Assembly (NCBI GenBank): GCA_963841015.1
Contig: CAWJAX010000005.1
Location: 256,001 to 320,000, forward strand
Source: an uncultured Methanoregulaceae archaeon
GTDB taxonomy: Archaea > Halobacteriota > Methanomicrobia > Methanomicrobiales > Methanospirillaceae
DNA: 64,000 bases
Direction of reading: 5' to 3'
This document shows positions 1 through 64,000 of this stretch, one piece after another (within the stretch, counting starts at the first letter, position 1; each line of letters starts with the position of its first letter). A program made the position numbers and the translations under genes. Under the pieces are notes generated by a model. That model did no database searches. It saw only the letters and a program-made list of their open reading frames with translations, and was not told the origin of the DNA.

Positions 1-1
1 T

Positions 2-1324
2 ATCCAGGAACAGGATGAGCTGGATCTCATCGAGCGCATTATTGCGCAGGTTCCCGGAGAGACTATTGTAGTTTCGGCTAAACATATTCCCGGCATGAAT
101 GCCACACGGGATGGGACGCGGTTCCTGTCAGACCCTTCTGTTGAAATTATCAGCGGCAGCCCGGGAACATCCGGCTGTGTGAACGGGACAAGTGATTACC
201 TCCATTATTTCCGTGACCGGTACAACCGTCTGGGAGGTATGATCCGGAGCCGGTGCGGGGCGATGCCAATCGAGGCACTGACCCGGAACACCCGTTACCG
301 TCAGGAAGAATGTACAATCATTGGTATGGTCGTCGAGGTGAAGACCACAACAAACGGTCACCGGATTGCCGAGATAGAGGATTCTTCTGCAAATATTCCC
401 GTGCTCTTCAGAAAAGATCGGCCGGTCTTTTCCGATGCCGAACGCATTATCCCTGACGAAGTAATCGGGGTGAAGGGCAAACTCTCCAATGACGGGAAAC
501 TCTTTTTTGCCGAGCAGCTGTACCGTCCGGACATACGTATCGATAACACCCCCTTTACAAGTGAACAGCCTGGCAAAGCCGTTTTTATCTCTGATGTCCA
601 CGTCGGCAGCGACACGTTTCTTGAAGAGTGCTGGAACCGGTTCGCAGACTGGCTTTCGGATTCTGATTTCTCGTATCTCCTGATTGCCGGAGACCTTGTC
701 GATGGCATCGGTATCTATCCGGGCCAGGAAAGCGAACTGGTGATCAAAAATATCTACGAACAGTATGATGCATTCGGAACAATGATGCGGGACCTTCCCT
801 CCCGTATGAAGATCATCATATCCCCGGGTAACCATGATGTAGTCAGGGGTGCAGAGCCCCAACCGGTGATCCCGCAACAATTTACAAAAAAATTCCCGGA
901 TAACTGCATGCTTGTGGAGAACCCTGCACTCGTCAACCTCCAGGGAGTGCGTGTTCTCATGTATCACGGACGATCAATCGATGACATGATTGGTCTGATA
1001 CCTGGTGCATCATACGATCACAGCGGGCTGATGATGGAAGAGATGCTCCAGCGCCGACATCTTGCCCCGGCATATGGGCGCAGGACTCCCATTGCTGCAG
1101 GAAAAACGGACAGGTTAATTATCGACCCGCTGCCGGAGATCCTGCACACCGGACATGTCCACATACGAGGACTGACGCAGTACAGGGGCGTGCTCGGGAT
1201 TAACGCCGGGACATGGCAGTCACAGACTGCATTCCAGAAACAGATGAACGTGAACCCGACACCAGCGCAGGCAGTAGTAGTCGACTTGCAGACACTGTTA
1301 CCAGAAACCTTTGCGTTTTTATAA
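2..1324 (+). CDS. polB: DNA polymerase II (PolD) small subunit DP1, 5'-truncated by window edge
   Basis: OB-fold followed by calcineurin-like phosphoesterase motifs (SDVHVGS, GDLVDG, PGNHD, YHGRS, HTGHVH). The frame is open from base 2, upstream of the ORF-track ATG at 95. Confidence 0.95.
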   Translation: MQEQDELDLIERIIAQVPGETIVVSAKHIPGMNATRDGTRFLSDPSVEIISGSPGTSGCVNGTSDYLHYFRDRYNRLGGMIRSRCGAMPIEALTRNTRYRQEECTIIGMVVEVKTTTNGHRIAEIEDSSANIPVLFRKDRPVFSDAERIIPDEVIGVKGKLSNDGKLFFAEQLYRPDIRIDNTPFTSEQPGKAVFISDVHVGSDTFLEECWNRFADWLSDSDFSYLLIAGDLVDGIGIYPGQESELVIKNIYEQYDAFGTMMRDLPSRMKIIISPGNHDVVRGAEPQPVIPQQFTKKFPDNCMLVENPALVNLQGVRVLMYHGRSIDDMIGLIPGASYDHSGLMMEEMLQRRHLAPAYGRRTPIAAGKTDRLIIDPLPEILHTGHVHIRGLTQYRGVLGINAGTWQSQTAFQKQMNVNPTPAQAVVVDLQTLLPETFAFL

Positions 1325-1333
1325 AAAAAAAAT
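1322..1333 (-). terminator. Probable oligo-T terminator of the ech operon
   Basis: Long A run on + (T run on -) in the short gap between the convergent DP1 and echF stops. Confidence 0.5.
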
Positions 1334-1339
1334 TGAGTA

Positions 1340-1735
1340 TCATTCGGTTTTTGGACTCTCCGCCATGGCAGGTGCTGGTTCTTTCTTCTTTGGCCCTGCA
1401 ACTGCCACTTTGTAAACTCCGCCACGTGCAGTCAGTGCACCCGGGTAAGCTGGATCCATCGTGAGGCATTTGGTCGGACAGACATCCCCGCAGGAATTGC
1501 AGATCACGCAGCGCATCCGGTCAATCTGCCACGTCTTCTCTTTTACTTCCACGCAGATTGCTCCTGTCGGGCATTTGCGCTGGCATGAACGGCAGGTGAT
1601 ACAGTTTGCAGGATCTATCACGATATGTCCACGGGTTGCCGGGGTCCGTTTTGCGGGCCTGACAGGATACATCAGCGTTGCTGGGCGGGAAAACAGACTT
1701 TTTATGGCCGTTGATGCCATTTTGAGGATTGTCAT
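1340..1735 (-). CDS. echF: Ech hydrogenase subunit F (2x[4Fe-4S] protein)
   Basis: Two CxxCxxCxxxCP motifs and a NuoI-like N-terminus (ATLMYP...RGHI); last gene of the ech cluster. Confidence 0.93.
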   Translation of the reverse strand: MTILKMASTAIKSLFSRPATLMYPVRPAKRTPATRGHIVIDPANCITCRSCQRKCPTGAICVEVKEKTWQIDRMRCVICNSCGDVCPTKCLTMDPAYPGALTARGGVYKVAVAGPKKKEPAPAMAESPKTE

Positions 1736-1741
1736 CGTTCA

Positions 1742-2821
1742 TCACCTCTCCGTGCAACTGATACAGGGATCTATTGACAAAACAATTACCGGAACATCTG
1801 CGAGCTGGCAGCCCTTCAACATCATGACCAGAGGCGGAATGTTGGTGAATGTGGGAGTCCTCACCCTCGATCGAACAAGGTTCTTTTTTCCGTTTCCTTT
1901 GACATAATGGACTACTTCTCCCCGGGGCTGTTCAGCCCGCGAGAAGTATTCACCATTCGGTGCACCGGTAATCTTCACATCAATGGGACCGTCAGGGATC
2001 TTTTTTGCCGCTTGTTCTATGATATCAATGGACGAGAACAGCTCCTGTATCCTGACATTGCAGCGTGCATAACAGTCACCTTCAGTTGCAACTATCGGTT
2101 TGAAGTTGAGTTTCCCATATGCAGCATATCCCGTTTCACGCAGATCGATTGCAACCCCGCTCCCCCTTGCTGTGGGTCCCACCGCGCCGCAGTCGTATGC
2201 ATCCTGCTTTGATAACATACCCACGTTTTTTAACCGGTGTTTCACCGAGCTGTCTTCCAGAAACACCCTGGTGATGGTGTGAATATCTTTTTTAATATCC
2301 TTAAGCCGGAGGAGCATTCCCTCCAGTTGTTCACCGGAGATGTCTTTTCTCACACCCCCGACCTTGCAGGCACTCTGGATAACGCGGCCGCCCGTGGTTG
2401 CTTCGAGTTCATCAAGGATGTGCTCCCGAATCCTCCACGAGTTCATGAAAAGGTTTTCAAAACCCATCCCATCGGCAAAACAGCCAAGCCAGAGCAGGTG
2501 GGAGTGAAGTCTTGAATATTCAGACCAGATCGTTCGCAGGTAATGTGCCCGTTCGGGAACCTCAATTCCCATAATCTGCTCGACACCCTGTACATAGACA
2601 AGGCTGTGGATGAAGCTGCAGATACCGCAGATGCGTTCAGCGATGAAGGTGTATTCAGTAAATTCCCGTTTTTCGACGAGTTTTTCGAGACCCCGGTGTA
2701 CATACCCGATTGACGGGAGAACATCGACCACGGTCTCATCCTCAAGCACCAGGTCAAGGTGGATAGGTTCCGGGAGCACCGGGTGCTGTGGCCCGAACGG
2801 AACGATTATTTGTTTTGACAT
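1742..2821 (-). CDS. echE: Ech hydrogenase large [NiFe] subunit E
   Basis: GPQHP, GYVHRG, RICGICS and C-terminal DPCISCTER Ni-binding motifs; no cleavable C-terminal extension. Confidence 0.96.
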   Translation of the reverse strand: MSKQIIVPFGPQHPVLPEPIHLDLVLEDETVVDVLPSIGYVHRGLEKLVEKREFTEYTFIAERICGICSFIHSLVYVQGVEQIMGIEVPERAHYLRTIWSEYSRLHSHLLWLGCFADGMGFENLFMNSWRIREHILDELEATTGGRVIQSACKVGGVRKDISGEQLEGMLLRLKDIKKDIHTITRVFLEDSSVKHRLKNVGMLSKQDAYDCGAVGPTARGSGVAIDLRETGYAAYGKLNFKPIVATEGDCYARCNVRIQELFSSIDIIEQAAKKIPDGPIDVKITGAPNGEYFSRAEQPRGEVVHYVKGNGKKNLVRSRVRTPTFTNIPPLVMMLKGCQLADVPVIVLSIDPCISCTER

Positions 2822-3186
2822 GGGTTGTCCTCCTTAAAAGTCGGGATGGAAAACGGATATTTTACCGTTGTTTTGTAGAGTGTTCCTTTGAAATCGATAT
2901 TCATTCCTGCAACAGTGATGCCAAAGAGGTCGTGGATCTCATTTTCATAGATGAACGCCCCCCAATAGACTCCGCTGATGCTGGGCACAACAGTATCCTG
3001 TTTGACCATGATCCGAAGATTCTGGAATTTGTAGTTCCTGTCAAATGAGTAATTGATCTCGTAACCTTCTTCAACACCGGTGCAACCGATCTGGACAAGC
3101 CGGTTGCCTTCTTTTTTCATCTTTTCGACATGGGAGACCAGCTCGCTCACATCAATAGGGATGATGGTCTGTTCCTCGATTGTCAT
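2806..3186 (-). CDS. echD: Ech hydrogenase subunit D (NuoC-like)
   Basis: PSISGVYWGAFIYENEIHDLFGI NuoC motif; sits between echC and echE. Confidence 0.92.
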   Translation of the reverse strand: MTIEEQTIIPIDVSELVSHVEKMKKEGNRLVQIGCTGVEEGYEINYSFDRNYKFQNLRIMVKQDTVVPSISGVYWGAFIYENEIHDLFGITVAGMNIDFKGTLYKTTVKYPFSIPTFKEDNPCQNK

Positions 3187-3662
3187 TGTGCTCCGCCTCC
3201 TTGTTGTAATTCCACCGGTTGTTGTTCTTTTATGCCAGACTTTGGTGCATTCAGCTTTGCTTCAAGAATTCCCAGCGCTGTCACAATTCCATCGATGATT
3301 GACTCAGGACGTGCGGCACAACCGGGAACGTATACATCAACCGGGATAATCTTGTCAATCCCACCGGCCACATTATAACATTCCCGGAAAACTCCTCCTG
3401 AGCATGCACAGATTCCAACTGCGACAACAACCTTCGGGTTGGGCATCTGTTCATAGAGATTCCGCACCACTTCACGGTTCTGTTCATTTACCGAACCAGT
3501 GATAACGAAGATATCCGCATGCTTCGGGTTTCCCGTATTGATGATCCCGAACCGTTCCACATCATACATCGGCGTCAGACTTGCGAGAACTTCTATATCA
3601 CAGCCATTACAGCTCGTTGCATCATAATGCAGGATCCAGGGAGATTTTGAAAGATAGGTCAT
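3183..3662 (-). CDS. echC: Ech hydrogenase small subunit C (NuoB-like)
   Basis: SCNGCDIE, GICACSGG and VPGCAARP Fe-S motifs. Confidence 0.95.
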   Translation of the reverse strand: MTYLSKSPWILHYDATSCNGCDIEVLASLTPMYDVERFGIINTGNPKHADIFVITGSVNEQNREVVRNLYEQMPNPKVVVAVGICACSGGVFRECYNVAGGIDKIIPVDVYVPGCAARPESIIDGIVTALGILEAKLNAPKSGIKEQQPVELQQGGGAQ

Positions 3663-3665
3663 TGC

Positions 3666-4523
3666 TCACCCCACCCCCAGATAATAAAGGATGGCAAGAT
3701 TTACCACACCCACTATTGCGGCAATCACCCATGAACTTTTCATGACCAGCTGCCACTTCACCCGTGCACTTGCATTGTCAATCAGCAGTTCAAGCAGGTA
3801 GACGAGGATCACCGCGATTATACCAATTATTGGACTGAATGCAAAGAACAGGTACACGAATCCCAGCAGAAAAACAGTTTCATACCAATGGGACACTTCG
3901 ATAAGGCCCAGGGTAGGACCGGAGAATTCGGTAGTGACTCCTTTCACAATCTCCTGGTGGGCATGATGGGAGGTTGAGATATCAAACGGTGATTTGCGCA
4001 GTTTGATAGTGAGAATATAGATGAACCCTATAAAGATCGCCGGAAGGAAAAGAACCAGCGGTAGTGGATAACTGGCTATGGCACTAACGTTGAAACTTTT
4101 TGTAACGACATACATCCCCACCGCAGCGATAATGACCATCGGTTCATATGCCATAATCTGTAGTAATTCGCGTTCTGCTCCGATATGGCTGTAGGGAGAA
4201 TTTGCTGAGTACGCTCCCAGGACAAGAAATATCTGGGCAAGTGTGAGTGCGAAGATAACCAGCAGGATATCTCCTCCCGCAAAGAAGAGTGCCCCGGTAA
4301 AAATCATGAAGATAAAGTAACTAATCACGTAGAAGCGCTGTGCATCGTTTGCAACAGTCTTTTCTTTCTCAAAGAGTTTGCCGACATCATAGAATGGCTG
4401 GAGGACCGGTGGCCCGACCCGCCCCTGCATATGTGCAGTTATCTTGCGGTCAATACCCGCAATTAATCCTCCGATTATTGGTGCAAGGAGTATGAATGCG
4501 ATAAACCCTACAATCGAAATCAT
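3666..4523 (-). CDS. echB: Ech hydrogenase membrane subunit B (NuoH-like)
   Basis: DRKITAHMQGRVGPP and KSPFD...EIVKGVTTEFSG motifs; hydrophobic. Confidence 0.94.
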   Translation of the reverse strand: MISIVGFIAFILLAPIIGGLIAGIDRKITAHMQGRVGPPVLQPFYDVGKLFEKEKTVANDAQRFYVISYFIFMIFTGALFFAGGDILLVIFALTLAQIFLVLGAYSANSPYSHIGAERELLQIMAYEPMVIIAAVGMYVVTKSFNVSAIASYPLPLVLFLPAIFIGFIYILTIKLRKSPFDISTSHHAHQEIVKGVTTEFSGPTLGLIEVSHWYETVFLLGFVYLFFAFSPIIGIIAVILVYLLELLIDNASARVKWQLVMKSSWVIAAIVGVVNLAILYYLGVG

Positions 4524-6424
4524 ATTATTGCCCCCGCATACGCTGCTGTAAGAACCATGATACCGATTAGTCCGGTGCAGAGATAGATGCCAAGAGTCTG
4601 AAGTTTGACTTCCCCAAACCAGGAGTTTATATAATAGTTGGAGAGTTTCATATCCCGCTTCAGGCCAATTGCTCCGTAGAACGACATGTCCGCATTGGTT
4701 GTCATACCACCCATATAGGGGGTAAGATGCCGGTGCTTGTGGCGTGGCAGGAGGATGCTTAAGGGCAGGAGCACGATCATGAAGAGCATCATGATCATGA
4801 TGATGATATTGTCCTGTGACAACTGGGTTACATTTCCATAATTCTGCAACAGGAATGGCTCGATGAGTGTGCTCGAAATCGCCGGGAAGATGAAGCAGGT
4901 TATCGCTGTCAGCCCCGCAAGGGATATCAGTGCAATCCAGATATTCGAATCAATGCGTGTTTCGAGATTCTCCTGTTCCGGAGTGACGACTAAAAGCCGC
5001 CCCATCCATTTTGCCCAGAAGAAAAGGGTAAGTGCACTGCCAAACGCAAGAATAATGACAAATACAAAACCGTACGGTGCATCAATAAATGCCTGGATCG
5101 CTGCCCATTTTGATATCAGCATACCGAACGGGGCAAGGAACATGCCGGCAATACCAATGACCATCATTGCGGCAATCCTTGGCATCCGCATGACCAACCC
5201 GTTCATATCCTCAATATCACGGCTCTCAATCTTGTGTTCAACCGTTCCGACGGATAGGAACAGGAGGGATTTGGAGATGGCATGGAAGATGATCAGGAGA
5301 ATTGCTGCCCATATCGCTTCATAGGTACCGATACCGGCACAAGCTACGATAAGACCGAGATTTGCAATGGTTGAATAGGCAAGAACACGTTTTGCATTAC
5401 TCTGGGAGATGGCAATCCCGGAAGCGAGGAGGAATGTAAGTGCACCAATAAACGCAAGGACATAGCCGGAAAATGTCGCCTGGAAAATGGGGGCAAGACG
5501 TACAACGATATAGACACCGGCCTTTACCATCGTGCTGGAGTGCAACAGTGCCGATACCGGTGTCGGCGCGACCATTGCCCCGACAAGCCAGGAAGAAAAG
5601 GGCAGCTGGGCTGCTTTTGTCAGGCCGGCAAATCCTATGAGGACAACGGGGATAAGGACGATGGCTTTACCTGAAGCAAGCACTTCATTTAGTCCCATAA
5701 TCCCGCCTCCCTGGGATGCGAGATACAGAATAGCAACTGCAAATGCAACCCCGCCAAGCAGGTTCATCCACAGCGCAGTAAAGGCATTTTTTGTGGCCTC
5801 TTCCGTTTTTGTATACCCGATCAGGAGGAACGAACAGAGTGTTGTGATTTCCCAGAAGAAATACACCCAGAGAAGGTTATTGGAAAAAACCAGACCGAAC
5901 ATAGCAGAGAGGAACACAAACATAATGAAAAAAAATACATTACGCCGATCCTGCAGTTCCTTGTGATGCTCATGGAAATCCTTCATGTAACCCAGAGCAT
6001 ATACGCAGATCAGACTCCCGATGATGCCAATAATCAGAGCCATGATGATCGAGAACTGGTCGATAAAGAGCGAGTACTTCACATCGATGGTGTGAGCGTA
6101 CACCCCCTCAAAATAAAGCATAAGTGAGGATATCAGAAGCACCAGACCGATGACAAGATAATTCTTGAATTTTATACCAAGGTACAGGAGAAAAACTGCA
6201 ATAATTATCTCGATAAAAAACATGAAACGGCCTATTGATTCGGCGTCAAACGAGTAGTATAGCGTTCCTTTGCTGTACTGGCTCACAAGAAGAATAATTG
6301 TCACCGCACCGATACCCAGTGCAGACAGTTTTACAATCCAGTTGCGTTCTGCGTCTTTGCGCACAAGAAGCATAAAGAACGCTGTGATAAGCGGTCCCAA
6401 AATGAGAAATAATAAAAGTTGCAC
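4520..6424 (-). CDS. echA: Ech hydrogenase membrane subunit A (NuoL/MrpA-like)
   Basis: KAAQLPFSSWLVGAMVAPTPVSALLHSSTMVKAG antiporter motif. Likely start is GTG at 6424 behind GGAGG (ORF track extends to 6484). Confidence 0.94.
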   Translation of the reverse strand: MQLLLFLILGPLITAFFMLLVRKDAERNWIVKLSALGIGAVTIILLVSQYSKGTLYYSFDAESIGRFMFFIEIIIAVFLLYLGIKFKNYLVIGLVLLISSLMLYFEGVYAHTIDVKYSLFIDQFSIIMALIIGIIGSLICVYALGYMKDFHEHHKELQDRRNVFFFIMFVFLSAMFGLVFSNNLLWVYFFWEITTLCSFLLIGYTKTEEATKNAFTALWMNLLGGVAFAVAILYLASQGGGIMGLNEVLASGKAIVLIPVVLIGFAGLTKAAQLPFSSWLVGAMVAPTPVSALLHSSTMVKAGVYIVVRLAPIFQATFSGYVLAFIGALTFLLASGIAISQSNAKRVLAYSTIANLGLIVACAGIGTYEAIWAAILLIIFHAISKSLLFLSVGTVEHKIESRDIEDMNGLVMRMPRIAAMMVIGIAGMFLAPFGMLISKWAAIQAFIDAPYGFVFVIILAFGSALTLFFWAKWMGRLLVVTPEQENLETRIDSNIWIALISLAGLTAITCFIFPAISSTLIEPFLLQNYGNVTQLSQDNIIIMIMMLFMIVLLPLSILLPRHKHRHLTPYMGGMTTNADMSFYGAIGLKRDMKLSNYYINSWFGEVKLQTLGIYLCTGLIGIMVLTAAYAGAII

Positions 6425-6846
6425 GCGATGTCCTCCCTCTTTGAAATATGGGTATTTTTCATTATTAATCATATTGAATTGCACCCGATTTTGTATTTCA
6501 TTCTAAGATTTCAGACGAAACCTGAGAAAGACGGATTTACGTAGAGAAAATCCTGATTAACTTGTGACCATAGAGAGGAAGAGTTGGAAAAAATCTTTTA
6601 AATGATAAATGTTTAATGGTTGAAAAATGAACTAATAATCTCTAGGGATGGATTATGGATATGTGGGGCAGAGTCCCGATGCCATTGTTCTTCCTTTGGG
6701 TCATTTAAGCAGATTACTGCCTGTACCAATTATCTTACCTGATGGATTAGTCCGTGTATTCGCATAAGTGATGATATTCAAATGGTTCATGTGCATTGTT
6801 CCTGTCACAAAAAGAATTCCGGGCAACGTTGGAGGGAGATTAAGGA

Positions 6847-8890
6847 ATGTTTGAACTCGCAATAGTTATTGGAATAAGTGTTTTCGCACTCGTCCTCGCG
6901 GCAATACTTGCGCGTAGTGTCCTAGCACAGGATGAAGGTACGCCTAAGATGCGTGAGGTCTCCGATGCGATCAGGGTGGGTGCAGAGGCATTCATCAAAC
7001 GACAGTACTCGACAATCGCCATTCTGGCAATCGTACTTGCCGTTGTAATCTTTGGGGTTTATTTCCTCACAGGACAGCAGGGACTTGCTACCTATACGGC
7101 ACTTGCGTTCATCGTCGGGGCGACCTGTAGTGCACTTGCCGGTATTATCGGCATGTCTGTTGCCGTAAGGACAAATATCCGCACGGCAGCAGCAGCCCAG
7201 ACCAGTGACGGAAAGGCGCTTGACATCTCGTTCAGAGGCGGTGCAGTATCGGGTCTTACCATCACCGCGCTGTCGCTTCTTGGTGTCTCCCTTACCTACT
7301 ATGCACTCGGTGCAGACCCGCAGACCACCCCCTTCATTATTGTCGGATTCGCCTTTGGTGCCTCGTTTGTGGCACTCTTTGCCCAGCTCGGTGGCGGGAT
7401 CTATACCAAGGCCGCCGATGTCGGTGCAGACCTTGTCGGTAAAGTCGAAGCCGGCATACCTGAAGATGACGTCCGGAACCCGGCTGACCATCGCTGACCT
7501 TGTCGGGGACAATGTCGGGGATTGTGCCGGCCGTGGCGCTGACCTGTTCGAATCCACAGCTGCCGAGAATATTGGTGCCATGATCCTCGGTATCGCACTC
7601 TTCCCGGTCTTTGGTGCTGCCGGTGTTCTCTTCCCGCTTGTCATGTGTGCACTGGGTCTCCTTGCCAGCATGATCGGTATCATCTGCGTCCGCGGAAAGG
7701 ACGGCGCAGACCCGATGGATGCAATGAACTTAGGGTATGATATCACAGCAGCCATCTCTGTCGTGTTCTTTTACATTGGCACCATGTGGCTTCTCGGGAA
7801 CATCTGGTTCTTTTACGCAGGTATTGTCGGTATCGTGTTATCCGTTGCATTCCTCCGGGTAACCCTGTATTATACGGACCACCACTATCGCCCGGTACAG
7901 GAAATTGCCGATGCATCGGAAACCGGACCAGCGACCAACATCATTACCGGTTTCTCGGTCGCTCTTGAGACAACCGCTATCCCGGCACTCCTTATTGGCG
8001 GTTCCTTACTCCTCTCCTTCTGGCTCGGTGCCCAGAGTGGTATCCCGTTCGGAGGTCTCTATGGAACTGCAGCTGCAACCATCGGAATGCTCATGGTCTG
8101 TGCCTACGTACTTGCCATGGACTCCTTTGGCCCCATCGCTGACAACGCCGGGGGTATCGTTGAGATGAGCCAGGCACCGGAATCCGTCCGCAAGAGGATG
8201 GACAAGCTCGACGCAGCCGGCAATACAACAAAGGCACTCACCAAAGGATATGCCATAGGCAGTGCTGCACTCGCAGTCTTCCTGCTCTTAAACGCTTACA
8301 TGTCCGAAATCAGCCATCTCATCCACCAACCCTTTGAAGTCATAAATGTTGCATCAATCCCGGTATTTGTCGGCGCCCTGTTCGGAGCAATGCTCATCTT
8401 TGTCTTTGCTGGCCTTGCCATCCGTGCAGTTTCCAGGACCGCACAGTATGTGATTGAAGAGGTCCGTGTCCAGTTCAGGGACCCGGGTATCATGGCCGGG
8501 ACCAAGAAACCCGACTATGCCCGTGTGATCGATATCACTACCCTCGGTGCACTAAAGAATATGGTGCTGCCTGGTGCAATTGCCATCGCGTTTCCCATCA
8601 TCATCGGCGTGACCATGAAATATGAAGCCCTTGCAGGGTTTCTGGTGGTCGGCACAATCACCGGCATACTCCTTGCATTGATCCTCAACAACGGGGGTGG
8701 TGCCTGGGACAATGCCAAGAAATACATAGAATCCGGCGCCCATGGCGGCAAGGGCAGCGAAGCGCACAAAGCGGCAGTTATTGGTGACACGCTTGGTGAT
8801 CCCTGCAAAGACACTGCTGGACCATCCCTTCACGTGCTCATTAAGCTGCTCGCAACGCTCTCGCTCGTGCTCGCGCCACTTTTTATTTAA
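6847..8890 (+). pseudogene. hppA: Membrane-bound proton-translocating pyrophosphatase, split by a 1-nt insertion near 7485 (probably a sequencing error)
   Basis: ORF 6847-7497 ends GGIYTKAADVGADLVGKVEAGIPEDDVRNPA. The next frame continues TIADLVGDNVGDCAG...GNTTKA...GGAWDNAKK...GDPCKDTAGP. Confidence 0.92.
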
Positions 8891-8982
8891 TAAATCTTTT
8901 TTTCTTGTTTCTGATTCAGATTTTCAGGAAAAATGATCCTGGGATACCCGACAATCATGTATCATTAAAATACGGATAATAC

Positions 8983-9787
8983 TCATGGATCCCCCTTCAG
9001 CATTCTCTCGTCTTCTGCAATCCATTTTTCCAGTTTCCGGATACCTTCCTCAATATCCTTAATCCGGGCTTCGGTTTCCGCAAGTTGGGCGGATGCCTGT
9101 GCTGCCTTCTCAGGGTTTTCACAGGTAGCGAGAAATGTGCGTATATGGCCCCTGCCGATCTTGAAATTCTCAAGAGCGCCAGCCGCTTTCCGGTAACGCT
9201 CATTATTGGCCTCAAGATTCTTCCGGACACGGGACCCTGTTTCCGATTGCTGCCGGAGCTTTCCCGCTTTTATCGACACCCATACAGCGTCGTGGGTTTT
9301 GCGGATCTTCTGGATGTGATCAAAACAGGATTTTTTGTGTTTTGCAATCATCTCGTGCTTGAATTTCCCCAGTATATCACCGGCATTTTTGAGGGTCTGC
9401 CCACGTTCAACCAGTTCGTGGATCTCCGGCGCCGGGGCATCGATTGGGAGCCGTGCCTGCTCCACCAGATTCATAATTTTATCAAAATGTCCCTGCGAAA
9501 GGGATTCCAGCGTCCCGTACTCGGTCTTTTGTTTCTCCTTAACTTCCCGGCAGAGGTCATGAAACTGTTTCCAGAGCAGATCCCGGTCACTCTTCGCAAG
9601 CGGCTTTCAGCTCTTTGAATAACGAGGTGATGAGTTTTGCCTGGTTCCAGAAATCCTGGTATTTTGTAATGAGAGGGAGATTATTCCGTATTGGATTGGT
9701 TAAAACCGAGAGTTTTTTGTTCTCCCGGTCAAGGAGTTCTGCATTTTTATGTGCGTTTTTGAGCCAGGGATCATCTTCAGGTTTCAT
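8983..9787 (-). pseudogene. Hypothetical coiled-coil protein split by one extra base near 9605-9607
   Basis: Removing one A joins ORF 9587-9787 (..FKELK) to PLAKSDRDLLWKQFHDLCREVKEK.. and into ORF 8983-9474. Confidence 0.65.
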
Positions 9788-9958
9788 AAAAAAAAATCTC
9801 GAACGTTTTGGTCTATGAATTAGTGTATCTGTACTGCCAGTCGGGTTTTAAATGATACCCGATACCTGATACCAGCAATCCCCGCACGGTATTTCACGCA
9901 GGGATACTCGATAACTGACCTTCACTCCTATGAGAGGTATATACCCGGTCAATCCCCT

Positions 9959-10141
9959 TCAGGTCACACTTTTCAGATCGACATTCATATCAGTAGAAAT
10001 ACGCGAATATCTTTTCGGGTTCTCTTCAAACTTCTGTTTGCACCAGTTGCAGCAAAAGTAATACATCTGGTCTTTGTACATACTGGTGAATTTAGCATCT
10101 TCTTCATCAACAATCATCAGACAGACAGGATCGGTAGACAT
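9959..10141 (-). CDS. YHS/TRASH domain small metal-binding protein
   Basis: DPVC...YYFCCNWCKQKFEENPKRY motif. Confidence 0.88.
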   Translation of the reverse strand: MSTDPVCLMIVDEEDAKFTSMYKDQMYYFCCNWCKQKFEENPKRYSRISTDMNVDLKSVT

Positions 10142-10468
10142 AGTGAGTTGCCTCGTTAGCTTGTAATAGAATCGGGTGTGTTTCCTTAAGTGTTATCGCC
10201 TATTATGATCCGGAATTCTGTTTATCCAACAATAAACGGTATCATCCAGGTGTTCTCCCGGTGGCATGTTTTTCAAATCGGCGGTAATAGTGGATTACAG
10301 GTTGCGGACTCATATGAGCTTTGAAGAATGATGGATATCACCCGCTTTGAGAAATTACGGGTGTTCCCAGAGAAGATTTTGGAATCATGTCTTCTGAGAT
10401 TTCGTAAAATTTTATTATATAATTTCATTCGTTGGAATGAATCGTGCCGGGTGTCCTGACAAACCAGT

Positions 10469-10657
10469 TTAACACGAAGCCCCGCCTGGGCCAATATTAA
10501 CATCTGATGGGATTTGCGAATATCTCTGTGGATTTTCATCAAACTTTTTTTTGCAGTAGTTCGTGCAGAAATGATACTTCTGACCTTTGTATGTGCTTGT
10601 GAATCGGGCCTCATCGTCATCAACTATTGCAAAACAGACAGGATCGGTAGCCATCAT
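10469..10657 (-). CDS. YHS/TRASH domain small metal-binding protein (paralog)
   Basis: DPVC...YHFCTNYCKKKFDENPQRY motif. Confidence 0.88.
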   Translation of the reverse strand: MMATDPVCFAIVDDDEARFTSTYKGQKYHFCTNYCKKKFDENPQRYSQIPSDVNIGPGGASC

Positions 10658-10802
10658 TTATCCCTGATACTCCACATTATCTGCACTTGTTTTTAAAAAT
10701 TGTGCCAATAACTGAAAGGCAGGTCAGTACTTGAGGCAGTCCAAAAGGGAATTATCAAATAGTGCTGACATTTGAAAGATACAGAGAGTTTCAGGCCGAT
10801 CA

Positions 10803-10810
10803 TTTATAGA
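10803..10810 (+). promoter_or_regulatory. Putative TATA box of the flavodoxin gene
   Basis: TTTATAGA about 30 nt upstream of the ATG at 10842. Confidence 0.45.
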
Positions 10811-10841
10811 GGGCCTGCACAAAATACGGTAAGGACCACCC

Positions 10842-11345
10842 ATGACAGCACGGATTCTTGTTGCGTACGCATCACGGAAAGGATCGACTGCCGGGATCGC
10901 TCAGGCAATTGGCAAGGAACTCACCATAGAAGGATATACTGTTGATGTCAGTGAAATGAAATTGATCACCTCACTTGCGGGATACAATGCAGTTGTGATA
11001 GGTGCACCTGTGTATACAGGAAAGGTAACCGGGGATGTGGCAGCATTTGTTTCAACCAATAAAGATGAGCTTTCACGGGTGCCGGTTGCAGGATTTGTTA
11101 CGGGCATTGCTCCAGTGTTTCCAAAGACTGGCGATGTGAAAGGGTTCACTGACCAGCTTGTCACCGCCTTATCTCCCGTACGTCCGGTCGCGGTAACGAT
11201 GTTTGCCGGAACTCTTGATGCTGGCAAAATGAACCTTGTTGAACGAAGCCTGACAACGCTTATGAAAGTACCGACAGGTGATTTCCGTGACTGGGATGCA
11301 ATCGCAGCCTGGGCTAAGACACTCGCTGGGAAGATGGGAATATGA
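10842..11345 (+). CDS. Flavodoxin-domain protein (HemG-like)
   Basis: YASRKGSTAGIA FMN loop, VIGAPVY, and C-terminal GDFRDWDAIAAWA. Confidence 0.88.
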   Translation: MTARILVAYASRKGSTAGIAQAIGKELTIEGYTVDVSEMKLITSLAGYNAVVIGAPVYTGKVTGDVAAFVSTNKDELSRVPVAGFVTGIAPVFPKTGDVKGFTDQLVTALSPVRPVAVTMFAGTLDAGKMNLVERSLTTLMKVPTGDFRDWDAIAAWAKTLAGKMGI

Positions 11346-11497
11346 GGGGGGTCTATGCCCCTGACGGCACTGCGGTACGCGATAGAGCTGATGCCAAAGG
11401 AACTGAAAGTCGATGCGAAGATGACGGATTGTCAGATTCAGGAAAAATTGATGGACCACTCTTGTAACATAAACGCTGGCAAATAAATCTCCCGCTG

Positions 11498-13225
11498 TTA
11501 GTTAAGGGTACATGCATTTTTCAGAGTTTTCTCATCAGAATCCGATGCTGTAGCTTTGAGAGAGAGCACAACATCCTGCCTGCTGCCAGTCCGGTACAGG
11601 GTAATCCCTTTCAAATTAAGATTCCATGCCATGAGAATGGCGTCGGCACAATCCTCCTTTGTCGCGGTTTTCGGCAGGTTAATCGTCTTACTGATTGAGG
11701 CATGGACATGTTTCTGGAATGCAGCCTGCATCAGGAGGTGGTCCTTCCAATGGATATCCAGTGCCGTCTTGAATAAAGACCGGAATTCGTCCGGGAGCCA
11801 GAAAAGGTCCTGGATGGTTCCGTTCTCATGCACATGAGTGATAACATCATCTGCCCGTTTCATTCGTTCTTCGGGTGACAACTTCATTTCAGTTATAGAT
11901 TTTTCAAGATATTCGCAGAATACCGGATTTACAATTACAAACGTCTCACCGATGGTATTCATGCGGGTGTAAACAAACGAAAATACAGGTTCTATACCAC
12001 TCGAGCACTGAGCGAGCAGGGATAATGTTCCGGTCGGAGCGAGGGAGGTCAGTGCAGCATTCCTCAAAGGGAAATCTTTCCAGATACTCTCTTTCCATGC
12101 CGGAAACTCCCCGAGTTTTTCCGCCAAAATACGCGATTCGTCAACAGCGGTATCTGTTACGTTCTGCATAACCTCTTCACACCAGGTCCTTCCTTCGGCA
12201 GAATCATACGGCAACCCTACCAAAAGAAGGGCATCGTGGACTCCCATAAGTCCCAGACCAATTTTTCGGGTTTTTTTCGTTGCCTTTTCGATTTCCGGAA
12301 TCGGATAAATATTTTTGTCAATGACCCTGTCGAGGAACCGGACTGCTGTTCGCACGGTTTTGTTCAGATCGTGTTTGTTTAAAATACCCTTTTGTACGCA
12401 TGTTGCGAGATTGATACTGCCAAGAACGCAGCTCTCATACGGAAGAAGTGGTTGTTCTCCACAGGGATTGGTCGTATCAATAACGCCAAGTCCAGGAAGG
12501 GGATTATGACGGTTGATTTCTTCATAAAATAGTATGCCGGGCTCTCCGTTCTTCCAGATCCCCTCAACAATTCCTGACCATATCTGCCCGACCGTTATTA
12601 ATTCACCAGAAGACGGATGGATCATCCAGATATTTTCATACATCTTCCGGGAAACGAGGTCCATGAATTTTTCATCGACCATGACAGAGAGGTTAAAGTT
12701 GGCAATATCCCCTTCCCGTGCTTTTGCAGAAATGAAGGAGAGAATGTCTGGATGCCAGACATTGAGTATTCCCATGTTTGCTCCACGGCGACGTCCACCC
12801 TGTTTTATGACCTCCGTCGCTGCGTTAAAGATTCCCATGAATGATACAGGACCAGAAGCAACACCATCCGTAGATTGTACACGGGAACCTTTTGGCCTGA
12901 TCTGCGAGAAATTATACCCGGTTCCTCCTCCTGCCTTGTGGATGATAGCACCGTTTTTCATTGCATCGAAGATCCCAGCGATAGAGTCTGGAACAGGCAG
13001 AACGAAACAGGCAGAGAGCTGCCCGAGATCCGTTCCGGCATTCATGAGTGTTGGGGAGTTGGGCAAGAAACGAAGAGAAACCATGATATCATAATAGTCG
13101 GTCGCCTCTTTCTCTTCATCTGCAACTGCATTTGCAACGCGGTGGCAGACATCCGCGAACGTTTTTTCTCCTTTCCGTAAGTAGCGCGCCGAGAGGATGC
13201 TGTCAACGGTTTGTGATGAATCCAT
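11498..13225 (-). CDS. nrdJ: Adenosylcobalamin-dependent (class II) ribonucleotide reductase
   Basis: FLPNSPTLMNAG, QLSACF, QGGRRRGANM, TNPCGEQPL, CVLGSIN, APTGT, SISKTIN and KGITLYR. Likely start is ATG 13225. Confidence 0.94.
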   Translation of the reverse strand: MDSSQTVDSILSARYLRKGEKTFADVCHRVANAVADEEKEATDYYDIMVSLRFLPNSPTLMNAGTDLGQLSACFVLPVPDSIAGIFDAMKNGAIIHKAGGGTGYNFSQIRPKGSRVQSTDGVASGPVSFMGIFNAATEVIKQGGRRRGANMGILNVWHPDILSFISAKAREGDIANFNLSVMVDEKFMDLVSRKMYENIWMIHPSSGELITVGQIWSGIVEGIWKNGEPGILFYEEINRHNPLPGLGVIDTTNPCGEQPLLPYESCVLGSINLATCVQKGILNKHDLNKTVRTAVRFLDRVIDKNIYPIPEIEKATKKTRKIGLGLMGVHDALLLVGLPYDSAEGRTWCEEVMQNVTDTAVDESRILAEKLGEFPAWKESIWKDFPLRNAALTSLAPTGTLSLLAQCSSGIEPVFSFVYTRMNTIGETFVIVNPVFCEYLEKSITEMKLSPEERMKRADDVITHVHENGTIQDLFWLPDEFRSLFKTALDIHWKDHLLMQAAFQKHVHASISKTINLPKTATKEDCADAILMAWNLNLKGITLYRTGSRQDVVLSLKATASDSDEKTLKNACTLN

Positions 13226-13484
13226 CAGAATTCCTGAACTATCTGTACCTGTTCTCTGAAAGGGACTTAGTGACAACTGAGGTATTAAACATATTTTTTA
13301 TGTCAATTCAGCTGGTACAAACTTCCAAATGAGAATATATTTACAATTTGAAAAAGTGGGATATACTCCTAATATCCCTCAAATTTTGTAAAAATGTAGA
13401 AAAAGTTACTCCCTATCCTTATCGAATCGCCATGTTTCCAAAGGATGCCTGATTGACCTCGGGGATTCCTCTTCTTTATTGTGA

Positions 13485-13952
13485 CTACCCTCCGATGCCA
13501 AAAGCTGAGGTAATCTCAGAAAGTGCTGCCTTTTCCGGATCGCTGACTGCAACCCCGTTCTCTTTTGCCGCTTCTGCCACCTTCAGGCCGATGGCCAGGA
13601 CCCATTTTTTATATGCCAAACCCTCTTCGGGAGGGATCTTTGTCAGTGTCGTTGCTGCAGACCTGCAGGCATCTAGAGTCTTTGTCCGGTATCCAGCCTG
13701 ATCCTGTTTCCACGCATTCTGCTGATCTTTCATCAGGTCTTTAACCCGTGACTGCATCTCGGCGAGGATGAGACCCACAAGGCCACTCCCGCTTGCAGGA
13801 GCGAGGTTCGCCGGTTCCTGCATAATGGCTTTCGTTTCTCCCCACAATCCAAGGATAGAGGGGGCTGCAACCATAACAGTCATCGAAACTGCATAGGGCA
13901 GACTGACCAGGTTTTCCCATTCCGCTGGGGTAAAATTCTCTTTCATTCCCAT
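13485..13952 (-). CDS. Hypothetical helical protein
   Basis: 155-aa ORF with plausible composition and an AAGG upstream; no recognised motif. Confidence 0.7.
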   Translation of the reverse strand: MGMKENFTPAEWENLVSLPYAVSMTVMVAAPSILGLWGETKAIMQEPANLAPASGSGLVGLILAEMQSRVKDLMKDQQNAWKQDQAGYRTKTLDACRSAATTLTKIPPEEGLAYKKWVLAIGLKVAEAAKENGVAVSDPEKAALSEITSAFGIGG

Positions 13953-14175
13953 AAATCATACCTTTATTTTTCAGGAAAATATAATCGATCCATTTCTCAG
14001 ATCTGTAGAATTTCTCAGGATGTCCACAACTCAAAGCAGATAACCGACTGTTGCAAGGGTTCAGGAGTTGAATTTGAACCACCGTGCTCTTGAAAGATAT
14101 GCCTTTGTGGTAATTCACCGTTATTCCTGGAGAGGGAAGAAGATAAAGATGGATTTTATCTCTTCTTATCAGGAT

Positions 14176-14766
14176 TCAGATACCAAGTTTCTTTAAAAAC
14201 CGCTCGTGAAGACGGGTATCGCATGACAGTTCAGGATGGAACGAGAATGCCATATGCTTACCGCATTCAACCGCAACTATTCCCTGATCCATCCGGGAGA
14301 GTACTGAAACACCCCTTCCGGAAGTTGTGGCAACTGGTGCCCTGATAAAAATCGCATGGAACGGACCCCCGTCAAGTCCTTCAATCGGGAGGTCTGCTTC
14401 AAAAGATTCCCTCTGTCTCCCAAACGCATTCCGGTCCACGGTCATATCAATGAGATCCAGAGTATGGATACGGGTATCATCCACATGCGTCGCCATCAGC
14501 ACCATGCCAGCGCATGTAGCAAAAATACCTCCGGAAAACGAGCGGATCGGCCCGTACATGTGGTTTTTTTCAATGAGGCGGGAGATTGTGGTAGATTCTC
14601 CTCCAGGGATTGCAAGGGCATTGCAGGAAGAAATGTCGGCAGGGTGTCTGATTTCAAAAACTTCTGATGATTCCCCCTGCCCCATCCGGTTAAGCGCCAG
14701 CAGGAACGCTTCTACGTGTTCGCTCACATTTCCCTGGAGTGCAAGTATGCCGATCTTAACGACCAC
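14176..14766 (-). CDS. pdxT: Pyridoxal 5'-phosphate synthase glutaminase subunit
   Basis: [31 protein letters not shown] and FHPEL. The GTG start overlaps the pdxS end. Confidence 0.95.
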
Positions 14767-15652
14767 GGGTTTGTAGCACCTCATCGTCCCTGAGGGTGTG
14801 CACATCAAGTCCCGGCATCGCATCGCCAAGACCTTTACTCACCCGTGCGATAACCTCAGGTTCATTGAAATGGTTAACTGCTTCGACAATCGCCTTTGCC
14901 ATCCGTTCAGGGCTGGAGGATTTGAAAATGCCGGATCCGACAAAAACCCCATCAGCACCCAGCTGCATCATCATCGCTGCATCTGATGGGGTGGCTATAC
15001 CCCCGGCTGAGAAGTTCACAACGGGCAGCCGCCCGCGCTCCGAACATTCTATGACCAGTTCTGCGGGGGCTTCGATATCCCGTGCATAATCGATCATTTC
15101 CTGCCGGTCCATGCCTTTCAGCATCCGTATCTCTCCCATAATATTGCGCATATGGCGGACAGCCTCGACAACATTGCCGGTCCCTGCCTCACCCTTGGTC
15201 CGGATCATCGCTGCTCCCTCGTTTATCCTGCGAAGGGCCTCTCCGAGATCCCGGGCCCCGCACACGAAGGGAACTTTGAAAAGTTTCTTATCGATATGAT
15301 ATTGCTCATCTGCCGGTGTCAGGACCTCACTCTCATCAATCATATCGACACCCAGGGTTTCCAAGACCTGTGCTTCCACAAAATGCCCGATCCGCACCTT
15401 TCCCATAACCGGGATAGAGACCGCATCAATGATCTCAATGACCTTCTCGGGATCCGCCATGCGGGCAACACCCCCCATTTTCCGGATGTCCGAAGGCACC
15501 CGTTCCAGCGACATGACTGCGACGGCACCGGCGTCCTCAGCGATCTTTGCCTGGTCGGCATTTACAACATCCATAATAACTCCCCCTTTCTGCATGGATG
15601 CAAAGCCGCGCTTGAGAAGCTCAGTGCCAAATCTCAGTTCTTCAAGTTTCAT
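14756..15652 (-). CDS. pdxS: Pyridoxal 5'-phosphate synthase lyase subunit
   Basis: [25 protein letters not shown] and [11 protein letters not shown]. Confidence 0.97.
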
Positions 15653-16590
15653 ATGCCGGTACTATTGATCCATGATCCCAATAAAATCAGAGTACTACCG
15701 GCAATAATGGTAAAGGTAATCGTTACAAACCGGCACGCCCGGATAATATCAGAGCCGGCTTCATCAAGAGTTCTTGCCCCGTCTCCAATTGTATAGATCC
15801 CTGGTTTTTCAAACCGTATTCCCATCCCCCCTGCCATAGTTGCCATCACAATACCGCCATTATAACCTGGACGTTTATGACCGTCGCGACGCATCACACG
15901 CACTGCATCCGAAAATGTCCCCTTGAAGGCAAAATACACAAGAAGCAACAATGCCGTAAACCGTGCGGGAACGAAATTCAGTAGGTCATCCATGCGAGCC
16001 GAGAACCAGCCTAAACGTTCCCTTTCATCCCGATATCCCAGCATAGCATCCATGGTGTTTGCTGCACGAAATATGGCAGCACCGGCAAGCCCGAAGAATA
16101 AAAAATAAAACAAGGGGGAGATAATGCTGTCAGTTAGATTTTCAGTCATCGATTCATACCCGGCTGACAGAATTTGTTCACGTTCAAGATATGCGGTGTC
16201 TCTCGATACCAGCATTTTAACCTTTTCTCGCCCAATCTGCACCCCATCTTTCAAAGCAGCCACAACCGCAAGAGTATGCTCTTCGAGCGATCGCCATGCA
16301 AAACAGCATTTGAGCAGGAAGGGCGCAATGATCAGGTACAGGTACCACGGGCTGAAAACTTTAAAAAAGTAAAACGGCAGCGCGAAAAGAATTGTTGTGG
16401 CAAGCCAGAAGACCACACCAAAAAAACGCTGGAACCGGGGGGAATATTTTTCCGGCTTACCCCACCACCCAATAAACCTGCCAAGGATTGCAACGGGATG
16501 CCAATGCGAATGTGGATCTCCGATAAGACGATCAATAATAAGAGCGCAGATTAATACAATGACTGTGATCGTTACTGCTGACGGTACCAT
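15649..16590 (-). CDS. cbiB: Adenosylcobinamide-phosphate synthase (CbiB/CobD)
   Basis: GDP..HPV, VSRDT, ENLTD and [20 protein letters not shown] motifs. Confidence 0.92.
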
Positions 16591-17144
16591 ATGTAGAGTG
16601 CACCAACGATAAGGGTGATAAAAGCGGCAGTATTGAGAAATTCAATTTTCGTATAAAGTGATGCACTATAGAGGACTAAGGCAATTCCCATCATGATCAT
16701 CAGAAGATGCGGGCGACCATGGGCAACCGGCTGGAGGGGAGGTTCATCCTTTGCTGGCTTTTTCTCAATAGCTAATCCCTGGATGACATCAACCCGAAGG
16801 GTCGTTTTTGTTCCACCGTATCCGGTAATAATCTCCAGATCAAAGAATCCTTCTGGGCAGTCTTTTCGCAGATGAATGGTTAATTCCGTTTCATCGACCA
16901 CATACATGTTCTCGTGGAAGAAATCAGTATACATCCCTGAATTGGGAGTGGAGATGGTAATATGAGTCGGGGCTCCACGGTTTTTAAAAATTAACCGCAG
17001 GGAACCGCCTGTTTTTACCCATATGTTTTCTTTTGGGACTTCAATAAAATTAATCCCAAGGCGGTTAAGATAAAATTCAAAAGATGTTTCATTGGAGACC
17101 TGACCCGCCGCAATCAGCACGGTGAATGACAACGGGAAATTCAT
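16572..17144 (-). CDS. Hypothetical protein with two C-terminal transmembrane helices
   Basis: ATG 17144 preceded by AGGAG; in the operon between trm112 and cbiB. Confidence 0.75.
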   Translation of the reverse strand: MNFPLSFTVLIAAGQVSNETSFEFYLNRLGINFIEVPKENIWVKTGGSLRLIFKNRGAPTHITISTPNSGMYTDFFHENMYVVDETELTIHLRKDCPEGFFDLEIITGYGGTKTTLRVDVIQGLAIEKKPAKDEPPLQPVAHGRPHLLMIMMGIALVLYSASLYTKIEFLNTAAFITLIVGALYIWYRQQ

Positions 17145-17157
17145 TCCTGCTCCTTTT

Positions 17158-17343
17158 TTATTTTGTCGGGGGGGTCTGTGGGAGAAGATTGGGAATACCT
17201 TCATGGATAGGATAATTTACCCCACAAGCGGTGCAGAATAAGCCTCCCTCGAGGATTTCCTTTTCATCCTCTTTCTGAACCTCAAGTGTGAGATCTCCTT
17301 TGCATATCGGGCAACATAGTATGTCCATGAGTGAACGTCTCAT
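17158..17343 (-). CDS. trm112: Trm112-family methyltransferase activator
   Basis: DILCCPICKG...CTACGVNYPIHEGIPNLL. Confidence 0.92.
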   Translation of the reverse strand: MRRSLMDILCCPICKGDLTLEVQKEDEKEILEGGLFCTACGVNYPIHEGIPNLLPQTPPTK

Positions 17344-18353
17344 ACTATTTCTTTCCTCAAATCGATGATCTGGGTCATCTCAGGTCCGGTAGAGATCAGG
17401 GTAATAGGGCTGCCGATATCGTCCTCTGCTTTCTTTAAAAAGTCTTTTGCCTTCTTTGACAATTTCCCGTACTCAGTCACCCCAAAACAGTTTTTATCCA
17501 CTCGATCGATTCCGGTAATTGCTGCCTGGGTACATCCATTGATCATGGCTGAATACCGGGCCATATCCCCATCCCATCCACCAATACGCCGCTTCCGGTG
17601 GGTGACGGTTCCAAACTCCTGGATACCCATTGAATCAGATTTTTCAGCAGTCATCTCCGTACTGAACGGGCCTTCACCAACACGGGTGGGATATGCCTTG
17701 AAAACAACAATTACATCATCAATTTTTGTTGGTCCTACGCCATTATCCGCTGCAATCTGGGATGCCGAGGTATCTTTGCTTGTTACGAAAGGATATGTAC
17801 CATAGTAGAGAGAGATACCAAAACCCTGTGTCCCTTCAAGCAGTACCGTCTTTCCTTGTTTGAGCTCATCATCAATCGCTTTTGGGACGTCCAGTAAATA
17901 TTCGGCAAGCTCTGGTACATCCTTTGCCTGAGGAGAAATCCGCATCACCCGGTCAGAATTTGCAGGCCCGCATCCTGATCCGGTGCTTCCAATCTTCTTT
18001 GACAGGTGAGCACTTCCCTTATCCCTGATGATGTGATCTTCGGTAATAATACCACAGCGTTTATCAACAAATACCCGGCCTTTCACATCGAGCATTTCGA
18101 TTTCCTGTTTCAAAATGCGGGGGTCGACAAGCACACCGCTGCCAATGCAGAGTTTAGCTTGTTTATACACAAAACCTGACGGAACCATGCGGACACCATA
18201 TTCGCGGTCTCCAACCTGAACAGTGTGCCCGGCATTCGGCCCAACACCGCCGCGTGAGATGATTACCGGTTTGTCTTTGTATGCAATATGGGCAACAATT
18301 TTACCCTTTCCTTCATCTCCAAAAAATCCACCAACGATGATCGTGCAGCTCAT
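17340..18353 (-). CDS. purA: Adenylosuccinate synthetase
   Basis: GDEGKGK, GPNAGHT, EGTQG, YPFVTS and GTVTHRKRRIG. Likely start is ATG 18353. Confidence 0.96.
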   Translation of the reverse strand: MSCTIIVGGFFGDEGKGKIVAHIAYKDKPVIISRGGVGPNAGHTVQVGDREYGVRMVPSGFVYKQAKLCIGSGVLVDPRILKQEIEMLDVKGRVFVDKRCGIITEDHIIRDKGSAHLSKKIGSTGSGCGPANSDRVMRISPQAKDVPELAEYLLDVPKAIDDELKQGKTVLLEGTQGFGISLYYGTYPFVTSKDTSASQIAADNGVGPTKIDDVIVVFKAYPTRVGEGPFSTEMTAEKSDSMGIQEFGTVTHRKRRIGGWDGDMARYSAMINGCTQAAITGIDRVDKNCFGVTEYGKLSKKAKDFLKKAEDDIGSPITLISTGPEMTQIIDLRKEIV

Positions 18354-18462
18354 TGTAATATCAAGTAGTATTGATCGAATTGCAAAATAAAGTATGCTTA
18401 GGAAAAGTTCCCTGAACACAGCAGGAAGAATACATGGTTTTTTCGGGGTTTACTCCTATATA

Positions 18463-19620
18463 TCAGAGACCGTTGAGGAACGATTCCATCCGCCCGAGTG
18501 CTTCAGTAAGTTGCTTTCTGGAAACCGCATAGGCACAGCGCAGATTGTTTTCACCACCAACACCAAAGACACTCCCAGGTACCACGGCAACCTGGTGTTC
18601 TGTTAAGAGTCGTTCGGCAAACTCGGTGTCCGACATCCCGGTACCTTTGACAGATGGAAATGCATAGAATGCCCCCTCAGGAACATGAGTGGGGAGGCCG
18701 ATGCGGTTTAATCCTGCAACAAACATATTGCGCCTTAAACGGTATTCCTGCACCATATTATTTTTATCCTCTTCTGCAGAGCGAATTGCTTCAAGAGCAC
18801 CAACCTGGCCCATGACGGGTGCGCAGAGCATCACATACTGATGGATCTTAAGGATTGCTTCGCAGAGCTCTTTTGGTGCACAGAGATAGCCGACACGCCA
18901 TCCGGTCATTGCGTACGCTTTCGAGAACCCGTTGAGGGTAATTGTCCGCTGCCAAAGATCACTTACTGTTGCTGCAGCAACATGGCTTCCTTCATAGGTC
19001 AGTTCTGCATATACCTCATCAGAGATGAGCAGAAGGTCGTTATCAATAATGATATCCGCGATGGCCTGAAGATCTTTCCGGTTCATTACGGCACCGGTGG
19101 GATTGTTCGGGAAATTGATCATTACGGCTTTTGTTTTCCCGGTGATCTTTTCCTGGAGTGTCTCAGGATTGAGTTTGAACCGGTCAGCTTCTGTACATTC
19201 AACAGGAACCGGGAGGCCTCCTGCCAGGGTGACACAGGGTGCATAAGAGACATAACTTGGTTGTGCGATAAGCACTTCATCCCCTGGATCTACAATTGCC
19301 CGGATAGCGATATCCAGCGCTTCTGAAACTCCACTCGTGATAATAATTTCATCTTCGCTGCTATAAGGAAGATTATAGTGCTGATTTAAGTAGTTGGAGA
19401 GTGTTTCAAGGAGCACCGGCAAACCTTTATTGGGGGTATACGATGTCATCCCCTGTTCTATTGAGTAAATGCTCGACTCGCATATATTCCAGGGAGTGCG
19501 AAAATCAGGTTCGCCAACACCCAGGGATATGACATCCTCCATCGTCAGAGCAAGATCGAAGAATTTCCTGATTCCTGACGGTGGGATGTTCTGTGCACGT
19601 TCTGAAATAAAATTCCGCAT
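18463..19620 (-). CDS. Class I/II PLP-dependent aminotransferase
   Basis: LGVGEPDF, NNPTG, SDEVY and GFSKAYAMTGWRVG. Confidence 0.93.
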   Translation of the reverse strand: MRNFISERAQNIPPSGIRKFFDLALTMEDVISLGVGEPDFRTPWNICESSIYSIEQGMTSYTPNKGLPVLLETLSNYLNQHYNLPYSSEDEIIITSGVSEALDIAIRAIVDPGDEVLIAQPSYVSYAPCVTLAGGLPVPVECTEADRFKLNPETLQEKITGKTKAVMINFPNNPTGAVMNRKDLQAIADIIIDNDLLLISDEVYAELTYEGSHVAAATVSDLWQRTITLNGFSKAYAMTGWRVGYLCAPKELCEAILKIHQYVMLCAPVMGQVGALEAIRSAEEDKNNMVQEYRLRRNMFVAGLNRIGLPTHVPEGAFYAFPSVKGTGMSDTEFAERLLTEHQVAVVPGSVFGVGGENNLRCAYAVSRKQLTEALGRMESFLNGL

Positions 19621-19628
19621 TCTACACC

Positions 19629-20120
19629 TTAGAAAGAGTACGGGAGCCGTTCTGCTTCCTGTTGTTCAAAGAGTATGTTGCCATTTTCCTTGTACGACTT
19701 CATGATAATGTGAGTTGCCGTCTCTCGGATCCTATCCATAGGTGCTACATGTTCAGAGACGAAACGGGAAACTTCCTGCATGTTATTTCCTGTTACAAGG
19801 AGCTGGAGATCATAGGTGCCCGTCATTAGGCGCAGGGTTTTTACCTGCCTGAACCGGGAAAGCCGTTCTGCTATCCGGTCATAGCCGAAGTCGCGTTCGG
19901 GATTTACCTTGAGTTCGATGATGGAAGATACCTCGCCGTTGCCTGCCAGCTCCCAGTTGATGACAGTTGTATATTTCCGGATAACCCCGGCAGCCTCAAG
20001 TGCATGGACCCGTGCCTCCACTTCATTGGGGGTGAGATTTGTCATCGTAGCTATTTCCGTTGCTGAGAGCCTGCTGTTATCCTCAAGAATTCGGAGAAGT
20101 TCGAGATCTTTTTCTTGCAT
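19629..20120 (-). CDS. Lrp/AsnC family transcriptional regulator
   Basis: N-terminal HTH (LEDNSRLS..EIA..LEAAGVIRKY) and a RAM domain (LMTGTYDL). Confidence 0.92.
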   Translation of the reverse strand: MQEKDLELLRILEDNSRLSATEIATMTNLTPNEVEARVHALEAAGVIRKYTTVINWELAGNGEVSSIIELKVNPERDFGYDRIAERLSRFRQVKTLRLMTGTYDLQLLVTGNNMQEVSRFVSEHVAPMDRIRETATHIIMKSYKENGNILFEQQEAERLPYSF

Positions 20121-20126
20121 ACCTCA

Positions 20127-21420
20127 TCACCTGAACCATGTTTTTAACCATTTTGCTTCCATCTGCTTTACATCAAGGTCCTTTAACCCGTTCAGTCGCG
20201 AATCCTTGAGCACAACTTCACGGATCTTGCCCGTGTTTGAGTCAAACCACATCTCTTTTGTTCTGCCATACCGCCCACGGCTTACCACACGTGTGTTGAT
20301 TACACCGAGCATGTTTAACTCAGAGATGAGATCGGTAATGCGACGATGAGTGAGTACATCAAGTTCAATTCTCGGTGCAATGTCCTGATATATACGTGAA
20401 ACTTCCCCGCTGGTAAATATATTCTGTCCGAGCCTGCTCGAGTATGAGCATCGAGAACAAGATAAGTTTACTCTGGGTGGGAAGTGTTGCAATGCATTCA
20501 ATCATACTATCAGTTTCGATCTTTGCCTGTGCCTGCTTAACGTGCTCTTCTTTGACCAGATCTGATTCATCGCGATCAGCAAGTTCGCCGGAAATTCTCA
20601 AAAGGTCAAGGGCCCGACGGGCATCTCCATGTTCCTGTGCTGCAAGAGCGGAACAGAGCGGGATTACCCCTTCTGCTATGGCATCCTTCATGAATGCCGC
20701 ATCAGACCGTTGTGCAAGAATGTCGACAAGCTGTGGAGCATTGTAAGGTGGGAATACAATCTCTTCCTCAGAGAGCGATGAAAGGACACGGGGATCCAGA
20801 AAATCTTTGAAACTCAGATCGTTTGAGATGCCAATGATGCTCACCTTGGAATTTTTTAGATCGGTGTTGATTCGCGTAAGATTATACAGCGTGTCATCAC
20901 CGCTCTTTTTTACCAGCTTATCAATCTCATCAAGCACAATGACCAGCACACCGCCACCAGCTTCGAGTTGATTTTTGAGCTCGGCATATACTTGATCGGT
21001 GGGCCAGCCAGTCATGGGGATATGAAGCCTGGTCTTATCACTGGCGGCTTCATCCATTTCATCAAGACTTTTTGCTATTTGAGCAAGTACACGGTATTGG
21101 GTATCGATCACTTCGCAGTTTAAATGGACAATCCGGCATATGGTGCCCATCTTGCTACTTGCCTTTTCAAGTTCTGATCCCACATACCTGACACAGGCTG
21201 TCTTGCCGGTCCCGGTCTTTCCATAAATTAGGATATTTGAAGGGGTTTCGTTTCTCAGAGAGGGAGCGAGGATTGACGCCACATTATCAATCTGGGGCTT
21301 ACGATGGGGAAGAATCTGAGGCCGGTACGAGTGTCGGAGAACTTCGCGATCGCGGAATATCTTGTTATTGGCAAGGTATTTTTTAAATAACCCTGTTGAG
21401 GGATCTGCTGTTTCGGGCAT
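20127..21420 (-). pseudogene. cdc6: Orc1/Cdc6 replication initiator, split by one extra G near 20433 (probably a sequencing error)
   Basis: GKTGTGKT Walker A, VLDEID Walker B and GDARRALDLLR. The winged-helix part (TSGEV..RRITDLISELNMLG..GRYGRTK) lies in the next frame. Confidence 0.93.
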
Positions 21421-21488
21421 AGTGACACTAAGGATCAGACACTTAGTGACATAAGACTAAAAAACGATCGGTTTATCCCTTTTATAAA

Positions 21489-21507
21489 CCCCTTTGTTTC
21501 CAGTGGA
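21489..21507 (-). promoter_or_regulatory. ORB element 1
   Basis: Minus strand reads TCCACTGGAAACAAAGGGG, matching the archaeal ORB consensus with G-string. Confidence 0.88.
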
Positions 21508-21674
21508 CCGAGTGCAATTTACAATTGAATTCCTTAATAAAGCCCAAAAATTTTAATTTAATCTTTATTATTGATTTGATTGAAACAAAATAAAAAAGCA
21601 ATATCTGGTTTAAATGTCAGAAATAAACATGATTTTAAAGATTATCCGATTCCTTTCAATTTTTGGGGAGGGGG

Positions 21675-21696
21675 ACCCCTTGGTTTCGTGTGGAAA
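21675..21696 (-). promoter_or_regulatory. ORB element 2
   Basis: Minus strand reads TTTCCACACGAAACCAAGGGGT. Confidence 0.88.
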
Positions 21697-21857
21697 TCAT
21701 TAGTATGACTTAAGATCGTTTAAAATCTCAATAAAATGAGCTTATTTAGATCTGGATTTTTAAATATATAAACATTTCAACACCAGATATCCTTTTCTTG
21801 TTTGATAAAAAAGGCAATAAACAATTATTTTACTGAAAAGGAGACCCTGGAACATAG

Positions 21858-21879
21858 TTTCCACACGAAACCAAGGGGT
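21858..21879 (+). promoter_or_regulatory. ORB element 3 (perfect inverted copy of ORB 2)
   Basis: Plus strand reads TTTCCACACGAAACCAAGGGGT. Confidence 0.88.
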
Positions 21880-21982
21880 GGCTTCAGAACTTAAACCTCC
21901 AGATCTTACTATTGAAAAATAGTAATAGGTGTCAATCTCATCATCATACTATATTAATGGAAAAAATACTAATCAACATTAA

Positions 21983-22476
21983 ATGAACCCTAAACACATC
22001 CAGACAATACCTGTTCACGCAGCAATAATTACTGTTTCAAGTACGAGGACAAAGGAAAATGATACCAGTGGAAAGACTATCTGTGATATTTTAACATCGG
22101 CAAGAATTCAGATAGAGCACTATTCAATTGTAGGTGACCGGATAGAAGAAATCCGTTCAGAGATTTTTCTGGCATTGAAAAAATCCAACTGTGTAATTCT
22201 GAATGGCGGCACCGGTCTTACCCATGATGATTGCACAATAGAAGCTGTTTTACCGCTGCTCGATAAAAAAATCGATGGGTTCGGTGAGCTGTTCAGGATG
22301 AAAGCTATCAGGAAATTGGCACTTCTTCAATGCTCTCCCGAGCACTTGCTGGCACTTGTCATGGCAAGGCAATCTTTTGCATTCCTGGTTCAACCCCTGC
22401 CGTCACCCTTGGTACAAAGGAACTTATTGTTCCTGAGATCGCGCACATTCTATCGCATGCAAATAAGATTTCATAA
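21983..22476 (+). pseudogene. moaB: Molybdenum cofactor biosynthesis protein MoaB/MogA, frameshifted at the A run 22301-22303
   Basis: DTSG, GGTGLTHDDCTIEA and GFGELFR. Adding one A gives SYQEIGTSSMLSRALAG..IFCIPGS..PEIAHIL. Confidence 0.88.
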
Positions 22477-22609
22477 TATTTTTTCACTTCCCGTATAACA
22501 TCAGAAAAAAATTTTTCTTGCAATTGTGATAGATAGACTCTGAAATTATTTTTAATCAAGACCTGGCCTTTATGAATTATCACTGTCCTGATTTTTGTAA
22601 GGTTTACCA

Positions 22610-23131
22610 TTACCGGTTCACATGGAGGAGAGCGATGCGTTCAAGTATCAGGTCTTTTATTCGATCCTGACCTACCCCGCCAAGTTCTTCTTCTGTGATA
22701 CTGAACAGCATCATGAGCCTTGTTTCTTTGTCTGGCGTTATTTCATCCCAAGGTTCGGTGACAAAATACATATGATTTGAAAGATCCTTCCAGATATCCT
22801 CATTTGCCGGATAAGAACAGACGAACATTCTATTCTCTCCCTCTTGAATCCCGAATACTGCTGCAACCAGACACTGGCGGGATCCTGCCGCGAATAATAA
22901 TGCTTCCATCTCAAATGAGTTGGATATCGGTCTCTCTGAAAAAAATGAGCGATGAGCATGTTCTAGTGCAGCTTCAGCATGATCCCGCCCCGCCAGTTTG
23001 TCAGCATCAAAACAGACAATATGCGTGGAATAAGACCGTGCAATTGCCTGTATCATTTGAAGGAATCCATCACGGTTGTTAACGGTTACCTTTGCCTGCC
23101 GGATTTCGTGTGTTACTAAAGGTGGTTTCAT
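22610..23131 (-). CDS. cgi121: KEOPS complex subunit Cgi121
   Basis: H..AALEHA...NSFEMEALLFAAGSRQC...FGI and LERIALL; directly downstream of hel308. Confidence 0.88.
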   Translation of the reverse strand: MKPPLVTHEIRQAKVTVNNRDGFLQMIQAIARSYSTHIVCFDADKLAGRDHAEAALEHAHRSFFSERPISNSFEMEALLFAAGSRQCLVAAVFGIQEGENRMFVCSYPANEDIWKDLSNHMYFVTEPWDEITPDKETRLMMLFSITEEELGGVGQDRIKDLILERIALLHVNR

Positions 23132-23135
23132 ATAA

Positions 23136-25300
23136 TCACCCAAAACGATTGAGTGTTGACTGACCTGAAGATGAGTTCATATCCTCATCTTTCACAGGGA
23201 AAACACCCTTTTTTCGCAGAATCTGATCAAATATCTGCTCTGCCACACCCAGTCCCAGTAGTTTTGTCACCTCTTCAATTCCCCGCGTCAGTATCTCGTC
23301 CGGTGTTGTCATTCCGTTATTGAATAATCTTCTGGCACGGACCCTGCCGATCCCACGTAACCGGATAAGCGGCAGCAGTTCTCGCCGTGTGCCGTTTTTC
23401 ATACAAATTTCGTATTCCCTCACTTTCGGATGAAAAACCGATGCAAACATTCGCGTCAGCTCCGCGCTTGCGTGCAGAAGCCAGGTAACACTTTCCACCA
23501 TCCCATAAATATCACCTGGCCCAACAGAATATCGCTCACAGATTTTTGTGTCCGATAACTCATCTGTCCAGTCAGAAAGAAGCATCGCCGTTTTTAGCGC
23601 ACGGTAATAAGCCTCTGCAGCCTCTTCATCCTGGGGCAGCATGATCCAGAGATCTTCCCCATTATCCTCTATCATACGGGTTAGTGCTCCGATGTCAGTA
23701 TTCCGGACATAGAGTTTGGGCATATCCGGTGTACTGCAAATTACCTGAAGAAGACCCAGATCGGTATAAAATTCTTTCTCGCGCAGGGTACTGACAATCA
23801 TAGCAGCGCTCCGTGGATCGATATAGAGTTTTGAGACAAGCGTACCAAACTCAGTTGAACCAAGATGTTCTCCAACCTCTACTACCATATCTGAAGACAC
23901 GAGAAATGCCAGTGCAGCATTCACGGCACGCTGTATGAGGCGTCCCTGTCGGTTTTCGTGAACATAGAATGTCCGGTTCATAAACGAGGTGAGCTCGTCA
24001 CGGTTTTTAGCAAAACCGGATGCGATTAGGGAAAGTATATGGGTATAGAGTGCTGCAGGTTCAGCTATTTTAGAGTGCACGTCCTCTGGTGGAGCTTCGA
24101 TATACCATTCAAAGAGCTCCTCTACCTGCCCTTGATCTTTGGCAATGAGAACTGCCTCACCATAGGGATCGAGCCGTGGACGACCGGCTCTCCCTGCCAT
24201 CTGGTGATATTCGCTCGCCGGAATTGGCTGCATTCCCTCACCAGCAGTAAACCGATTGTAATCCCGGATAATCACACGCCGTGCAGGAAGGTTAAGTCCC
24301 GCAGCAAGTGTTGGGGTAGAAGAGATGCATTTGATCAGGCCCTTCCGGAACCCTTCTTCTACAACTGAACGCTCGGGCCGGCCCAATCCGGCATGGTGAA
24401 AGCTGCACCCCTTGCTACGCAGGAAGCAAGTGATTTTCCCATATCCGTCTCTGCACCCCTCTGGATCTTCTCGGCATATGCAACGAGTGCAGGATCTTCG
24501 CTTTTTATAGCCGCAGCAGCGCGTTTTGCAAACGCCTCAGCATTACGACGTGATGATACAAAGACAAGACATTGACCTCCTTCGGCTATTGTGTCAAGAC
24601 AGAGGTTGAGATCATCGTAATTCTTTGATACCGCTTTTATGGAGCGGGTATTGTCACGGAAATAAATGCAGTCATTGAAAAAGACCCCTTGTCTCAGGTC
24701 AACAGGGCGCCAGGTACTAGTCACAAGTTCCGCATCGAGCCAGCTGGCAAGTTTATCAGGATTTCCAATAGTTGCAGAAAGTCCGATAATCTGCAGCGCG
24801 GGATTCCGGAACCGCATCTTGGCAATCACCATCTCAAGTGTCGGGCCCCGTCCCAGCGAGTCAATCATGTGAACTTCATCGACGACCAGAAGGGTGATAT
24901 CTGCAATCCATTGTGCATTGTTGCGCAGGAGTGAATCCACTTTTTCACTGGTTGCAACTATGATATCATTTCTTGCCAACATATCGTCGCGACGGTCAAA
25001 ATCACCGGTCGCGATACCAACCCTCACCCCTTTATTGCCAAACTCCTCAAACTTTTCACTTGCAAGTGCTTTGAGGGGAACGATATAGAGGCATTTCCCC
25101 CCGTTTGCGATCGCGTGGTGCATAGCCATTTCGGCAACCAGGGTCTTTCCGCTTGCCGTAGGGATGGCAACGAGCGCATTTTTCCCAGTAAGGATACCTT
25201 TCTCCACGCATTCGGCCTGCGGGGGGTAAAGCTCTGAAATGCCAGACCTGGTATACCTCTGCTTGAGATTAGTTGGGATTGCAAGGTCCTGAATTTGCAT
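23136..25300 (-). pseudogene. hel308: Ski2-like helicase Hel308/Hjm, frameshifted at 24399-24401 (probably a sequencing error)
   Basis: PTASGKT, DEVH and SAT in the first ORF. Adding one T restores AFHHAGL, continuing to [21 protein letters not shown] and HhH (GIGRVRAR). Confidence 0.92.
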
Positions 25301-25458
25301 TTTTTATCCTTTTAATAAACCTTTAATATTCCATCAAATTGGTACGAATCACAACTTTTTTTTAAAAATAAATTATGTTTGAATCACCGGTAATTTCCAA
25401 GCGAAAGATAGCCATTTCATCTATAAGCATTGGGAATGATTGAGGGGATTTTGAGGAA

Positions 25459-26004
25459 TCAGTAATAATAACTAATCATATCCTGCTTTGCCTCTTTCTT
25501 TTTCTTATCCAGGAATGCAAAGACATTTTCATGGGGTACTCCCTCTATCAGCATATCTATCGCAGCGCGTGCTGTTTTGAGCTGCTCCGGATAACCGATC
25601 AAGGCAATCGTCTTTCCAAAGACAGAAATCTCGACATCCGTCATATCCTCAATCTGCTCACGGGCACGACCATCTTTTCCTATTATCCTGCCTCTGAGCC
25701 GATCAAGCTGTCTTGGACCTTCTGCCATACCGGAGAGATCGATAACATCGAGGAGCAGATCTTCATCCTCAATCATTTCAAAGGCACGTTCCGGTGAGAA
25801 TCCACGGTTAATAGCGTTGACAATCTCAACGGCCCGCAGCAGCGATATTGTGTGCTCCTCAGAACTCTCAACCTTTACGAGACCTTCTTTACTGTCAACG
25901 GTAATCGTTGTGTGGGTCTTTACTTCAAGTTCTTTTTTTGTTGCACCGCCTTTTCCTATCAGAACACCCACCCTGCTTCCGGCGATTTTTACTTCCTGCA
26001 TCAT
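25459..26004 (-). CDS. KH-domain ribosome biogenesis protein (Pno1/Dim2/Krr1 family)
   Basis: Two KH GxxG loops (LIGKGG, IIGKDG) and RGFSPE; adjacent to rio1. Confidence 0.92.
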   Translation of the reverse strand: MMQEVKIAGSRVGVLIGKGGATKKELEVKTHTTITVDSKEGLVKVESSEEHTISLLRAVEIVNAINRGFSPERAFEMIEDEDLLLDVIDLSGMAEGPRQLDRLRGRIIGKDGRAREQIEDMTDVEISVFGKTIALIGYPEQLKTARAAIDMLIEGVPHENVFAFLDKKKKEAKQDMISYYY

Positions 26005-26086
26005 TTTTTTCCACCTCTAAATTTTGGATGTTATTATCATCATCATTCCACTTTTCCTATAACTATCATAACGGGGTCAGCGGTCA

Positions 26087-26863
26087 TCATGGTTCAGTGG
26101 TATCAAGCCCGGTTACTGCATTGAAAATTTCGACATCATTACGCACATCGCATCGGTTTTTAAAAAACCTGTTGATATTACGGATATCCCTCATCAGAAA
26201 CTGGTAAGCACGGGGGTGATCTCGGGTTACTGACTGACCCATATCAATGAGATATGGTTGGTCACCGTACAATATATTGAACTCGCTCAGGTCCCCATGG
26301 ACGAGTTCAGCTTTGTTGTAAAGGGTATCGATATATTTCATGATGGTTGAATAGATTCGGGCAGGGTTATCGATATCAGCATTTTTTAGCTGTGGGTATG
26401 GGATCTCTTCCATTCCTAAATAGGACATAATAAGGATATTTCTGTCCCATACAAGGGGCTCGGGAACGGGAATACCCGCCCCCCTGGCTCGTACAAGATT
26501 GGAGAACTCCTTTCTTGTCCAGGCAAATACCAGCTCTTTCCGGGATTTTTTCACACGGGAAAATCTTCGGTCACCAACTATATAGGAGCTCATGGTGGTA
26601 AAATTTGCCGTGCGGATGCGGTAGATCTTAATGGCAATCGCTGTTCCATCACGTTCACCATAAAACACATTCGCTTCTTTGCCGGTGCTAATTGATCCAC
26701 CAATTACTGAGAGCCATTTTTTATGGACAAGCTTGTAAAGTGCAAGGAGGGTAACCTCATCAAAAACATCTTCGGAAACCTTAAACTGGTTGGCATCTTT
26801 AATACGCACACCCATCTCTTCAAGTTTCTTATCAAATTGATCCATTCGTTTCTCTAAACTCAC
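26087..26863 (-). CDS. rio1: RIO1 atypical serine kinase
   Basis: STGKEANV, AIKIYR, LVHGDLSEFNIL and IDMGQSV. Confidence 0.95.
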   Translation of the reverse strand: MSLEKRMDQFDKKLEEMGVRIKDANQFKVSEDVFDEVTLLALYKLVHKKWLSVIGGSISTGKEANVFYGERDGTAIAIKIYRIRTANFTTMSSYIVGDRRFSRVKKSRKELVFAWTRKEFSNLVRARGAGIPVPEPLVWDRNILIMSYLGMEEIPYPQLKNADIDNPARIYSTIMKYIDTLYNKAELVHGDLSEFNILYGDQPYLIDMGQSVTRDHPRAYQFLMRDIRNINRFFKNRCDVRNDVEIFNAVTGLDTTEP

Positions 26864-26899
26864 AGAGAACCCCCGACAACCTTAAGGTATTTTTCCAAC

Positions 26900-27841
26900 T
26901 CAACGAATATATTCCCGCACAGGCTCCAGTATCTCAACAAGCGACTCACCACAGGATTTCTTGAGGTCAAGCGGATGAATTTCACCTTTGTCGTAGGATG
27001 CCTCAATCTCCCGGTAGTTCGTAAAAGTTCGGTCGCCACCGAATTTTTCCGGCCTTTTGATGGTAACCTCAGAAAGACGGGAAAATATATGAAACTGGAA
27101 TATCTGAAGAATTGGATTTTCCGGAATTTCAGGAGGACAAAACGCCTTTTGGCACTTTTTGCGAATTTCTTCTTCCGAGTCAGCAATCGATATATAATTT
27201 CCCTGCGAAGATGACATCTTTTTTCCATCAAGGCCATTAAGAATCGGTGTATGGATACAAACCGGAGCTTTATATCCGAAGTTGATCAGGTGTTCACGAG
27301 CCAGCATATGAATCTTCCTCTGATCAATACCCCCAACAGCAGCATCCACTCCAAGCATGGCGATATCTGCCATCTGCATGATCGGGTAAACCATCTGAGA
27401 AACTGTTGGATGATCCATCTGCCTCCCTACTTCATCCATACTTCGTGTTGCCCGGTTCAGGGTAATCTGTTGGGATAGCTGGAGTACAAGCAGTTCGTAA
27501 TCCCTATTCAGCTGAAGATCGGATCCAAGCACATATTTCACGTTTTTCAAGCCAAGCCCTTCAAAACAACGTTTATTATATTCCGCCAGTTCTCCTACCT
27601 TCTCCATCGTTCCTTTGCGGTTAAGGAACGCATGGAGATCGGCCAGCAGGACGGTGACTTCAAAACCGGCAGCCTGGAGATCCACAAGTTTGTTTATGGT
27701 AACGAGATGGCCGAGATGTATCTCACCACTTGGCTCGTACCCTGCATAGACTTTTTTTTGTGTTTGGCCGAGAAGTGAGCGGAGCTCGTCTTCTGTGACA
27801 ATTTCAACAGTATTTCGGGTTACCCGCTCGTGCGTATCCAT
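26900..27841 (-). CDS. tyrS: Tyrosine--tRNA ligase
   Basis: YAGYEPSGEIHLGH, YPIMQ, GGIDQRKIH and KMSSS. Confidence 0.97.
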   Translation of the reverse strand: MDTHERVTRNTVEIVTEDELRSLLGQTQKKVYAGYEPSGEIHLGHLVTINKLVDLQAAGFEVTVLLADLHAFLNRKGTMEKVGELAEYNKRCFEGLGLKNVKYVLGSDLQLNRDYELLVLQLSQQITLNRATRSMDEVGRQMDHPTVSQMVYPIMQMADIAMLGVDAAVGGIDQRKIHMLAREHLINFGYKAPVCIHTPILNGLDGKKMSSSQGNYISIADSEEEIRKKCQKAFCPPEIPENPILQIFQFHIFSRLSEVTIKRPEKFGGDRTFTNYREIEASYDKGEIHPLDLKKSCGESLVEILEPVREYIR

Positions 27842-27866
27842 TAAAAATAATGGGTTATGATGGGTG

Positions 27867-28898
27867 TTAATGGTTATTCTGGATGAGGTTTAATCCCATA
27901 GCCCCGTTGGTAGCCAATATCGATTTTGTTGCGTCCTTCTCGAGTCCGACCATTGCCCGAATAGCATCGATATTTTCGACAACTACATCAGCTTCCTGGT
28001 GAATTGCCTGGAAAAAGCAGAGCTCGTTTTTATTGGCGTAGATGGACTCTTCGAAGATGCAGTTCTCCCACAGGTCAGACCGCTGCCTGCCGAGATCCAT
28101 GGCAAACTCCTTGAGTTCGGCAGTGCTTTTAATTCCCAATGTCTTTTTGATAAGCCCCAGGCGGGGATGATTTTTGATGAGATTAATTACGCTGTCACGG
28201 CTGACTGGTTTTTTGGTAGTAATCTGGATTGCATGCATGTGCATCATGGTTGTGGGTACAATCATCGCCATTGTTGTGATAGAGATGTGAGGAAGTACTG
28301 TCAGGACGTCCGGGCCGTGGTGACTGGGTACACTCACAGGATCGAGGACCACTGCATCTATCGGTCCTTTTTTGATCTCCCCTGGATCGGATCCACGCCT
28401 TACCATAATTGCATGGACATGCGCAACTCCGTACTCTTTATCTATTTCATGTATGATACGGCAGAGGCCGGTTGTGTTACAGGAAACCACTCGTACAAAC
28501 TGCCTGCCAATTGCATCCCTGTAATTGCATGACGAGTTAAAGGAGAACCCGGCGATCTCATGATCTTCGCCTCCCTGCCAGAGTGCCTTTTTCCCGAGTT
28601 TCTCGTAAAGCGGTTTATTCGTTGCTCCGACATCCCCCGGTGTTGCATCCACAATAACATCGGCAGCTTTACACATGTCTTCGACTGATCCAAGGACGCT
28701 AAGCCCGGCTTTCTCGAATGCTGCCTTTTTTGATAAGTCCGCAATATAGAGGGGGTATCCTCGTTGTTTTGCAACAAAAGCTTCTGCGTTCGGTCGGGTC
28801 TTGGATACTCCGATCACTTTCATGTCCTTCTGGGCGGCAACTGCATCAGCAACACGTTTGCCGATTGTGCCGTAACCATTGATGGCAACCTTGATCAT
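27867..28898 (-). CDS. gap: Archaeal type II glyceraldehyde-3-phosphate dehydrogenase
   Basis: NGYGTIGKRVADAV, VVSCNTTG, SHHGPDV and HQEADV. Confidence 0.97.
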   Translation of the reverse strand: MIKVAINGYGTIGKRVADAVAAQKDMKVIGVSKTRPNAEAFVAKQRGYPLYIADLSKKAAFEKAGLSVLGSVEDMCKAADVIVDATPGDVGATNKPLYEKLGKKALWQGGEDHEIAGFSFNSSCNYRDAIGRQFVRVVSCNTTGLCRIIHEIDKEYGVAHVHAIMVRRGSDPGEIKKGPIDAVVLDPVSVPSHHGPDVLTVLPHISITTMAMIVPTTMMHMHAIQITTKKPVSRDSVINLIKNHPRLGLIKKTLGIKSTAELKEFAMDLGRQRSDLWENCIFEESIYANKNELCFFQAIHQEADVVVENIDAIRAMVGLEKDATKSILATNGAMGLNLIQNNH

Positions 28899-28956
28899 AA
28901 TCGTACATGGTGGTAGTATACAAAAAAGCTATTGGGAAAAAAAATCAGTATTTCCT

Positions 28957-30711
28957 TCACTCCAACCGTAAAATTTCCGGATAGAATGATTTTATTAAAT
29001 GTTCAATCTGTAAAAACGCTGTTTTATGATCGATAAACATTCTGAACGATTCACCCGTTTTGTTATACAGTGTCAGGAAACCTGGCAGCAGAACCGGATT
29101 CATCAATTCTATCGTTACCAGATCTTGTTTTTCAATCTCGTAGACCAATAATTTTTCAATTGTTTCGATAGTTTTTGGGCGATTATCAATGGTTGCTCTG
29201 GTACCAAAAAGGTCGTCCAGAACATAGGGTCCATACTGCATTCCCTTTGGTTTTGAAAGATCAAAATCGGGATTCTGAATAACAAATAACCGCCGGTTTG
29301 TTGCATAAATACCATAACCCCTGGGTGGTGAAGGGATGAGACCCGCAAGCGTTCCACTCGCACTCCCTCCGGCGACTTTGAGTGTAGGACTTGATATACC
29401 CCCGATATATATCTCCTTTTCTGAATATCCTGATGTTTGAGCTGCCTGCTGTTGCTCGACGACGGTAATTGTCTCGATTGCCGCAATCAACACACCTTTG
29501 CCATCGTGAACGGCGGTTCCTTTACCCCATAAAAACATCGGTTTTTCACGAATTTTGACTTTTTCCATTTCACCGATGAATGTGTTCCCCATTCGTTTTA
29601 TGCCTGGGAATTTTCCGGATTGTCTTTTATCTGTTGATATTACGATGTAATCAACCAGCATTGGTCGAGGTTCACCAAAGAATGGAATGGCATATTCACG
29701 ATTTCCTTTACCAATCATTTCTGTTGACTGAACCCCGGTCAACTCTTCCATGGCTTTATTCCAGATAATTACGACTCCGGTTTTGTCTATAGCGAATACC
29801 GGGTTCTCAAGCGTATCAATGGTTTTTGTAAATGTTTTCCACTCATCCTCAGATTCCGTACCAAAGGCAGTTGTTTGCATGGTGGAGACCACATCTTTTA
29901 CATTTTTTGAAGATTGGGTTTTATGCATCTGTTCCGGTTCGGAAACTAACCTGCCTGCTGTTTGATACTCAATGATTTCTCCATCAGTATTGAAAATTGC
30001 ACGATAATTCCATTGGACCCGGGGAGATGATCCATCCACTTTTTTAATGGCATGTTCGATGAGGATTTCGGGATTTAACGGTGATAGATTGTGTAACTGT
30101 CCTACAATTTTTTCGCGCTCATCTTCCGGTAGGAGTAACATAAAATTGTTGCCTGCAGGATCCCGATTTCCGTTCCCGATAAAATTCGTAAACGATTCAT
30201 TTCCAAAACGAATTTCTCCCTCCGGCAGGAAACGGCAAAGAAGATCGGAATTGTGTTCAATTATTGAACGATACAGACTCGCACTCTCAAGCAATGCCCG
30301 GTCAGCCCGGATTTTTCCGACACCCGCCCTTATAAAGTCAACCAGTGCCTCCATATCATTTACAATCCCACCTCCTTTTTGAATGTAATAATCCGCACCA
30401 TTATTTAACGCATCGATGGCAACATGGGCTCGATGTTTCCCGGTAATGATAATAAATAGACCGGAAAATCCCCTGCCCCGTGTTTCCCTGAGTAAATTAA
30501 TCCCGTCCATATCAGGAAGGCCAAAATCCGCGATGACGGTATCAAACTGCTGGGTTTTTAACAGCTCCAATGCATCTGTCGCATTTGAACATGCTTTAAC
30601 TGAAAACCCGGGCTCCCGTTTAAAAAAATCCTCAAAAATCTCCAGTACAAATGGTTCATCATCCACGCACAAAATTGAAATTACCCCATTTTCGGTCAAT
30701 GTAATTAACAC
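28957..30711 (-). CDS. Response regulator receiver + two PAS domains + unknown C-terminal domain
   Basis: VDDE..D(FGLPDMDG)..K receiver motifs and two PAS-like segments; no HisKA/HATPase boxes. Confidence 0.85.
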   Translation of the reverse strand: MLITLTENGVISILCVDDEPFVLEIFEDFFKREPGFSVKACSNATDALELLKTQQFDTVIADFGLPDMDGINLLRETRGRGFSGLFIIITGKHRAHVAIDALNNGADYYIQKGGGIVNDMEALVDFIRAGVGKIRADRALLESASLYRSIIEHNSDLLCRFLPEGEIRFGNESFTNFIGNGNRDPAGNNFMLLLPEDEREKIVGQLHNLSPLNPEILIEHAIKKVDGSSPRVQWNYRAIFNTDGEIIEYQTAGRLVSEPEQMHKTQSSKNVKDVVSTMQTTAFGTESEDEWKTFTKTIDTLENPVFAIDKTGVVIIWNKAMEELTGVQSTEMIGKGNREYAIPFFGEPRPMLVDYIVISTDKRQSGKFPGIKRMGNTFIGEMEKVKIREKPMFLWGKGTAVHDGKGVLIAAIETITVVEQQQAAQTSGYSEKEIYIGGISSPTLKVAGGSASGTLAGLIPSPPRGYGIYATNRRLFVIQNPDFDLSKPKGMQYGPYVLDDLFGTRATIDNRPKTIETIEKLLVYEIEKQDLVTIELMNPVLLPGFLTLYNKTGESFRMFIDHKTAFLQIEHLIKSFYPEILRLE

Positions 30712-30872
30712 CCCTTTTAGAATGAACCAGATTCGTTTTCCTATTGTTACTTTATTACAGGTAATCTATAATATTTTAGCCTCTTAATTTTTTTACCGGA
30801 TTGGATGAAAAGCAAAATTTCTGACTTTTTTTTAAAAAAGACCTGAAAAATACGATGATTTTAAACAAAAAT

Positions 30873-31364
30873 CTAAATATAGAGTTCCTGGATTTTTATT
30901 ACTTCAATACTATCCTTTGCGTTTGTGTACAGATCAAGCGGTTCTTTGTTTACTTCTAAAAAGCGGATACCCCAACTGACTTTCGAAAGGAGTTCAGTCG
31001 CCCTATCCTTTTCACCAATAATATATAATGCAGCAGCTAGTGCCTCAACAGATGAAAGAACACAGGGTTTGCCAAAATTTACAGGATTTGCTGCAATTAA
31101 AAAGGGAAGCGCCCGTCGTATTCGCCAGGAACGTACTTTCCCCGTATCTAGCACTACCCATGAGCAATCAAGTACAGTTATTGATTTAACGTACTTATCT
31201 GCCGGTGAAAGTGCCTGCTCTGCAGTGGGATCAAGGAGTAATGTATTTCGTGGTATTTGGGAAATTTTGTTGAATATTTTTAAAAAGCCAGCTTTTTCAA
31301 GTTTTTTTACTGTACACTTCCTGGGGTCGCAACTATTATCCCGGTATGCATACAGTGGCATCAT
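30873..31364 (-). CDS. tsr3: rRNA aminocarboxypropyltransferase Tsr3 (DUF367)
   Basis: CDPRKCT, LSPAD, LDCSW and RALPFLIAANPVNFGKP..LSSVEA. Confidence 0.95.
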   Translation of the reverse strand: MMPLYAYRDNSCDPRKCTVKKLEKAGFLKIFNKISQIPRNTLLLDPTAEQALSPADKYVKSITVLDCSWVVLDTGKVRSWRIRRALPFLIAANPVNFGKPCVLSSVEALAAALYIIGEKDRATELLSKVSWGIRFLEVNKEPLDLYTNAKDSIEVIKIQELYI

Positions 31365-31394
31365 TGATCATCTGTGCGTGCACACACAGTATCA

Positions 31395-32252
31395 ATGTAC
31401 GTACTCTGCAGTCCCTGTGTTCTCAATCCAGCGCTGCGTGCAAAGGGTATCACAAAACCCTCGGATCTCGAGATGTTCGAGCGCACAATAGAACGGTGCA
31501 AAAAATTCAATATCGAAATGCTGCCACTTCCTTGTCCGGAGACGGTATATCTGGGACCTGACAGGAAACCCGGGACTTTTCTCGAAAGACTCAACACGCA
31601 GGAATTCACTCATCTCCTTGATGTGATGGCAAAAGAGGTTCAGGAGATCATCGAATTGCGGGGACCTCCCGCTTTTATGATAGGGGTAAATTCGTCGCCT
31701 ACCTGTGGTGTGACAAGTACCTATTATGGAAGTGATGGGACCACCCCTCCAAAGAAAGCGGGTCGGGGTATGTTTTTAAACCGATTCCCTCAAATCAGGG
31801 CTTTGGACGTTGCGTCATTCTCTCAATATCGCGTTTATCTGGCAGCACCTCTTTTTTCAGAATCGGAACGCGTTTATAATCTGTCGGTTGCCGGGCAATT
31901 GAGAAATAACTTTTTTGAGGTATATCTCCCTCAGGAAGCGGGTGATGATTCAGATACGAGGAACACAGAAGAACAGGTCCGGATCTTTTCTGAAAATCTG
32001 AGAGCTCTTCAAAATGCTGACATAATTGTTGCAATTATCGATGGTGCAGATGCAGATTCGGGGACAGCATGGGAGATGGGGTATGCATACGCAAACGGGA
32101 AAAAGGTAATTGCATTACGAACGGATTTCCGAAGATCCGGCAGGTATGAAAAGGTCAATCTCATGCTCGAAGAATCGTCAACGGTAGTGACCAGTATTGA
32201 GTATCTCCTCGATGCGGTAAAATCGCCCTTAATTATGAAATACGATTCATAG
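31395..32252 (+). CDS. DUF523/TudS-like Fe-S domain fused to a nucleoside 2-deoxyribosyltransferase/N-glycosidase domain
   Basis: N-terminal half has SPC, PCPE, SPTCG and GMF. C-terminal half has YLAAPLF, DSGTAWEMG and NLML. Confidence 0.85.
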   Translation: MYVLCSPCVLNPALRAKGITKPSDLEMFERTIERCKKFNIEMLPLPCPETVYLGPDRKPGTFLERLNTQEFTHLLDVMAKEVQEIIELRGPPAFMIGVNSSPTCGVTSTYYGSDGTTPPKKAGRGMFLNRFPQIRALDVASFSQYRVYLAAPLFSESERVYNLSVAGQLRNNFFEVYLPQEAGDDSDTRNTEEQVRIFSENLRALQNADIIVAIIDGADADSGTAWEMGYAYANGKKVIALRTDFRRSGRYEKVNLMLEESSTVVTSIEYLLDAVKSPLIMKYDS

Positions 32253-32516
32253 TCGTACGTTTGTGTACACTCACCAAATCACTTTGAATTTTTATCGATG
32301 TTACAGAAAATTTCTGAAAAATTGTATGTATTGTGTGCCTTTCCAACCCTTTTTTTGTGCTTGCGCCGTTCAGTTTTTTTAGCCGATCGAAAATGTGTTC
32401 AGGAAAAAAACAGAGTATTATCACATCTGCCTTTCTGGAAAGGATTGATTGATGAGAAGGCATCAGATATGAGTTTTGTATAAAATCTCTTATTTCTAAA
32501 CATCCAATAATTCTCT

Positions 32517-33488
32517 ATGTCCAACCTTACCGTGGCTATCCTTGCTCCCCCCGATTATGCCAAAGATCTGGGAAAAAAAGGAACGACCAGCGATATTACT
32601 TTCTATAATCTGAAAAAAGGGGATGCAACGGTCACCTTCATTGAGCCGACACGGTATCCGGAAAAGTTATCATCGCTGTTTTATGCAGTATCCATTGCGG
32701 ATCGGGTGGTCCTGGTTGTTGATGAAATTAATGCTACTTTTGGTGAGTGCGTCCTGATGCTCCAGTGCGCAGGAAAATCCAATGGATATCTTATCCTCAA
32801 GAATTATATTTCACCGGATCAGATTGCGCCTCTTCTCAAGGGCACGGTTCTTGAGAATTACGAGGTGATTGAGGAAGATATTGTCGGTCTGCGCGAGAAA
32901 ATGCTTGATATTTCCGTAAAACAGACAGCCCACCAGAAAGCTCATGAATCCGGGGGGAAAGGGGTAGTTCCGGTTGATGCACATTTCAATGTGAAAGGGG
33001 TCGGGGTGGTTGTGCTTGGATTCGTGGCTCAGGGGATAATAAAAAAGCACGATACGCTAAGGATCCTTCCGACAGAAAAAACCGCCCAGATCCGCTCTAT
33101 CCAGAAACATGATGATGATGCTGACAACGCGATCAAAGGTGACAGAGTTGGACTCGCCCTGAAAAATATTGAATCTGAAGACCTTGACCGGGGTTTTGTG
33201 CTTACGAATGATCCAGCAATAAAACATGCCACCACCCTATCGGGAAAAGCCCAGCTTGTGAAATACTGGCCGGCCCCTCTGAAAGAGGGCATGGTGCTCT
33301 ATGCCGGCCACTGGATGCAGTTCCTTCCCACCCGCCTGGAAAAAGTTGTTGTGGATAGTGACTGGAGGATGCCCACCATCATTCTTTCCCTGGAAAAAGC
33401 TCTTATTTACCCCCCTGGTGCCCGTGTCGTGCTCCATTATCTGGAAGGTGGCAAGCTTCGTGTAGTAGGGAGTCTTATTATTTCTTAA
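32517..33488 (+). CDS. SelB/EF-Tu-like protein with degenerate G domain (aSelBL-like)
   Basis: EF-Tu domain II motifs (VDAHFNVKGVGVVVLG, IRSIQKHD, GDRVGLALK, RGFVL); no intact GxxxxGK[ST]. Confidence 0.85.
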   Translation: MSNLTVAILAPPDYAKDLGKKGTTSDITFYNLKKGDATVTFIEPTRYPEKLSSLFYAVSIADRVVLVVDEINATFGECVLMLQCAGKSNGYLILKNYISPDQIAPLLKGTVLENYEVIEEDIVGLREKMLDISVKQTAHQKAHESGGKGVVPVDAHFNVKGVGVVVLGFVAQGIIKKHDTLRILPTEKTAQIRSIQKHDDDADNAIKGDRVGLALKNIESEDLDRGFVLTNDPAIKHATTLSGKAQLVKYWPAPLKEGMVLYAGHWMQFLPTRLEKVVVDSDWRMPTIILSLEKALIYPPGARVVLHYLEGGKLRVVGSLIIS

Positions 33489-33597
33489 TCCATTTTTTGT
33501 TTTTTATTGCTTTCTTTGTAATATCTACCTGACCAAATATATTCAGCGGGTCTCCCTGTTTCCTAATACCTTATGTAGTGGTAAGATTATCTGTACA

Positions 33598-34170
33598 TTG
33601 ATAGATATGGAGATCTTTGGATGGATTGTACTGGGTGTCATAACCCTTGTGATTATTGGACTGATCATATGGGCTGTCGGCATCTACAACCGTTTCTACA
33701 GCCTGAAAAATTCATCCGAGGCAACCCTCGGACAGATCCGTGTAGCCATGAAAAAACGGCTGGACATGATCGACCAGCTGCTTGGTGCGGTTAAAAGCTA
33801 TGCGAAGTTTGAGAAAGAAACCTTCGAACGTGTTACCGCAATGCGGGCAAGTGTAGCAACTGCCTCTCCGGGTGATCTGAATAAGGTTGAGGCCGAATCC
33901 CGATCGATCTTCGGACGGCTGTTAGCTGTTGCAGAAAATTATCCTGATCTTAAGACATCAACAACGGTAACCAGTCTTATGGACGCGGTAAAAGGAATTG
34001 AGGAAGAAATTGCACGGCAGCGCTATACCTATAACAACATTTCGCAGGAGTTCAACACGATGATGGATACAATTCCTTCCAGTTTCATCGGGCGAATGAT
34101 CGGGCTTATCAAGCTTGAATACCTGCAATTTGAAGAAGCGATCAAAACTCCTCCGAAGATTGAGTTCTAA
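33598..34170 (+). CDS. lemA: LemA family protein
   Basis: N-terminal TM helix, YN, KKRLDMI, AVAENYPDLK and RYTYNN. Confidence 0.92.
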   Translation: MIDMEIFGWIVLGVITLVIIGLIIWAVGIYNRFYSLKNSSEATLGQIRVAMKKRLDMIDQLLGAVKSYAKFEKETFERVTAMRASVATASPGDLNKVEAESRSIFGRLLAVAENYPDLKTSTTVTSLMDAVKGIEEEIARQRYTYNNISQEFNTMMDTIPSSFIGRMIGLIKLEYLQFEEAIKTPPKIEF

Positions 34171-34182
34171 TGGGTAATAGCT

Positions 34183-36009
34183 GTGAGTGAAATAAAACAA
34201 CTGGTCTCACTTTTTATCGCGACTCTGGTCCTTGGCATAATCGGACTGGGTCTCGTCATAGTGATTCCTCCACTTTTCGAAGGCGACCTTGTGGTTGACT
34301 CGTATAACGCTGTCCTGTACGAAAACGGGACCCTGACCGAGCAATATACCTATGATGTTAAAACATCCGGCCAGTACCGCATGCTGTACCGTTCATGGGA
34401 GGCCCCCCTCACCCTTGGCACAAGTTCAAGCCCGTCTGTGCAATTTATTTCGGCAATTCCACCTTCTGGTACTATTGGCTATGCAAAGGACGAGGAGGGT
34501 AATGTGGTTGTTATCGGTGTTTCCGAAGGCAGTCCCTCGAAAGCAACAATCAGAAATCTGGCCGAAACCAACGAAGTAGGAATATTCAGACCAGAGTATT
34601 ACAATCAGGGTAAATACTCCGTTGGATACACCTTCCTCATTCATCCCCCTATCGAATACGATACCACTTCATCGCATCTCAACCTGAAATTCGCTGGGGC
34701 GAGTCACATACCTTACCGGAACGTCAAAATCACTGTCCCTTCAGGAAAGGTCGAACAAATTTATGTATATCCGCCCTCTTTGAAAACCGAAAAGACAGGT
34801 GAAGCATTTGTTATCTCGGGGAGTGTTGCAGAAAATGAAAACCTGGCTGTCGAAATCCTCTCGAATGCCGATGGTTTTAATCAGATTCAGGGATACAGGA
34901 ATAAAGTCGGGAATGTCAGGGAAGCAACAAGCTGGGCTGCTTTCTGGTACAATCTTACGTATTATGGAGCGTATTTCCTGAACTTTTGTGCAAAAATTGC
35001 AGTAATATCAGTCCCCTTCCTTCTCCTCGCTATTTACCACTGGTATGGCAGGGAAAAATCATTCACGGTTCCCGAGTACCTGAGCACGATTCCCAATCCC
35101 GCTATGAAACCATGGCAGGTGAACCTGCTATTCAAAGGCGATGCTCTCGATTTTGATGAGGATGGGTATTACGCTTCGCTACTCGATCTTCACAGGAGAA
35201 AGATCATCTCAATTACTGAAAAAGATGAAGGAAAGGGAATTGAAATCAGAGTACTTTCCGGTGCTACGACGGATCCCTACGAGCAGCGTGTCCTTGGTTT
35301 TGTCGACCTTGTATCAGAAAACAGTGTATTGGATACTTCCAGAATCGAAGCACTGGCTCTTCGTGCAAAAACAAATCCCCTTGCAGAAGAGACAGCATTA
35401 AAATATCAACGCTCACTTAATGATGTAACCCGCAGGGTTGATACGTCCATTATATCTCAGTATATCGTTGATGGACGGGATCTCCTGGTACCTCTCCTGC
35501 TATCAGGCATCGTTTTGTTTGCAATAACCCTGATCTTTGCCTTTATTGCGTCCCTTCAATCATACATTCTTATCCCTGCTGCAGTGCTCTGGGGAGTAGT
35601 TGTAGCCCAGGCAATACTTTCTTTTGCTGCCCCTTCCACGCTTTTCGGACATTGGAAGGATGACCGGTATAAAGAAAAGCTTGAGTGGGATGCCTTCACC
35701 CGCTTCCTTTCTGATATGGCAATGATTCAGAAGTATGCTCCGGCAGATCTGTCGATGTGGGGTGAATGGCTTGTGTATGGAACTGCTCTGGGTGTAGGGG
35801 ATAAAGTAGAGCGGGCAATGAAAGCACTCAACATACGTGTAGCAGAAACAGGTGTCCCTATTGGTGTTATGGGAATGAACACGGCATTCGTTCCCCTTAT
35901 GCACTTCAGCCCACCAAGTCACGGAAAATCAGGAGGTTCTGGTGGTTTTGGTGGAGGAGGATTTGGTGGTGGAGGAGGATTTGGTGGCGGTGGCGCCGGG
36001 GGGAGATGA
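34183..36009 (+). CDS. DUF2207 family membrane protein
   Basis: WDAFTRFLSD..WGEWLVYGTALGVG motif, Gly-rich GGFGGG tail; typical lemA neighbour. Confidence 0.87.
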   Translation: MSEIKQLVSLFIATLVLGIIGLGLVIVIPPLFEGDLVVDSYNAVLYENGTLTEQYTYDVKTSGQYRMLYRSWEAPLTLGTSSSPSVQFISAIPPSGTIGYAKDEEGNVVVIGVSEGSPSKATIRNLAETNEVGIFRPEYYNQGKYSVGYTFLIHPPIEYDTTSSHLNLKFAGASHIPYRNVKITVPSGKVEQIYVYPPSLKTEKTGEAFVISGSVAENENLAVEILSNADGFNQIQGYRNKVGNVREATSWAAFWYNLTYYGAYFLNFCAKIAVISVPFLLLAIYHWYGREKSFTVPEYLSTIPNPAMKPWQVNLLFKGDALDFDEDGYYASLLDLHRRKIISITEKDEGKGIEIRVLSGATTDPYEQRVLGFVDLVSENSVLDTSRIEALALRAKTNPLAEETALKYQRSLNDVTRRVDTSIISQYIVDGRDLLVPLLLSGIVLFAITLIFAFIASLQSYILIPAAVLWGVVVAQAILSFAAPSTLFGHWKDDRYKEKLEWDAFTRFLSDMAMIQKYAPADLSMWGEWLVYGTALGVGDKVERAMKALNIRVAETGVPIGVMGMNTAFVPLMHFSPPSHGKSGGSGGFGGGGFGGGGGFGGGGAGGR

Positions 36010-36162
36010 GATTTGAACCCTGAAAACTCCAGGTACGTGTGATAATTGAACACGTATCATTTTTCTGACGTTTGGCAATAATTAAAACGCCATTTTGGCT
36101 TTCATCATAAAAGTTATAAATCCGCACAAACCATATGAATACCAAAAAGGGAATCTGATACT

Positions 36163-36750
36163 ATGCAATATACGGAAGGACAGATCGGCAGGGTTTTTGT
36201 CGTGAGGATTGACGATGGCGAAGATATGTTGATTTCGCTGCGCCAGTTTATCAGTGACAAAAGTATCCAGGCCGGCTCGATCCTTTTTCTCGGAGCCCTG
36301 ATGAACGGGAGGATGGTAACCGGACCCGAAGATCCTGTAATACCACCGGTCCCTCATTTTGTATTGTTTGAGGGGGGTTGGGAAGTTTTTGGTGTGGGAA
36401 CAATTTATCCAGGTGAAGGAGGCCCGCATATCCATTATCATGCCTCGGTAGGTCGTTCCGGGCATGCCCTCACCGGTTGTCTGAGGGAAAAAGCAATAAC
36501 ATATCTTATCGTTGAAGCGGTTATTATGGAATTTAACGGTCTTTCCGCACGACGGGAATTTGATAAAAGAACCCAGGTCCATCTTCCGGTACTGGGAAAA
36601 GAAGTGGGGACAACCTCTCCCGGCACAATCGATGCCGTCGATTCAGGTGAATCCAGTAAAGAATCCCCACAGGATGAAGAACAGATGGACGATCTACCCG
36701 AAGGACTTGCCGATATTATCCGTGACCTGACTGGCAGATCTTCATTGTGA
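36163..36750 (+). CDS. PPC/DUF296 domain protein
   Basis: VVRIDDGED, HIHYH..GR and GCL..EAVI, with an acidic tail. Confidence 0.85.
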   Translation: MQYTEGQIGRVFVVRIDDGEDMLISLRQFISDKSIQAGSILFLGALMNGRMVTGPEDPVIPPVPHFVLFEGGWEVFGVGTIYPGEGGPHIHYHASVGRSGHALTGCLREKAITYLIVEAVIMEFNGLSARREFDKRTQVHLPVLGKEVGTTSPGTIDAVDSGESSKESPQDEEQMDDLPEGLADIIRDLTGRSSL

Positions 36751-36791
36751 AGAAAATTTTTGCTTACCAGATTCTTCACGAATACTTTTCA

Positions 36792-38639
36792 ATGGTTATG
36801 ATGCATCAGCCAGAATTTCTTCCCATTTCAGGCATAGAGAAAAACAGGCTGGGCATCCGGCAATTGGATATCATCCTGGTAACAGGGGATGCATATGTTG
36901 ATCATCCCTCTTTTGGTACTGCTCTGATCGGCAGGGTTCTGTGGGATGCCGGTTTCACCGTGGGAATCATTGCACAGCCTGACTGGACAACTTCTGCTGA
37001 CTTCACTGAGTTGGGAAAACCGCGACTTTTTTTCGGTATATCTTCAGGAAATGTTGACTCCATGGTGAATAATTTCACACCGAATCTTAAACGGCGGAGT
37101 CATGATGTCTATTCCCCGGGGGGAATTCCCAAACGACCCGATCGGGCAACCATTGTCTACACCAACCGGGTTCACGAACTTTTTCCGGACACTCCGATTG
37201 TCCTTGGGGGTATTGAGGCAAGTCTTCGAAGGTTTGCCCATTATGATTACTGGCAGGATCGCGTCCGGCAAGCAATCCTTGCTGACGCCCCGGCGGATTT
37301 GCTTGTTTTTGGCATGGGAGAGAGACAGGTGGTGGAGATTGCCCGGCGGCTTGCATCCGGTGAAACTATTGCATCGCTACGGGATATCCGGGGAACTGCG
37401 TTCAGGTTGGAAATCGCAGAGTGGCGCAGTAAACGACCGGAAGGGATTATTGAACTCCCCGGGTTCACTGAAGTTGCACAGAATAGAACCTTATACGCCA
37501 GTGCTTTTGCAATGCATTATCGCGAACAGGATCCCATTCGGGGAAGGCCTGTAGCGCAACCACACCCGAAGACGGTTGTAATTCAGAATCCCCCGGCACT
37601 GCCACTGACGACCAAAGAACTTGATCACATTTATGATCTTCCTTTCTCCCGGCGTGCTCACCCATCATATACAGAAGGAGTTCCTGCTCTTGAACCCGTA
37701 CAGTTCTCCATTACGAGTCATCGGGGATGTTTTGGTGCCTGTTCTTTCTGTGCCTTAACCCATCACCAGGGCAGGATCATCCAGAGCAGGAGCAGTGCAT
37801 CGATCATCCGAGAAGTAACCCGTATGACCAGGATGCCGGAATTTAAGGGGATCGTGCAGGATGTAGGGGGTCCTACGGCAAATATGTACTGCTTGTCCTG
37901 TGACCTTTGGGAAAAACACGGAGCCTGCAGGGATAAACACTGCAGCCCGTCATGTAAAAATCTGGATACGAGCCATCGGCATCAAGGCAAACTCCTCAAT
38001 AACATCCGCGAAATTCCGGGGGTGAAAAAAGTCTTTATTGGTTCGGGGATTCGTTATGATCTTGCGCTTGCGGACGATTCCGGCTATCTGGAAATGATCT
38101 GTGATCATCATGTTTCCGGACATCTTAAAGTTGCACCGGAACATGTGATAAAAAACGTCACTGATGTTATGAACAAACCTGATCGTGAAGTTTTTGATCG
38201 GTTCTGCGAACGTTTCGAAAAATTGCAGAAAGGAAAAAAGAAACGGCAATACCTGCTACCGTACTTCATGTCAGGGCATCCCGGCTGTTCTGTCAAAGAT
38301 ATGGTCGAGCTTGCTGTCTATATCCGTGACCACCAGCTCTATACCGAGCAGGTGCAGGACTTCACCCCTACACCGATGAGTGTATCGACCTGTATGTACT
38401 ATACCAGCCTCAATCCCTTTACTCTGGAGCCGGTTCACGTTCCGAAGGGAAATGAAAAGAAGATACAGCGTGCTCTGATGCAGTATCGTGATCCTGACAA
38501 CAGGAGATTAGTTATTGAAGGACTTACCTTAGCAGGAAGAACCGATCTCATTGGTAACGGAGGGCAGTTTCTTGTTCCTGCTACTGAAAGGGGGAATAAT
38601 AAGGTCACATTAAAACAGAGCAGGAAAAAAATAACGTGA
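36792..38639 (+). CDS. ygiQ: YgiQ family radical SAM protein
   Basis: GDAYVDHPSFG, GGIEASLRR, RGCFGACSFC, GGPTANMY and QVQDFTPTP. Confidence 0.93.
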   Translation: MVMMHQPEFLPISGIEKNRLGIRQLDIILVTGDAYVDHPSFGTALIGRVLWDAGFTVGIIAQPDWTTSADFTELGKPRLFFGISSGNVDSMVNNFTPNLKRRSHDVYSPGGIPKRPDRATIVYTNRVHELFPDTPIVLGGIEASLRRFAHYDYWQDRVRQAILADAPADLLVFGMGERQVVEIARRLASGETIASLRDIRGTAFRLEIAEWRSKRPEGIIELPGFTEVAQNRTLYASAFAMHYREQDPIRGRPVAQPHPKTVVIQNPPALPLTTKELDHIYDLPFSRRAHPSYTEGVPALEPVQFSITSHRGCFGACSFCALTHHQGRIIQSRSSASIIREVTRMTRMPEFKGIVQDVGGPTANMYCLSCDLWEKHGACRDKHCSPSCKNLDTSHRHQGKLLNNIREIPGVKKVFIGSGIRYDLALADDSGYLEMICDHHVSGHLKVAPEHVIKNVTDVMNKPDREVFDRFCERFEKLQKGKKKRQYLLPYFMSGHPGCSVKDMVELAVYIRDHQLYTEQVQDFTPTPMSVSTCMYYTSLNPFTLEPVHVPKGNEKKIQRALMQYRDPDNRRLVIEGLTLAGRTDLIGNGGQFLVPATERGNNKVTLKQSRKKIT

Positions 38640-38836
38640 TCCATCAGCGTTTTAGGTGAGCCCTCCCTAAATGAACAGCAGTAATATGATTAAAATGTAC
38701 TATTCTGAAAAGCGTGTTTATCACAGTCTTTACAGGAATCTGGTTCATTGTAAAACGAAGAATGAAAATCTTACACAACGGACGCAATATTTTTTGCAGC
38801 GATTGTTTGTGAAAGCCGATTCATTTTAAAAAAAAA

Positions 38837-40186
38837 TTATCTTCTTCCGTATTCATCGTCGAATCTTACAATGTCATTCTCTTCAAGGTATTCTCCAAGC
38901 TGAACCTCAATAACTTCAAGCGGTATAATACCCGGATTTTTTAACCTGTGCCTCATACCACTGCGGACAAATGTGCTCTCACCTTGCCTGAGAAACCGGG
39001 TCTCTCCATTCAGTTCGACTTCCGCAGTCCCGCTTACCACAACCCAATGTTCACTCCGGTGATGGTGCAGCTGAAGGGAGAGTTTCTGGCCAGGTTTGAC
39101 ACTAACACGTTTGATTTTATAGATTTCCGTTTCTTCAAGAACCGTGTAAGATCCCCAGGGCCGGTGCACCTGACGGTGGTATTTCGTAACCGGATCATTT
39201 TGCTCATTATACCTGTTGACAAGTTGTTTTACCTGCTCCGTATGCCGGGTGTCACATATCAGGAGCGCATCGGATGTGTCAACAACAATGAGGTCATGAA
39301 CACCAATCAGACCTACATGTTTTCCCGGTGCCTGCACAAAATTATTTTTCGCTGAAAAATATTCGGCTTTACCGACATTCCCCTCACTATCATGCACCTC
39401 GAGGTCATAAAGGGCTTTGAATGTACCCAGATCACTCCACTCGGTTTCAAGAGTCACAACTGCAACCTTTTTTGAGTGCTCCAGCAGCCCGTAATCGATG
39501 GAAATCGATTCAAGTTTTCTGTAATCCGCAATGTGCCCCTCGGAGAATGCATTGAACAGATCCGGACGATATTTTTTCAGTTCCTGAAAAAAAGAATCGA
39601 TAGAGAGGAGAAATATCCCGCTGTTCCAGAGATATCCCTTCCGGACATATTCTTGTGCTGTTTTTTCATCAGGTTTCTCTTTGAATTCATCAACAACTGC
39701 CCCAAGGGAAAGCAGTTTTCCTGGTTTAATATATCCATAACCTGTCTGGGGGGAGGTTGGTTTTATACCGAATGTGACAAGGTTTTTTCTGGAAAGTGGT
39801 TCTGCGGCACGAATCTGATCGAGAGCAGAATCGCCAAGGATGTGATCACTGGGCAATACTACTACGGTGTCAGAGGAAGAAAAACTCCGGATTCGCTGCA
39901 TTGCCCATGCGATGGCAGGCAATGTGTTTTTCCCTACTGGCTCTGCAAGAAGATGATCATCAGAAATGGAGTATCCGAGTTCCTCAATCTGATTACGGGC
40001 GAGATACTGGTGGATTTCGTTGGTAACTACAAATATCCCCCCGGGATCTGAGAGCCGGTTTGCCCGTTCGTACGTCTTTTGAAAAAGTGAATGACCGTCA
40101 AGTGGGATAAACTGCTTAGGATAATACTCCCGTGAGAGTGGCCAGAGTCTCGTTCCGACTCCTCCAGCAAGAATGATGGATTTCAT
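38837..40186 (-). CDS. manC: Mannose-1-phosphate guanylyltransferase/mannose-6-phosphate isomerase
   Basis: LAGGVGTRLWPLSR..PKQF, EKP, SIDYG and WSDLG, plus a cupin (RPWG, SLQLHHHRSEHW). Confidence 0.95.
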   Translation of the reverse strand: MKSIILAGGVGTRLWPLSREYYPKQFIPLDGHSLFQKTYERANRLSDPGGIFVVTNEIHQYLARNQIEELGYSISDDHLLAEPVGKNTLPAIAWAMQRIRSFSSSDTVVVLPSDHILGDSALDQIRAAEPLSRKNLVTFGIKPTSPQTGYGYIKPGKLLSLGAVVDEFKEKPDEKTAQEYVRKGYLWNSGIFLLSIDSFFQELKKYRPDLFNAFSEGHIADYRKLESISIDYGLLEHSKKVAVVTLETEWSDLGTFKALYDLEVHDSEGNVGKAEYFSAKNNFVQAPGKHVGLIGVHDLIVVDTSDALLICDTRHTEQVKQLVNRYNEQNDPVTKYHRQVHRPWGSYTVLEETEIYKIKRVSVKPGQKLSLQLHHHRSEHWVVVSGTAEVELNGETRFLRQGESTFVRSGMRHRLKNPGIIPLEVIEVQLGEYLEENDIVRFDDEYGRR

Positions 40187-40352
40187 GATGTATCCGGATC
40201 CTGAACCGATTTAATGCAGTATTGTTCAGAAATATATCACATAACTCTGTCCGGAGTCACTATTTAGAGGATTCGATCCCGCACATTATGGTAAAAATGG
40301 ACCCTGTATGATAAAATAGTTAGGTGAATATTCTGCAGGTATGAAGAAAGCG

Positions 40353-40838
40353 TCATCTCTTTTTTGAAGATGTCGCTTTTCGTCTGGGGTTTACTTTGCT
40401 TACTCCTTTTGTCTCACAAGGTATGCAGCTTTCCATCTTCTCGTCAAAGATACGGTAGGAGTTCGCGAGCACTGATGAGTTGGATATCATACCGGCCAGC
40501 AGGATCACTTCCAGGATCTCTTCCCTGCTCGCACCCATTTTAAGAGCTGCCTGCATATGGTATCCCGTGCAGTGTGGACATTTGAGTGCTGCTCCAACGG
40601 CAAGGCTGATTAGTTCGACATATTTTGGATCGAGCGGGCTGGTCTGAGCCACCGTACCCTTATAGAGGAGATGGGAAATGAGTACTTCAGGACGTTCCCC
40701 CATCCGTTTGAAAATAAGAGGAACACGCCCATATTCTGCTTCAATCTCCTTCATCCACGTATCGGCCGTTACATCTGCGCCTCGAGCTACAATCTGTGCC
40801 AGACGCTCCTCAAATTCTTCTTTGGTTGTTTTTTCCAT
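40353..40838 (-). CDS. Carboxymuconolactone decarboxylase/AhpD-like protein
   Basis: ELISLAVGAALKCPHCTGYH..GASREEI; a second CIPC motif near the C-terminus. Confidence 0.88.
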   Translation of the reverse strand: MEKTTKEEFEERLAQIVARGADVTADTWMKEIEAEYGRVPLIFKRMGERPEVLISHLLYKGTVAQTSPLDPKYVELISLAVGAALKCPHCTGYHMQAALKMGASREEILEVILLAGMISNSSVLANSYRIFDEKMESCIPCETKGVSKVNPRRKATSSKKR

Positions 40839-41776
40839 TATATCACCATATTTGTCTCTGAGAATGGCAGAATTTTTACAAGGATATAGTCCCGCATCCG
40901 TGAAGGAACAATTTCAGAGAGATCGCCCAGCTTAATACCGTCTTCGATCTCGAGCATCCTGAGATCACCGGCAAATGTATCGTATGGCAGCTTAACACGA
41001 AGCCCGGCCATCTGAACCGTGAGTGGTGTCGGAGAAGTGACCCCGTTTATCGCAGGGACCTTTTCTTTAATTATACCCATTAGTCTCGCAGGAGAAACAG
41101 AGAGGGGATCTTTCTGGATATCTTCTCGCTTTTTTTCCAGTACCCTGATGATCTCAGCGATAATCTCATCGAGTTTTTCAAGCTCGTCTGCCTCTTTTGT
41201 CCGGCGCATGAACCTCCCGACATTGCCAACATAACCCTCTACTGGTGGATCTATGATCTTTTTGAGGGTTTCTTTGTCCGGGCCCCCGCAGAGCACGATA
41301 GGGATCTCAATTCCTCTTCGAAGAGTTGGCATTTTATATTCAATACAAGTCTCAAAATTACCCATAAGATATACTGCAATATCGTGTTCGTTGATTACAT
41401 CCCGCTCCTCATCATTTAAGCCGGCGATCCGTTTTCCCGGACCACGGGCGAGACTGACCATATTGCTTTTGGCCCCTATTCGCCGCACATATTCAGCGAT
41501 ATCGCAGGAGGGGTGGGGCAGGTGATGGATCTCAAGACTCATACTGACAATCGCAATCTCTGTACCGACCAGCGGAGTATCAGTTACTTCCCCAAAAAGG
41601 GGTTTTGCTATCTGGCGGATAAGTTCAATATCCTCACGGGGAACAAAGCACTGGAGCACTACCTCCGCTGCGATTACATGTTTTTGGATTATATACCCGC
41701 CAAGGTCCTCAATCAGATCTGTGATAATATCATGCTGGTAGATACCTCCCTTGTAGGTAATCGGGACAAGTGTCAT
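40838..41776 (-). CDS. mmp7: Methanogenesis marker protein 7
   Basis: GTEIAIVS..HHLPHPSCDIAEY.R..GAKSNMV.LARG and GNFETCI; cluster position. Confidence 0.9.
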   Translation of the reverse strand: MTLVPITYKGGIYQHDIITDLIEDLGGYIIQKHVIAAEVVLQCFVPREDIELIRQIAKPLFGEVTDTPLVGTEIAIVSMSLEIHHLPHPSCDIAEYVRRIGAKSNMVSLARGPGKRIAGLNDEERDVINEHDIAVYLMGNFETCIEYKMPTLRRGIEIPIVLCGGPDKETLKKIIDPPVEGYVGNVGRFMRRTKEADELEKLDEIIAEIIRVLEKKREDIQKDPLSVSPARLMGIIKEKVPAINGVTSPTPLTVQMAGLRVKLPYDTFAGDLRMLEIEDGIKLGDLSEIVPSRMRDYILVKILPFSETNMVI

Positions 41777-42354
41777 GGTACCTCCCCCATTCGTGCAAAC
41801 CTGTCCCTTACTATTTCATCGATTTTTTCATTTAACGTGTTTTCACTCGCCACAAAAGAGAATTTTTCTTTGTTGAATTTCTCGCTGCGCAGGCGGAATC
41901 CTTCCGGTGCAATACACCGGAACGCATAGATGAGATCCTTATAGAGCGACTCGCTCGGATCGGCAACAATAGTCTCTTCGATCTCTTTGAGGTCTGCCTT
42001 GACATCATACAGGATAACCGTGAAGCGATCTGGCTGGTCCACATGGTCTTTACCGAACTTCTGCCAGAAAATTTTAAGCATGGGTGCAAGGTAGGTCTCA
42101 TCTGAAATAACGAGCGTGATTTTTCCTTCGAGAGGATTCACATTGGCAAAATCCCCCACCCGGACCTGGGTTGTGATCTTTTTCAATATTCCTACTGCAA
42201 CAAAGAGCGGCACTTTCGGATCGATATAGATGTGAAGCTTATGGATAACTCTCAGGAGGTTGTGGTCCAACAGGACGTCGTTTGTTATCTGCCTGTAGTA
42301 CTCAGCACCCACCGGTTCGGGGCATTCCACTTCAAAGTACTCAATGGCGGGCAT
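41773..42354 (-). CDS. mmp17: Methanogenesis marker protein 17
   Basis: DETY, QPDRF and PEGFR..ASE; between markers 15 and 7. Confidence 0.88.
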   Translation of the reverse strand: MPAIEYFEVECPEPVGAEYYRQITNDVLLDHNLLRVIHKLHIYIDPKVPLFVAVGILKKITTQVRVGDFANVNPLEGKITLVISDETYLAPMLKIFWQKFGKDHVDQPDRFTVILYDVKADLKEIEETIVADPSESLYKDLIYAFRCIAPEGFRLRSEKFNKEKFSFVASENTLNEKIDEIVRDRFARMGEVP

Positions 42355-43593
42355 CTAATCGTCCTTTATAAATCCTGATACAAGCAATGCCGACCCAACC
42401 GCACCAATATACTGCGAGTAGGGAGGTACTACGATCTTCGTCTGGAGCAGTTCACCCATCGCAAATACGAGCCCCTCAATGAGTGATGTGCCTCCGACCA
42501 TGATAACGGGCTCCTTAATATCAACTTCCTGCAGCTGCTGTTCAAATACCTGTTCGGCAACACTATGACACGCAGCAGCAGCCACATCTTCTCGGGTACT
42601 GCCTGCTGCGAGTGCATTGACCAGGCTCTGCGTCCCGAAAACAATGCAGTAACTGTTCATCGGCACACGTCCTCCGAATCCTTTCATGGAAAGCGGACCC
42701 AGCTCGGTAATATCAACGCCGAGCCGCTTTGCCGTCATCTCAAGGAACCTGCCACTTGCCCCGGCGCAGATCCCCCCCATCGTGAAGACTCCTGGAATTC
42801 CATCCATAACTGAAATTGCCTTGTTGTCCATCCCACCTATATCAATAACCGTTGCAGGCCCATGCTGCCGGTTGGCAAGATATACCGCTCCTTTCGAGTT
42901 TACGGTCAGTTCTTCCTGTATCAGGTCTGCACGGATCTCTTTCCCTACAAGGAAGCGGCCGTATCCCGTGGTGCCGACCGCCTGCACCTCGTCCCTCGTG
43001 ATTCCCGCTTCTGAAAGGGCATGGGCAATCACTTCCTGAGCGCTTTTTAAAACTTCTGTGGTTGGCTGCCAGCCTGTGCCGATAATCTTGTTGTCCTTCA
43101 TCACAACCGCTTTTGTAGTTGCGGAACCCGAGTCCAGCCCCAGTGTTATACCCTGCTGGGTTTCACGTGCAAGGAGTGCGCGACGACGGGCAATTGTCGT
43201 TAGCGCCTCCATACGGGTAAGGAGTGTTCCCGCAGTCGTCCGTTCAGTAAATGAGTAGCTGACAACCGGAAGTTTCGAATGCTCATTGATGTAACGTCTG
43301 AGTTCATTACGAACGATTGCTGCTTCTGCACACCGGAAACAGGTTGCAATGAAGACCGCATCTGCTTCCACCCGCCCCTCCACGAGTGCCATAGCTCTGG
43401 CAATGGCGAGTTTCAGGTCCGGGCTTCTTACATCCAGCCCGAACATATCAAAATCCCGGCGTATGTCTTTGAGAGCGACATCCGGGTAAAAAATCTCGCC
43501 CCCCACATCTCGTGCCGCGGACTCGATCTCGTGCTGGATCCCGGAATATTCCGGCCCGCAGGAGAGTTGTGCAATGCGTACAGGGAGTGTCAT
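42355..43593 (-). CDS. mmp15: Methanogenesis marker protein 15 (BadF/BcrAD-type ATPase activase)
   Basis: [42 protein letters not shown] and CIVFG. Confidence 0.92.
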
Positions 43594-44036
43594 TTCGAAC
43601 CTCCCAGTTCTATAAGGAATCGTTTGATGGCAGCCACGAATTTCACGCCGTCCTCCTCATTTTTTGGATAGAACAACTCGAGTTTTGGGATCTCTTTCTG
43701 ATGGAGGAGGAACTTAACCAGCTCATTGGTGCGGGCACATCCCATGCATCCGAAAGCGAGATCTGCATCATTGATGATGATGGCAGCTTCACATTCCCCG
43801 ATCATAGGTCCATAGAGAGACATTCGGCCCCGGACACCGGCTGGCACTTCGACCGCTGCCCACTTCAGTCCTTTTTTTGGCTCTTCAGGAGTGATCTGGA
43901 GTGGGGGGGATTCGAGTCCTGCAGTCTGGACACGTTCACGAATAGCTGTTGCTGATGACAGTGGGGTGTGCCCGAATCGTGCCACCATGTCAGAGAGGAT
44001 AAGGCTGGTTGCAGGGTAGATAAATACTTTTACCAT
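43590..44036 (-). CDS. mmp5: Methanogenesis marker protein 5
   Basis: [23 protein letters not shown] and [11 protein letters not shown]. Confidence 0.92.
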
Positions 44037-44037
44037 T

Positions 44038-44496
44038 TCAGGACTCCTGTGCATCGATCAGTTTCTTGAGTTTGTAGATGTCAAGCAGCGGGCGTTCCCG
44101 AGGATTTTCCGGAAGAGGAATGGTCATTTCATCGTGTTTTTTGAGTTCTTCAAGCCCGTGTGAGACATAGGGAAGTATCGTCATCTCGTGCTCCATACCA
44201 TTGTATCCAGGCCGTGCACCGCCGAGATTCGCTCTGCAGCGGCGAGGATCCCCCGGAGGAAATCCGCGGTCTTTGACAAATATATGATCAGGATCAAGTA
44301 TCCGGAGTCCAGCAATGACGCGATCGACCTCACCGTCTTTACCACTAATGACAATCCCAAAACAGGTCTCCTTGATCATCACACCCTGTGAGATCTCATA
44401 GGCCCGGAGTGCAAGATCAGCCGGTGTAATATCGAACGATTCTACCACAACGTACCTGGTTACCGTACCTACATGTGTCGGGGTATATCCGGTCAC
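44038..44496 (-). CDS. mmp6: Methanogenesis marker protein 6
   Basis: IKETCFG and FVKDRGFPPGDPRRCRA..GGARPG. Confidence 0.92.
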   Translation of the reverse strand: MTGYTPTHVGTVTRYVVVESFDITPADLALRAYEISQGVMIKETCFGIVISGKDGEVDRVIAGLRILDPDHIFVKDRGFPPGDPRRCRANLGGARPGYNGMEHEMTILPYVSHGLEELKKHDEMTIPLPENPRERPLLDIYKLKKLIDAQES

Positions 44497-46034
44497 CGCT
44501 TTACCACCCTGATATACATATTCTCCTTCTCCTTTACTTTTTTCAGTTTTTCCGTATCGATAACACGCCCAAGAATATTCGTACCCTCAAAAGGCTCGGA
44601 TGTGGGACCGAACTCTTTATTTGCTGACAAGCGCACGCCAACGAATCCGGAAGCTTTGCGGGAATCATTGGTAATTGCAAGTGTGGCCCCAGGAACTTCG
44701 TCCTTAGGCGTGTTCTCAGGATTGATCTTGGTCCCTGCCGGAATGACAGATCTGAACAAAATTACGTCATCGAATTTAAAAAAGACCGGTATCATCCCGG
44801 CATCGTGTTGCTTAAGACCTGTAATTCGGCGGAAAATGTCGCAGCTGACTGGTGCTTTTTCGTCATCCAGCTCAATATCTATTACTTTTTCCAGGGAAGC
44901 CGTCGTTACCGTAACCATCCGCTCTTTGAGGACATCCAGGGTATTACCTGGATCCTGCGAGACAACAATTCTCTCTCCCTCTTCTTTATCAACGTTCAGT
45001 GAAATTTTCTCTGCGGCAGCGATCTCCTTTGCCTTTGTGAGGGAGAGTCCGAGAAGATCAATCCGTTGAGGTAGAACACTGATGGTGAAGATATCGTGTT
45101 CTTTAGCCAGTTTTACCAGTTCAATGCCATGTACAATCTGGCCGACAACATCGTGAACGGGACTGCTGGGAACATCATTCCGGTAAATATAGATACCTCC
45201 GGCAAGTTGCCCTGTGGTTCGTACGGTAACCGTCCCCTCCCTGCGTGGGTGCCGGAATTCTGGTTCGATATCTTCAGTACCTGCGAGCCGGGAATCAAGG
45301 ATATGGGTGCTCGTCACCCGGCTGGCAGAAAATTTTCCTGATCGGAGTGCCAGAAGCAGGTGTTCGACACTACCAGCAGCTTCCGTCGTGATCTTATCGG
45401 GAGTATACCCCTGAGCTATCACGTTTACCCTGGTAACGATCTGCATTCCACCTTCAATAACGAGGCTCATGTCATTTGTAGTGAAGGAACGGCTTGTGTC
45501 CGCCCAGCTGATGACCGGCTCGATTTTCGTAATGCGGTCCCCTGTTGTCCAGCGGTCGAGTATCCCCCTGCCGCTTACAACTTTTGCAAAAACCCCGCCG
45601 CTTTCATCAGCCCCATGATCTGCAGAATGGCGGGACTTTGAGAAAATCAGGTAGGACCGGGCGGGCTCATAACCCCCGCAGCCAAGAATCACATCCCCTC
45701 GTTCGTAGAGGTGGGGTTTACGCACCGGGTGAACCGGTGAGGGAAATGGCCCGAACGCCGAAGCGTAACGATCACTCCAGTGAAGAGTGAGTTTTTGCAC
45801 AATTTCGGGAGATTTAAGGAAAACCTCGTTTCCCCCTGTAATCTCAATCGCGACCTCTCCTGCGGTGGTGCTGAGCGCAAGAGTACCTGTCTTTGCCTGC
45901 TCCTGCGTTGACGGGCGAATAATTGCTACACTACATCCATGCGGATGGTGGGGAATGACAGAACCGAGCGTGCTTCCCTCTCTGACCTCCATCCTCTCTC
46001 CATCGAGGTGGATGGCAATCATTCCACTCGTCAT
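44493..46034 (-). CDS. mmp3: Methanogenesis marker protein 3
   Basis: Cyclophilin-like repeats, PENTP, TNDSRK..GVRL and FGPTSEPFEGTN. Confidence 0.9.
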   Translation of the reverse strand: MTSGMIAIHLDGERMEVREGSTLGSVIPHHPHGCSVAIIRPSTQEQAKTGTLALSTTAGEVAIEITGGNEVFLKSPEIVQKLTLHWSDRYASAFGPFPSPVHPVRKPHLYERGDVILGCGGYEPARSYLIFSKSRHSADHGADESGGVFAKVVSGRGILDRWTTGDRITKIEPVISWADTSRSFTTNDMSLVIEGGMQIVTRVNVIAQGYTPDKITTEAAGSVEHLLLALRSGKFSASRVTSTHILDSRLAGTEDIEPEFRHPRREGTVTVRTTGQLAGGIYIYRNDVPSSPVHDVVGQIVHGIELVKLAKEHDIFTISVLPQRIDLLGLSLTKAKEIAAAEKISLNVDKEEGERIVVSQDPGNTLDVLKERMVTVTTASLEKVIDIELDDEKAPVSCDIFRRITGLKQHDAGMIPVFFKFDDVILFRSVIPAGTKINPENTPKDEVPGATLAITNDSRKASGFVGVRLSANKEFGPTSEPFEGTNILGRVIDTEKLKKVKEKENMYIRVVKR

Positions 46035-47644
46035 GCTGCAGGTTGACTCATCAGCTTGCGCTCTTCTTCAGTAAGGATCGCAAGCACGTCGGCAGTCTTG
46101 CCAATCTGCACGATCTTGCCGCCACGCATAAGTGCGAGCCGGTCACAGACATCCCGTACGAACTCCATATCATGCGAAACGACAATAAAAGTCTCTTCCA
46201 TCTCCTCACGGGAGTGCATGATTGAATGCTTTACATCAATCTTTGTAATGGGATCCATTGTTCCGGTCGGTTCATCCAGAATCACGATTCGCGGCTCACG
46301 GATGAGGACCTGAGCGAGTGCCACACGGTGCCGTTCCCCCTCTGAGAGCTGCGCCGGCATCCGTTCAAGGATCTCCCTGCTCTTTTCATCAGAGAACCCC
46401 GCCATCTTGAGCGTTACGAGAGCCTTTCGCATCGCGAGTTCTTTTGGAAATTCCAGCCCGATCGCATCGGTAAGGTTGTCAAGGACCGTGCGATGAGGAA
46501 AGAGGTCATATTCCTGGTGCAGGAGTCCGATATATCCCGTTGCCCTCCCCCGCTGCTCAATGCCGGGTTTGGTCATGTCTATCCATTCTTCGCCAATCCG
46601 GATATTCATCTCCCCGCTTGTTGGTTCGACTAGACCGGCAATAATCCCTGAGAGGGTAGTCTTTCCCGCCCCACTCTTCCCGATGATCCCGAAGATCTCT
46701 TTGGTATAAACCTCGAAGGTAACCCCGTTTACTGCCCTTACGACACCACGATCAACAGAAATGTAGCGTTTAAACAGGTCGCGTGCAACAACCACTTTTT
46801 CCCCCAACTCGGATTCTTCAAATTTTTCAGAGTCATCATACCCTTTCATGAATTCCGCTATGACTTCCCTTGGAGTCCCAATTTTGGCAATCCCACCATC
46901 CACCAGGAGGATTGCACGATGTGCCACATCTTCAATAACCTGTGAAAAGTGGGAGGTGACAACCATTCCCATATTGTTTGTTTTGGCCGCTTCGATAAGC
47001 ATTGAATGAACTATTCGGGCAGTGCCAGGATCGAGAGTGCCAGTCGGTTCATCAGCAAAGAGCATGAAAGGTTCCTTTGCAAGCTGACGTGCGAGGACTA
47101 CACGCTGTTTCTCTCCTCCTGAAAGGTCACGCGCGATATGCATCATCCTGTGGGACAGTTTTACCTGGTCGATAAGGTCAGCGGCACGGTTGATGGCCTT
47201 CTCCTGGGGGTAATCAATATCATCGAGGGCGTGGAGCACATTTTCGATCACACGGTCATCACCATACAATGCAAAGGTGCGCTGGAACATAATTGCGGTA
47301 CGCCGCATCAACCGGCGTTTAAGGGCTTCGTCCCCCTCACTCCAGAGATCTACGTTGAGTGCAGAGAGTATGCCACCGCAATGAGGGCAGTTTTTCCCGG
47401 CAGAACTCCCTACATCCATGTAATTGCATCCGTTACACGCTGCAACATGGTATATTATCTTTCCGCTTGTCGGGGGCTGTTCAACGCCCCGAACGAGGTG
47501 CATGAGTACTGTCTTACCTGCGCCACTCCTTCCAATAATTCCCAGGATCTCCCCTTCGGCAATCTCAAAAGAAATGTTCTTGAGTACCTCCGTGCCATCA
47601 AAATTCATGCAGAGGTTTTCTACCGTGATCAGTGGAGCCTTCAT
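46031..47644 (-). CDS. atwA: Methyl-coenzyme M reductase system component A2
   Basis: Two ABC ATPase domains (GRSGAGKT/LSGGEKQR and GKSGAGKT/LSEGERHR) with a CxxC..CxxC zinc insert; no membrane domain. Confidence 0.95.
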   Translation of the reverse strand: MKAPLITVENLCMNFDGTEVLKNISFEIAEGEILGIIGRSGAGKTVLMHLVRGVEQPPTSGKIIYHVAACNGCNYMDVGSSAGKNCPHCGGILSALNVDLWSEGDEALKRRLMRRTAIMFQRTFALYGDDRVIENVLHALDDIDYPQEKAINRAADLIDQVKLSHRMMHIARDLSGGEKQRVVLARQLAKEPFMLFADEPTGTLDPGTARIVHSMLIEAAKTNNMGMVVTSHFSQVIEDVAHRAILLVDGGIAKIGTPREVIAEFMKGYDDSEKFEESELGEKVVVARDLFKRYISVDRGVVRAVNGVTFEVYTKEIFGIIGKSGAGKTTLSGIIAGLVEPTSGEMNIRIGEEWIDMTKPGIEQRGRATGYIGLLHQEYDLFPHRTVLDNLTDAIGLEFPKELAMRKALVTLKMAGFSDEKSREILERMPAQLSEGERHRVALAQVLIREPRIVILDEPTGTMDPITKIDVKHSIMHSREEMEETFIVVSHDMEFVRDVCDRLALMRGGKIVQIGKTADVLAILTEEERKLMSQPAA

Positions 47645-47679
47645 AATACCCTTATACCTAATGTGATACTTGGAACATA

Positions 47680-48537
47680 TTACTTTTTATATGATACATC
47701 ACAGTCGTCACGATCGAAACGTCCTGTTGATGCAAGCGACTTCTGTACGATGGTAACAACTTCACTCACATTTTTTACCACATAATCAGCTTCCCTGTAG
47801 AGTTCTTCCGGCCGGTCACCGGCCTGCTGGATAGTAAGTATTGCAATATCAGCATTCTGCATGGCACAAAGGTCATTGATCCCATCCCCGACCATCAGCA
47901 CTTTGTCATATTCCTGTCGCAGATCATTGACAATCTGTGCTTTTACAGTCGGTGTTGCTACGCCATACACCCTGTCCCGGGGAATACCAAGATGGTCTGC
48001 CATTTTTTCCAGTTTTGTTACCCGGTCACCGGATGCGATGAAAGTCGGTACCCCCATGCGGTGAAGCGCAGTAATTGCTTCTTTTGCACCGTCAAATGGC
48101 CAGCCCCCGGCTGTAATGGCAAATTCAATCAGCTTGTCTGCCATGTTGACAATCGCGCCACTATTCAACGTCACGATCGATTCCGCTTTACAGACGGTCC
48201 AGACATTCCGGATGCATTCCTGAAGATCACTCACCCGGACTTGGCAATCGGTATAGAGCACATCCCCAATCTCTTCTGCAGTAACAATTTTTCTGGTACA
48301 GCTCACACCAAATCCAACGTTATGTTCAACGAGATAGGAAGAAAGGAGCATCTCACCTGGTGTTTTTATGATATCCTTGGAATGCACGGGCAAAACGACG
48401 AGGACACGATCTGGGGAGCTGAAAGTAAGTGTTGTGGTTTCGATACCGGGCAGAAGTTTTTTGTGGCGGATATCCTTTGCAACCCGGTACGTGTTCAGGA
48501 GTGTTCCCGCACTGTCAAAGACAACCGCTAATGACAT
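47680..48537 (-). CDS. HAD-family hydrolase (soluble P-type ATPase-like)
   Basis: VFDSAGTL, ASGD, K and MVGDGIND motifs. Confidence 0.88.
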   Translation of the reverse strand: MSLAVVFDSAGTLLNTYRVAKDIRHKKLLPGIETTTLTFSSPDRVLVVLPVHSKDIIKTPGEMLLSSYLVEHNVGFGVSCTRKIVTAEEIGDVLYTDCQVRVSDLQECIRNVWTVCKAESIVTLNSGAIVNMADKLIEFAITAGGWPFDGAKEAITALHRMGVPTFIASGDRVTKLEKMADHLGIPRDRVYGVATPTVKAQIVNDLRQEYDKVLMVGDGINDLCAMQNADIAILTIQQAGDRPEELYREADYVVKNVSEVVTIVQKSLASTGRFDRDDCDVSYKK

Positions 48538-48585
48538 GGTGATACCCGGTGATAAACTCTATGTACTTTTCTGAACATTGAATCA

Positions 48586-49557
48586 ATGAAGCTGATGTTC
48601 GTAACTGAAACCGCAGAGAAGATAAAGAGCATGGAGATTAGGGGTGCCGGAAGAATTGCGCGTGAGGCTGCTGAAGCACTCCGGCGTCATGCGACAGAAA
48701 TCCGGGCTGAGGATATCAGGTTTTTCCAGCATGAGATGGATGCTGCCGCACAAATCCTGATCGCAACGCGCCCGACAGCGGTTTCCCTTCCGAATGCTGT
48801 ACACATTGTAATGTCCGGGCTTGAGCGGGCAGTGACCCTTGAAGAGGCGCGGAACGGAGTCATCAGTCGCGCAGAGCAGTTCATTCACTCATCCCGGCAC
48901 GCAGTGGAAAATATCTCACAGTTTGGTGCACGCCATATTCGCGACGGGGACACACTTCTTACGCACTGCAATTCTGAAGCTGCGCTTGGGTGCATCATTG
49001 AAGCGCACCGGAGCGGCAAAGAGATTGAGGTCTTTGCAACAGAAGTACGCCCGCGAAACCAGGGATATGTTACCATCAGGACCCTCAATGATGCCGGTAT
49101 TAAAACCAACTTCATTGTTGACTCTGCTGTGCGCTCGTTCATCCATGAAGTTGATCTTGTTATCGTTGGAGCCGATGCTGTAACGGTTAATGGCGCAGTG
49201 GTGAATAAAATCGGCACCTCTCAGGTTGCCCATACCGCTCATGAAGCGCGGGTGAATGTCCTTGTCGCAGCAGAGACCTACAAGTTTGCACCCCGGACAA
49301 TTATCGGAGAGCTCATCACGATAGAGGAGCGTGCGGGAAATGAGATTCTCACCGATGAAATAGCCCGAACACTTCCGCAGGTTACTGTACGTAATCCAGC
49401 GTTTGATGTGACGCCGGCGGAGTATATCGATCTTATCGTAACGGAGGCAGGTGCTATTCCGCCGCAGATGGCCTATACCATCATCAGAGAGTACCTTGGA
49501 TGGGGCATCGAAGAATTCCATAAATCCTTTGAGATGAATACCAGAAATGAGGAATGA
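48586..49557 (+). CDS. Ribose-1,5-bisphosphate isomerase (eIF-2B-like)
   Basis: MEIRGAGRIA, TRPTAVSLPNA, THCNS, EVRPRNQG, GADA, NKIGT and NPAFDVTP. Confidence 0.93.
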   Translation: MKLMFVTETAEKIKSMEIRGAGRIAREAAEALRRHATEIRAEDIRFFQHEMDAAAQILIATRPTAVSLPNAVHIVMSGLERAVTLEEARNGVISRAEQFIHSSRHAVENISQFGARHIRDGDTLLTHCNSEAALGCIIEAHRSGKEIEVFATEVRPRNQGYVTIRTLNDAGIKTNFIVDSAVRSFIHEVDLVIVGADAVTVNGAVVNKIGTSQVAHTAHEARVNVLVAAETYKFAPRTIIGELITIEERAGNEILTDEIARTLPQVTVRNPAFDVTPAEYIDLIVTEAGAIPPQMAYTIIREYLGWGIEEFHKSFEMNTRNEE

Positions 49558-49607
49558 GTTGTGAACGATGTTTCAGATAGTGTGGACAACACCTGAGGGA
49601 GATACGC

Positions 49608-50426
49608 ATGGAAATACCATTTACCAAACTTCACGGGAACGGTAATGATTTCGTATTGATCGATGAGCATGAGAAAATCGTTATACCGGATGATATGAAA
49701 GGGCAGTTTGCGGCAATTTATTGTGACCGCCGTTTCGGGATCGGGGCGGATGGGGTTATCTATCTCTCAAAATCTGAAAAAAGCACGCTCAGAATGCGTA
49801 TTCTCCAGCCGGATGAGAGTGAAGCGGAAATGTGCGGGAACGGCATCCGCTGCCTTGCTAAATATGCATTTGATGCCGGGTACGTAAAGGATTTTTGCAC
49901 CGTGGAAACCCCTGCCGGGGAGATCAGTGTCGCCATGGGGTATCAGGAAGACGAATTTTCTGCAACGATTACCATGACAACACCGAAATTTGACCGGAAA
50001 GACATACCGGCAACCGGGGAGGGGGAATACAAGGAAAGAATAGGGGAGTTCGATGTTTACGCGGTAAATACCGGCGTCCCCCATGCAGTTATTATCGTTG
50101 ACGCCATCGATGCCATGGATGTCGAAGCAGTGGCTCCTCCAATCCGTCACCATGCAACATTCGAAAAAGGGGCGAATGTGAATTTTGTTGAAAGAACCGG
50201 ATCTGACAGTATCAGGATACGCACGTTCGAGCGCGGTGTGGAAGAAGAGACGCTCTCCTGCGGTACCGGCGCTACGGCATCTGCTGCAGTTATGCACAAA
50301 CTGGGATACACCGGGGATACCGTAAATGTTGAAACACGGGGAGGTCCCCTCACCATCTATCTCAAAGACGGTGCAAAAATGGAAGGGCCGGCGACAACGG
50401 TTTTTTCCGGAAAGATCTCCTACTGA
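49608..50426 (+). CDS. dapF: Diaminopimelate epimerase
   Basis: KLHGNGNDF, EMCGNGIRC, GVPH and ERGV..ETLSCGTG. Confidence 0.96.
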   Translation: MEIPFTKLHGNGNDFVLIDEHEKIVIPDDMKGQFAAIYCDRRFGIGADGVIYLSKSEKSTLRMRILQPDESEAEMCGNGIRCLAKYAFDAGYVKDFCTVETPAGEISVAMGYQEDEFSATITMTTPKFDRKDIPATGEGEYKERIGEFDVYAVNTGVPHAVIIVDAIDAMDVEAVAPPIRHHATFEKGANVNFVERTGSDSIRIRTFERGVEEETLSCGTGATASAAVMHKLGYTGDTVNVETRGGPLTIYLKDGAKMEGPATTVFSGKISY

Positions 50427-50576
50427 CCCTTCAATATACCCTTCCTTTTTCTGTCAGATACAACCTAATGACATTAATGGGGAGAAATTTCTCGGAATAT
50501 GAGCCGGATGAAAATAATATGGCTGAAAAAATACGAAATAGTTGCTATCCTTTTTAACCAGGGAAAAATCGTATGA

Positions 50577-51254
50577 TTACTCTCGCACCCCTATCCCGTC
50601 TTCAACGATTTCAAAATCAAAGGAGGCCCCTTCTGGTTGTGATCGGTGTTTGACGAGCCGTGCCCTGCGGAATCCAGGACGGTCAGTCTTTTCGAGCCGG
50701 ATAATTACTTTGGAAAGGTGCTCCAGTGCAGTACCCCCGAGGCCGAAGTAGGTGTTTTTCAGGGTATCCATGTATACCTGGTTGGTGATAATCACCGGGA
50801 TATCATAACGTTTGGAATACCCCAGCAGCTGGATCATCTGCCGGGTGAGCATCTGAATCGAGTCCCTTCCCTTCTCAAGATCGGTGCGGTACAATGCAGT
50901 GGCAGAGTCCATGACCAGCAAACCTGGTTTGTGGGTCTTGAGAACCTTCTCGGCTTCTGCAATCATGGCTCCCTGGTGTTCGAAGTCGATGGGTTCGAAC
51001 AGGAAGAGCCTGTCGGCAATTTTTTCCGTATCCTCCCCAGCAATCTGCCGGAACCGCTCAATGGAAAAACCCTCAGAATCTATGAACACAACGGTCTGTC
51101 CGGACCGAAGGCAGGTAACCGCAGCGATCATGCATAACGTACTCTTGCCACTCGCCGGTTCTCCATAGAACTGGGTAATTGTCCGCACTTCAAGTCCGCC
51201 ACCAAGCATCCGGTCCAGCGCGGTATTCCCACTGCTCCGGCGGTCCGTTTTCAT
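50577..51254 (-). CDS. radB: DNA repair and recombination protein RadB
   Basis: GEPASGKS Walker A, TNQVY and the C-terminal KHR motif typical of RadB. Confidence 0.94.
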   Translation of the reverse strand: MKTDRRSSGNTALDRMLGGGLEVRTITQFYGEPASGKSTLCMIAAVTCLRSGQTVVFIDSEGFSIERFRQIAGEDTEKIADRLFLFEPIDFEHQGAMIAEAEKVLKTHKPGLLVMDSATALYRTDLEKGRDSIQMLTRQMIQLLGYSKRYDIPVIITNQVYMDTLKNTYFGLGGTALEHLSKVIIRLEKTDRPGFRRARLVKHRSQPEGASFDFEIVEDGIGVRE

Positions 51255-52465
51255 TGGTCACCTGGTGCAGAACGATTTTTCTGAACAGTTTTCCAGCCGG
51301 CATGTTCAACAGCACGCAAGACTTCGCTGACCGGGACACCAAGCTCCGTCGCCCAGTCCCGGGCCTGATCAAATTCTGCCTTGAGTGAATAGATCTCACC
51401 ATGCATCCACCCGAACTTGACTGCCATGGTACGATGTTTTTCCGCAATTTCAACATCAACGAGTTCAATGGTCCGCTCGGCAATGAACCGGTGAACCGCG
51501 GGTATACAGCGTATGCCAAGCGTCCCCAGCTCCCGTGCCATCAGTTCAGCGAATTCCCCGCTCTTGTCGCTGGTGCAGATTACCTGGATAAGAAAGCCGG
51601 GTCTCCCCTTTTTCATAATGATCGGTATTGCACTCGCGTCCCGTGCACCTTTTTTTAAAAACTGGATAATTGCGTGGGCGATTACCTCCCCGCTGACATC
51701 ATCAATATTTGTCTCGAGGATATCAACAGTGTCCTGAGCAAGTGTGTCGCCATCACCCTTTGTTTCGATAACCATTGCCCGTATCACGTTGGGTGTGCCC
51801 TCTGGATCCCGTGTACCGGCACCGTACCCTATTGCCTGTATGGTATATATTCCGAGTTCTGTTGGGGCCATCGTTAAGAACTCTGCAAGGAGCGCGGCAC
51901 CGGTGGGAGTGCAGAGTTCCCCCTCGTCAGTTCCCTGCCGGGTTAAAAGTCCCGAACTTTTGAGAATTTCGGCAGTTGCGGGTGCTGGTATCGGGAATGC
52001 GCCGTGGGAACCTGTTGATGTCCCCCGACCAAGTGTGACTGGCATCACGGTAACACCATCAACACAAAGGGAGTGAAGGGCAGTACAAGCACCGATTACA
52101 TCAGCGATCGCGTCATCTGCTCCCACTTCATGAAAATGAACGTGATTTCCATGAACCCGTTTCTCAGCATCGTTGATACGTTCAAAGACCCGTTTAGCCA
52201 TTGCGAGTGCTTCAGGTGGGACATCTGCTTCTGCAGTATCGAGTCGTTTCATCACTTCAGATAGTGTTCGATGAATGGGGGTGGCGTGTGTATCTACTTT
52301 CACTGCCCGGAGACCGGCCCGGGTCACTTCAGTTATGCCCGGCTCCGCGATTAGGGACTGCATCGCTCTCATGACACAATTTTTATCCGCTCCACAATCC
52401 AGCAGTGCACCGATTATCATATCGCCCGCGGCGCCGTGGAACGGATCAAAAACAAGGACTCGCAT
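51251..52465 (-). CDS. larC: Nickel pincer cofactor nickel-insertion protein LarC
   Basis: GAAGDM, HFHEVGADD, PAPAT, TPTGAA, GYGAG, ETNIDD, MKKGRPG and GTLGIR. Confidence 0.93.
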   Translation of the reverse strand: MRVLVFDPFHGAAGDMIIGALLDCGADKNCVMRAMQSLIAEPGITEVTRAGLRAVKVDTHATPIHRTLSEVMKRLDTAEADVPPEALAMAKRVFERINDAEKRVHGNHVHFHEVGADDAIADVIGACTALHSLCVDGVTVMPVTLGRGTSTGSHGAFPIPAPATAEILKSSGLLTRQGTDEGELCTPTGAALLAEFLTMAPTELGIYTIQAIGYGAGTRDPEGTPNVIRAMVIETKGDGDTLAQDTVDILETNIDDVSGEVIAHAIIQFLKKGARDASAIPIIMKKGRPGFLIQVICTSDKSGEFAELMARELGTLGIRCIPAVHRFIAERTIELVDVEIAEKHRTMAVKFGWMHGEIYSLKAEFDQARDWATELGVPVSEVLRAVEHAGWKTVQKNRSAPGDQ

Positions 52466-52507
52466 TTACAGTACTTATAAATCCCTGCGTATATGACCTT
52501 TAAGGTA

Positions 52508-54924
52508 ATGCCTGAAGTTCAATTGAGGGTGGATTCCGCGTATCCCGGCGATCAGGGTGGCGGAAAAGCCCGGCTCGATCCCGAGACGATGTTACTCCTC
52601 AAGATCTCGCCGGGGGATCTTGTGGCGATTGAAGGGAAACGCAGGACTGTTGCCAAAGTGTGGCGGGCGCTTGTTGAGGATTGGAACCAGCGCAAAATAC
52701 GCATTGATAATTTCACCCGGCTTAATGCCGGAGTGAGCATTGGTGATACAGTCAGGGTTGTAAAAATTGCTGATGAAGTGGAAGCAAAGAGGGTTGTCCT
52801 GGCCCCCCCTGAGGATCTCCCGAAAAAGATACCGATCGCAAACAATCCACATGTGGTGAATGGATTGATCGATTTCCCGGTCGCGAAGAATGATTCAGTG
52901 CCTATTATGCTGGGCCTGCCATTTATCCAACCCCAGATCGTTGCCTTCAAGGTTGTTGAGATTGAACCCGAGGAGGCGGTTATCATTACCAAGAACACGT
53001 CCATTGAGTTCTCCGATAAACCCGCATTAGGTTTCGAGGGTATCAAGCGATTCTCATATGAGGACATTGGAGGCCTCAAAGACGAACTACAACGACTCCG
53101 TGAGACCATTGAACTTCCGCTGCGCCACCCGGAACTTTTCCAGAAACTGGGAATAGAACCCCCCAAGGGTGTTCTGCTTTATGGTCCTCCAGGAACAGGC
53201 AAGACACTGATCGCAAAAGCGGTTGCAAGCGAGAGTGGTGCACATTTCATCTCGATTGCCGGTCCCGAAGTCATCTCGAAATATTATGGTGAGAGCGAAC
53301 AACGGCTCCGTGAAGTCTTTGAGGAAGCACGGGAGAACTCCCCTTCAATCATATTCATTGATGAACTCGACTCTATTGCACCCCGAAGGGAGGAAGTTAC
53401 CGGAGAAGTGGAACGACGGGTGGTCGCTCAGCTCCTGACCATGATGGATGGTCTGGAAGAACGCGGGCAGGTCGTTGTGATTGGAGCGACGAACCGGGTT
53501 GATGCAATTGATGCCGCCCTCAGGAGGCCGGGAAGATTTGACCGTGAGATAGAAATTGGCGTCCCGAGCGAGCTGGACCGGATCGAGATCCTCAAGATTC
53601 ATACCCGCGGCATGCCGCTTGCCGAAGATGTGAGAATTGAAATTCTTTCCCAGCAGACACACGGTTTTGTTGGTGCCGATCTTGCAGCACTTGCCCGTGA
53701 GGCTGCAATCCGGGCATTGCGCCGGTATCTTCCGGATCTGGATCTCGATGCCGAGGAAGTCCCGGCAGAAGTGCTGGATTCGTTACGGGTTCTCGCCAGT
53801 GACTTCCGCAGCGCCCAGCGTGATGTTGGTCCCAGTGCAATGCGGGAAGTGATGCTCGAAGTTTCGCATGTGAAATGGGATAATGTAGGCGGACTCGAAG
53901 AAGCAAAGACCGAAGTCCGTGAAGCAGTTGAGTACCCTCTGACCCACCGGCAGAAATTCGAAGATCTTGGAATTGAACCTCCGCGTGGAGTTCTTCTTTA
54001 TGGTCCGCCAGGAACAGGGAAGACGCTGATCGCTAAAGCGGTCGCGAGCGAGAGCGGGGCAAACTTTATCCCGGTTCGGGCACCCAGCTACTCTCCAAGT
54101 GGGTTGGAGAGAGCGAACGTGCGGTGCGGGAGGTGTTTAAGAAGGCTCGGCAGGTCGCACCATCAATTATATTCTTTGATGAGATTGACGCACTCGCACC
54201 TGCACGGGGTACTTCCAGCGATTCGCATGTGATTGATAACGTCCTTAACCAGATCCTGACTGAGATGGACGGTCTTGAGGAGCTCAAGGATGTTGTGGTT
54301 ATGGGGGCTACAAACCGTCCTGATATTGTTGATCCGGCACTCCTGCGGGCAGGAAGGTTTGACCGCCTTGTCTATATAGGGGAGCCTACGTTCGAGGACC
54401 GGAAAAAAATTATCCAGATCCACACAAGGTATATGCCGCTTGAAGATTCAGCGCTTGAAGCGATCATGGACCTGACAGAAAGTTACAGTGAAGAGGCAAT
54501 AGCGGAACTTGGTGAAAAGCTGGGTAAAGACCGGACTCTTGATATCGAAGATGTCAAGATAATAATCGTACCAGCTGCTGAAGGGAGTACTGGAGCATCT
54601 GTTGGTATACGCCGGAAACGTTTTGTTGAACTTTTGAGTGAACAGCACCTTGTCTTTTCAGATCCAGCCCGCAACCGGCTTGCAACCACCCTCTCCGAAA
54701 TCACTGAAGGCTTCGTCGGGTCGGATCTTGAATCAATGTGCCGGGAAGCGGGCATGCTGGCACTACGTGAAGATGCTACAATAGTAACCAAGCGCCACTT
54801 TGAGGAAGCCCAGAAAAAGGTGCACCCGATGATGAACGAGAGGCTTAGAGAATATTACAAAAACATCCAGCAGCACTTCAAAGGTGGTCTCCCCAAACAG
54901 GTGCAGCCACCGGAATACCAGTAA
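52508..54924 (+). pseudogene. cdc48: CDC48/VAT AAA+ ATPase, frameshifted near 54078-54085 (probably a sequencing error)
   Basis: N-domain plus two GPPGTGKT Walker A motifs. The second module continues in another frame as [28 protein letters not shown]. Confidence 0.93.
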
Positions 54925-54933
54925 CTCTTTTTT

Positions 54934-55740
54934 TTACCCGCTTACGAGCATCATCCCGCCAATGAAGATCAGTATCCCTGCAAATGCGATCTGTAAATTC
55001 CGCCCGGAGCAGCGGTAAGCGCACCGCACGCCGAATCGTGAGAGCGGGATGGTAGTTGCAGCGAGGATAGCAAACGTCATGAGATTGACATAACCCATCG
55101 AGTAGGGAGGCAGGCCCGCCATTCCCCACCCGTTGATAACATACGCAGTCACAGCGCCGATTGACGAGAAGATCAGACAGGCTGAGGAAGTGCCGACCGC
55201 TGTGTGCATGGGATATCCAAGGAGTATCACAAGAACTGGTACGAGCAGGATGCCCCCGCCAATCCCGGCAAGACCGGAGACGATGCCGATCAAAAAACCG
55301 ATGAGGAGGTATATACCGGTTGATCCACGGGGTTCGCAAGTCGAACAAGCCTGGATATGCCAGACCATACGGACTGCTGTCGCGATGATAAGGAGGGCAA
55401 AGAACGTCCGGAGTACATAGCCCGGCAGGTGGGCGGCGATCGTCCCTCCGGTAAGACCCCCGAAGACTGCGGCACAACCCATCAGTATTGCTGCCTGCCA
55501 GTTCACTGCCCCGCGGCGGTGGTGGGCGAACGCCGCGCTGGTCATCGTCGGGATCATTACGGCGAGGGAGGTTCCGAACGCGAGCCGGGTGCCAAGCGTT
55601 CCGTCAATCCCGCCAGCCGTATAGAGCCAGTACTGGACCGGTGTCATCAGGAACCCGCCACCGACCCCGAAGAGACCGGAAGCGGTTCCCGCAGTAATCC
55701 CTGTGATGATAAGGCTGAAAAAATACAGGATCGGGTCCAC
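54934..55740 (-). CDS. Sulfite exporter TauE/SafE family membrane protein
   Basis: Duplicated SGLFGVGGG / SGLAGIGGG and GTS motifs; hydrophobic. Confidence 0.92.
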   Translation of the reverse strand: MDPILYFFSLIITGITAGTASGLFGVGGGFLMTPVQYWLYTAGGIDGTLGTRLAFGTSLAVMIPTMTSAAFAHHRRGAVNWQAAILMGCAAVFGGLTGGTIAAHLPGYVLRTFFALLIIATAVRMVWHIQACSTCEPRGSTGIYLLIGFLIGIVSGLAGIGGGILLVPVLVILLGYPMHTAVGTSSACLIFSSIGAVTAYVINGWGMAGLPPYSMGYVNLMTFAILAATTIPLSRFGVRCAYRCSGRNLQIAFAGILIFIGGMMLVSG

Positions 55741-55804
55741 AGGCTCTCCAAATCTGCTGCAGAGTTATTATACCCCCAGTCTCAATAGTCTAACGGGATA
55801 AAGT

Positions 55805-56377
55805 ATGGGACGACCTGCACTGCTCATCATCGATATGCAGAACGATTTCGTACTGGAAGGCAAACCGCTGAGAGTTGCCGGGGCCGGTACGGTAATACCG
55901 AAGATCCAGGCTGCGCTGACTGAGTTCAGGAAACGATCCCTACCGGTTTTCCACGTCCTGCGGGTACACCGGGCGGATGGTTCGGACGTGGAGATCATAC
56001 GGCAGGAGCTTTTCAATAAGCAGCCATTTGCCGTTGCCGGTACCCGAGGGGCAGAGGTAATTGATCAACTAACACCTCTTGAAGGTGAGTATATCCTCAC
56101 CAAGACAAGGATGAGTGCGTTCATTGGCACGGAACTCGACCTGATGCTCCGGACAATTGGTGTAACGAGTATCGTGGTCTGCGGCATTCAGACTCCGAAT
56201 TGCATCCGGACCACCATTTTCGATGGTATTGCGTACAATTATCCTGTGGTACTGATCGATGATGCGACCGGGGCAGCATCAGATGAGGTGCACCGGGCCA
56301 ATATCCGGGACATGCAGAATATCGGAGTAAAGATCATCAATGCAGCGGATCTGGCGGGTTTTCTTGACATACTGTAA
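55805..56377 (+). CDS. Isochorismatase-family cysteine hydrolase
   Basis: ALLIIDMQNDF, KTRMSAF and GIQTPNCIRTT (Asp-Lys-Cys triad). Confidence 0.92.
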   Translation: MGRPALLIIDMQNDFVLEGKPLRVAGAGTVIPKIQAALTEFRKRSLPVFHVLRVHRADGSDVEIIRQELFNKQPFAVAGTRGAEVIDQLTPLEGEYILTKTRMSAFIGTELDLMLRTIGVTSIVVCGIQTPNCIRTTIFDGIAYNYPVVLIDDATGAASDEVHRANIRDMQNIGVKIINAADLAGFLDIL

Positions 56378-56438
56378 ATACTCCCCTCATTAAAAGTTTT
56401 CCTGTATTATTTGTCTGCAGGCTATCCAGGGTACCCGT

Positions 56439-56666
56439 CTATTCACAGTACGGATCGTATACCGATTCCTCAATCACCCGGCGCGGTGGTTTGCCCCGGC
56501 CACCCGAATGGGAGTGTCTGGATGTCCGGTCCCTCTCTGTCTCTTCATCATCCAGTTCCACATCTTTTGATTCCTGAGGTTTTTCTCCCGTCTGCGAGAC
56601 CGGTTCCCGGTTTTGGAAGGTTTTTTCTTTCTGAGTATCCTGCATTTTCTGAATTTCTTCTGCCAT
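56439..56666 (-). CDS. Small charged hypothetical protein
   Basis: 75-aa hydrophilic ORF filling an intergenic gap; no known motif. Confidence 0.5.
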   Translation of the reverse strand: MAEEIQKMQDTQKEKTFQNREPVSQTGEKPQESKDVELDDEETERDRTSRHSHSGGRGKPPRRVIEESVYDPYCE

Positions 56667-56919
56667 AGATATCAGGATGGATATTACAAAAGAAGCTACA
56701 GAAATAGCTTACTCTTAAAAAACACGATTGTTTTGAGAATAATCGGGATTAAGAACTCCTGTCTCCAGCTCTTTCTATAACACAGGTGAGGCAGAAACCT
56801 GTGTAAAATGTTTACATGCCTTCTTATTACAAAAAAATAACCTGAATAGTCTCCAGTTAACCCCCAAGGGTTCACACAAACCTTTTAAAGCGACAAAAAA
56901 AACATATGCCAGAAGCATT

Positions 56920-57543
56920 TTGGCAAATACAAAAAGCCACATCCAGGACATTCCGGATAGTGTAAAACAGAAAAAACGTACCACCGGTATTGTAGGTCTT
57001 AACCTTTTACTGGATGGTGGATTTCCCGAAGGGACCATTATCATGGTCTACGGGACACCGCTAGCCGGTGTAGATCTTGCAGCGTTACAGTTCTGGAAGG
57101 TGGAAGGGGAAGAGGGCACCTATCTGATGAACGATGGTGACGTTGAGATTGGAATGCTCGACGCTACGGATCTACATCCCGAGATGTATATCCCGCAGAT
57201 GGCGGGGGGGCGTATTGTTGTTGACTCACTCTCGACTATTATTATTAAGTACGGAATTGAGGAAGCACTTAAGTTTTTACGACTGACCCGTGAAGAAATG
57301 AAGAAACGTAGTGCAAATATTATGTTTGTCGTCTACACGGGGATTCATGCGCCCATAGAAATGACCAGGGTCATGCGTGCGGCAGACATTGTGATTGAGT
57401 TCAAGACAGATATTCATCAGGCCGAGATCGAGCGGACACTGGCAGTGCACAAGATGAAGGATTCGGCGTCGCCACGGCGATTGCTTCCATTCATCATTAC
57501 TGACAATGGCATCGAAGCATCGACTACATCCAGGGTCGTATAA
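56920..57543 (+). CDS. KaiC/RAD55-like RecA-fold protein with degenerate Walker A
   Basis: TGIVGLNLLLDGGFP, GTPLAGVD, RIVVDSLS and R.L.V.KM....PF.IT..GI. Confidence 0.85.
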   Translation: MANTKSHIQDIPDSVKQKKRTTGIVGLNLLLDGGFPEGTIIMVYGTPLAGVDLAALQFWKVEGEEGTYLMNDGDVEIGMLDATDLHPEMYIPQMAGGRIVVDSLSTIIIKYGIEEALKFLRLTREEMKKRSANIMFVVYTGIHAPIEMTRVMRAADIVIEFKTDIHQAEIERTLAVHKMKDSASPRRLLPFIITDNGIEASTTSRVV

Positions 57544-57745
57544 TCATTTTTTCATTTATTTCAATTATTTTTTTTTGAGGGTTGCCGGCATACTCCAATT
57601 ATTATAATGCCCATAATTGCAATTGGGGATGGTATTTGGATTCACTCCAGTAGTTATCTTTAATCCCTCAAACAAAAATCTGAAATTTTTCCGGTGATAA
57701 AAAACCCGGGGAAATTATCATAAATCTTTAAAAAAATTCTTTAAC

Positions 57746-58462
57746 CTATTTTTTTTTGATTATTTCGTGTGTATTACAGAACTTTCCGTACAAAAATTCC
57801 CTTGCCACCCGCTGGCACAATTTATTGCTTGTCTCAAGGTACCGTTCCGAATCGCGTCCTATCTTTTCTTTCAGGAATTTTCTCTCACCACGGGTCCAGT
57901 CCCGGATCAGGCCTTCGGTCATCTCAAGATGGAACTGGAGACCGAGAGCTGACCCGAGCCGGAATCCCTGGTATGGTACTCGATCCCCCCTGCACTGGAG
58001 TCTTCCTCCAACAGGCAGGTGGAATGTTTCGCTATGCATCTGAAAAACGTGGAAAGTCTTCGGGAAAGACGCAAAAACTCCGATTGCATCGGGAGTAGAA
58101 TGTACTGGGCACCAGCCGGTTTCGTTCAGAAACCGGTACACAGTCGCCCCGTTTGCAGATGCGATCAGCTGAGCACCGAGGCACAGACCGAGTACAGGAA
58201 CCCGCTTCCTTACTGACTGCCGGATCAGCTTCTTTTCCTCTTTGATCCACGGAAAATCATTTTCATCGTTTACGCTCATCGGACCGCCAAGGAAAAGAAG
58301 GCGGTTTGCGTTCCCGGCGCTGACAGGGTCATCGTCCCAGAGATGTGTATAGTCAAACGGGATGCCCTCTTCTGAGAAAATATGTTCAAAATAACCGAGT
58401 GGTTCTGAAGGTGTGTGTTGGAAAGCCCTGACCCGGATCGAATTTCCCGTCATTCCTGACAT
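57746..58462 (-). CDS. Type 1 glutamine amidotransferase (stand-alone)
   Basis: LGGPMSVND, GLCLGAQL and LQFHLE triad. Confidence 0.9.
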   Translation of the reverse strand: MSGMTGNSIRVRAFQHTPSEPLGYFEHIFSEEGIPFDYTHLWDDDPVSAGNANRLLFLGGPMSVNDENDFPWIKEEKKLIRQSVRKRVPVLGLCLGAQLIASANGATVYRFLNETGWCPVHSTPDAIGVFASFPKTFHVFQMHSETFHLPVGGRLQCRGDRVPYQGFRLGSALGLQFHLEMTEGLIRDWTRGERKFLKEKIGRDSERYLETSNKLCQRVAREFLYGKFCNTHEIIKKK

Positions 58463-58719
58463 AGTAGTTTTCTCACTACATTCTATGATACGCAGCACAT
58501 TTTGGACTTGTGGTTCTGGCAAATAATTGATGTGGTCTATGGTACTATCAGGAATTCCCGTTGCCTTGAAATAGCAGCCTGGTGCAAGTGACTGCTTTTA
58601 TCCAGACCAGCCTTCGCAATTGGTTGCATCTGCAATCTCCTGCCATACGTACCTGTAACTCTCTTGAATTACTCGTCCTGAGGAAATTTTTTTGGAGAAT
58701 CAGGGAAAAAATTAAAAAT

Positions 58720-59625
58720 TCAGAGCCCGATTCGCACCATCTTTGCTGCTTCAGACATGTGCTTTAATTTGGCAAAAGCTGCCTCACGGGACCGCATTCT
58801 CATTCCACAGTCCGGATCGAGCAGCATGATCCTTGGATCGAATACCTCAATCCCTTTTTCAATTCTTTTTTTGATCTCCACAATGCTTTCGATCTTTTCA
58901 ATCGATGAGTCCACACAACCGTACCCAATCATCCGCCCGGCAAGATCACGGCGGGAGAGCAGATCGAGATTTGCAGGATTATTCGAAAATTCGAAGTCCA
59001 GAACATTAACGTTGAATTTCAGGATTTCATCGAGTACATTTCCTAAATTTCCGCACACATGCATGCAGGTTGGAATCCGCAATGCGGTCGTGATCATTTC
59101 AATGGCCTGTTTTCCGATAGCAAGATCAGCCATGCCAGTAGAAAATATCGGTTCATCGATCTGCAAGAGGGTTACTCCGACAGCTTCCAATGCTTTTGCC
59201 TCAGGAATCAGTGCAGCGGCAAGATCCAGTGCCAGTTCCTCCTTGTTCCGGTACATCGGGGTACTGATATGAAGACCATGAGCAAGGGTGGTGGGCCCGG
59301 TGACAATCCCTTTCACTTTTGGGGCCTTTCCCAGTGCATACTTCGTATCCCCCACCGTTATTGGTCCGGAAGCTGGCTGTACTTTACCGATAACCTCCTG
59401 ACCTTTAATCCCGGGAAGTTTTGAGGCAAACGCCTGGATCATGTCACCACGGATCTGACCGTCCGATATGATGTCGATGCCTGCAGCGATCTGGTCGGCA
59501 ACAGCCGTCTCGACCGCGGTATGGAGAGGGTCAAAGAGACTTCTCAAACTACTTCCTTTCACGACGGGGTAACTCCCGACCACGGTTGTCGCCAGAACTT
59601 TATCGATGAAATAGTCTTTTACCAT
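58720..59625 (-). CDS. metE: Core (single-barrel, MetE-type) methionine synthase
   Basis: TTVVGSYP, SDGQ, QIDEP, zinc ligands HVC and PDCG. Confidence 0.9.
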   Translation of the reverse strand: MVKDYFIDKVLATTVVGSYPVVKGSSLRSLFDPLHTAVETAVADQIAAGIDIISDGQIRGDMIQAFASKLPGIKGQEVIGKVQPASGPITVGDTKYALGKAPKVKGIVTGPTTLAHGLHISTPMYRNKEELALDLAAALIPEAKALEAVGVTLLQIDEPIFSTGMADLAIGKQAIEMITTALRIPTCMHVCGNLGNVLDEILKFNVNVLDFEFSNNPANLDLLSRRDLAGRMIGYGCVDSSIEKIESIVEIKKRIEKGIEVFDPRIMLLDPDCGMRMRSREAAFAKLKHMSEAAKMVRIGL

Positions 59626-59686
59626 AGGTATTCCGGATAATTAATTGTACAATCGAATCGACCGCGGTGATAAAAAATGTATTTGG

Positions 59687-60979
59687 TCAGGGAACCAGCC
59701 GGTGCATGTCACGAGGGAACGGTCCTGCCTCACGAACATTTGACAATCCAAGCATCGTCATAATCAACCGATCGGTTCCCAACCCCCATCCAGCGTGGGG
59801 TGGCATGCCGTACCGGAACGGGCGCAGGTAGAACTCGAAACTCTCAGGATTCAAGCCTTTCTTTTTGATCTGCTGCACGAGGAGATCATGCTGGTGAACA
59901 CGTTGCGCCCCGCTGGATAACTCCATTCTTGGGTGCATAAGATCGAATGCCTTACAGATTGTGGGATCGTTCTCATAGGGCATGGCATAATAAGGGCGGA
60001 TCTCGCTGGGCCAGTCCACAATGAAGTAGTGCCCGCCCATTTCCGCTCCAATAGCTCTCTCTGCTGCGGGACTGATATCATCACCGTACTTGATCGGGTC
60101 ATCGATCTTTTTCCTTGCAATCTCTATCGCTTCACGATACGGAAGTTGGGGAAATGGTGCACGTGGAATAACCAAATCGGCGATTTCGAGGTTGGCGAGC
60201 TGGTCGTCACAGGTAGCCCTCACATATTCGTACGTTTTAACGATCAGCTCTTCAAGGATGCGCATTACCTCGATATGGTCTGCATACGATACTTCAATAT
60301 CAATCGATGTTGCCTCGTTCAGATGCTTTGTTGTGTTGTGTTCCTCTGCCCTGAAAATAGGCCCGATTTCAAAGACTTTTTCAAATCCTGCCGCCATCAT
60401 CATCTGTTTGTAGAGTTGTGGACTCTGGTTGAGGAATGCTTCTTTGTCAAAGTAGGCAATAGGGAAAAGCTCCGTCCCGCCCTCTGTCGCAGCTGCTACT
60501 ATCTTGGGAGTGGTGATATTGATGAAACCTTCCTGATGGAGGTACTGGTTAATGGCGTGAGTTGCGGCGCTGCGGATCTGGAAAACTGCAGCGACCCGGG
60601 GTCTTCGGGCGTCCAGGAAACGGGCGTCAAGCCTTGTGTCCAGGTCAGCCGGGACCTTCTCTACAACATCCAGGGGGAGTGGGCTGTCAGCTAAACTGAT
60701 GATCTCGAACACATCAGGAACGAGCTCCCGTCCACCCGGTGCCTTGTCGATAGCTTTTACCATCCCTGCGACTCGTACAACAGATTCGCGGGAGACTTGT
60801 TTTGCAGCAGCAAGCACAGCCTCTGAAGCTCTTTTTTTGGGGATGGTGACCTGGATGATTCCGGTGCGGTCGCGGATCAAAAAGAAGGCAAGACCCCCGA
60901 GATCCCGGACCTCATGGACCCAGCCGCAGATTTCTGCTTGTCCGCTTACAGGTGTTACTGATTGTATGGGAATGCGCAT
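59687..60979 (-). CDS. aspS: Aspartate--tRNA(Asp/Asn) ligase
   Basis: GWVHEVRDLGG OB-fold, QSPQLYKQ, FRAE, SSGAQR and PPHAGWGLG. Confidence 0.96.
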   Translation of the reverse strand: MRIPIQSVTPVSGQAEICGWVHEVRDLGGLAFFLIRDRTGIIQVTIPKKRASEAVLAAAKQVSRESVVRVAGMVKAIDKAPGGRELVPDVFEIISLADSPLPLDVVEKVPADLDTRLDARFLDARRPRVAAVFQIRSAATHAINQYLHQEGFINITTPKIVAAATEGGTELFPIAYFDKEAFLNQSPQLYKQMMMAAGFEKVFEIGPIFRAEEHNTTKHLNEATSIDIEVSYADHIEVMRILEELIVKTYEYVRATCDDQLANLEIADLVIPRAPFPQLPYREAIEIARKKIDDPIKYGDDISPAAERAIGAEMGGHYFIVDWPSEIRPYYAMPYENDPTICKAFDLMHPRMELSSGAQRVHQHDLLVQQIKKKGLNPESFEFYLRPFRYGMPPHAGWGLGTDRLIMTMLGLSNVREAGPFPRDMHRLVP

Positions 60980-61113
60980 GATGAAGTCCTATATCTATGG
61001 GGCGCAGGGGATAATGGATTTTATGGGAATAGCAAATCAGTAAAATGGCTAATATTTACAGATTGCAGGATTCTGATATAAGCACACAGCCGCAAAAAAA
61101 TTTTTTTTCCTTT

Positions 61114-63250
61114 TTAAATTCCTCTCATTTCCGGGTAAAGTACATCCCCTTGCCCGGGCAGTTGGATGGTAGCGATAGTAGTATTGATCCTGCTTAAGGA
61201 ATTGGCAAGGATCTGTTTTTGTGAGAGAGTATAGAGAGTATCCCCGATATAGAGCGAGCGTTTTACTTCGTACGGTGAACCATACCACGCGTACCCCCCA
61301 CCGGTGCTGTGCTCTATCGTTCCCCGCAGGTCAAAACCTTTCTCAGGAGTTACACCGAACACGTATGCCCCGTACCAGATCCGCTGCTGGTCGCCGCTGA
61401 ACTTTTCCGGCATATCAATCGTTTTGACAACCCGAGCCGGGATAACGAGCAGGTTTTTGTTTTTGTCAAACAGGAATGCCCGGTGATCCGAGAGCGCGGC
61501 AGAGTCTGTACCGGAATCACCGATCTCCACCTTGTCGATCTGCTTGGGGTGCTCAACGTCAGATACGTCAAACAGCGCAAGCTTCAGCCCCTTTGTAGAG
61601 ACCCCGCCCCATTCATTTGATGCTGTTTCCTTGCCAACGCCTATGATATGGTTCTTATCATAAGGATGCAGGTAATCAGAGTAACCGGGGATCTTGAGTT
61701 TGCCAAGGATTTTCGGGCTTAAGGGATTGGAGAGATCGATAACAAAGAAAGGATCAATTCGTTTGAAGGTGACCATGTAGAGCCGGTCGCCGATAAACCG
61801 GGTCGAGTAAATTTTTTCCTGTTCGGCGATATGGGTAAGTGACCCGATCGTCTTCATTACACCATCAAGCACAAAGACGTTATTATACTGGTACTGCCCG
61901 CGGCTCGTCCAGACGTCTGATGTTGTCGCTACGCGGAGATTACCCCCATACTCATCCATCGCGAACTGGTTCTTTAGATATCCCGGCACCTCCCCTTTCG
62001 CGAGGTAAGTGATTGCACCGTTGTTGATCCCGATCTTATGGATAAGGGTAGTGCTCTGGTCGATCTCGCGTTTGCGGATTGCTTCCTGCTCTCCGCTCTT
62101 CATCTCTGCTATGACAGCCTGCTTCTCACTCTCGCTCATTGTGTTGAAATCTGCTGCGACAGCGGGTGATGATCCCTCTGTGATACCGGAAGCGGATCCA
62201 CCGGAACTTTGCACCACATCGAGGACAGGTTCTGCCAGCCCTCTCATCGGCCGGTATACATTGTGGTACTTTTGGTAACTCACGTACATTGCATCAGGTG
62301 AGACATAGAGGATATTACCGCTGCCGATAAGGTACGTTTTTGCATCCTTTGTGGCACCGTTTCTGGCATCGAATGAAGTGACGGTGGTAAAGTCATACTG
62401 CCGTTCGGGATTGTCGAAGTAGTAGACATCAGGAGTAACGACAATTTTTGCATTCTCCCGCACTGCAGGAACTATGATCCGTTCATTGTACGGGTACACC
62501 GATTCGCGGGAGAGCAGGTAAACCGTACTGCCAATCATGCGGGCGTTCACGTAATCCCCGTCAATAGTGTAGTCTTTGAGGACCATCGGGTGTGCCCGGT
62601 CACTGATATCATAGAAGACAGCATGGGTAACCGGTGCAGAGCGGTAATACGGGTACCGCGGGGGCATCATGGCAATTTTTGCTGTGATATCCGTTCCCTG
62701 CGGTGTGCCACTGAGCTTCTATATCCGATGTACCGGTCTTAAGGAGGACGAGCCGGTCACCGTTGATGAATATCTCGCGGGGTGTATCCTCTAGTTCGGT
62801 CTTTGAAAGGACATATGCAGATGTGGCAGGGTACGCATCCACAATTGTGAGCGTATTGCCAGAGATCACGTAGATATACCGTGCATCATTCTTGACGAAA
62901 TCCGGCTCATCGACACCGGCAACCTGCACATTGGTCTGCGAGTAATCGGGTGAGCCTATGCCTGCGGCTGACGGGAGTGCACCGGATAGGGAAACTCCCT
63001 TTGCCGATTCCTGAGCTGCTGCGATCGGGGCAGGAGCTGCTACCAATGCTCCGTCGGTCCGGTAATTTTCATCCTGTACAAGCTGAGTATTGTTCTTAAT
63101 GTAATCGCGAATTTCGTCTGCTGAACTGAACTTTTTTATATCCGCTGACGGTGCTGTTGCCGGGGAGCTCATACAACCGCTTGCAAGGACTGCTGCAAGC
63201 ATGAGCACGACTGTGGCGAGCACGATCAGGAAGTGTTTCCTGTGCGACAT
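61114..63250 (-). pseudogene. Secreted beta-propeller domain lipoprotein, frameshifted near 62707-62720
   Basis: Signal peptide ending LASGC and YSQTNVQVAGVDEPDFVK. The second frame carries NQFAMDEY, IYSTRF, DPFFVIDL and GKLKIPGYSDYLHP. Confidence 0.85.
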
Positions 63251-63493
63251 AGTTGATCACAATTCTTTACACAGCAAAAGGTGATGAATCTGGCGTTAAC
63301 TGCGAAAAAAACTGAATCTATTGCTTGATAATTTTTTATGGGGAATTTATGGTAATATACCCCTCTAGCCCCTGATTTTTTTTATTCTTACGACGACATT
63401 TTAAAAAAAAATTATGTGACTAAAACTGGAATGAAAAAAGTGAGTATGATTTTCAAGCATTCTTTTTCGTGTTGATGGCTCCTGTATTCGGGT

Positions 63494-63553
63494 ATATCGC
63501 GATATGGGGGTCGCCTCAGCGGCGGGGGTGGAGGCTTTGCAAAAGCCCCCAGG
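63494..63553. repeat. GC-rich palindrome/hairpin element in an AT-rich intergenic region
   Basis: Perfect palindrome ATATCGCGATAT followed by G-runs and the hairpin GGAGGCTT-TGCAA-AAGCCCCC. Confidence 0.4.
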
Positions 63554-63651
63554 AGCGTGATAACTATCGATTGGAGTATTATTTTCCGAAGATTTTATGA
63601 AAAATTTAGGGGCTAAAATAACACTTTACTCTTTTTATATATGGGAGGAAC

Positions 63652-63999
63652 TCATTGTTTCTCCGTTGCTTGTGTCAGCCGCTCCACATTGTTTTTCGTA
63701 AAGAACCCGTCGAAGTCACCATAGCGCTGGATATATTCGTTCACGATCAGGGTGTTTTGCGAAGGTTCAGAGAAAATCTGTCTGAGTCCCTCGCTCTCTG
63801 AACCCACAAGATCGAGAAGGAACGCCAATCCATCTTTTTTCAGGGTCTCAACGGTCGCTTCGATATCAATGGTCCGGAACGCCATATGGTGGACCCGGGT
63901 TCCGTAATTCTGAATGAACTTCTCGGTAGGGCCTGATTCCACATCGTTTGTAAATCGGGTAATACCTGATGTAAAGACCATCGCGAAGTCGTCAGGGTT
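63652..63999 (-). CDS. VOC/4-hydroxyphenylpyruvate dioxygenase-like protein, C-terminal part (truncated by window edge)
   Basis: VHHMAF, LRQIF and EYIQR..GFF motifs; the frame is open to the window end. Confidence 0.72.
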   Translation of the reverse strand, partial: NPDDFAMVFTSGITRFTNDVESGPTEKFIQNYGTRVHHMAFRTIDIEATVETLKKDGLAFLLDLVGSESEGLRQIFSEPSQNTLIVNEYIQRYGDFDGFFTKNNVERLTQATEKQ

Positions 64000-64000
64000 A

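Follow-up and report, generated by a model that had tools for sequence, protein, structure and literature searches.

The gene and its surroundings

In the window, by which the whole 64,000-nucleotide stretch that was analysed is meant, the gene under study is a single open frame, free of internal stop codons, whose translation is a two-domain protein of 285 aa (Table 1). All of the motifs named in the initial annotation are present in this translation, with SPC (S6-P7-C8), PCPE (46-49) and SPTCG (101-105) in the N-terminal half and YLAAPLF (148-154), SGTAWE (222-227) and NLML (255-258) in the C-terminal half. A GTG start would be possible at 31374, seven codons 5' of the ATG at 31395. The ATG fits, since 46 of 48 orthologs begin at the MY/MF start motif; the motif itself is present in all 48 aligned orthologs, and the two exceptions (L017 and L020) are extended by 7 residues at the upstream end in their ORF calls, from a GTG/TTG start. 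The fused gene is found in a single copy in this genome, and the AF2 model of the whole protein has a pLDDT of 91.4 and a pTM of 0.85. Conservation counts given below refer to 48 aligned orthologs from six families.

Table 1. Positions in the window of the fused gene, its domains and its divergent neighbour
Feature	Position	Strand	Remarks
Whole gene, 285-aa two-domain protein	31395..32252, stop codon included	+	ORF and translation
N-terminal TudS-fold domain, aa 1-140	31395..31814	+	putative [4Fe-4S] ligands C8, C47, C104; plus E49, S101, R15, R57
C-terminal NDT-fold domain, aa 145-275	31827..32219	+	Y148, N201, D221, E227 (nucleophile), N255, M257
tsr3, 16S rRNA aminocarboxypropyltransferase family	30873..31364	-	divergent neighbour; Ribo_biogen_C, NF002621
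Spacer between divergent start codons, 30 bp	31365..31394	.	

The neighbouring gene was assigned to tsr3 by Ribo_biogen_C (E 4.4e-43) and NF002621 (209.9 bits, cut-off 152). By tblastn, tsr3 was found to be divergent from the fused gene in 23 of 23 related loci, or 24 of 24 with the window, and in the alignment the start-to-start spacer measures 28-35 bp in 18 of the 22 full-length loci. The head-to-head arrangement described earlier is therefore a constant one; as a clue to the substrate it says little, because it is universal in the order but missing where the two domains are separate, tsr3 not being adjacent to unfused homologs in the loci examined. Tsr3 releases 5'-methylthioadenosine from SAM, and the constant neighbour and narrow spacer might be taken to mean that the fusion cleaves this product and processes its sulfur-bearing part. 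However, a thiocarbonyl is needed for TudS chemistry, for which the Glu/Ser set is conserved here; the adjacency amounts to a single inherited event in one order, the unfused homologs lack it, and a PNP_UDP_1 phosphorylase of the same genome (107.4 bits) could handle methylthioadenosine. A function tied to Tsr3 is thus very improbable.

The N-terminal half is a divergent TudS-fold domain

The initial annotation proposed a TudS-like domain joined to a domain of the N-glycosidase family, and both assignments are borne out by profiles and structure comparison. The two profile checks that it suggested differed in outcome, as Nuc_deoxyrib_tr matched the C-terminal half well above its cut-off (see below) whereas the DUF523/2-thiour_desulf profile did not reach its own. 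Against the N-domain this profile (PF04463) gave E 2.5e-5 and 24.7 bits, the match covering positions 1-128 of its 141, and 25.7 bits in a second scan; both scores fall short of the gathering cut-off of 34.7 bits, which is reached by two fusion orthologs, G046 (38.6) and G025 (34.7). The best sequence-family match of the N-domain is NCBIfam NF045597, "CD3072 family TudS-related putative desulfidase" (E 9.3e-16, 57.9 bits, below the cut-off of 130), and unfused archaeal TudS-like homologs, at 94.6-99 bits, also stay below that cut-off. PF27735 (2-thiour_desulf_put, Pfam 38.1) is found in 13-19% of the members of the fusion's Atlas clusters. When a profile of the N-domain was run against PDB sequences, two irrelevant matches were returned (E 0.062 and 1.2) and TudS was not reached, so that the TudS assignment rests on fold and motifs.

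The evidence from the fold is clear. The N-domain model (pLDDT 93.8) found TudS 6z93 as its best Foldseek match, with E 2.4e-5 and a probability of 1.0 (runner-up E 0.035), and superposition of the predicted model on TudS 6Z92 gave Z 11.1 and an rmsd of 3.5 A with 132 of 140 residues aligned (runner-up Z 5.2). In TudS, the residues to be compared are Cys10, Cys43, Cys104, Glu45, Ser101 and Arg17, to which RudS_KT adds Arg60 (PMC10611767, PMC11417400). Placed in register by motif, from the TudS sequence and Table 1 of PMC11417400, the three cysteines correspond to C8, C47 and C104, Glu45 to E49, Ser101 to S101, Arg17 to R15 and RudS_KT Arg60 to R57. All of these are found in 48 of 48 orthologs apart from R57 (47/48), and the three cysteines are putative ligands of a [4Fe-4S] cluster. 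Section 9 of PMC10611767 describes Ser103 of TudS as a second "invariant" Ser and Tyr18 as stacking on base and sugar. Here the residue at the Ser103 position varies (T 28, A 10, S 6, V 2, C 2), the Tyr18 position, residue 16, is almost always alanine (A 46, T 1, V 1), and the domain has an additional invariant cysteine, Cys35. The N-domain belongs to a divergent, CD3072-like branch of the TudS fold.

The C-terminal half has the fold of nucleoside 2'-deoxyribosyltransferases

Pfam PF05014 (Nuc_deoxyrib_tr) matches aa 147-250 with E 5.1e-25 and 88.3 bits (cut-off 28.8), as does Nuc_deoxyri_tr2 (PF15891) the C-domain with E 8.9e-23 and 81.1 bits. Among solved structures, DpNDT (7o62) is close by sequence (E 4.7e-16, 34% identity) and by fold (Z 19.3, rmsd 2.3 A over 136 residues). 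The domain had been labelled as being of the Rcl/MilB type, and another label fits better: in the structural ranking the nucleoside 2'-deoxyribosyltransferases (NDTs), at Z 16-19.3, come before Rcl/DNPH1 and MilB, at Z 13-14.6, and D221 preserves the Asp that serves NDTs at the 5' end of the sugar. Asp221, found in 48 of 48 orthologs, presumably stands where DNPH1/Rcl and MilB-type enzymes have a phosphate-binding Ser, and the Ser of the DNPH1/MilB 5'-phosphate pocket is absent here.

According to section 3.5 of PMC12372993, the catalytic residues of DpNDT are Tyr16, Asp94, Glu100, Asn127' and Met129', together with the general-acid Asp74. Five of these six are kept in the C-domain, where Tyr16, Asp94, Glu100, Asn127' and Met129' become Y148, D221, E227, N255 and M257; the first four are present in each of the 48 orthologs and M257 in 47. 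The sixth differs. The general-acid Asp (DpNDT Asp74, EfPDT Asp60, CtNDT Asp62) is Asn201 here, and the position is occupied by N in 23 orthologs, H in 22, and L, C and D in one each; each of the 10 unfused archaeal homologs examined has N. Mutants with Asn for this Asp are crippled enzymes, and the glycosidase may accordingly be slow, different or inactive. The PDB holds Asp-to-Asn forms of CtNDT, LlNDT and DNPH1, given in the entry titles as ligand-bound mutants.

The domain was predicted to form a homodimer with a score of 0.44 (best control 0.00). Among solved homo-pairs 20 of 30 came up to this mark, among single chains 1 of 23; as NDT dimers have been solved before, the pass may merely mirror them. 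Contact agreement among the runs was at least 89% and the partner pLDDT at least 85. The predicted interface (residues 194-198, 201, 215, 219-234 and 255-261) lies entirely in the C-domain and coincides with the catalytic motifs.

A predicted dimer formed through the NDT domain, together with the loss of the general-acid Asp in 47 of 48 orthologs and all the unfused archaeal homologs examined, raises the question of whether this half is catalytic at all. It might instead be a module for dimerisation and for the binding of nucleosides or nucleotides, by which the desulfidase is fed or regulated, in the way that DUF1722 retargets TudS in RudS, for which it is described that the partner domain alters the substrate (PMC11417400). 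Such a role is quite improbable, as 47-48 of 48 orthologs retain the Glu nucleophile and, elsewhere in the active site, the Tyr, Asp, Asn and Met, and as the domain also persists on its own, both in a lineage from which the N-domain has been lost and as a stand-alone gene in other families (see below). At the other extreme, the protein could simply serve deoxynucleoside salvage as a standard nucleoside 2'-deoxyribosyltransferase, its Fe-S domain being unrelated to that task, given that its nearest solved relatives, 7o62 foremost, are active NDTs (PMC12372993). The missing general acid argues against it, as does the linkage of NDT-like genes to thiI and to TudS-like genes, and we give this explanation very little weight.

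Distribution of the fusion and of its separate halves

Orthologs of the fusion were matched in 197 of 201 genomes and in all 35 genera of the class, and the fusion sits at one locus. Its halves are equally conserved, with a mean consensus share of 0.70 and 0.69 for the two domains over the 48 orthologs. The fusion is genuine, as the survey called for at the outset now establishes; an assembly artefact is ruled out by this distribution, and sister lineages encode the halves separately. Seemingly stand-alone N-domains of 174-221 aa (P0277, P0311, P0297 and P0314) turned out to be truncated fusions, and ORFs adjoining unfused homologs (L029:6569-6973 and L030:5620-6045) were rejected as candidates for a missing partner domain, with E 0.58 and 1.6. 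No paper on an architecture that combines a TudS-like with an NDT-fold domain was found in the literature, in line with the earlier remark that no characterised protein has it.

Beyond the order, co-occurrence of the two families is not strict. A stand-alone NDT-like gene was found in 37 of 37 genomes of a Methanosarcinaceae-type family (f7) and in 40 of 41 Methanoperedenaceae genomes, whereas a TudS-like gene is present in 2 of those 41. In one genus the N-domain has been lost while the NDT half is intact with all of its active-site residues (Glu, Tyr, Asp, Asn and Met) and thiI is retained. Together with PF04463 matches in 0 of 5 genomes of this genus, this makes the desulfidase half dispensable. 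Loss of the N-domain did not correlate with loss of thiI, a gene that all 61 genomes of the order were found to have, this genome included.

Links to sulfur-modified tRNA

Neighbourhoods in which the two halves are separate genes offer independent support for a tie to thio-modified tRNA nucleotides, as had been proposed for the fusion. At one Methanoperedenaceae locus (L089) an NDT-like gene stands next to a TudS-like one in divergent orientation, and an M10-like gene that the TudS-like one overlaps abuts thiI. The distance between thiI and the NDT-like gene is within 2 kb in 4 of 8 loci from this family, and at Methanosarcinaceae-type loci a TtuA-like PP-loop tRNA thiolase is found one gene away from the TudS-like gene in 5 of the 6 loci examined.

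These linkages bear on the most serious of the rival explanations, namely that the protein houses two independent housecleaning activities, in which the TudS-like half would convert 4-thio-UMP to UMP, the NDT-like half would act on other nucleosides, modified or deoxy, and the fusion would serve co-expression only, no intermediate being passed. TudS is described as preferring 4-thio-UMP, with Arg17 binding the phosphate (PMC10611767), and its counterpart Arg15, kept in 48 of 48 orthologs, suggests a nucleotide; Asp221 points the NDT-like half to nucleosides (PMC12372993), so that the two halves may not share one substrate. The NDT clade of the C-domain has further fusions, with HD, NUDIX and methyltransferase domains; outside the order each of the two families turns up independently of the other, and the N-domain can vanish while the NDT half stays intact. 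Against this, it is the NDT-like gene itself that lies beside thiI in half of the Methanoperedenaceae loci and that adjoins the TudS-like gene in L089, and the fusion has been retained across six families with both halves conserved to the same degree. We therefore consider two unconnected activities unlikely, though less so than the explanations weighed above.

Proposed function

We give about an even chance to the reading of the protein as a bifunctional enzyme for the clearance of thiolated pyrimidine nucleosides, of which 4-thiouridine and derivatives of it, set free by tRNA turnover, are the likeliest. In such an enzyme the NDT-fold domain would act as a dimer and cleave or transfer the N-glycosidic bond by way of a covalent ribosyl-Glu227, helped by Tyr148, Asp221 and the Asn255' and Met257' of the partner chain. 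Asn201, which is His in many orthologs, would hydrogen-bond the leaving base, and a carboxylic general acid may be needless because thiouracil is a better leaving group. The TudS-fold domain would bind a [4Fe-4S] cluster through Cys8, Cys47 and Cys104, whose free iron would take the thiocarbonyl sulfur, while Glu49 and Ser101 would activate a water, exchanging sulfur for oxygen to yield uracil (or a uridine compound) and sulfide. The folds, the conserved residues, the constancy of the fusion and the neighbourhoods are observed; the Fe-S cluster, the substrates, which of the two steps comes first and any channelling from one domain to the other are inferred.

The initial annotation had the route end in the recycling of uracil and sulfide. 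Uracil recycling is doubtful, because a UPRTase was not found in this genome (G000, 94% complete); in the order as a whole one scores above cut-off in 14 of 61 genomes. Detoxification and sulfur recovery are the more likely physiological role than uracil salvage. The genome also has a separate RudS-like gene. In favour of the proposed enzyme, thiI occurs throughout the order, and a canonical, above-cut-off PF04463 paralog was not found in 35 of its 61 genomes. Taken as a whole, the interpretation first put forward is partly supported.

A bolder proposal, tentative and on balance rather doubtful, would see a thionucleoside-specific N-ribosidase in the archaeal clade of NDT-fold proteins that has Asn or His where the general acid would be; with a fused or adjacent TudS-like desulfidase and thiI, it would make up the first dedicated archaeal route of 4-thiouridine catabolism. 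Bond cleavage would proceed without acid catalysis and would be followed by sulfur capture on the [4Fe-4S] cluster, and in this methanogen order the spacer of about 30 bp would couple the regulation of the route to that of rRNA modification (tsr3).

The degradation of tRNA sulfur modifications was described in a 2021 review as a field "in its infancy" (PMC8584467), and only bacterial TudS and RudS are known to have been examined so far (PMC10611767, PMC11417400). The present gene would add an archaeal case, nearly universal in one methanogen order, and would pair the TudS fold with a partner domain that is new to it. It would also give a natural role to NDT-fold proteins, which have so far been known chiefly for their use as biocatalysts. 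Asn or His in the place of a general acid poses a testable enzymological question on leaving-group chemistry, for which the thiI-linked clusters can guide the choice of substrate.

Comparison with known systems

TudS (6Z92, 6Z93, 6Z96; PF04463), a [4Fe-4S] thiouracil and 4-thio-UMP desulfidase, has its fold in common with the N-domain, which retains counterparts of the three Cys ligands, the catalytic Glu, Ser101, Pro102, Arg17 and the second Arg. Identity between the two is 18-21%, and the present protein differs in the variable Ser103 position, the change of Tyr18 to Ala, the extra Cys35 and the fusion to an NDT-fold domain. The CD3072 family of NF045597, under whose cut-off the N-domain falls, is itself uncharacterised and labelled "putative". 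In RudS, a TudS-DUF1722 fusion that erases s4U from tRNA, the specificity of the TudS-type domain is reported to be set by its fused partner (PMC11417400); here DUF1722 gave no match and an NDT-fold domain stands in its place.

The C-domain is alike in fold to the type II NDTs DpNDT (7O62), EfPDT (7M5H) and CtNDT (8RH3), at Z 16-19.3, and keeps their Tyr, Asp94, Glu100 and NLM motif. Unlike them it has Asn or His for Asp74, is archaeal, is fused to a desulfidase-like domain and has unfused homologs linked to thiI. The nucleotide N-glycosidases DNPH1/Rcl and MilB/BcmB share with the C-domain the superfamily fold and the position of the Glu nucleophile, but are structurally further from it than the NDTs.

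Domain architecture of the fusion gene

The fusion gene is present as a single copy in the source genome, and its translated product contains every motif listed in the initial annotation: S6-P7-C8, P46-C47-P48-E49, S101-P-T-C104-G, Y148-LAAPLF, S222-GTAWE227 and N255-LML. Of the two domains proposed there, the C-terminal one was confirmed by Pfam, Nuc_deoxyrib_tr matching residues 147-250 (E 5.1e-25, 88.3 bits, cut-off 28.8), but the DUF523-type domain was not, as 2-thiour_desulf, aligned on residues 3-130 with positions 1-128 of its 141-position model, fell short of its cut-off of 34.7 with a score of 24.7 bits. The NCBIfam 'CD3072 family TudS-related putative desulfidase' was a better match (57.9 bits), yet also under its cut-off of 130, and PF27735 ('2-thiour_desulf_put') of the newest Pfam is found on 13-19% of the members in the fusion's Atlas clusters. 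Existing database labels read 'nucleoside 2-deoxyribosyltransferase/predicted secreted protein' or '/YbbK (DUF523 family)'. The earlier remark that no characterised protein is known to have this architecture is in line with the full-text literature (supplements and subscription journals aside), in which no relevant paper was found uniting deoxyribosyltransferase with desulfidase, DUF523, PF04463, CD3072 or thiouridine; 'deoxyribosyltransferase' is not mentioned in the two TudS/RudS papers (PMC10611767, PMC11417400). The TudS family is described as 58.9% single-domain and 40.1% fused to DUF1722 (PMC11417400).

Coordinates of the fusion gene, its neighbours and related loci (window positions unless a locus or contig is named)
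Feature	Position	Strand	Remark
tsr3	30873-31364	-	Pfam and NCBIfam matches; divergent neighbour of the fusion gene
Spacer	31365-31394		30 bp from one start codon to the other
Fusion gene	31395-32252	+	open frame, 285 codons
Cys35 codon	31497-31499		fourth Cys, invariant in 48/48 fusions
Gene with EF-Tu domain 2	32517-33488	+	323 aa; sole Pfam match
LemA and DUF2207 genes	33598-36009	+	membrane-protein gene pair downstream of the fusion gene
RudS-like gene, source genome	contig C2, L033:919-1950	-	343 aa
NDT-only gene, genome G008	L024:6048-6611	-	188 aa; same tsr3-adjacent locus; one genus
Fusion matches, genome G006	G006:C1:2163966-2164911		two overlapping matches with a TAA stop
Weakly M10-like (matrixin) genes	L089:4416-5180; L029:5240-5998; L076:4460-5248		about 255 aa

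The head-to-head arrangement with tsr3, already recognised in the initial annotation, recurs in all 23 related loci, and the aligned start-to-start spacer measures 28-35 bp in 18 of the 22 full-length loci, too little to accommodate a separate archaeal promoter for each gene. Since this adjacency is limited to the order Methanomicrobiales, it counts as a single inherited event; a functional link of the fusion to Tsr3 and methylthioadenosine, for which the adjacency might be invoked, is very improbable. The protein downstream of the fusion gives partial, sub-threshold matches to SelB and EF-1-alpha, and no G-domain was seen in it with Pfam or NCBIfam. The LemA and DUF2207 pair also lies near the fusion gene in locus L022, as does DUF2207 in L013.

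Distribution and history of the fusion

A survey of the fusion's distribution, as the initial annotation had proposed, recovered it in 197 of 201 genomes of the class (35/35 genera, six families), with sister lineages unfused. Among 301 sampled genomes of the phylum, two-domain matches were confined to the order, where the fusion was intact in 46 of 48 genomes; in the exceptions, G008 matched residues 110-278 only and G006 was in two pieces with a stop. Outside the order every listed match covered one domain only, NDT-like and TudS-like genes being hundreds of kilobases apart in genomes such as G211 and G241, and a stand-alone NDT-like gene was found in 37/37 Methanosarcinaceae genomes. Conservation was equal between the two halves across 48 orthologs. 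From this distribution and equal conservation it follows that the fusion arose once and was retained under selection, the desulfidase half sometimes being lost.

After 50% clustering the full-length fusion was represented solely by the proteins P0123, P0125 and P0130 (plus the partial P0126). In P0130, a metagenomic representative of 288 aa, the N-domain is without the first and third cluster cysteines and the NDT half is intact. The G006 matches, in a complete genome of the source organism's family, are possibly a disrupted copy. In the NDT-only protein of G008 a remnant of the tail of the N-domain persists, and the general-acid position is occupied by His.

The NDT-fold domain

In the whole-protein model (pLDDT 91.4, pTM 0.85) residues 142-279 align with nucleoside 2'-deoxyribosyltransferases. 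The closest was DpNDT of Desulfotalea psychrophila (7o62; Z 19.3, rmsd 2.3 A, 34% identity), followed by other NDTs at Z 13.3-17.7 (closest bacterial 15.8-17.7, LhPDT 14.8, TbPDT 13.8, LmPDT and LlNDT 13.3-13.4). The C-terminal half had been called deoxyribosyltransferase/Rcl/MilB-type; the first part of this description stands, but DNPH1/Rcl and MilB are not the nearest relatives (Z 13-14.6). The catalytic unit of DpNDT is a dimer, with catalytic residues Tyr16, Asp74, Asp94, Glu100, Asn127' and Met129' (PMC12372993 section 3.5), which correspond in a gap-free sequence alignment to Y148, N201, D221, E227, N255 and M257. All but the Asp74 position are kept in 47-48 of 48 orthologs. The remaining, general-acid position is Asn in 23 orthologs, His in 22 and Asp in 1; it is Asn in 10/10 unfused archaeal homologs examined. 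In a wider library, 27 stand-alone relatives have Asp there in 12 cases, Asn in 8, Cys in 4, Leu in 2 and His in 1. An Asn or His at this site may suit a thiolated base, which could depart unprotonated. The same residues also support an NDT module that merely binds nucleosides, which we judge improbable given that the other five catalytic positions are kept; that the protein acts as a plain NDT is less probable still.

A homodimer was predicted with a score of 0.44 (best control 0.00); of 30 solved homo-pairs 20 attained this mark, as did 1 of 23 single chains. Different runs shared 89% or more of their contacts, the partner pLDDT was no lower than 85, and all confident contacts fell in residues 194-261, including N201, 219-230 and the NLM motif. 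Because NDT dimers are already solved, the prediction may echo those structures; it indicates likeness to NDTs, not binding.

Genome context

The source genome carries thiI (187.8 bits), as do 61/61 genomes of the order, together with a PNP_UDP_1 phosphorylase and a canonical DUF523-DUF1722 (RudS-like) gene (112 bits). In the product of the latter, SPTSG stands in place of the TudS SPSCG, so that the third cluster Cys is Ser. A canonical PF04463 paralog was found in 26 of the 61 genomes; in the other 35 none scored above cut-off, the fused gene itself being near-universal. Recycling of uracil, as initially suggested, fared poorly: uracil phosphoribosyltransferase (UPRTase, PF14681) was not found in the source genome (94% complete) by a search whose control matched 14/14 reference genomes, a result that weighs against the organism using the protein for uracil salvage. 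In the order UPRTase exceeded the cut-off in just 14/61 genomes, one a fragment, all within two of the six families.

The unfused homologs have neighbourhoods of their own. In Methanoperedenaceae, the NDT-like gene occurs in 40/41 genomes and the TudS-like gene in 2/41. In locus L089 of this family the NDT-like gene (-) is separated by 84 bp from the TudS-like gene (+), which is overlapped by an M10-like peptidase gene, with thiI and then a thioredoxin gene next in line. No more than 2 kb separate thiI from the NDT-like gene in four of eight loci (L089, L029, L140, L141; not L136-L139). The Methanosarcinaceae-type order, found in five of six loci examined (L026, L028, L114, L119, L083; not L129), is a TtuA-like PP-loop thiolase, DUF7847, TudS-like and H+-pyrophosphatase. 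Apart from the fusion itself, these neighbourhoods connect each of the two domain families with tRNA thiolation; every such association was seen in a single family. In Methanoperedenaceae the M10-like gene separates thiI from the TudS-like or NDT-like gene, and an ANME-2 genome retains it as a pair with the TudS-like gene, which it follows.

Proposed function and comparison with known systems

The AlphaFold model of residues 1-140 (pLDDT 93.8) had TudS crystal structures as its sole clear match (Foldseek E 2.4e-5, next hit 0.035; VIA-align Z 11.1, rmsd 3.5 A over 132 residues, next Z 5.2); by sequence alone, neither phmmer nor the family profile found TudS chains among PDB sequences. In TudS the cluster is bound by Cys10, Cys43 and Cys104, catalysis involves Glu45, Ser101, Ser103 and an Arg (RudS_KT Arg60), Arg17 binds the 4-thio-UMP phosphate, and Tyr18, Pro102 and Tyr110 sandwich base and sugar (PMC10611767, PMC11417400). 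By motif register, using the TudS sequence, these correspond to C8, C47 and C104; E49, S101, T103 and R57; R15; and A16, P102 and Y110. Across 48 orthologs, drawn from each of the order's six families and sharing 53-76% identity with the window protein, C8, C47, C104, E49, S101, P102 and R15 are invariant, and R57 is kept in 47. Cys35 lies within a helix segment absent from unfused CD3072-like homologs.

We consider a bifunctional thionucleoside enzyme, clearing 4-thiouridine-type nucleosides from tRNA turnover, to be the most likely function, a reading in which confidence and doubt are about evenly balanced. In this scheme the dimeric NDT-fold part would use Glu227 to cleave or transfer the glycosidic bond, and desulfuration would take place in the TudS-fold domain, where a putative three-Cys [4Fe-4S] cluster offers a free iron. 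To judge from the residues, the halves may act on different substrate forms, because Arg15 is suggestive of a substrate with a phosphate, Asp221 of one whose 5'-OH is free; two independent activities carried on one chain are a possible, though rather unlikely, alternative to the bifunctional enzyme.

Compared with DpNDT, the fusion has Asn201 in place of the general acid Asp74. The N-domain resembles TudS in its fold, three Cys ligands, Glu, Ser101, Pro102, Arg17 and second Arg, but differs from it in that TudS Ser103 corresponds to a variable residue (Thr in 28 orthologs, Ala in 10, Ser in 6, Val in 2 and Cys in 2) and Tyr18 to Ala in 46 of 48.
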